Positions 1 to 28,792 of a DNA stretch of 28,792 bases are shown here, one piece after another (within the stretch, counting starts at the first letter, position 1; each line of letters opens with the position of its first letter). Below the pieces are notes generated by a model. It worked only from the letters and a program-made list of their open reading frames with translations, ran no database searches and was not told where the DNA came from. The stretch is from a virus. Lineage: Duplodnaviria > Heunggongvirae > Uroviricota > Caudoviricetes. The position numbers and the translations under genes are program-made. The stretch lies in the IMG/VR virus record IMGVR_UViG_3300020046_004077. One strand, 5' to 3'.

Positions 1-2
1 CT

Positions 3-3000
3 GAACTTAGAATTAGAAGCTAGTTCAGCTATAAACTCTTTTGAGTTTGTTAGACCGTACTCACCTTGTACATCAGGAAGTTTAGTTGCTTCATTGAAGA
101 TCCTATCCAGATTTCTTACAAAGTTGATCTGTTCTTCTCCTTCCGGGTTCTGTATAACAGCTACAGAGAATGCGTGGTTTATTTCGTGTGTAAGAACGTG
201 GCGTAATTCCTTTTCAGATTCTACCGCTCCATTTCTATTAATTAAGATTTCACTTGCACCACTTTCTCCTTTGTAAATGAATTTACCAAAGTTGTTAGTC
301 CCAAGTGTACTATCCAGAATAATAGGTGTATTGATCTTACTTGAGTTCTTTAACAGAATTTCAAGATTTCTCAACGTTTCGGGATTGCTTTCGTCAAGCA
401 TCAACCGTTTGATCACAGAAGATGTTGCTTCTTTGTCAGTAGGTAAATAGAATCTCAGTCTTGAATCTATCTCTGAATTCACCCGACCAAATAAAGGACT
501 ACGCACAGTCAAGTTGTCCCCCCCTAGTCCCCAAGGGTCCGGATTGAGGTTCAATTTCCTGTTGCCTGGTGCCTTACTCTGACTACGTCCATCAGCAGAT
601 ACTTCATAGAAGTTGTTTCTTGACCCAAGAGGTTGTACTTCTCTAAAGTGAGACAGGTCTTTTGGATCAGCCTCATACAGTCTGTAATCTCCTAATTCAC
701 GATCATTAAATCTTATGAATTTAGGTAGTACTTCAGCTTCACTGTATTCGTCAGATAAGTAGAATTCAGTTATATGTCTTGTTCCGGAAGTTATCTTGGC
801 GTTCTTAATCATATTAGAGAAGAACCCTTTATCTTTCTGGAACTTACCGTATAGTTCAGGGAATCTGTCAAGATTCTTGAAGTTATGACGAATAAAGTTA
901 ACTACAGCAGCTTCCTGATCTATGTTCATAGAAGGAGCAGCTTTAATTATATTCTTCCATGCGTTATCTAATCCTGATTCTATCCAGAAACTAACCGGAA
1001 TAAGTTCAAACATGGATTTAGCATTAAAGTTAAACCCTGTTGTCATAATCGCGTAACGTATAAGGTCATGAGCCAACCCACGTACTTCTATGTTAGGGTG
1101 GTTAAGCATTTCATACCATCCGTTAGTTACTTCAGTCTTATTTGTATTGTTATCCGTGTTACGAATACCTACAATCTGTACTTGATCAACTCCTGTTTTG
1201 CTTGTCTCAAGATTTTTAATAAGTTCGTTGTTCTTGAGAACAGGGTGCTTATCTACCATTTGATCAATATACTTCCAGATACTCTTTTCTGCACTGAATA
1301 ATGACCAACGGTTTCTGTAATCTTCCTGTCCTTTTTGAGGATGGATAGCAATCAAGGTACGTGAGAGGAGACTATCTCCTTCCAAGTTATAGTAATCAAT
1401 AAACTGGTTAAGTTGTTTGATTAGACCTTTATCAGTAATGCTTGCTTGTCCTATATTCTCAGCATAAGCTGTTCTTACTTGTGAGTAAGCCATGCTGGTA
1501 GAAGGGAAGAATTGTCCAGTATAGGTAAGTGCATCTTGTATTCCGTGCTTAAAGAAGCTGGCAAGTCTCTTACCTACAGCTGGTGTTGTTGCTGTATCAA
1601 ATACTCTTGAGTCGATATATACTAAAGCTTCAGGATTAGTTACTTCATTTTTCTGTTGTAACATAGCTTCTAAGGCTTCTATTCCTGTAGCATCCTGGAA
1701 AGTATCTATTGAAAGTACATTGTTTATCTTTCCTAATTGCCCTGCAATTATGTTTGTTTTAATGAATTGATTTAACACCATAGCATCATGAGCAGGGTTT
1801 GCGTCTATAGCAGACTTTAACCCTTCTTTTAACGCCTCGGTACTAACTGTTTCATCTCTATCTAATATGTTGTACTGATCTTTAATAGCAGGATAGGACT
1901 CGAACAGCTTTTCAGTAGCCTTACGACTATCCTGACCTTCCTGCTTGTAGAATTTAGTCCATTCCCTTACTACAGGCTGCATGAAGAAGTCTGTAATAAC
2001 AGGTAATGGTACCCCAAAGTCAATCATTGTATGGAAACTAGCCATTGTTCCAGTAACTACACCTAAATAAGCCAGCAAGGGGTTTTTAGCCGCATCAAGA
2101 GCTGCTTGTTGACTTTCAGCATGGTTCTCTGAAATTAGTGTTCCTGAAGCGTCAAAGGTACGCCCAAGCTCATTGAACTTATACTTTTGGTCAATTGTAA
2201 TACCTATTTCAACATTTACACCAATAAAGTCTTTAATTGTCTGTAGTACTGTGTGACCAGTATTAAATCTGGACGCAATACCAATCTCAGCTTTACCGTC
2301 CTTGTTACGAATCTCAGCTTTAACATCAGCTTGTGTTGAAGCTACACTGGAACTTGTACCTAAGTCTATAAGCCCCATTTCCTGATATTCTTTAAATTTA
2401 GCTTCAAGTGTAGGGCTGGCAAGAGGAGTAAGTAATTCTTTTGTATGAGCTTTGTTTGTTAAGATTCCCCAGTAGATATTGAATAACTTAGTATCCACAC
2501 TCTCGCTATCAATCTTTCCTTCCTTATCTGTAACTCTGCGTAGTAATTGTGACTTATCAACGTCAAAGTCAAGACCTTGTTGAATAGTTAATTCTCCCGG
2601 AATAATAACTACGTTGTTGAGGTTACTTGGTACAATCTTCACTACCCTTACAGGAATCATTGAACTCTTGTTGGAAGTAGGGATACGGTATAGAATGAAT
2701 TGTAGAGCTTTCTTCTGGTTCTCTGTTAATTTATCCCAAATAATACGTCCATTAGGTAGTATATTATCACCGTAACGTAATCCTATCTGACCTAAATTGT
2801 CAAGGGGTAAAGCTATCTCAGCTTCAGTTAATTCACCTTCGTTGTTTGTGACAAATTTTAATTCGTCATCATATCCAACTCCAAAGTCTGCAAGGTTAAT
2901 AGCAGAATATCCTGGGCTGTCTTGTCCAAGAACATTCTTTTTCCATAAGTTAGTCAAGATAGACTGGAACTTCTGTCCAAATGCAGGGAAGGAAATAGGA

Positions 3001-6000
3001 ACAGCAAAGTCGATTTCGTTATTAACTGCTCTTACTAATTCAAGTACATCCTGGTAGTTTTCATTCAAGTCTCTTGACATCAGCTCCTGTTCCAGAGTTG
3101 TTTTGAGTTTAAACAGCTGTTCTTTTCTCTTAGCTTTATCGTCAGATAATTTGAATTCCTTTCCTACTCCAAGTCGTTTTTGTAAATTACTTGCCGAGGC
3201 TTGTATCTTTTCTTCCCATAATTCGTTGTACTTCTCTTTTAAAGTACTACCAAGCATAGATGTACTTCCTACTTTGTACATAGTCTTGTCGTCTATGTTA
3301 CCAAGTATGAGTTTGTGGAACTGAGTACCTTTAATATCAGTCTTCTTCTTGTCAGGAATAAGTTGCGGGAACCTGAAGTCAGACAAGTTAACTACCCTTT
3401 TCTGCCAGTCCTGTACCGGCTGACTAATGTCATTAATTACTCCATATAACCCTACTTTAGTAGTATCTTCTGCTGACATGATACCAATGTTATTAGCTTT
3501 CATGAAAGCAAGAAGGTCTCTGAATCCAGAATGTATTTTAGTTAATTCTGGTGTAATTGGGGTAATAGAGTCTTTGAACTGTTCCTTTATGATCATAGTA
3601 GATCCATCAGGAAGAGTTATCTTTCTGTTGTTAAATTGGAATGGCTTGAAAGGTTGTAGTAATATCTTAGCAGCAGCACTACGCAGTCTTTTAGCTTGTT
3701 CCTCAGTAATTAATTCTTTATCTAATAATTGTCTTGTTGCATACCGTACAGTGATACCTTTGCTCCAAGCTAATTTGTAAAGACGTTCATGGTCCTTACT
3801 CCACTGTCCAAGACTTTCTGCAAGTACCTTGTAACTATCTATGTCCATTAAGGATTGAGCATCAGTTTTATTAACTGATTGATACTTTTCTGCAATACTC
3901 TTATCTCCAGCTAACTCAGCTAATGAATTCAGATATTCAGGAGTATTTACTTTCATCTGTTTAGCGTAAATACCTCTCGTTAAGGTTACCGGAGTTTCAC
4001 TGTAACCTTTAATACCAGGAGTTACAGTCTGATAAGCACGCTTGAAATAGTCATCAGGGCTTTTATAGAATGCAATGTCTCCCATCAGTACCTTGGAAAC
4101 TTCTAGTCTCCAAGCTAAATCGTTGTAGAAAAACTCCTCCAGGAATGCAGACAAGCTCTTTCTGTCAAGTATCTGAGTTGGTATTCTCTCACTTGTTACC
4201 TCACCTTTTTCATTAATGTTAATGATGTCGTTTTCTGCAAGGAAGCTTTTAAAAGCTGAGAATTCAGACTCAATAAAGTCCTCAATTATCTTCTCTGCTG
4301 TTTGTAGAGCTTTAGTGTATTCTTCTGTACTTATATCTCCGCTTGAAAGGGATTCTTTCAATTTAGGTACAGTATTTAGTCCAGGAATATAGATGAATCT
4401 TGATGAGTTCTTTAAGTTTGCTATATCTTTTGGTAATGCATTATCCTCATTAGCTGAGTTTTGGAACTTAGCTAATCTTTGGATACGTACTACCTCACTG
4501 TTCATTGTGCCTTTAAGAACAGTAAACAAGAAGTCTTTTGCTGCTTGAGTACCTTTCTTCTTAGGCAGGCTTATAATAGGTTGTTTAGTCTTATCTGCAG
4601 GTGTTCCTGTAAAGAAATATCCTTCACTTCCCCCATTATTGTAGAAGGTAGTGAATCTCATTATCATAGACTCAATCTCAGTCCTTTTCTCAAACGCTTT
4701 AGGATTATCCTCATTACGTCTGATTACAGAAGTAAAATTAAGGTCAATCTTGTCAGAGCTATTTTTGATAGCTTGTAAGAATTGATTATCTGAATAGAAT
4801 GAATCCTGTTCATAATAACTTACAACATCTTGTGGATTATTCTTGATGTTGTTGGCTAATTCTGTAAGGGCTGAAGGCCAGTTAATAGGGTTTTCCAGGT
4901 TACCTTCGTCATTTCTATAAGCTCCTCCACGGGAATCATCTATGTAAACTGAGCTTGTTTTAGCAAGGTTAGTTAAAAGACTTGAACCTTCAAAAGGATC
5001 CTTTCCTTCCTTAGCATTTAATAACAGTTGTTCTAATGTTCTGCTTCTTGTACCGAAGAACATGTTTTCAACTTTTCTATACTTAAAACCAGGATTAGGC
5101 AAAGCATCAAGCTCTTTCCACATTTGGTTAGGTACAGAAACTCCAAGCTCAGAAAGAATAGAGTTAAATTCATCTTTAACTTCAGTGTAAGGCAAATTAG
5201 CTTTCTTCTGTTTAGCGATGTAGAACTTATTCTTAAATGCCTCCAGTCTTGCAAATATAGCAGCAGCTTTCTTTGTATTTACAGTACCGTCTGTATCTAC
5301 TATTTTCTTACGAACTCCTTCCTCTCTCCATCTGTTATGGAGTACACGATCACTACTTGCACGGTCTGAGTCTATTGTTTTAGCAAAGTTCTCAATTCTG
5401 TGGGTAGCAAAAGGATTCTCAGGATCTATATCTGAAGGGTCATTCTTATCAATAGGAACTTTCTTAGTTCCGTGAAGAACTGTCTTTTTATAATAACCGT
5501 CACGTTTGTACTTAGCCGCAAACTCATTGAACAATTGTATGTTACCCTTGTTCTTTTCGTTCATTAAGGCATCCAGTACAACCTTAGCAATAGCATCGTT
5601 TTCAGCTAACTCTGTAAGTTTAGTAATAGGATTACTTGCATCTCTTAACTTAAGAGCCAGGTTTCCATCTACTCTCCTAAAGTCAAGGAATTTAGTTGTA
5701 CCAAAGACAGTTTGCTTATTCTCCCCGGTAGGCATTCCTGATTGATCCAATACTGGTTCAGGGATGCTTGCAAGGAATAGTTTAACCCTGTTACTCATTG
5801 ATTCACTAGGATTAATCAACGTATGATCAATGTCATACAGTCTTTCAGCCTCGTCCTGTGACTTTAGTTCTGCATTATCTACGCTTTCAGCAAACTCTTC
5901 TTGAGAGTTAGTGTAGGTTGAACCATCTTTTAGTCTAACACTAAATCCATATCTGCTTAAGTCTTTTAATACTTTAGTTCTGAATCCGTCTTCAGGTAAT

Positions 6001-9000
6001 CCTGTAGCTGTTGTAACATCTTCAAATGATCCAACAAAGCTCTCTTCTCCTGCAGAAGGAGTGCCTATTCCCATAGCGAGATAGCTATAATACCTGGCTT
6101 GGTCAACCTTACTTCTTTCTTTACTTCCTTTTATTCTTTCAAAGTCTTTCTCAAAGTTAGACTTGATTGAACCGAGGATAGCATCGAGGTTTTTAGGGTT
6201 AGTTAAGTATTCCCCAAGACTTACCTCTTCTTGTCTTGCCAGTTCCCCACTTAGTCTAATGACTTCAGAAGTCCAAGCTACAATACTTTCTTGTTGTTGT
6301 TTGATGTATCTGAAACCAGGTAGTTTCTTATAACGAGGTTCTGCAGGATCTAATTGCAGTTTAGCTTTCTCTTGAATAGCTTTTTGCTGTTCCAGAGACA
6401 AGTTTAGATTGTCGAGTTGAGCAAATAACTTTTCTACCGGAGTTTTAAATCCAAGTAGATTCTTGATCATCAGCCAAAGCTTCTTGAAGAAGTTACGTAC
6501 TGGTTCAGCAGGCTTATATTTGCCATCACTAAGTTTGTATTTCTCAAACTCCTCAGCAAGTTTCTCTTCTCCAATCTTATTGATCAACTCACTTTGCTTT
6601 TTTGTAACAAGTCCATTGCTTGGATCAGCAAAGAAGTGTAAAGCTTCGTGATAAGCTGTACCTTCAGGAGCAAATTCAGCTATTGTAACTAGCCCATTGT
6701 AGTATTGACCAAACGCAGCTATTCCATTCTTGGAAATGAACCTATCTACATTTTGAGCTACTTCAATAGCTTGCTCACCAATGTTATCTTTGAACCAAGT
6801 TAGTTCTTTCTCAGTAAGTAATTTAAAGCCTTGTTCCGTAGCTGGCTTAAGCTTAGCATCAGGACCGAAGAAATCGTCTAAAGCTTTATCTGGAGTAGTA
6901 TCTATTTTTCTCCCCTTTAAGTTAGCTGCTAAATTGTGTTCAAAGATCTTAATGATTATAGGATCTGTTACTTCTTTGTTTTTGTAGTCAAACCATTTAC
7001 CATTTTCTTTGTAGAACTGCCCTTCACTTGTATTTACACTATACTTTTCTCTTCTTATTTCAACATCTAGAGATTCAATTCTATCTCTTAAATCCTTCTC
7101 TGTGCCTATTATGTTTGTAATAACAGGTTCATCATTCTCCTCTACTAGAGTAAATTGAGATTCTTCAATGTTTGGATCAAGATATAGAGCCACTTGGTTA
7201 AAAGAGTAGCTGGAATCTTCACCAACTCCCATAGTTTTAGAACCTGGAAGATTAGTCTGCACAGATGAAGTTTCAACCAAATAATCATAGTACGTATTAT
7301 AAGCCTTGTTTGTAACAGGGTCTGTATATCTTATTTCTGAGTTTAAATTAGTTACTGGTACATTCTTGAACTGTTTAGAAAGCAGTTCTTTGAATTTAGT
7401 TGTTATTTGTCCTTGTCCTGCATGGTTATAAAATACTTCTGATTTATTACCATCAGGAGTCATCACTCTAAACGCATAAGGTTTAGCAGCTAACATTTCT
7501 CCTACCTGTTTAGAGTCAACAATAACCCATACAGGCTGAGTTCCTTTAACAGGAATAAGTACATCTGCTGTATTTGCAGTTGTATTAACAATGTGTATTC
7601 TTGATCTATTAAGTTCAAGCACATCAGGCTTTTTATCTCCTTTTGTAGAGTATACTCCAGCAGAGTGTTGAGGTAAGTAAACTACATTATTTAGAGTAGT
7701 AAAGTCTTTTGAAACCAGTAATTGAGCTATGTTATTATTTAACCAATCAATTTCAGTTTGGTTAAGGTTTCTGGGCTCAAGTCCAATAATACGCTTACTT
7801 CCGTCAGGGGCTGTTCTGAATGTAATTACCTTACCTCTGAGTTTAGCTAAGTCATTTGATCTTGGAACAATCTGAGTATTGTTTACCTGATCTATTACAT
7901 TCTTGGTAATACCTTTCATCGCTCCAATATTTGGAGTTGTAATATTACCATTGAAATCTATGAATCCAAGAATAGGCTTGTGTGCAGTATTCTCAAACTT
8001 CCACTGTTCTTCGTTTACTTGTACGTAATCACTCTTTAAAATATCTAAAGAGTTTAGGGTAGAAGACTTACGGATAGTACCTACATTCTTACTAGCTATA
8101 CGGGTTTTTACTTCCCCTCTTGCTATTACTTCATTACGTAAGTAAGTTATAACTCTTTGATCTGCCAGCCTTGGATTATCAGCAGAAGGTAGTTGTTTAA
8201 TAGGACGTGGGTTTCCTTCTACGTAAACATTAATTACATAGTTTTCTACTTTATCCGGTTTAAATCCTGGAGTTAATGTCCAAGGAAAATCATTCTCAAG
8301 CTTTAAAATAACCTGTTGTCCAGCAAGAACCTTTGGGGTGTTTGCAAGTAACTGTCCTGTTTCAGTATCTACAGCAAAGATCTTGTCTGCGGTAGCGGTT
8401 TCACCTGTAATATTGTTAGTATAAACTGTAGCTGAACCATCTTCATTTACTTCTTTTAACCAAGCTGGAACAGTTGTTCTTTGTCTTGATTCTTCAGCTT
8501 TCTTGTCTTTCTCAGCTTGCTGTGTGACTACAGGAGGAACTTCTTTTTTCTGTTCAATTTCTATACGTTCAAGAATAGAGGATACCTGTTCTTTAGTCAA
8601 TCCTCCCCAACGGGTAGCTTGTTCAGGAGTAATTCCTCCTGCAAAAGGTATTTCAATAGGAGCAGAATCGTCTACTGGAGGAGCTTCCATTTCAGGAGCA
8701 TACTCTGACTCTGTAGGAGGTTCAACTAATACTTCTTCACTACTTGGTATTGGAGCTGGAGGTTCTTCTACAAACTTCTTTGTTTCCTCTTGGTTAGCTG
8801 CTTTTTTTGAATCAACTAAAGCTTGGTGCTTTTGAGCTAAAGCTGTCTTTAGTGCTTCATCTGTAGTATTAGCTGCAGCTTGCAGAATTTCTTCTTGCTT
8901 AGCATCAGGATTATTTAGAACAGCTTTAGCTTGTTCATTTACTTTTCTTGTTTCAGCTTCTTTCCTTGCTTTAGCTATTCCTTCAGGAGTAGTTAACTCA

Positions 9001-10781
9001 GCAAGGTTCTTTTTTACGGCAGCTTGTTTCTCTTTAGTTGAAACTAATTGAAAGGTTTTAGAGAATAGATCGTTATCCCTACTAGTTGTAAGTGCTTCGT
9101 TGAGATTAGGAAATCCTAACTCTCCAGACATCTTTAACTGGTCATAAGCTTTTTGTATCTCCGCAACTTTAGGTTGGAATTGATTATTTGTTGAGGCAAG
9201 TTTTTTATACGCCTCGAGGTTGGCTTGAGTTTGCTTAAGGTTAACTAACTCGCTGGGAAGCTCTTTGTTGTTGACTAATTCTTGTTCGATCTCACGAAGT
9301 TCATTTGTTAACGCGTTATCCAGTCTACCTAACTGGCGCTGTTCGAGCTTTGTTGCAAGAACTCGTTCATGTACATCAGCAGGTAATTTACTGGCTTTTA
9401 ACTTAGCTTGTTCGTCAGCAATAAAGTCTATATCCTGGGTATAATTATCCAAGTTCTGTCTAACTTCAGGGGTTAAGTTTTTTGAAGTTTTTAACGCTTC
9501 TAACTCCTGTTTGTAGTTTGCAAGTTTTCCTTCTTTTAATTTTTGAAATGCTGTTTGAGCAAACTGTACATCATCTATTGTCTGGGAAGTAGCTGTATCT
9601 CCAACATAGTTAGCTCTTTCTTTTTTAAGACCTAGATCAACTATGTTTTTTACTTGTTTAGATACAATATCAGCTACCCGGCTAGAACCTTTTTCAGCAG
9701 CTCTGCCTAACGGTCCAGCGGCTGTGAATACTCCACCCCCAAAGGCCCCAAGTAATGTTGAAGCTTTAAATTCAGGGTCGTTGATGTATTCGTACAAGCG
9801 TTGATTGAATCCTTTACCGAAGTAATCGGTTTCAGTATCCATTGCTGCACGGTAAGCTTCTTCACCTACTATGAACTGCCCTGCTTCTTCTGCTCCTTCA
9901 CTAGCTGTCTGTGTAGCTATCTCTGCAATACTCTTTCCAATACCCCCTTTAGCTGCGGTAGAAAACCCTTTCAACATACTAGAATATTGCAAGAAGTCTT
10001 GCATAGCGAATATCCAGTTAGTGTTCCATACGTTAGAAGCCTGTTGACCAGCACGCATTCTAGCAACTTCAGGACTTATTCCTTTATTTAGCAGATCTGT
10101 GTAAGCCCGTTCATAAACTGCAGAAGCTTCCATTGTGGATTCTGCATACCTTGAAGCTAGTGTTGCTCCAACTCCTTGAGCTACTTTAGTCGCTCCTTCT
10201 CCCATTTTAAGAGCTCTTGCACCTTTCCCTACTAACCCAGCAACTCCGGCTGCAGGAAGCATAAGAGATAGTGCAGACCCTATTGTATCTGGAGTATGTG
10301 AGGCCCACCAAGTAGCGTCTCCAGGAGCAAATCCTTCACGGCTTTCTGCAGTTTGAAATACTTTTAATGAGCTATCTTGAGCTATACTTTCTTTAGCTTG
10401 TTTCATTGCGTCTGCAAGCCAGTTTGTATACTCTGCTTCATCTCCTTTTAACTTGTCAATCATTTGCTCTACGTCTAACAGATAAGAGCCTGCTTCTACA
10501 GTCCCAAGGATAGCGTTAGGAATAGCTTGTCCAATAGTCTTTCCTATTAGTTCAAGGCCACTTTGCTGTCCAGCCATGTAGTTTTCCAGATCAGCTTGGG
10601 CAATATAATTCTTAGATAGTCTTGGACTTTCTGTAGGTTGTTGAGTGGGATTTGGTAAACTTGGATATTGTTGACCAAATCCTGGGGCTAATGCTTTCTT
10701 TTTCTTTGGATCCCCTGGGTCATCTCCTCCTATGGGAGCTAAAGGTTTTAATTCTTCTCCAAATCCTGGTGCTAATTCCAT
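3..10781 (-). CDS. Giant virion RNA polymerase polyprotein (crAss-like two-barrel vRNAP, phi14:2 gp66 type) with two zincin domains; >=3593 aa, 3' end beyond the window
   Basis: The ATG at 10781 overlaps the upstream TAA (TAATG) and begins MELAPGFGEELKP. Hand translation found no stop down to base 3, and the ORF track reports no terminated ORF in this frame. In-frame motifs: GDIAFYKSPDDYFKR (~4040-4083), NKTDAQ (3855-3872), YRIPT (2676-2690), catalytic GLDFDVDK (DFDVDK 2553-2570, first Asp = residue 2738), LDAAKNP (~2079-2099), HEALH (6636-6650), HEINH (174-188). Confidence 0.92.
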   Translation of the reverse strand, partial: MELAPGFGEELKPLAPIGGDDPGDPKKKKALAPGFGQQYPSLPNPTQQPTESPRLSKNYIAQADLENYMAGQQSGLELIGKTIGQAIPNAILGTVEAGSYLLDVEQMIDKLKGDEAEYTNWLADAMKQAKESIAQDSSLKVFQTAESREGFAPGDATWWASHTPDTIGSALSLMLPAAGVAGLVGKGARALKMGEGATKVAQGVGATLASRYAESTMEASAVYERAYTDLLNKGISPEVARMRAGQQASNVWNTNWIFAMQDFLQYSSMLKGFSTAAKGGIGKSIAEIATQTASEGAEEAGQFIVGEEAYRAAMDTETDYFGKGFNQRLYEYINDPEFKASTLLGAFGGGVFTAAGPLGRAAEKGSSRVADIVSKQVKNIVDLGLKKERANYVGDTATSQTIDDVQFAQTAFQKLKEGKLANYKQELEALKTSKNLTPEVRQNLDNYTQDIDFIADEQAKLKASKLPADVHERVLATKLEQRQLGRLDNALTNELREIEQELVNNKELPSELVNLKQTQANLEAYKKLASTNNQFQPKVAEIQKAYDQLKMSGELGFPNLNEALTTSRDNDLFSKTFQLVSTKEKQAAVKKNLAELTTPEGIAKARKEAETRKVNEQAKAVLNNPDAKQEEILQAAANTTDEALKTALAQKHQALVDSKKAANQEETKKFVEEPPAPIPSSEEVLVEPPTESEYAPEMEAPPVDDSAPIEIPFAGGITPEQATRWGGLTKEQVSSILERIEIEQKKEVPPVVTQQAEKDKKAEESRQRTTVPAWLKEVNEDGSATVYTNNITGETATADKIFAVDTETGQLLANTPKVLAGQQVILKLENDFPWTLTPGFKPDKVENYVINVYVEGNPRPIKQLPSADNPRLADQRVITYLRNEVIARGEVKTRIASKNVGTIRKSSTLNSLDILKSDYVQVNEEQWKFENTAHKPILGFIDFNGNITTPNIGAMKGITKNVIDQVNNTQIVPRSNDLAKLRGKVITFRTAPDGSKRIIGLEPRNLNQTEIDWLNNNIAQLLVSKDFTTLNNVVYLPQHSAGVYSTKGDKKPDVLELNRSRIHIVNTTANTADVLIPVKGTQPVWVIVDSKQVGEMLAAKPYAFRVMTPDGNKSEVFYNHAGQGQITTKFKELLSKQFKNVPVTNLNSEIRYTDPVTNKAYNTYYDYLVETSSVQTNLPGSKTMGVGEDSSYSFNQVALYLDPNIEESQFTLVEENDEPVITNIIGTEKDLRDRIESLDVEIRREKYSVNTSEGQFYKENGKWFDYKNKEVTDPIIIKIFEHNLAANLKGRKIDTTPDKALDDFFGPDAKLKPATEQGFKLLTEKELTWFKDNIGEQAIEVAQNVDRFISKNGIAAFGQYYNGLVTIAEFAPEGTAYHEALHFFADPSNGLVTKKQSELINKIGEEKLAEEFEKYKLSDGKYKPAEPVRNFFKKLWLMIKNLLGFKTPVEKLFAQLDNLNLSLEQQKAIQEKAKLQLDPAEPRYKKLPGFRYIKQQQESIVAWTSEVIRLSGELARQEEVSLGEYLTNPKNLDAILGSIKSNFEKDFERIKGSKERSKVDQARYYSYLAMGIGTPSAGEESFVGSFEDVTTATGLPEDGFRTKVLKDLSRYGFSVRLKDGSTYTNSQEEFAESVDNAELKSQDEAERLYDIDHTLINPSESMSNRVKLFLASIPEPVLDQSGMPTGENKQTVFGTTKFLDFRRVDGNLALKLRDASNPITKLTELAENDAIAKVVLDALMNEKNKGNIQLFNEFAAKYKRDGYYKKTVLHGTKKVPIDKNDPSDIDPENPFATHRIENFAKTIDSDRASSDRVLHNRWREEGVRKKIVDTDGTVNTKKAAAIFARLEAFKNKFYIAKQKKANLPYTEVKDEFNSILSELGVSVPNQMWKELDALPNPGFKYRKVENMFFGTRSRTLEQLLLNAKEGKDPFEGSSLLTNLAKTSSVYIDDSRGGAYRNDEGNLENPINWPSALTELANNIKNNPQDVVSYYEQDSFYSDNQFLQAIKNSSDKIDLNFTSVIRRNEDNPKAFEKRTEIESMIMRFTTFYNNGGSEGYFFTGTPADKTKQPIISLPKKKGTQAAKDFLFTVLKGTMNSEVVRIQRLAKFQNSANEDNALPKDIANLKNSSRFIYIPGLNTVPKLKESLSSGDISTEEYTKALQTAEKIIEDFIESEFSAFKSFLAENDIININEKGEVTSERIPTQILDRKSLSAFLEEFFYNDLAWRLEVSKVLMGDIAFYKSPDDYFKRAYQTVTPGIKGYSETPVTLTRGIYAKQMKVNTPEYLNSLAELAGDKSIAEKYQSVNKTDAQSLMDIDSYKVLAESLGQWSKDHERLYKLAWSKGITVRYATRQLLDKELITEEQAKRLRSAAAKILLQPFKPFQFNNRKITLPDGSTMIIKEQFKDSITPITPELTKIHSGFRDLLAFMKANNIGIMSAEDTTKVGLYGVINDISQPVQDWQKRVVNLSDFRFPQLIPDKKKTDIKGTQFHKLILGNIDDKTMYKVGSTSMLGSTLKEKYNELWEEKIQASASNLQKRLGVGKEFKLSDDKAKRKEQLFKLKTTLEQELMSRDLNENYQDVLELVRAVNNEIDFAVPISFPAFGQKFQSILTNLWKKNVLGQDSPGYSAINLADFGVGYDDELKFVTNNEGELTEAEIALPLDNLGQIGLRYGDNILPNGRIIWDKLTENQKKALQFILYRIPTSNKSSMIPVRVVKIVPSNLNNVVIIPGELTIQQGLDFDVDKSQLLRRVTDKEGKIDSESVDTKLFNIYWGILTNKAHTKELLTPLASPTLEAKFKEYQEMGLIDLGTSSSVASTQADVKAEIRNKDGKAEIGIASRFNTGHTVLQTIKDFIGVNVEIGITIDQKYKFNELGRTFDASGTLISENHAESQQAALDAAKNPLLAYLGVVTGTMASFHTMIDFGVPLPVITDFFMQPVVREWTKFYKQEGQDSRKATEKLFESYPAIKDQYNILDRDETVSTEALKEGLKSAIDANPAHDAMVLNQFIKTNIIAGQLGKINNVLSIDTFQDATGIEALEAMLQQKNEVTNPEALVYIDSRVFDTATTPAVGKRLASFFKHGIQDALTYTGQFFPSTSMAYSQVRTAYAENIGQASITDKGLIKQLNQFIDYYNLEGDSLLSRTLIAIHPQKGQEDYRNRWSLFSAEKSIWKYIDQMVDKHPVLKNNELIKNLETSKTGVDQVQIVGIRNTDNNTNKTEVTNGWYEMLNHPNIEVRGLAHDLIRYAIMTTGFNFNAKSMFELIPVSFWIESGLDNAWKNIIKAAPSMNIDQEAAVVNFIRHNFKNLDRFPELYGKFQKDKGFFSNMIKNAKITSGTRHITEFYLSDEYSEAEVLPKFIRFNDRELGDYRLYEADPKDLSHFREVQPLGSRNNFYEVSADGRSQSKAPGNRKLNLNPDPWGLGGDNLTVRSPLFGRVNSEIDSRLRFYLPTDKEATSSVIKRLMLDESNPETLRNLEILLKNSSKINTPIILDSTLGTNNFGKFIYKGESGASEILINRNGAVESEKELRHVLTHEINHAFSVAVIQNPEGEEQINFVRNLDRIFNEATKLPDVQGEYGLTNSKEFIAELASNSKF

Positions 10782-12574
10782 TATTTCAATTTAAGTTGTA
10801 CTCCTTGTTCTGCTAATGTTGAAGCTAAGTGGCGTGGAGAAGAGAATAACATTGTTTTTCCATTTATCTCAGCTTCTATAAGTGTAGTTACGTTTGCCCA
10901 CTGTTCTTGGGTTAAGCCGTAGTCTTGTTGTGCTTTTTCTAACTGTTTACCGTACAGTTCTCTTGCCTTAATACCAGGAGCTAATTCTGTTAGTTGTCCG
11001 GGTCTTGTGTTTACAGTAGTATAAATTTTGTTCTCGTTTATGTCAACAGCATCTGTGTAGAATCCTCCCGGTAATTGACTTGCTAAGAACCTACGAGCAT
11101 TACCATCCTTATCTACAGCTACTACTGCAAAAGGTTTAACAAACTTCTCATTTCCTGCAGGGTTAGTTGTATAGTGGTTTTTTGGATCATAAACTGACTC
11201 TACCATAAACTTGCTTGGATCTCCTCCAGTAAGCTCTTTAAATTCATCAGTCATTTCTCCATCTTTACCTATTGCTGCGACTACTTCTCCTGTTTGAGGA
11301 TCCATATACTCCCGAAGAGCAAACTGAGCTTGTAGTTCTTTATTGAACTCAGTAGCTTGTTTAGCGTCAAAAGGAATAACCCAAGGATTACTTACACGTT
11401 GTTTGATGAGATCTGTGTAATCTGTAATCTTAGCGTTGGGACCGAATATTTCTTTTGCTGTATTCAGGTCTTTTACATATTGAGGGTGTTGTACGTCATC
11501 TTTACCTTTAGTAGAGCTTGTTACAATATCTGCACCCTTTCCAAATCTGTAGATAGGAGCTGTACCTGTAACTACTCCCTTTGTTTTATCTACTCCAGTA
11601 GATTCATTGTAAGGAATTTCACTTTCTACAATCTGAGCCGGGGCTTGAGTAGGTAATTGCATAGCAGTAGTTTTACCTGAACCACCATCATCACTTCCAG
11701 CCCATGCTGGAGTAGGTTTGTAATCTCTACTTAAATTCGTAAAGGTTCTGAGCAATCCCTGGTTATAGAATTCCTTCTTCAATTCATCATCAGACTTTCC
11801 TAAGATATTCTTTTGCTGTTTATAAGCTGGAGTTAGCTTATAACTTGACCAAGCAGAACCTAATAGTTTATCAATCTTTCCCTGACTGATCCCAGCTTTG
11901 GTAAGAGATTCAAAGAATAGAGGTAAATCGAGTTGACCGTTTTGGTATGCTCCTGGTAATAGTTTGGAGATTGTAGTATCTCCTGCTGCCCTGATTGCTG
12001 TTTCTATAGAATCAGGATTAACTGTTTTCCAGATGTTTTCCATGTGGGGAACAGGATCTTCATAAGGTTCTACTGTGCTTTGGTAAGGAGTAGCATAAAC
12101 TGAAGTAAGCTGACCAGTTTCCGGATCAATCACATTTGAGTTCATAATTGCTTCTCTTACTCCCGGTTTACGAAGAGGTTGTTTACCTTGAGCAAGGAGG
12201 GCTTGCTCTAACTTAATTTCTTCGTTTACTCTTTCGGCTTGTTGGAGTCCTGTGAGGATTCCTTGATCACTTTGTAATGTAGTCGCAAGAGCGTTTATTC
12301 TAGCAGTGGAGTTTTCTCCTCCTCCTGCAGCCATCTCTTTCAAGGCTTGATCAATAGCGGTGATGTGGGTGTCTACGTAGCTCTTTGCCCCAGGAAGCAT
12401 CTTAGACTTCATCTGGTTAGCTAGAATCTCTAGTTGACTAGCATTGGCTAAGTTCTGATAGTGTCTCTGGGATAGAGTATCTGCAGTTTGTCTGATCTGA
12501 TCCAGAGGAACCCCTGCATATTGAGGGATATATTGACCAGAATCTAAGTTGAAATCGTTGTAGGATAAAGGCAT
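10781..12574 (-). CDS. Putative ejection/cargo (internal virion) protein, 597 aa
   Basis: Long ORF with a Q/A-rich helical N-terminal half and an N-terminal YIPQYAGVP motif of the kind I recall from crAss-like cargo proteins. It lies between the first cargo gene and the vRNAP and is coupled to the vRNAP by TAATG. Function is inferred from synteny. Confidence 0.62.
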   Translation of the reverse strand: MPLSYNDFNLDSGQYIPQYAGVPLDQIRQTADTLSQRHYQNLANASQLEILANQMKSKMLPGAKSYVDTHITAIDQALKEMAAGGGENSTARINALATTLQSDQGILTGLQQAERVNEEIKLEQALLAQGKQPLRKPGVREAIMNSNVIDPETGQLTSVYATPYQSTVEPYEDPVPHMENIWKTVNPDSIETAIRAAGDTTISKLLPGAYQNGQLDLPLFFESLTKAGISQGKIDKLLGSAWSSYKLTPAYKQQKNILGKSDDELKKEFYNQGLLRTFTNLSRDYKPTPAWAGSDDGGSGKTTAMQLPTQAPAQIVESEIPYNESTGVDKTKGVVTGTAPIYRFGKGADIVTSSTKGKDDVQHPQYVKDLNTAKEIFGPNAKITDYTDLIKQRVSNPWVIPFDAKQATEFNKELQAQFALREYMDPQTGEVVAAIGKDGEMTDEFKELTGGDPSKFMVESVYDPKNHYTTNPAGNEKFVKPFAVVAVDKDGNARRFLASQLPGGFYTDAVDINENKIYTTVNTRPGQLTELAPGIKARELYGKQLEKAQQDYGLTQEQWANVTTLIEAEINGKTMLFSSPRHLASTLAEQGVQLKLK

Positions 12575-12628
12575 AAACCAGTTTTGTATTTACTCCAAAA
12601 GTTGAGGAGTAAAGGTAACTGGTTTATG
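12572..12628 (-). promoter_or_regulatory. Bipartite stem-loop covering the start codon of the 597-aa gene
   Basis: A perfect 12-bp inverted repeat (12572-12583 / 12617-12628) encloses a perfect 8-bp inverted repeat (12589-12596 / 12606-12613). mRNA sense: CAUAAACCAGUU ACC UUUACUCC UCAACUUUU GGAGUAAA UACAA AACUGGUUUAUG; the final AUG is the start codon. Confidence 0.72.
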
Positions 12629-12641
12629 TTATACTACCAAA
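12610..12641 (-). promoter_or_regulatory. Probable Bacteroidota-type sigma-A promoter (TTTG-N20-TACCTTTA)
   Basis: TTTG at 12641-12638, a 20-nt spacer, then TACCTTTA at 12617-12610, one mismatch from the TAnnTTTG -7 consensus. It lies in one of only two real intergenic gaps and has the same spacing as the element at 23377-23408. Confidence 0.5.
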
Positions 12642-12650
12642 TTTTAGGGC

Positions 12651-14249
12651 TTATTTCTTAATATTGAGTTTTCCACCTTTACGCTTCCCTTGCTTGGAGT
12701 ATTTCTCCAAAGCTGCCATAGCTTCAGGGCTGAGGCGGGAAAGGACATTAGAGTCCCCGTAGGCTTGTTTCATAATTTCAAGAGCTTCAGAATCACGCTG
12801 CATCTGGTTACGTTCCCGTCCAATCTGCAGTATTTTACCTGATAAGTTAGATACGTTTTCAGAGGATAATTGAAGTTTCTTGTTCTGGAAGTTTACAACA
12901 CTGTCCTGGAAGTCATTAATTCTTCCCGCATTTCTAGCTTTCACTCCTTGGTTAAGACCAGCTTGTTGATTCTGTATAGAAGTATTAATCTGGTTAGTTT
13001 GACCGTAGACTTGATTCTGACCGGCTACCCGTTTAGCCATCAGGTTTCCAATAGAAGAAGCTAAATTACTACCTTGGCTAGTGTTGGAAGTAATAACTTC
13101 CTTGGCTTGATTATAAGCCCTATTCACATCAGCTAATTGAGCGTTTGGATTTATCTTTTTCAGTTGTACAGCACTTTCCAGTTGTGGAGCTTTTGGTCCC
13201 TTTAGTCTTTTTTGAAGTAAAGCATTATTCAAGTTTGGTCCAAAAGTAGCTGCAGTTGTAAGTAGAGGTTGCATGTCAAACGGCTTGTTTTGAACCTGTA
13301 CATCAGGTCTTAATGTGTCTATCGTACCGTAGGGATTGTTTTCATCTAATTTTCCTCCCACTGCTTTTGAGGGTTTTTTAGCCTTAGCCATATCTTCTGC
13401 GTCTAATTGTCTAACAACTTGTTTTCTTATCTTCTTGTATGCTTTATCTAAGTATGCTTCCCGATCTACTCCGTAAGGTTCTTTAGTTTGTAATACAGAG
13501 TCCCACTTATTTAGCATTCTTTCAGTATAGTTTCCTGTTGGAGAGTAAGTTGGTTTTTTCTTAGTCTTTGGTCCTGGATCACTCTTTAAGCCCTCCTGGT
13601 AGTCAAATAAGCTATCTAGCTTTTGTCCTATTCTTTCGTTAGATTCAAGAAATCTTGGATTATCACTTTTCATCTTCTCCAGTCTTTTAGCTTCTTTAGC
13701 AATTGAACGACCGGAAGGTAGAGTAAGGTCATCAGAGAATACTCTATTCTCTTTATCTATTATCTCGTTGTTATCTACAAAAGCTGAATCTAATTCAACA
13801 CTGTCTGTAGCATTTGGATTGTTTGCTACAACTTCTACAGCATCTTCTGAAACTGGGTTTAGATCACCTCCCCCAACAAGATTAAGTTTATTCTTTAACT
13901 TACCTCCTTTAGCTAATTGTCTTCCTGAATTAGAAATAAGGTTCTCTTGTAACTGTAGTGTTTGTAGTCCTTTTTGTTCGTCTTTGATCTCAGCGAGTTG
14001 TTCCTGTTCTTTGCGTTTTGCTCTACCTCCAAGTATTCCTCCAAGCAGACCGCCTGCAACAGCTCCTATTGGGCCCAGCGCCAGACCTGCTCCAGCTCCT
14101 TTTAAAGCTCCTCCAATTGCAGCTCCGCCTACTCCTGGTGTATTAGCACCGATCAGGCTTCCTGCCAGGAGAGTTCCTTGTTGTAGAGGTTTTCCGTATT
14201 GGTCTAAGAATCCTCCGTCTGCTTTTTTCTTCTTTTTCTTACCTTGCAT
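12651..14249 (-). CDS. Cargo/ejection protein (crAss cargo protein 1-like), 532 aa
   Basis: It has a Gly/Ala-rich hydrophobic segment (residues ~25-76), an ENRVFSDDL...SIAKEAK block resembling the VFSD motif of crAss-like cargo proteins, and a Q/N-rich coiled-coil C-terminus. It directly follows the muzzle gene with an 11-nt overlap. Confidence 0.66.
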   Translation of the reverse strand: MQGKKKKKKADGGFLDQYGKPLQQGTLLAGSLIGANTPGVGGAAIGGALKGAGAGLALGPIGAVAGGLLGGILGGRAKRKEQEQLAEIKDEQKGLQTLQLQENLISNSGRQLAKGGKLKNKLNLVGGGDLNPVSEDAVEVVANNPNATDSVELDSAFVDNNEIIDKENRVFSDDLTLPSGRSIAKEAKRLEKMKSDNPRFLESNERIGQKLDSLFDYQEGLKSDPGPKTKKKPTYSPTGNYTERMLNKWDSVLQTKEPYGVDREAYLDKAYKKIRKQVVRQLDAEDMAKAKKPSKAVGGKLDENNPYGTIDTLRPDVQVQNKPFDMQPLLTTAATFGPNLNNALLQKRLKGPKAPQLESAVQLKKINPNAQLADVNRAYNQAKEVITSNTSQGSNLASSIGNLMAKRVAGQNQVYGQTNQINTSIQNQQAGLNQGVKARNAGRINDFQDSVVNFQNKKLQLSSENVSNLSGKILQIGRERNQMQRDSEALEIMKQAYGDSNVLSRLSPEAMAALEKYSKQGKRKGGKLNIKK

Positions 14250-17200
14250 ATCTGTACATCATATTAGTCTCCAGTAACAGGAAGCGGTTGTTAACTACGT
14301 TATCGTATTCGAACCTGCAAACTACATATTTATCTGTAAATTTGCGCTGGTCATACCACTCCATGTTTGTATTAAGCTTTGTAGGATCAATTGTAAAATC
14401 CTGGTAAAAACCAAATAGGAAACCGGGGCTTATTACATAATCTCTAATATCGTTGAAGTACCATGTTCTGGTAACATTTCTAATACTTGTAGAGTAGAAT
14501 GAGTCAAGTTCTGTGTATCTTGACAAGCTTATCCTTCCTGTACAGTGGTCTGCAGAACGTAATGTTAAATGGGTACAAGTAGTGTTATAATCGTAGCTAG
14601 TACTGTATTGTCCTTCAATCATACCTTGAGGGTAAGATTCAGATACCCATTCAAGAGCAGCAAATTGTTTATTCTCCGCAGGTTCTGGGTTAAATACAGC
14701 GTCTACGTAAGATGAATAAATAGTATCTCCGTAGTATCTGCCTTTCTGTATAGAAGCTTCCGGAACAGGATTGTTCAAGTAGAAGATATTATCTTTTATT
14801 GAATATAGGTTGTTATCTGCCGTATTGAACATGTAATCCGGAGTGTAATCGTGGAAAGAAGTCCAGGTTCTCTTAGATGGGTTATAGCTTAATGTCCATG
14901 ATTCATCACCGTTCTTTTTAGAGACAATAAGCCTATTCATTCTTTCATCATAAGCCGATGTATAACCATTTGAAGTGAATGGATTATCTTCATTTACACC
15001 CATGAAGTCACGAAAGAAAGCTCTCATTCCATTAGATGATATTTCCTGCAGCTGTTCCCCATCATACAAGAAATACTTTCCTGTCTTGTCGTCCGGAAAT
15101 ACGTAGCCTAACTTAGTCATAACACAAGCGAACTTATGTTGTGTTCCTGCATAGTTTGGTACTGGTTCTTCAGGAGCTAACTGGAATAGGTTAGAAGATT
15201 GAAAGAATACGTTTTCTTCCTGAGCTTCTACTTGAATATCTGTTCTTGTTCTGAAGAAGCTATCTTGTGTGTGGATTATTAACTGCTTGTTCTTGAAACC
15301 TTGCAAGTTAGTTATATCTCCCCTGTTACTACCTATTACTACTCTATCACCAGCTTTGAACACACTCCAAGAGAATTCCTCAGATTCTTCATTCTGTACT
15401 TTAGAGTAAACAATTGTGTTAGGGAATTCTGTCTGATTTATAACATCGGGGTGTTTAATAACTCCTACCGTATAAGTATTTGAAGCGTTGTAATCTTCTG
15501 TATACATTACTTGGTTAACAGGACTATTTGTATCAATGAGTGATCTAATATCAATATCTGTTTTAGGAAAAGGATCATCCTCAATGATAACAGAGTATAG
15601 AGTTCTTACATCTACCTTACCGTGGTAGTAAGTTGATAAGTTACCTGTTTCCTGGTAGCGGTAGTTAAAGTTGTATCTTGAATAACCTACATACGCTTTC
15701 CAGGCTCTTACTCCTTGGGTAGTTCTTTTTACATCTATGTTGTCTGCATCTGTACTTCTTGGCCCAGCTGATAAATAACTCATGTAACAAATGTAAGAAT
15801 CTCCTCCGTAAATAGAGGATAAACTTGTATCTGTTGGTTGTCCGTATTCTCTTGTTGGAACTAAATCTTGTGAGTTAAATGAGTTATGGACTGAAGAGAG
15901 AAGACTGAAGTATTGCATGTACATAGTATCCTCTTTTCCGTTATCCGGATCAGAAGTACCATCAAACTCTTCAAATTGTTCAGTGGGGCCTGTTGTATTA
16001 GCTGCGGCCATGTGCAATCTTGTAAATTCCAGGCTACTGAATGAAGATCCCGGACTAATAGTTGCTGCAAATACTCCTTCAGAACTCTGTGTTTTTACAG
16101 TATCATCCAAAGCGTTTTCCGGAACATATCTAAAGTTATCTAACCGTTTGATAAATGGAGTTATGTTAGTTCTTGTGGTTTGGGTTGGTACAGTGTAATC
16201 TACAACCATAGAAGCCACATAACTTTCGTTCGCTTGCCCGTCTGTTATGTAACCTCCAGCTATTGTTATTGTACCACCCTCACTCCTGAAACCTGAATAA
16301 GATTCATTAAGATTCTTTCTTCTTAGTTTATAAAAGAAGTTTGCGTAGGTAGGAGTGACAGAAGCTGTGTTAAATAGCATGTCCAAACTGTGTCCACGTA
16401 TACTGTCAGTTTCAACATCAGGCATTTCTCTATTTGTACCACTTTCTTCAAACTCTGTTCTCCAATTTCCACCTGATGACCATCTGATGTTTGGATCATC
16501 TGTAGGAGAAGTACTGAATTGTAGTAAATCACTTCCTTGTACCAAAGAGTTTTGTGGATCTTTCTTAGCGAAGAAAATCTTCCATCTGGAAATGTTTTCC
16601 TGTATCTCTGTTGGAATGTTTACGTTACTTACGTTAATACCTAATACAGGTAAAGCACTCACTCCAAATGTAGAGAATCCTGAATATGTATCAGCTAATT
16701 TACCTGCAGTAGGAAATCTGTGGTGTCTTACTGCAAGTCCTCTTAAATCCCCGGCTAATGAACCTACAAATGAGGGATCGTTAGGGTATGTTTCATTACT
16801 ATTTTCCCAGTAGCCCATGTTGGAGTAGCCTCCTCCAGCATTGGTTGTGTTTTCTACCTGAAATCTTTTATACGTAATTCCCTCATCTGTTACAGTTTGT
16901 GTTTCTGTACCAACAGCAGCTCTTCCTGGAATGTGGTAGAATGCCCAACCACCTTTCTTTAATTCTACTCCAAGGTAGAAAGCATATACTTCTCCAGGCA
17001 TGAAGGTTGGAGGAAGAACATCTTTGTGTGTTCCTGTGTTACTTATTACTGAAGTTAATGAAGCAGTGTAGTCTATCTTTATATCCAAAGCTGCAGCTTG
17101 CAGATCCGGTAGGTCAGGAGAAGTAAGGTTTCCCAAATACAGCCTTCCTGCTAATTGAGTAATAGCTTTTGCATTGTTGTATATAGCTGTAGGAGTTAGC

Positions 17201-18039
17201 ACCTCATCTATTGCTACTTCAGTTGCTGTTTCATTTCCTGTTATTGTAATAGAAAGTGTACTGCTTGTAGTGCGTTCAGGTAGTTTGTAAGCTCTTACTA
17301 TACCATCTATTATTGAAATGTAACCTACAGTAATCGAACTGAAATTAGTATCAACTCCTGTTAATGTAAAAGTAACAGACTTATTTGAAATGGTTCCTGG
17401 CTCAGCTCCATCGTTTTGGTTAAAAGCAATTGACTTACTATCGTCATTTATAACAAAATTAAAGTCGTGTACAAACCAACTAGTAGATGGTTGTTCATCG
17501 CTGCTATACTGAGTTATAGGTATTAGAGTTCCTGTAGGCAGGCTACCTCCTGTATCATTAATAACAGGCGAGATGAGTGTAGGGTTTTGAATGTCGGGGA
17601 AAGTATCTAAGTCTGAGATGTTGTTAATATCACTTAAGTTGTCTATATCCAGTATTCTTGGACTGTTAATATCGTCTATCCACGCAACTACCCTTCCTCC
17701 TGTTGCTCCCTTTCTGTACTCTCCTTTTATAGGAGCAGAAGTACTGAAGTTGAGATCAGGATCGTTATAGATTTGTGTATAATTGAGAGTAGACCCGGTT
17801 CTTGTAATAAGTCCTATTTCTGAGTCAGTATCATCTGTAGAAAAGACTACAAAATCATTTCTAACCGGAATTACTCCTATGAGAGTATAGGGAGTTAGTT
17901 CTTCAAATTGTAAGAATCCATCCTCGTTTTCCAAACTACCAAGCATGTTAGAATCAACCATATTCTTAGCGAATCGGTAGGTTCCTTGAGGTTGATCCTT
18001 TTCAACACAATCGGTGTATAGTCCTTTAATTAATTGCAT
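14239..18039 (-). CDS. Tail muzzle / tail stabilisation protein (P22 gp10-like, crAss Tstab), 1266 aa
   Basis: The N-terminus KGLYTD...PQGTYRFAKN resembles the G(M/L)xxD...PxGxYxxAxN start of this family. It has beta-propeller-like segments (RLYLGN, WTSFHDYTPDY), the expected size, and sits just before the cargo genes. Confidence 0.75.
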   Translation of the reverse strand: MQLIKGLYTDCVEKDQPQGTYRFAKNMVDSNMLGSLENEDGFLQFEELTPYTLIGVIPVRNDFVVFSTDDTDSEIGLITRTGSTLNYTQIYNDPDLNFSTSAPIKGEYRKGATGGRVVAWIDDINSPRILDIDNLSDINNISDLDTFPDIQNPTLISPVINDTGGSLPTGTLIPITQYSSDEQPSTSWFVHDFNFVINDDSKSIAFNQNDGAEPGTISNKSVTFTLTGVDTNFSSITVGYISIIDGIVRAYKLPERTTSSTLSITITGNETATEVAIDEVLTPTAIYNNAKAITQLAGRLYLGNLTSPDLPDLQAAALDIKIDYTASLTSVISNTGTHKDVLPPTFMPGEVYAFYLGVELKKGGWAFYHIPGRAAVGTETQTVTDEGITYKRFQVENTTNAGGGYSNMGYWENSNETYPNDPSFVGSLAGDLRGLAVRHHRFPTAGKLADTYSGFSTFGVSALPVLGINVSNVNIPTEIQENISRWKIFFAKKDPQNSLVQGSDLLQFSTSPTDDPNIRWSSGGNWRTEFEESGTNREMPDVETDSIRGHSLDMLFNTASVTPTYANFFYKLRRKNLNESYSGFRSEGGTITIAGGYITDGQANESYVASMVVDYTVPTQTTRTNITPFIKRLDNFRYVPENALDDTVKTQSSEGVFAATISPGSSFSSLEFTRLHMAAANTTGPTEQFEEFDGTSDPDNGKEDTMYMQYFSLLSSVHNSFNSQDLVPTREYGQPTDTSLSSIYGGDSYICYMSYLSAGPRSTDADNIDVKRTTQGVRAWKAYVGYSRYNFNYRYQETGNLSTYYHGKVDVRTLYSVIIEDDPFPKTDIDIRSLIDTNSPVNQVMYTEDYNASNTYTVGVIKHPDVINQTEFPNTIVYSKVQNEESEEFSWSVFKAGDRVVIGSNRGDITNLQGFKNKQLIIHTQDSFFRTRTDIQVEAQEENVFFQSSNLFQLAPEEPVPNYAGTQHKFACVMTKLGYVFPDDKTGKYFLYDGEQLQEISSNGMRAFFRDFMGVNEDNPFTSNGYTSAYDERMNRLIVSKKNGDESWTLSYNPSKRTWTSFHDYTPDYMFNTADNNLYSIKDNIFYLNNPVPEASIQKGRYYGDTIYSSYVDAVFNPEPAENKQFAALEWVSESYPQGMIEGQYSTSYDYNTTCTHLTLRSADHCTGRISLSRYTELDSFYSTSIRNVTRTWYFNDIRDYVISPGFLFGFYQDFTIDPTKLNTNMEWYDQRKFTDKYVVCRFEYDNVVNNRFLLLETNMMYRYAR

Positions 18040-18040
18040 C

Positions 18041-18430
18041 TTACAGTGCTATTATTGTTACTGTAGTTATAGCTATTATAGTAATAATTGCCTTGATTCT
18101 TGTTCTTCTGAGTTGCTTTTTGAGATCTTTATTCTTAGCTTTCTCAAAAGCTAGAAGTTCGTCTTTCCTAGCAACTACCTTTTTGTACTCTTGTTCATTG
18201 AGCTTGTACTCAATTATTTGTTGAGCGTTAATCTCATCCTTATGCTTGTATATTAAAATAATTGAATCCTTTTTTACCAATTCAACTTTAGCTGCATCGA
18301 ATAGAATGAGATCATCAATTATCCCGTTAACAGTACGGATGTCTAATGTTACAGAGTCCTGACTAAATGCTGTTAAGCTAGTTAGAAGGAGTAGAATAAC
18401 GATCCACAAGCCATTGTTTCTTTTGTTCAT
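18041..18430 (-). CDS. Spanin-like membrane protein with an SPI-type signal (TAFS|Q) and a C-terminal TM helix, 129 aa
   Basis: Hydrophobic N-terminus ending AFSQ, a charged coiled-coil middle, and a basic stretch followed by hydrophobic AIITIIAITTVTIIAL. It overlaps the upstream gene by 53 nt and contains no cysteine. Confidence 0.45.
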   Translation of the reverse strand: MNKRNNGLWIVILLLLTSLTAFSQDSVTLDIRTVNGIIDDLILFDAAKVELVKKDSIILIYKHKDEINAQQIIEYKLNEQEYKKVVARKDELLAFEKAKNKDLKKQLRRTRIKAIITIIAITTVTIIAL

Positions 18431-18737
18431 TGCTTAGGTTTTTTACTTGTTTTCTTTTCTGTTCCACTTTTACCCCATCCTGTTCTAAGCTCTTTTCCAG
18501 CTTTAGAATAAGAAGTGAATCCTTTTTACTACTATCTTCAAGAATCTCTATCTTCTTCTCTCTTTCTTTAATAATCTTTAAAGATTGCTTATTCTGCTTC
18601 TCTAACTGTTTTACGTGCTTCTCTTGTAATTCAAGAAGTTCTTTATTTTTATTCTTCCCGGTGTAGAAAGCTCCTAAAGCCATCCCTATAATGATGGCTA
18701 ACATAAGTACTCCTACCTGTAGTTTATACTTGTCCAT
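18378..18737 (-). CDS. i-spanin (Rz)-like protein, 119 aa
   Basis: A single N-terminal TM helix (VGVLMLAIIIGMALGAFY) is followed by a K/E/Q-rich coiled coil. It lies directly after the holin-like gene. Confidence 0.55.
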   Translation of the reverse strand: MDKYKLQVGVLMLAIIIGMALGAFYTGKNKNKELLELQEKHVKQLEKQNKQSLKIIKEREKKIEILEDSSKKDSLLILKLEKSLEQDGVKVEQKRKQVKNLSNEQKKQWLVDRYSTPSN

Positions 18738-18987
18738 TTTGTATCTCTTCTACTTTGTCTTCTGTAGCAAATGAAGTTATTGTAGTTCCAAGCCATTGTA
18801 AGCCAGCGAGACTAATTACGAAAATAAAGTATGCCCGTTTACTCATGATGTCTTCACTAATCTGCAATCCGGCTACTACCATCTGTATTGTTGTTCCAAA
18901 GTGGCTTATAGCTTGCCCGATTTTTACAGCCCGCAAAGGAGTAGGAGCTTCAAATCTTCTTTTAAGTTCTTTTAAAGGTTGTTTCAT
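18724..18987 (-). CDS. Putative holin, ~87 aa
   Basis: A basic N-terminus (KELKRRFEAPTP), two hydrophobic segments and an acidic C-terminus. The ATG at 18987 lies 1 nt after the upstream TAA and is preferred over the track's GTG at 19008. Confidence 0.55.
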   Translation of the reverse strand: MKQPLKELKRRFEAPTPLRAVKIGQAISHFGTTIQMVVAGLQISEDIMSKRAYFIFVISLAGLQWLGTTITSFATEDKVEEIQNGQV

Positions 18988-18988
18988 G

Positions 18989-19789
18989 TTATGCAAAGAA
19001 TGTTTCACCGTAATACATAGGAGGAATTAATCTCACTATAGTTCTGTTCAGCTTTGCTGCTGAATCAGGTGAGTAGTAACTAACCTCATTCATACCTCTT
19101 GTTGCGTATTGTTCAAAGTACGTATCTGCTTCTTTGTAAGTAAACACCTTATGTTCATAACCAGACCCTATTAATCTTCTGATAATATGCCATTCTAAGG
19201 CTTGCTTATAGTTTTCATTATCCGGAATTAGGGGGTAGCCTTCATCACACGTAGGAATAGCCCAGTAAGTCATTTTAACGTACCCACATTCAAAAGAAGT
19301 TTGAATCATGTTTCCTTTTATTGTGTAGTAGTCTGTGTGATATATTTGAGCTGGAGTTAAATCCCCTCCCTGTATGTTAATAATAATGTTAGGTTCTTCA
19401 GTTGGATAACCTGTAGTTCCATCTGAACTTTGGTTTATCCAAGGATTAGAGTAAAAGATGTTGGGTCGAGCTGCATCATCTTTATTTATTCTGTAGTTGG
19501 TTACTTTGGATTCTTCAAAGATTCTCCGGCCGTTAGCATCTTCTAACTTCTCCATTGCAACATAGCCACAAGGAAGTTGAACACAATAATTTCTTACCTG
19601 TAATGCCCCAGGACAGTTCTCATCTTCAGAAGTGACTAATTCAAGGGAGTTGGTTACCTGTAACATTCCCATACCTTCAGCTATCCATTCCAGTATATCA
19701 TCATGGTATACAGATGGTAGTTTATAACCAAGAGCTCTTATAACTCTTGCCAGGATTTCTTTTCCAGATACAAATCTATGTCTAGGCAT
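18989..19789 (-). CDS. Tail ring / tail tubular protein (P22 gp4-like, crAss Ttub), 266 aa
   Basis: Motifs DDILEWIAEG, YTIKGNMIQTSFECGYVKMTYWAIPT and GYPLIPDNENYKQALEWHI resemble crAss-like ring proteins. It lies upstream of the muzzle gene. Confidence 0.7.
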   Translation of the reverse strand: MPRHRFVSGKEILARVIRALGYKLPSVYHDDILEWIAEGMGMLQVTNSLELVTSEDENCPGALQVRNYCVQLPCGYVAMEKLEDANGRRIFEESKVTNYRINKDDAARPNIFYSNPWINQSSDGTTGYPTEEPNIIINIQGGDLTPAQIYHTDYYTIKGNMIQTSFECGYVKMTYWAIPTCDEGYPLIPDNENYKQALEWHIIRRLIGSGYEHKVFTYKEADTYFEQYATRGMNEVSYYSPDSAAKLNRTIVRLIPPMYYGETFFA

Positions 19790-20333
19790 GTAGCACTTGT
19801 TTAATTACTTTCCAATGTTTTAATCTATCCTCCCATCCATTAGGTAATCCAGTTTTCTTGTTTACCCCGTTGATTCTTTTTGAGATAAGAAGGAAAGCTT
19901 CTTCTGTGTTCTTGTCTGCTAATTCATTTAACCCTTTTGATTTCCAGAACCAACCCGCTGACATTGCAGCTGCTCCTGGTAATTCAAGGTGTGTAGGGTT
20001 AGCTATAAAATCATAATTTAATGCTTTACCTACAAGTTCGTAGTTTGTTCTACCTGTTATTTGAATTAGTCCTCTTCCTTTGAATTTAGATCCATCTCCA
20101 GGTTGAGTGTTCCCTAAGTCTTTCCGTCCTTCATAAGCAATTCCATCTGCTAATTCGCGAACATACCTTAAACTACCCGACTCATGAGCTAGTTGTGCCA
20201 AGAAGGCAGCTTGTCTTGCAGGAGTATTAATCTCAAATTTCTCCATTGTTTGAATTAATGGAGAGTAGAATCTGAGAATGTTACCCATATTAGCTGAGGG
20301 TAGAGCGGCTTTAAGTTGTTCTATTGTTATCAT
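19782..20333 (-). CDS. Glycoside hydrolase family 19 endolysin, 183 aa
   Basis: GH19 signatures AAFLAQLAHESG (catalytic Glu), YEGRKDLGNTQPGDG, FKGRGLIQITGRTNY, SAGWFW and RINGV. No signal peptide. Confidence 0.93.
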   Translation of the reverse strand: MITIEQLKAALPSANMGNILRFYSPLIQTMEKFEINTPARQAAFLAQLAHESGSLRYVRELADGIAYEGRKDLGNTQPGDGSKFKGRGLIQITGRTNYELVGKALNYDFIANPTHLELPGAAAMSAGWFWKSKGLNELADKNTEEAFLLISKRINGVNKKTGLPNGWEDRLKHWKVIKQVLHA

Positions 20334-20908
20334 TCTACTTTACTCATGTGGTTTTCATAAACCATGTGTAGTGTTGGATTTAACCTATTAGCTAAAACTA
20401 ATTTACCTCTGTTTCCAAGTTTATTTGGACTGTTGTCTCCCGCAGTCTTACTTCTATTACCAGTTGGTACAAATTTATATACTGTTTGGTTCTTCACTCT
20501 ACAAATGCTTTTCTTTGCCCAAGCCCACCGTAAGTACCAAGGGTCAGAGAAGTATACTAACCAAGCATGTCCTTCGGTTGATCCTGCTTTTCTAGGTTCC
20601 AATCCGGCAGCAATCAGCTCTGCTTTTATTCTTTTACTTTCCCCCCAATCTACTTCCAGTTTCTCGTACCTACGTCTTATTTTCTTTATAAGAAGATTTC
20701 CTATTCTATTTCCAAAATTCAAGACTTGACCATAAATTACAGCGTCAGAAACTTTCTTGTTAAACCTGGATATTACTTCCTTAAACATCCAATAGGGTTC
20801 TTTTGAATCAGGATTTTTTTGTCTGTAATAAGCATACATCTCCTTTGTCGAGTGAGACTTTGGAGTTGCTATTTTCTTACCTCTCTTTTGTTCTAGTTCT
20901 TGTGTCAT
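20330..20908 (-). CDS. IHF/HU-like DNA-binding protein of the crAss-like tail module, 192 aa
   Basis: A basic protein with an HU-like helix/strand pattern (FKEVISRFNKKVSDAVIYGQVLNFGNRIGNLLIKK) and a VDW...WxK...NQTVYKFVPT tail. It lies between two ring genes. Confidence 0.55.
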   Translation of the reverse strand: MTQELEQKRGKKIATPKSHSTKEMYAYYRQKNPDSKEPYWMFKEVISRFNKKVSDAVIYGQVLNFGNRIGNLLIKKIRRRYEKLEVDWGESKRIKAELIAAGLEPRKAGSTEGHAWLVYFSDPWYLRWAWAKKSICRVKNQTVYKFVPTGNRSKTAGDNSPNKLGNRGKLVLANRLNPTLHMVYENHMSKVE

Positions 20909-21561
20909 GCTTTATTCTGTTCGTCTACTGTTACTTCTGCTTGTTCGGTTGCAAGAAGTATCTTTAATTCATTTTTAAGTATATCCTGAATCATAGTATT
21001 TAATATATCATCAGGAATGTCGTATTGATCATCGTCTGTGTAACAAGGTACGTCCTCACATTTGAACACATTTAATTGTTGTTGGTCTGGCCAGATACCC
21101 CCTACTCCAAGATATTCTAAACTGTCCTCGTTGTACACGTAAATAAACCCGTTTGAATAAAAGTATTTAGGTCTGTCTTTAGTGTACTTTGAACCGTAGT
21201 TTAGTATCCAAGTTAACTGATCAGGGGTAGTATAGGTATAGCCATCTAACTTGTCAGGATCACCTACATAGTCAAACAGACCATAACTGGTTCTAACAGG
21301 GAGTGGAATAGGTTGAGTTGTTTTTAGAACTGTGCAATCCACGTTAACAGGACATTCTGCACGATCAACTTCCTCCAACTCTACCGTGAAGTGTTTTAAA
21401 AAGTACTTACGTTGTTCCGGATGTTTATCTATTATCTTCTGTATCCAATCAGCTCTTTTGTAGTTAACAATGAGTTTTAATTCCCGTTGTAACGGAATAG
21501 AGAATGGCTGACCTACACGATCAGCCAACATTTGAACTATGTTGTTTAAACTAACTCTCAT
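20905..21561 (-). CDS. Tail ring protein (putative), 218 aa
   Basis: Size and motifs (LKTTQPIP, KYFYSNGFIYV, YDIPDDILNTMIQDIL) resemble crAss-like ring/adaptor proteins. Synteny supports this. Confidence 0.55.
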   Translation of the reverse strand: MRVSLNNIVQMLADRVGQPFSIPLQRELKLIVNYKRADWIQKIIDKHPEQRKYFLKHFTVELEEVDRAECPVNVDCTVLKTTQPIPLPVRTSYGLFDYVGDPDKLDGYTYTTPDQLTWILNYGSKYTKDRPKYFYSNGFIYVYNEDSLEYLGVGGIWPDQQQLNVFKCEDVPCYTDDDQYDIPDDILNTMIQDILKNELKILLATEQAEVTVDEQNKA

Positions 21562-21562
21562 A

Positions 21563-23113
21563 TTATAATCCTCTGAATCCTACGCATGTTACGTAAGTGT
21601 TTGTTGCAGTTGTTAAACAAGCTGCGTTTATAGCTGTAGCAGCTGTTCCTTTTAAAGGAGTCAAAAATTGAGCTGAACTTGTTCCGTTTGCTGGAGCGTA
21701 ACCTCTCCAAATAACAGTAGAGCCGTCTTTTAGTTCAACTACAGTTGCTGTAGCAGAGCTGTTGACAAGAGTCACCCCTGTTACATAGTTACGTACACCG
21801 GCACCACCAGAAGCTATTACAGCTGTATCTGCAGTGTTTGTAATTGCCGCTGTAACACCTTGCACTTGGTTTACAGGAGGTCCATAAGGCATACAAACAA
21901 GCTTGCCCAGGTCGTCTACTTGGATAAGGGAATAGTCGTTAGCTGCATTTGGTGCTGTACCTTGTGTTTCGTATCTAACACCAAGCATGAATACTCCAGT
22001 ATCACCCGAAGCGTGAGCTGCGTCTTCTGCTTTACCTAAGTTTGTTGCTGCTGTACCAGGGACTATAGAAGTAGTGATGCTGGATACAGAAGTTGTAGGA
22101 GTTCCTTGTATAGCTACTGGTAAAGTGGCTTGTAAAGGTTGTGGTTTAATATTAGTAATAGATACTGTTTGTGGAGCATAATCTTCTACAGATACGAATC
22201 CAATAGTCCATGTAGTGCTTGTAGCAGGTGCTGAAGTACCATTTGTACATCTAAGTTGTATGACTAATGTTTCTTCTTCTGGTACGTTTATTACTCTACT
22301 ACCTCTAAGAGTTGCTTGTATGCTTGTGGAAGAGGCTGCAAGTTGGTCTTGATAAGTAACAGATCCATCCTCCTGAGTTATAATACCCATGTGACCAGGT
22401 GAAGCAGAAGTGTTAATTGTTACTGTTGTGTCACCAGTATTCCAACCATAACGTTGACAATCAAATAAAGCACTTGTAGCTGTTGTACCACTGTATAAAA
22501 CGTGGTAATAATTCCACCCAAAGATTGAACAAGTTCCTGATCCTGAAGCTGGAAAACCAGATACAGTGTAAGTTACTGTGTCTCCAGAAACAGCAGAAAT
22601 TGCATATCTTCCTGAAATCTGTCCTGCTGTACCAGTGAAAGCGCCAAGGTACATGAATTGTCCAATGTGCTCAGTCCCAAAAGGAATAGTTCCTGAAGGA
22701 AAGGTTACAGTAATAGAAGTTGTGCTATTGATAACTAACGGTAGTCTGTCTCCTATAACATCTACAGCTTCTACAAAGAAGTTATTGTTTGCAATTCTTT
22801 GCGATAGTATAGTTTGATATTTTAGATTAAATGATCCTGAAAAGGATATATTAGATCTAACAATAGTTTCAGCGTTAGCTGTTGTTCCAGCAGTTATTAC
22901 AAGGTTACCAGCACTCTGCGCTACTGTCTGCCCAGTACCTAATCTATTTACAATACCAAACTTAGCCGGGTTTACAAAAGGAGATGCTCCTACTGATGAG
23001 AAGCTGGCTTTCCACTTCTTGAGTGGTACGGGTCTTACTGGTACCGATATGTCGTCTCCTGTAAGGATATGATCAACAATAGGAGTACCATCACTAAAAA
23101 TTACTTTTTCCAT
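21563..23113 (-). CDS. Virion structural protein (fibre/appendage-like), 516 aa
   Basis: T/S/G/A-rich beta-strand composition. It carries blocks that recur in environmental phage appendage proteins (LSQRIANNNF, GKAEDAAHASGDTGV) and a C-terminal beta-sandwich-like domain. Confidence 0.55.
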   Translation of the reverse strand: MEKVIFSDGTPIVDHILTGDDISVPVRPVPLKKWKASFSSVGASPFVNPAKFGIVNRLGTGQTVAQSAGNLVITAGTTANAETIVRSNISFSGSFNLKYQTILSQRIANNNFFVEAVDVIGDRLPLVINSTTSITVTFPSGTIPFGTEHIGQFMYLGAFTGTAGQISGRYAISAVSGDTVTYTVSGFPASGSGTCSIFGWNYYHVLYSGTTATSALFDCQRYGWNTGDTTVTINTSASPGHMGIITQEDGSVTYQDQLAASSTSIQATLRGSRVINVPEEETLVIQLRCTNGTSAPATSTTWTIGFVSVEDYAPQTVSITNIKPQPLQATLPVAIQGTPTTSVSSITTSIVPGTAATNLGKAEDAAHASGDTGVFMLGVRYETQGTAPNAANDYSLIQVDDLGKLVCMPYGPPVNQVQGVTAAITNTADTAVIASGGAGVRNYVTGVTLVNSSATATVVELKDGSTVIWRGYAPANGTSSAQFLTPLKGTAATAINAACLTTATNTYVTCVGFRGL

Positions 23114-23115
23114 TA

Positions 23116-23358
23116 TTATTCTGTTTCTTGTTTTTCTTCTTTTTCTTCTTTTTTAACTTCCAAAATTAAGTTATCTTCTTCAAGTTTTACAGAAACAACT
23201 TCTTCTGCAACTATACTTTCAGCTTCAAGAGCAATCTCGATTAAGATACTTTCTCTTGAATTTAACTCATTGTAAGCATTAGTTAGCTGCTGTTTTTGGG
23301 CTTGAATCTGGTTAAATTGATTTAGTAATTTTGGCTTTAATTTGATCTTTTGTTCCAT
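23116..23358 (-). CDS. Small acidic coiled-coil protein, 80 aa (possible fibre assembly chaperone)
   Basis: The ATG follows a consensus promoter, and the gene ends in TAATAA overlapping the next ATG. Q-rich helix, then an E-rich tail. Function is a guess. Confidence 0.5.
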   Translation of the reverse strand: MEQKIKLKPKLLNQFNQIQAQKQQLTNAYNELNSRESILIEIALEAESIVAEEVVSVKLEEDNLILEVKKEEKEEKQETE

Positions 23359-23376
23359 ATTTCTTAGTTTAACTTA

Positions 23377-23408
23377 CAAAGATAATAAGTAGTTTTATTA
23401 CCTCCAAA
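23377..23408 (-). promoter_or_regulatory. Bacteroidota sigma-A promoter (TTTG-N20-TATCTTTG)
   Basis: TTTG at 23408-23405, a 20-nt spacer and TATCTTTG at 23384-23377 form an exact match to the -33/-7 consensus TTTG-N19-21-TAnnTTTG. It is intergenic and ends 18 nt before the ATG at 23358. Confidence 0.8.
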
Positions 23409-23415
23409 TTTATTT

Positions 23416-26400
23416 TTAGATGCCTGTTACTCCTAATCCTACTAAAATATTCCGCTCAAGCGTATAAATCGCATCTTCGTCTATTGTATTCACCCCGTAT
23501 ACTGGGAAGGCTACAGTAGCATCAAGGAAGTTAACAGCAGTTCCATCAACGTTGGCCGCACACTCATATACAAACCCATTTGCCAATGCCTGAACAGCAG
23601 ATGTTGCCGTGAATTCGGTTGAGTTTCTTTGAGCTGTTCTTGACGTTCCAGATCTCCAAGAAGCAAGGAATGCCCTCATGTCTGTTACTCCTGTTGCCGA
23701 CAAGCCTGTAGTCGCTGCAAGTATCAATGGTGCTGTATCACCAGCGATCCTTGGCTGAAGACGAATGAAGATGTTTGTCGATATTTGCAAACCTATCGCA
23801 TTCTTAACACCAGCCGTTGCGTTTTCTATAACGTAAGCACTTACAAACGAACTTGAAGCAGTCCACCTGCTGTGAATAGATGGATTGAATTGCCAGTTTA
23901 CATAGCCTGATGCAGCAGATTTCCAACCGCGATACGAAGTAAAGGCAGGCGATCCGGATGATGTAGCATCAAACGTTGGACGCGCAAAGTTAAGTAATGA
24001 TGCCTGAGAATCGTGTGCTGATCTGAATGGAAGATAATCAACAACTTCACCAAGGCAATGCTCACCTAAAGGTAATCCGTGAGCGTTTTTCCAACCAACA
24101 ACCCAATCGTTGTACATAGTCAAATCAGATCCTGATGGAGCAACACTCATGCGAGCCACAGTGGTCTCAACCTCTGGCTCATACGTTGTTTCTGTCCCGA
24201 ATGTTCCAAGTGTAATACCGTACTGTGCGGCCCATGTTTTTTCGAGTTTAGTACGTTGATCGTAGCTTATTAAACTACCCTTGTAACGCCACTCCTTCAT
24301 GTCGATAGGGGTGTACTCATTTGTTGTTCCAGAAGTCCTCGCACCAATTAATACGTTGTTCAGGTTTGTGTTCAGATAGTTGAACCACCTTACAAGCGAT
24401 TTTGGCGCATCATCGCTGAATGACTTGTTAGACTCAACACCGTTGATATAAAACCTTAAATGCTTTCCATTCGATGTAACAGAAATAATTGCGTACTCAT
24501 CTCCTATGATACGAGTATAAGCGTCAACTTCATCAATCGCCCCGGCTGTAGTCCTGTGTTCGTACTTAACCGATCCCCCAACCTTTGTTTTGATGCTCAT
24601 GTATTGATCAACGTCAGACGGGTGGCCGCCAGAAATAAGGTGTGATGTGCCAATCTTTTTAATCACGGCCATGAGAGAAAACGCTGTGTCTGGCCTGAAG
24701 TCAGCTGGATTAGGTAATGCCAATACGCAACTTCCGTAGGATTTTATAGCGCCACTCTGCTTATAGCAAGCAGCGTTCGATGGAACTATATGCTTACCGT
24801 TTCCAGTGATGTCTGTAATTTGAGTGATCGACCCACTCGACTCCACAACATCGTCAACACTGTATCCCTGTCTCCATCCAATATCGGCCAGCTCGGCAGC
24901 CCGGTTTGCGTATGGCGTAGCATCAAATGTTCTTTCTGTTGCCGTGATAGTCCCGAATGAACATTCAAGACACCAGTTAGTGCCGGTGCGCTGATAAAGT
25001 GAATCATAAACCGCCTTGCAAGACCAGATCACAAAGTTTTCATTGTCCGGAAACTCGTTGATATTCTCCGGCAACTTCGACTTGTGAACGTCAACGTTCG
25101 TAATGCCAGGAGTTAAGTCCTTCACAAACGTGAACGTAGGCGGATTTCCTATTGATGCAGTTCTAAAATCTGACGACTCAAAAAGGTATAGTCTGCGGTA
25201 TGTGTCTGGCAAAATCACCCGAACACATACATAAAGTTTTTCATTCCGAACAAATACGAACTGGTTTGTAACCCCGTCAACCACACCGGCAGTTCTTACA
25301 GACCACCCTGAGAATGTTCCAGAACCTTCCTGTAGCCCCGTACTATCCCCACTCATTACTCCGGTAACCGGGTCATAACTTGTCAGGTTCATTACGATAC
25401 GGTTACTTCCTTTAACAAGTTGAACACGCTTACCTCCAACGTTTATAAGCTCAGTGAGACGATCAACGCCTGTTTCCACCGTTACTGTTACCGTTGTTGG
25501 GTTTGATGTTGGAATAGTGGCCGAATCAGGAGTGGACGTAATCTCGTATGGGTTATCCTTATCTGTGTACGAACTGATTGGATATCCGGCAAAAAGTCCA
25601 CCTGAATTAATGAGTATCTTTTCCCACGCTGTACCGTTGTGCTTGATGTAGTACAGTTCATTGTGGTAGTCTTCCATGTACATGATGTGAGGCGTACCAT
25701 CGGCCTCCACGTACTCGCAGTGATCACCGAGGTTGTATATTGAACTTTCTTCCCCGGCTACTTTATACCCATTATCTCTCGCTGTGGTGATTGTGAACGT
25801 ACCCGCTCCTGCTGTGAAACTATGTGTGTTGAGCCTGTTTCTGAATGTAACGAAATCCTCCGTGTACATTTCAAAAAGTTCATAGTTTGCCTCTGAGCTT
25901 GAGTCGGTGAAGAAAATCCAGAACTTTCCGTTTTCATCCGGGCCGAGATTGCCAAAAGGTTTAAATCCGTAAACCCTGTGTCCGGCAGCACCCTTTAAAA
26001 CAATGTCAACAACCTCATCGTATGTAGTGCCGTTCCATTTAAGCATGGCAAGCGTGGACACGTCACCCGGAGCCACCTGCTTCTGAATTATCCAAATGTG
26101 AGTGTTTGTACCCGGAGTGATTGATGTGGTACGGTAGGGCATTCCCCTGGCCGTGTCTGGATCGGCTTGCGTGAATATCTTTTGAAAGTCGTTTAGGTCA
26201 GAATTTGAACGCCAGATGTGGTTGTCCTGCGCATGCATGTTCTCCTGCATGGTGTACATGATACCATCTTCGTCAACGTATGGCTTCTGACGGCTTACGT
26301 GGTAATCTGGCTCACCTCCTCTTTCGGTATCATCAATGATTGCATCGTAAAAGCCCTGTTCCGGATGGTAGTAATACATACCACCCATACCCTGGTATTT

Positions 26401-26613
26401 AGGACTGTATGGCTTGCAATAACCTGAGTTGTATTGGCGGCCAGTTACAGCGTCATAAAAAACGTTAGCCTCCAGGTTGTTACACTGTACGCGATCCTGA
26501 ATTTCCCAGTCAGGCATAGTATGCTCTGTAACTGAGCTGGCAAATGTAAGGTTATTCAGAACAGACTCTCCTGAGGCTGCTGCAGTATGTAATATGTTAT
26601 GAAAAAAACTCAT
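23416..26613 (-). CDS. Multidomain receptor-binding / tailspike-like protein: beta-propeller (BNR-like) plus LamG/ConA-like domains, 1065 aa
   Basis: Propeller-like blades (YVDEDGIMY, YVEADGTPHIMY, YYIKHNGTAW) occupy residues ~40-555. A LamG-like block (FSLMAVIK...SVTSNGKHLRFYING...VLIGAR) spans ~575-800. A C-terminal domain of a type common in phage structural proteins starts at ~812. It follows the fibre gene. Confidence 0.6.
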   Translation of the reverse strand: MSFFHNILHTAAASGESVLNNLTFASSVTEHTMPDWEIQDRVQCNNLEANVFYDAVTGRQYNSGYCKPYSPKYQGMGGMYYYHPEQGFYDAIIDDTERGGEPDYHVSRQKPYVDEDGIMYTMQENMHAQDNHIWRSNSDLNDFQKIFTQADPDTARGMPYRTTSITPGTNTHIWIIQKQVAPGDVSTLAMLKWNGTTYDEVVDIVLKGAAGHRVYGFKPFGNLGPDENGKFWIFFTDSSSEANYELFEMYTEDFVTFRNRLNTHSFTAGAGTFTITTARDNGYKVAGEESSIYNLGDHCEYVEADGTPHIMYMEDYHNELYYIKHNGTAWEKILINSGGLFAGYPISSYTDKDNPYEITSTPDSATIPTSNPTTVTVTVETGVDRLTELINVGGKRVQLVKGSNRIVMNLTSYDPVTGVMSGDSTGLQEGSGTFSGWSVRTAGVVDGVTNQFVFVRNEKLYVCVRVILPDTYRRLYLFESSDFRTASIGNPPTFTFVKDLTPGITNVDVHKSKLPENINEFPDNENFVIWSCKAVYDSLYQRTGTNWCLECSFGTITATERTFDATPYANRAAELADIGWRQGYSVDDVVESSGSITQITDITGNGKHIVPSNAACYKQSGAIKSYGSCVLALPNPADFRPDTAFSLMAVIKKIGTSHLISGGHPSDVDQYMSIKTKVGGSVKYEHRTTAGAIDEVDAYTRIIGDEYAIISVTSNGKHLRFYINGVESNKSFSDDAPKSLVRWFNYLNTNLNNVLIGARTSGTTNEYTPIDMKEWRYKGSLISYDQRTKLEKTWAAQYGITLGTFGTETTYEPEVETTVARMSVAPSGSDLTMYNDWVVGWKNAHGLPLGEHCLGEVVDYLPFRSAHDSQASLLNFARPTFDATSSGSPAFTSYRGWKSAASGYVNWQFNPSIHSRWTASSSFVSAYVIENATAGVKNAIGLQISTNIFIRLQPRIAGDTAPLILAATTGLSATGVTDMRAFLASWRSGTSRTAQRNSTEFTATSAVQALANGFVYECAANVDGTAVNFLDATVAFPVYGVNTIDEDAIYTLERNILVGLGVTGI

Positions 26614-26614
26614 T

Positions 26615-28792
26615 TTAGTATTTTAGTACTGTTGCTCTAAATGTGCCTGATGTAGGGTCTGCTGACGAAACAGTGTCCATGTTCAGTAATCTTACTGTTA
26701 CAGTATCACTTGATGAAACAAATGCGAAGAATGTACAATTACTTGGTACTGATCCGCTAGGAACTCCTAGACTTACAACGTCTCCTGATGTTGCTCCTGT
26801 TACTGTTATTGTTAAATCAGAACTTGAACTAGCTGCTGTTGATGGGAAATCCAAGGTAGCTGTAGCTGTTAGAGTTTTAGCTAAGGTGTATCTCGTACTT
26901 GAGCTAGTTACAAAGTAATTTGTACCATCAAACTCCACAGCTCCAGCTTCAGGAGTTGTTAAGTTTGTTCCTGCAGTAAATTTTAGTGGTGCAGTACTTG
27001 CTGTTGCTGTACCTGCTCCTAAATGCAGTTTAGCTGTTGGGTCTACTGCAGTATTTGTACCTGCTCCTATGTATACGTTACCATTTGTATTCCGTATACG
27101 AAGATGTAAGTTGGTTAAGGAAGGGGCAGACCCTGTAGTTCCAAAAGCTAGGTCCCAATAACTTAATTGATTTGTTGCTGTGCTTTGAGTTGCTCTTGCT
27201 GTCCAGTAGTTAACTTGAGCAGCCGATCCTGTCCATTCATTAACAGCCCAGTTAAAGTTACGGGAGCTTTGCTGAGTCGCTGTGCTTGTAACTGTAGTTG
27301 GAACTTGAAATACAGTTGCTCCTATTGAGTTAGATGCTTGTATGCCAAACCACGAGTTACCAGCAATCTGCATAAGAACGTTACCACTTGCTGATGTAGC
27401 ATTTAATTGCAAAGAAGCTGATGCGGCAGACAGTTGAGGACCAGCAACACCAGTTGTAATATTTAGTGTGGTTGATCCAGCCATACTGACGTTAGTGTCA
27501 GTTACTTGAAATCTAACGTTTGTGCCATCAAAGCAACGGATGTACGAATGAATAACTCCTGATGCAGAATTGTCGTTAAACGTTGGCTGAATTAGTAATC
27601 CAGTTAGTACTGAGGTATTCGAGCCAGACCCACAAGTGATAGATGGGTTTATGATTAATGCTCCCACAACATCACCAGACGCTGCTGTTCTACCGGTCAC
27701 AGTCGGGCTAAATGACATGTGATACTGGTTATTAGCAGTGGCTGTCCAAGTACCGTTAAATATGTGTTGAGAGTTTGCGTTTGAAGTTATAGTAGCAGCT
27801 CCTGTAAGCGTACTTGTTCCAGTTAATTTCCAGTTAAGTCCGTTGTTACCATCCAGCTTTTGTATTGCTTGTAGAATAGTATCTGTTGCAGCAACAGTTC
27901 CTGCTCCTGAAGAATAACCAGTTAATACTTTACCTATTACCGCAGAGTTAGTTAAAGTTACACTTATACTTGATCCCCCAGTACCCGTTGCTTCTCCAGT
28001 TAGTGTTGTTGAGGGGGTATAAAACTCCAGAGCAGTAGCTCCAGAATTTACTCTTATACTTTGCAGGCTTGTTCCTAAAGAGCTTAATCCTGTTCCTCCG
28101 TTTCCTACAGCTAATACACTTGAACCTACAGCATCTGCCTGGCTTAAGTCAATAGAACCGAATCCTATAGAGGTACCATTTCTTCTTAAGATTTGGTAGT
28201 TAGTTCCTGCTGAAATGTCTGCTACGTTAGCAGTTGAGTTAGAAGCATTACCAACTACAGATAAAGCTGCAGATTGTCTAAATAAAGAGTTGGTTATACT
28301 ATTAGTAATTAAACTAACTACTGAAGCGTCATTACCAGAGTCGTCAACTGCTTGTAAAGCTCCTGTAAAATTCAGGTTAGTTCTTTGTGTTAAAGGAGTA
28401 CCTGAGTTTTGTATAGTATGGCCTCCTGAACCACCTCCGCCCCCACTTGGAGCTGCCCATTGAGGAGTACCGGAAGTTATGGTAAGTACGTATCCTTCTG
28501 TTCCTGCGGCTAGTTGAGTTGGTATGTTGCTGGCATTACCTATGAATATTGCATTCTGAGCTAACGAATTACTCAACTTGTTGTTGAGTTGTGTTTGTAT
28601 ACTCGATGTTACACCGTTTACATAACCAAGTTCAGCTTGTGTTAATCCAGCTGACTGTAAGCCAGTGAGTAAGTTCACATCACTTGCACTAGCAGTAACA
28701 TCAGTTACTTTATCTAAAGTAAGAGTAGACCACTGTACGTTGTAATTAGTTCCGTCTACTTTATTTAAGTATTGTCCTGCTGTTCCTCCTGA
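26615..28792 (-). CDS. Tail fibre protein, 5'-truncated by the window edge (>=725 aa)
   Basis: The frame stays open upstream of the track's GTG (28678) to base 28792 and reads SGGTAGQYLNKVDGTNYNVQWSTLTLDKVTDVTASASD. Fibre modules include ELGYVNGVTSSIQTQL, GTEGYVLTITSGTPQW, SGGGGGSGG, LAVGNGGTG, ATDTILQAIQKL and PTAKLHLGAGT. Confidence 0.8.
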   Translation of the reverse strand, partial: SGGTAGQYLNKVDGTNYNVQWSTLTLDKVTDVTASASDVNLLTGLQSAGLTQAELGYVNGVTSSIQTQLNNKLSNSLAQNAIFIGNASNIPTQLAAGTEGYVLTITSGTPQWAAPSGGGGGSGGHTIQNSGTPLTQRTNLNFTGALQAVDDSGNDASVVSLITNSITNSLFRQSAALSVVGNASNSTANVADISAGTNYQILRRNGTSIGFGSIDLSQADAVGSSVLAVGNGGTGLSSLGTSLQSIRVNSGATALEFYTPSTTLTGEATGTGGSSISVTLTNSAVIGKVLTGYSSGAGTVAATDTILQAIQKLDGNNGLNWKLTGTSTLTGAATITSNANSQHIFNGTWTATANNQYHMSFSPTVTGRTAASGDVVGALIINPSITCGSGSNTSVLTGLLIQPTFNDNSASGVIHSYIRCFDGTNVRFQVTDTNVSMAGSTTLNITTGVAGPQLSAASASLQLNATSASGNVLMQIAGNSWFGIQASNSIGATVFQVPTTVTSTATQQSSRNFNWAVNEWTGSAAQVNYWTARATQSTATNQLSYWDLAFGTTGSAPSLTNLHLRIRNTNGNVYIGAGTNTAVDPTAKLHLGAGTATASTAPLKFTAGTNLTTPEAGAVEFDGTNYFVTSSSTRYTLAKTLTATATLDFPSTAASSSSDLTITVTGATSGDVVSLGVPSGSVPSNCTFFAFVSSSDTVTVRLLNMDTVSSADPTSGTFRATVLKY

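Follow-up and report, generated by a model that had tools for sequence, protein, structure and literature searches.

A 4,625-residue open frame of a crAss-like phage, predicted to join a virion RNA polymerase to two companion cargo proteins

What does a 10.8-kb stretch of phage DNA encode, if an ORF track shows nothing over it except short shadow ORFs? The locus is positions 3..10781 of the window, which is the whole 28,792-nt stretch of DNA analysed and corresponds to positions 39666-68457 of one 92,763-bp contig (phage genome, 92.8 kb). A sequence-only reading of the window had proposed a single minus-strand gene for a crAss-type two-barrel RNA polymerase (RNAP) with further modules fused to it. 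We find a gene for a chain of 4,625 aa, which is probably a crAss-type virion RNAP, of the kind that is packaged and injected, joined to two companion cargo proteins; from the sequence comparisons given below, we put the probability of this at about 0.85. The assignment names 15% of the phage genome, blank in Pfam and PHROGs, and gives its module boundaries. Single chains of RNAP and cargo proteins are already known in crAss-like phages and are common among the relatives of this one, and the arrangement is not new.

The open frame and its genomic setting

The default ORF listing over window 1..10781 reproduced the track, with only short shadow ORFs. Translation of the minus strand from position 10781 gave a single frame that stays open for 3,593 codons, through window position 3, bearing out the claim of an uninterrupted frame of at least 3593 aa. 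Given the base composition, about 6.9% of codons should be stops, and the probability of a stop-free frame of 3,593 codons is about 1e-112. The frame leaves the window, runs a further 3,096 nt past window position 1, and ends at a stop codon, so that the gene occupies genome positions 36569..50446 and encodes 4,625 aa. It is absent from the ORF track because frames touching the window end are omitted by default; thus, the 'hidden ORF' is a listing artefact and not biology. An alternative genetic code for the giant gene was considered and is unnecessary, since table 11 already leaves the frame open. The features of the locus are collected in Table 1.

Table 1. Features of the giant gene and its upstream neighbours, in window positions
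Feature	Position	Strand	Residues	Basis
In-window portion of the 4,625-aa gene	3..10781	-	1-3593	open-frame translation
Gp67/gp47-type cargo module	6312..10781	-	1-~1490	homology; RNAP junction estimated at aa ~1487-1521
Gly/Ala-rich hydrophobic segment, conserved, membrane-like	10227..10283	-	167-185	Kyte-Doolittle 1.71
E/K/Q/L/A-rich coiled-coil-like stretch	8772..9401	-	~461-670	composition scan only
Globular part of N-module	6912..8624	-	~720-1290	conserved in 35 relatives
HEALH, in zincin-like domain ending the N-module	6636-6650	-	1378	
RNA polymerase module (gp66/gp50-type)	507..6311	-	~1491-3425	family-profile matches
Catalytic core, homologous to gp66 aa 785-1711	1779..4340	-	2148-3001	alignment to gp66
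YRIPT	2676-2690	-	2698	translation
GLDFDVDK (DFDVD at 2556-2570)	2553-2576	-	2736	translation
HEINH, in zincin-like domain opening the gp65-type module	174-188	-	3532	
Upstream 597-aa gene, cysteine-free; position of crAss001 cargo protein 2 (gp46)	10781..12574	-		synteny
532-aa gene, cysteine-free; position of crAss001 cargo protein 1 (gp45)	12651..14249	-		synteny
Crassvirus muzzle protein, 1,266 aa	14239..18039	-		Pfam crAss_MUZ PF25731, E 2.5e-25; phrog_15100

The ATG of the giant gene at 10779-10781 overlaps the TAA stop codon of the upstream 597-aa gene. The resulting TAATG at window 10779-10783, in which stop and start share one base, suggests translational coupling of the two genes. 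The start is assigned correctly, since the homologues are conserved from residue 3-4 on.

The major capsid protein, portal, and large terminase subunit (TerL) fall in crAss-type PHROG families, and the order of the muzzle gene, the two genes in cargo positions, and the giant gene is the same in the relatives and in crAss001. TerL (L006:13170-15308) is only about 30% identical to that of any catalogued phage, the nearest being Crassvirales, which points to a deep, unclassified crAss-like lineage. One relative, L011, has a 164-aa gene with three cysteines between the cargo-position genes (L011:4737-5231) and a GIY-YIG gene after its gp65 (L011:21143-21784); these small extra genes are probably mobile endonuclease insertions.

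How common is the single chain? Thirty-six close relatives (38-74% core identity) were found by a word-indexed search of long proteins only; 30 of them carry all the modules (3,745-5,470 aa) and six lack the gp65 module only. Logan assemblies of a small number of runs (e.g. SRR29078233, SRR29078110) account for most relatives. Among 137 representatives with the N-module, 101 are giants of 3,000-6,187 aa, and the polymerase is present in 100 of these 101. In a tree of 137 polymerase cores, no fewer than 5 changes are required to account for the fused or split state of the gp65 module, compared with about 40 when the labels are shuffled, and the window protein lies inside a supported clade of at least 22 members, all of them fused. 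The family is a natural experiment, in which the same three proteins are found fused or split and the gp65 junction has switched at least five times. Fusion of gp65, gp66, and gp67 into one polyprotein was noted by Drobysheva et al. (bioRxiv 10.1101/2020.03.07.982082), and a passage of Yutin et al. gives crAss RNAP genes of up to ~6000 aa.

The giant frame might instead be an artefact, two or three separate genes having been fused by a lost stop, a frameshift error, or chimeric assembly. The sole point in its favor is that the genes are separate in the studied phages phi14:2, crAss001, and cr106_1. Against it, the same three modules are found in a single chain in 47 relatives from independent assemblies (NCBI, JGI, ENA, Logan), the sequence of both junctions is conserved, and the nearest relatives, at least 22, are the all-fused clade just described. 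Furthermore, the fused junction does not contain the tail of about 30 aa and the head of about 115 aa, with their cysteines, that split relatives have at this point, which indicates a clean evolutionary fusion rather than read-through. We consider an artefact extremely improbable, and we treat the gene below as a true fusion of polymerase and cargo modules.

A polymerase module between two cargo-type modules

In a sequence search of the PDB with phmmer, the giant protein matched the virion RNAP of phi14:2, gp66 (6VR4_A), with E 3.4e-17 in three colinear stretches, gp66 858-1005, 1105-1383, and 1480-1711. The catalytic motif is in register, with DFDVD (aa 2738-2742) on the DFDID of gp66 (1361-1365) and YRIPT on YRIPN, and the DFDxD motif is kept in all relatives P0003-P0041. 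A profile built from 37 family members matched gp66 with E 3.8e-44, covering gp66 aa 312-2064, and PhicrAss001 gp50 matched the central module with E 2.2e-74. By tblastn, only crAss-like phages were found, at 22-23% identity over aa ~2075-2970. Judged from gp66 landmarks, the catalytic core spans the two barrels, the connector, and the bridge-helix and trigger-loop regions, and its alignment with the solved structure 6VR4 predicts a fold of two double-psi beta-barrels. A conserved (S/N)P(D/N)PW motif closes the module, and the chains of split relatives stop about 30 aa beyond it. The sequence-only reading is thus upheld for the polymerase: the crAss-type two-barrel family, the motifs YRIPT and GLDFDVDK, and a core at ~4150-2000, which fits the gp66-homologous stretch at 4340-1779, all agree with our results. 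The length it gave for gp66, about 2200 aa, is close to the actual 2,180 aa, and the giant chain is considerably longer. Pfam and PHROGs gave no match to the whole giant protein or to its out-of-window part, and a related-locus search of viral contigs yielded a single weak locus, L003, with 45% identity across 44 aa.

In phi14:2, the gp66 gene lies between g067 (1,797 aa) and g065 (1,421 aa), and gp65, gp66, and gp67 are all virion proteins (bioRxiv 10.1101/2020.03.07.982082). Gp66, crystallised as PDB 6VR4, transcribes the early genes (Drobysheva et al., bioRxiv 10.1101/2020.03.07.982082 / Nature 2021). By homology with such relatives, at about 23% identity, the giant protein would be made late and packaged, would be ejected partly unfolded through the tail, and would then act as the polymerase that transcribes early genes.

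The module at the N-terminus is of the gp67/gp47 type. Matched directly to gp67, the family profile gives a weak, colinear alignment (E 4.4 for the full sequence, 1.6e-3 for the domain). A profile of aa 1-700 was searched against 1.84 billion cluster representatives and gave 1,999 matches, which include giants as well as standalone proteins of 1,300-2,000 aa; gp67 matches 40 of the 137 new N-module representatives colinearly, with a best E of 2e-13. PhicrAss001 gp47 matches the module itself with E 3.5e-17. Homology with gp67 and gp47 was thus found, and the gp67 assignment is transitive, through intermediate sequences. Furthermore, the strongest hydrophobic peak of phi14:2 gp67, at aa 172, corresponds to the hydrophobic segment at aa 167-185 of the giant protein, in which L171, L173, and P176 vary little or not at all. 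This segment and the coiled-coil-like stretch owe the labels 'membrane' and 'coiled-coil' to simple composition scans. The globular part, aa 720-1290, had no match in Pfam or PHROGs and no usable match in the ESM Atlas.

The module at the C-terminus is of the gp65/gp49 type, lies mostly outside the window, and starts with the second zincin-like domain. BLASTP of gp65 found aa 3493-3804 (E 1.5e-16) and aa 4002-4592 (E 1.9e-21), the profile of 37 family members matched gp65 with E 6.9e-49, and PhicrAss001 gp49 matched the module with E 3e-55. HEINH at 3532 is aligned with HEIMH at 245 of gp65, and the C-terminal hydrophobic peaks are located 130 aa (giant protein) and 128 aa (gp65) from the C-terminus. 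The earlier description, in which the ejection apparatus and the transcriptase share one chain, matches the accepted interpretation of these fusions and can be kept; it has to be extended to a chain of 4,625 aa with a gp65-type module at the C-terminus as well. A zincin-like module with a characteristic 'LWSR..IR.LLGL' helix is common to crass gp65-type proteins and to T7-like podophage proteins that are internal to the virion or act in ejection, as seen when chain G of PDB 9SFN and chain A of 8VB2 are compared with aa 3430-3660 of the giant protein. It looks like an ejection-protein-specific domain family, for which we found no name in the literature consulted.

Zincin-like domains and cysteines

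What is the function of the two zincin-like domains? They are paralogous, one ending the N-module and the other opening the gp65-type module, and both have the gluzincin-type arrangement of an HExxH on a helix with a downstream conserved Glu ligand. The N-terminal modules that had been described as fused to the RNAP are present, namely the hydrophobic segment, the coiled-coil-like stretch, and a zincin-like domain with an invariant HExxH...E; the label 'protease' reflects likeness in motif and possibly in fold, and the domains are putative peptidases. In PMC13434306, PMC5512222, and bioRxiv 10.1101/2020.03.07.982082, no peptidase activity is reported for a crAss or N4 homologue.

Each of these domains lies beside a module junction, and the chain might be a self-processing polyprotein which they cut into three. 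The products would be gp67-like, RNAP, and gp65-like proteins, released in the capsid or after ejection, and the fused gene would be merely a means of obtaining equimolar parts. Self-processing predicts that intact HExxH is enriched in the fused forms, but it is not enriched in fused relative to split forms, a weak test in that domain detection leans on the motif. Since conservation of the zincin motif is independent of fusion, self-processing is unproven, and we think it unlikely; the family data caution against the common assumption that zincin domains are there to cut a fused chain. Alternatively, the domains may be parts of the ejection machine, either as envelope-active enzymes, for example a peptidase of peptidoglycan or envelope proteins in the role of the T7 gp16 transglycosylase, or as purely structural domains of the ejectosome. 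This is a possibility that we hold tentatively.

The giant chain has no cysteine in 4,625 aa, whereas cysteine makes up 0.87% of the rest of the proteome (P 2.5e-18). It is the last of three consecutive cysteine-free genes (532, 597, and 4,625 aa), and the flanking structural genes have 3-11 cysteines each. By analogy with phage N4, in which the vRNAP (gp50) and its co-ejected partners gp51 and gp52 are cysteine-free, this run may mark the presumed ejected set.

Cysteine has a frequency of 0.031% among 136 polymerase-bearing giants, and 42% of all cysteines in the giants fall among the ten final residues. Six relatives encode gp65 separately; their polymerase chains terminate in P-x-C-S/A-K, and in five of the six this is the chain's only cysteine. 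At two split loci (L010:17200-17245, L011:17255-17295), the next gene begins 6-14 nt downstream with M-S/A-C-K, again the only cysteine. All 4 cysteines in the 5,398 residues of phi14:2 gp67, gp66, and gp65 (L002) are at the abutting termini: the last residue of gp67, residues 3 and 2179 of the 2180 of gp66, and residue 3 of gp65. PhicrAss001 gp47, gp50, and gp49 (L012) have a like pattern of terminal cysteines, even though gp47 is encoded on the other strand. A cysteine in the last six residues is found in 76 of 90 polymerase chains without the gp65 module but in 0 of 47 with it; the raw Fisher p of 1.7e-24 for this difference is inflated by relatedness, as the chains are not independent events. 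With phylogenetic control there are 5 independent contrasts, 3-4 of them in the expected direction and 0 contrary (p ~0.125). In L011, the orthologue of the 532-aa gene (L011:2602-4680) also has the last residue as its only cysteine, '...NSYC'.

These patterns suggest that the three RNAP cargo proteins, gp67-type, polymerase, and gp65-type, might in every case exit the capsid in this order, joined covalently in a single thread, which is the simplest reading. In split phages, disulfides would link a lone cysteine at the C-end of one chain to a lone cysteine at the N-end of the next, to be released by reduction in the cytoplasm, and in the clade of the window phage the thread would be held by peptide bonds without cysteines. 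We consider the odds of this to be about even. It concerns the family as a whole, the split phages being phi14:2, crAss001, and most relatives. In the literature searched, we found no mention of head-to-tail disulfide linking of RNAP cargo proteins. A covalent thread would be a simple, testable, N4-like idea of polymerase delivery in crassviruses, and would make the crass trio directly equivalent to the N4 vRNAP's NTD-core-CTD chain.

Comparison with known systems

In crAss001, five cargo proteins were detected by mass spectrometry (Bayfield et al. 2023, PMC10172136). PhicrAss001 gp47, gp50, and gp49 are separate proteins with terminal cysteines, gp47 being on the opposite strand, whereas the window phage has one cysteine-free chain; in addition, gp49 has lost its HExxH, while the giant protein keeps both zincin motifs. 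Other fused giant crAss RNAPs are similar, each a huge single gene of RNAP and neighboring cargo proteins. Among relatives, inserts of a His-phosphatase, an AAA_33/zeta-like kinase, or DUF7831 occur, whereas the window protein has no accessory enzyme insert.

Polyvalent proteins (Iyer et al. 2017, PMC5512222) resemble the giant protein as large, virion-delivered, multidomain proteins with interspersed zincin-like metallopeptidase domains, and the addition of unrelated enzyme modules among its relatives is a further likeness. However, that survey was centered on N4-type polymerases and other effectors, and the giant protein is of the crAss two-barrel type. PhiM1 gp48, the counterpart of T7 gp16 (PDB 8VB2; PMC11440229), is a podophage ejectosome protein that, unlike the giant protein, has no polymerase. 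In the long-tailed Thermus phage P23-45 (bioRxiv 10.1101/2022.12.01.518664), a two-barrel RNAP is fused to the tape measure.

The N4 vRNAP, gp50 (3,500 aa; PMC13434306), is ejected as one chain, as is predicted for the giant protein. It is made up of an N-terminal domain, then a polymerase core, then a C-terminal domain in which the HExxH subdomain comes first and a large helical domain follows, the same layout as in the fused chain. Membership in the N4-like (Schitoviridae) vRNAPs was considered and rejected, as the giant protein does not have a T7-like single-subunit core homologous to N4 gp50 and the polymerase families differ; between the giant protein and the N4 vRNAP, no sequence homology was detectable outside the HExxH helix. 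We suggest, by analogy, that the giant protein works like the N4 vRNAP, although it is not a member of that family. The relation of the three crass proteins to the NTD, core, and CTD of N4 is left open in the 2026 N4 paper (PMC13434306). The order of the fused chain bears on this question, since it runs from an NTD-like module through the core to an HExxH domain and a large helical C-terminal part.

Follow-up and report, generated by a model that had tools for sequence, protein, structure and literature searches.

How crAss-like phages control the amount and timing of the RNA polymerase that they inject is the question raised by the locus described here, where one short gap directly before the polymerase gene pair holds both a candidate promoter and an RNA hairpin. 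In crAss001, some of the polymerase genes follow a different schedule from the genes around them (PMC8375218). The window, by which we mean the whole stretch of viral DNA that was analysed (28,792 nucleotides, or 28.8 kb), comes from a 92,763-bp genome. Its large ORFs all lie on the minus strand, packed nearly gap-free, and only two gaps occur, at 23359-23415 and at 12575-12650. The second of these, 76 nt long, lies between a 532-aa ORF (12651-14249, minus strand), which is the last gene of the tail/muzzle operon, and a 597-aa ORF (10781-12574, minus strand), which is followed by the giant virion RNA polymerase (vRNAP) ORF (3-10781, minus strand); the latter runs off the window and encodes 4625 aa in the whole genome. 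From upstream to downstream, the module reads ring protein (PF24228), muzzle protein (14239-18039, minus strand, identified by its match to the Pfam family PF25731), 532-aa protein, 597-aa protein and vRNAP. This is the order of crAss001, in which the muzzle protein gp44 is followed by the cargo proteins gp45 and gp46 and the RNAP gp47, so that the 597-aa gene stands at the gp46 position (PMC10172136). Neither the 532-aa nor the 597-aa protein matches anything in Pfam, PHROG or PDB, and the labels cargo-1 and cargo-2 used for them here are putative and reflect gene position alone. The start codon of the 597-aa gene is secure, because its N-terminus (MPLSYNDFNLDSGQYIPQYAG) is kept in 17 homologues.

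The gap is spanned by a hairpin that reaches into the 597-aa gene; all features of it described below lie on the minus strand. The outer 5' arm (CATAAACCAGTT, 12628-12617) is a 12-nt repeat that is 100% complementary to the outer 3' arm (AACTGGTTTATG, 12583-12572), the final three bases of which are the ATG of the 597-aa gene (12574-12572). Folding as RNA nests within it an inner stem of 8 bp, formed by the arms TTTACTCC (12613-12606) and GGAGTAAA (12596-12589) around a 9-nt loop (12605-12597). Together with two further 4-bp segments, the perfect 12-bp outer stem and the inner stem give a predicted read-through structure of 28 bp in four helical segments (12637-12560). For the RNA of 12641-12557, the folding energy is -28.4 kcal/mol, a value that all of the 200 dinucleotide shuffles failed to reach (z = -6.4), and a second folding range gave z = -5.5; the hairpin is therefore real and far beyond chance. 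The outer arms are the sole perfect inverted repeat of at least 12 nt with a spacer in the window, and the hairpin arms occur once in the 92.8-kb genome. In the predicted fold, the AUG is paired with a probability of about 1.0 and the promoter spacer ATAAACCAGT pairs with the bases directly 5' of the ATG. Among the 95 gene starts of the genome, that of the 597-aa gene is the second most occluded, with a mean unpaired probability of 0.27 against a median of 0.57. All pairs of the window hairpin are Watson-Crick pairs, which makes a comparison of sense and antisense folding energies uninformative for the window. An Rfam scan returned two chance-level hits (E = 0.43 and 0.52), both far under the gathering scores.

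The 5' arms of this hairpin are overlain by a promoter-like sequence of the Bacteroidota sigma-A type, which we defined as a -33 TTTG, a spacer of 19-21 nt and a -7 box of the form TAnnTTTG. In the window, a TTTG at 12641-12638 is followed after 20 nt by the -7 box TACCTTTA (12617-12610), and the whole matches nine of the ten positions of the Bacteroidota consensus; the one mismatch is an A in place of the consensus G at -5, the last position of the box. The two elements are closely interlaced: the outer 5' arm lies in the promoter spacer, the first T of the -7 box closes the outer stem, the last four bases of the box open the inner stem, and the inner 5' arm extends from the box over positions -4 to -1. 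In Flavobacterium psychrophilum, the -7 box spans -12 to -5 (PMC9723704), and because of this rule transcription is predicted to start at 12602-12606, with +1 at 12605, where the loop begins. An RNA born there would lack both 5' arms. Its leader of 31 nt would be rich in A between -8 and -17, and the predicted probability that the start region (ATG -12 to +15) is unpaired rises from 0.26 in the read-through RNA to 0.65 in the promoter-born RNA. The original prediction had described a nested 12-bp plus 8-bp hairpin that pairs the AUG, a near-consensus promoter over its 5' arms, and a short transcript that starts at 12604-12606 and frees the AUG; folding bears out the hairpin, the promoter recurs at the same place in relatives as described below, and the start site and the opening of the AUG agree with it as far as motif position and predicted accessibility can tell.

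For the hairpin to matter, RNA from upstream would have to enter the gap. An upstream late promoter, TTTG-N20-TATCTTTG (23377-23408, minus strand), which matches the consensus at all ten positions and lies in the gap at 23359-23415, is the likely source of such RNA. No canonical terminator was found between this promoter and the gap at 12575-12650, which makes read-through RNA plausible. The late genes of crAss phages are thought to use the host RNAP (PMC8375218), and the upstream and the embedded promoter both look like host sigma-A promoters, so that both RNAs may be late. In the whole genome, 17 of the 71 promoter matches at 9/10 or better are intergenic, which is twice the expected frequency given that intergenic DNA makes up 11%. 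In the minus-strand virion module, most of the gaps contain one match in gene orientation (genome positions 52240, 63024, 75210, 78463 and 88550), and two more lie near the start of the module (91247 and 92175). A promoter without a hairpin is found in other late-module gaps, among them the one at 23359-23415.

We propose that the gap is a compact insulator in which an RNA hairpin is interwoven with a promoter of the host sigma-A type, the two acting together as a translation switch, a reading to which we give an even chance. The sequence features, folding energies, conservation, distribution over the clade and compensatory changes are what the comparison shows; that the promoter is active, where it starts, that RNA reads through and how translation responds are inferred from them, and would combine as follows. 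Read-through RNA from the tail/muzzle operon would carry both arms and fold into the 28-bp structure, in which the AUG of the 597-aa gene would be buried together with its A-rich leader. Ribosomes should then be unable to start on this RNA at the 597-aa gene, because Bacteroidota ribosomes have no Shine-Dalgarno anchor and need an open leader. By contrast, RNA starting at about 12605 would be free of the 5' arms, present its open 31-nt leader and be translated. The vRNAP would come under the same control because the stop codon of the 597-aa gene overlaps the vRNAP start as TAATG, a coupling that had been noticed in the original prediction and that recurs, as TAATG or as a gap of at most 6 nt, in all 17 loci for which DNA was obtained. 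The embedded promoter alone would then decide how much of both injected proteins is made, and perhaps when. A specific role in timing the vRNAP pair, which had also been suggested, is unsupported, since the upstream and the embedded promoter look alike in being host sigma-A promoters and no early/late logic such as that of T4 gene e is apparent. Dosage is likewise a weak motive, in that the copy numbers of tail, cargo and RNAP in crAss001 are only about two-fold apart (PMC10172136).

Relatives of the locus provide a view of how this element has evolved. When the region and the 597-aa protein were used as queries against a phage collection, at both nucleotide and protein level, nothing was found, a scan of genome contigs gave no match, and a scan of IMG/VR with the 597-aa protein alone yielded a single weak locus. 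In total, 37 homologues of the 597-aa protein were collected, and DNA was obtained for 17 distinct loci, the window included. No RNA data set is listed among the public runs that contain the phage; contigs from the wastewater runs X7, X8, X9 and X15, which are labelled 'RNA-Seq' and flagged as probably DNA, bridge the gap. By muzzle protein, the nearest cultured relatives are phages of Flavobacterium psychrophilum, at 25% identity, in which this gap is missing; the nearest of them, Flavobacterium phage Fpv1, is without the element as well. The gap before the 597-aa gene is kept in all 17 loci, and in 12-13 of the 17 the motif TTTG/CTTG-N19-21-TAnnTTTN lies directly 3' of the upstream stop codon, with the -7 box kept in the form TAnnTTT[G/A/C], although its flanks have diverged until they can no longer be aligned. 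In the protein tree, the window forms one clade with L003, L004, L005 and L009 (support 95/98), whose sister is L007+L010; identity to the 597-aa protein within this clade is 54-80%.

In eight loci, a hairpin begins no more than 1 nt away from where the -7 box ends, namely seven outside the window clade (L007, L010, L011, L013, L016, L017 and L020) and the clade member L004. Its G/C-rich stem base occupies positions -5 to -1, and its energy is -9.6 to -13.3 kcal/mol for the full hairpin but no lower than 0 to -4.6 kcal/mol when the RNA begins at the predicted +1. In six of the eight (L007, L010, L011, L013, L016 and L017), the next 8 nt contain 5-7 T, and these six hairpins look like intrinsic terminators. 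In the remaining two, the 3' arm either covers the ATG (L004) or stops 2 nt before it (L020). A further relative, L012, has the ordinary order of a canonical terminator followed by a promoter, in a longer gap. When seven of the box-adjacent hairpins were compared, L016 being left out, compensatory changes appeared at five flanking positions, each with two or three pair types, and G-U pairs were also present. The pairs were counted by a script anchored on the shared AAA(C/T):GTTT core; the MAFFT alignment of the terminator hairpins is out of register for one bracket string. The sense strand is also the more stably folding of the two strands in six loci, and this advantage, together with the G-U pairs, points to a structure in RNA and not in DNA. 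The alternative role given in the original prediction, a DNA hairpin recognised by a phage enzyme, gains no support from these relatives.

Within the window clade, a different picture emerges. All five members cover the ATG, each with a separate stem of different sequence. In L003, the spacer GTCGAGGGG is paired to codons 2-4 (CCC CTC GAC); in L005 and L009, ATAAACC(T/C)ATAG is paired to ATG GGT TTA T, its ATAAACC meeting codons 2-4; and in L004, GGGC right after the -7 box is paired to GCCC 3' of the ATG. The z-scores of these stems are -6.4 for the window, -5.1 for L003, -3.2 for L004, -3.6 for L005 and -4.6 for L009. The predicted start accessibility rises from the read-through to the promoter-born RNA in L003 (0.31 to 0.59) and L005 (0.24 to 0.77), while the opening is weak in L009 (0.31 to 0.40) and absent in L004 (0.48 to 0.42). 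The stems are not column-homologous, for which reason an RNAalifold consensus of the five came out empty of common pairs, and the support from the clade is thus one of structure turnover, in which occlusion has been re-created, rather than classical covariation. All five lack a U-run and pair the ATG, and this joint change looks selected rather than incidental. The covariation that the original prediction called for is found in the box-adjacent hairpins and not across the ATG stems of the window clade, and the conserved structure that it expected exists as an ATG stem in the four closest relatives, six other loci having a terminator-like hairpin instead.

From this distribution, we tentatively suggest, at somewhat less than even confidence, that in one family of environmental crAss-like phages one promoter-embedded hairpin has been re-tooled between a terminator, in most lineages, and a cover of the AUG, in the window clade. 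The sister lineages would do the same job at the level of transcription by means of a hairpin and a U-run: read-through RNA would be terminated there, and promoter-born RNA, starting inside the stem, would escape. What the family shares would then be a boundary just before the cargo-2/vRNAP pair, where a new promoter takes over and expression from upstream is halted, and its conserved role appears to be insulation more than a translation switch as such.

Several other explanations of the window hairpin were weighed. That it is mainly a terminator or a 3'-end stabiliser for the tail/muzzle operon, with the overlap of the ATG as a by-product of the short gap, is unlikely, even though a stem and a U-run stand at the equivalent place in six relatives, right after the -7 box, L012 carries a canonical terminator in the equivalent gap, and the window stem is very stable. 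In the window, no U-run follows directly on the stem as it would in an intrinsic terminator: the bases 3' of the stem are CCUUUAUCCUAC, the tail reads CCUUUAUC, and although TTTAT begins 2 nt past the stem, the structure enters the ORF with no U-tract beyond it. The other terminators of this genome are canonical, with runs of T5-T10, and the list from the terminator scan does not include the window site; moreover, the U-run was lost and the pairing of the ATG gained in all five clade members. We also regard it as distinctly unlikely that the long, almost unbroken helix is cut by RNase III, or by some other RNase specific for double strands, to separate the two mRNAs and thereby free or destroy the start region. 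Phage T7 has intercistronic RNase III sites with similar long helices and small internal loops, and the window structure, with about 28 bp in coaxial segments interrupted by small internal loops between two cistrons, resembles them. The hairpins of relatives at the same place, however, are of 10-12 bp and too short for RNase III, and cleavage would not account for the link between 5' arm and -7 box that all lineages show. A promoter-proximal attenuator, where transcription begun upstream of the stem halts at the hairpin or is blocked by it unless an antiterminator or RNA-binding factor of the phage intervenes, as lambda Q does at PR', would fit the terminators that lie at most 40 nt from the promoter in relatives, but is scarcely credible here: by the box-position rule (PMC9723704), each of the eight box-adjacent hairpins would have its transcription start 4-5 nt into the stem, and the window would have it past both 5' arms, so that the full hairpin cannot form in promoter-born RNA.

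Inverted repeats that lie across the promoter from the spacer through the -7 box to the start, which are the usual repressor sites, and that share a TAAAC...GTTTA core in most relatives could instead be a double-stranded DNA operator through which a regulator of the phage or the host times the vRNAP operon. We consider this highly improbable, because the sense strand has retained G-U pairs and is the better folder in the six loci mentioned above, and because U-runs follow the hairpins of six relatives; in addition, the outer half-sites of the window are 33 bp apart, and those of L003 have a wholly different sequence and extend into the ORF. Chance, or a terminator of the ancestor that survives as a neutral and now functionless remnant, is hardly probable either. 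The form that covers the ATG is restricted to five loci, but in these five the z-scores range from -3.2 to -6.4 with different stems that all lie over the ATG, the promoter is conserved, and the gap is one of two in 28.8 kb of tightly packed genes.

The element is a concrete, mutable control point directly before the cargo-2/vRNAP pair, and its natural variants, the terminator form and the form that covers the ATG, can be swapped in reporters. It would allow a clean test of translational control by structure only in Bacteroidota, whose mRNAs have no Shine-Dalgarno sequence, and as an insulator part of 60-100 nt it may be of use in Bacteroidota genetics. If the re-tooling of one hairpin between terminator and AUG cover is true, it would represent a general and very compact insulator design for Bacteroidota phages, as well as a natural experiment on translation control by accessibility alone in a phylum without Shine-Dalgarno pairing. 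Within the partial coverage of our literature search, we found no report of start-codon occlusion or of mapped late promoters in crAss-like phages.

Control by a promoter within a hairpin has been a textbook mechanism in phage T4 since the 1980s, and the mechanism itself is not new, being by analogy of the T4 e/soc type. In the T4 genes e, soc, 49 and I-TevI, a helix hides the start in longer transcripts, and RNA from the embedded promoter is translatable (PMC3014915), so that the likeness to T4 late genes drawn in the original prediction was apt. The window shares with them a predicted stem that includes the start codon of the longer transcript; a candidate promoter lies over the 5' part of this helix, and its transcripts would lack that arm, the effect on translation here being a predicted one. 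Two differences stand out. T4 uses its own late promoter (gp55) and thereby sets early against late transcripts, whereas both promoters here are host sigma-A-like; and T4 hides a Shine-Dalgarno sequence, whereas the window has none and hides the AUG and an A-rich leader. A similar layout of promoter and stem-loop is found in the PeSL (promoter-early stem-loop) cassettes of the T4-type phages RB49 and phi1, which isolate the downstream gene from upstream transcription (PMC2839356). PeSLs are present in many copies per genome, have sigma-70 promoters and drive gene shuffling (PMC2839356), whereas the window element is single-copy, belongs to a conserved virion module, has a Bacteroidota-type promoter and covers a start codon instead of carrying a U-run. 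Membership in this class was considered and rejected, the arms being unique in the genome rather than a repeated motif. Intrinsic terminators are matched by the hairpins of the six relatives with U-runs, while the window stem has no U-run and ends on the ATG. In the promoter-coupled terminators of bacteria, termination and initiation share a few tens of base pairs, as they would here; the RNA there ends about 10 bp before the next transcript begins, and the T-tract of the terminator doubles as promoter DNA (bioRxiv 10.64898/2026.08.19.745784). Unlike in these terminators, the promoter boxes come first in the window and the predicted start lies inside the stem.

The stop codon of the 597-aa gene, which occupies the cargo-2 position, and the start codon of the gene for the giant virion RNA polymerase (vRNAP) directly after it overlap as TAATG in the window (10779-10783), and all 17 loci have kept at the junction either this overlap or a spacer no longer than 6 nt. 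Because the arrangement is so conserved, the two genes are likely to be translationally coupled throughout the family.

GIY-YIG homing-endonuclease ORFs were found in the equivalent gap, immediately 5' of the 597-aa homologue, in the related loci L021 (2079-2489) and L019 (~1500-1989), which represent insertions in two separate lineages, and L013, a close relative of L021, carries no insert there. Such ORFs appear to have landed in this gap repeatedly. We also found that the short motif (C/T)TGGTTTA, together with TAAAC as its pairing partner, occurs repeatedly in hairpin stems and right before start codons in nearly all relatives; the window copy lies at 12575-12581, and the motif also precedes the inserted endonuclease gene of L021.

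In L010, from the sister group of the window's clade, the start given for P0007 in the source annotation lies 63 nt too far downstream; translation of the conserved N-terminus, MPLTYDNL, begins at 2438, which gives a gap of 77 nt, similar to the other loci. In an 80%-identical relative (L002/L003:3-911), the upstream gene at the cargo-1 position is broken into two ORFs, of 247 aa and 54 aa. Both of two independent assemblies of this sequence show the break, and its cause is a frameshift or else an error in assembly.

A further predicted promoter of the host type, TTTG-N20-TATCTTTG, lies on the minus strand in the window gap 23359-23415, 18 nt 5' of an 80-aa gene, and is a perfect match; no hairpin accompanies it in this gap. 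Its leader, TAAGTTAAACTAAGAAAT, has TAAACTAAGAA in common with the leader in the genome gap 78463-78537. In Flavobacterium phage Fpv1 (L023, NC_031914.1), just 28 nt (4841-4868) precede the 4401-aa vRNAP gene, and they contain a consensus -7 box, TATATTTG, 20 nt upstream of the vRNAP ATG. A host-type promoter dedicated to the vRNAP gene may be widespread.
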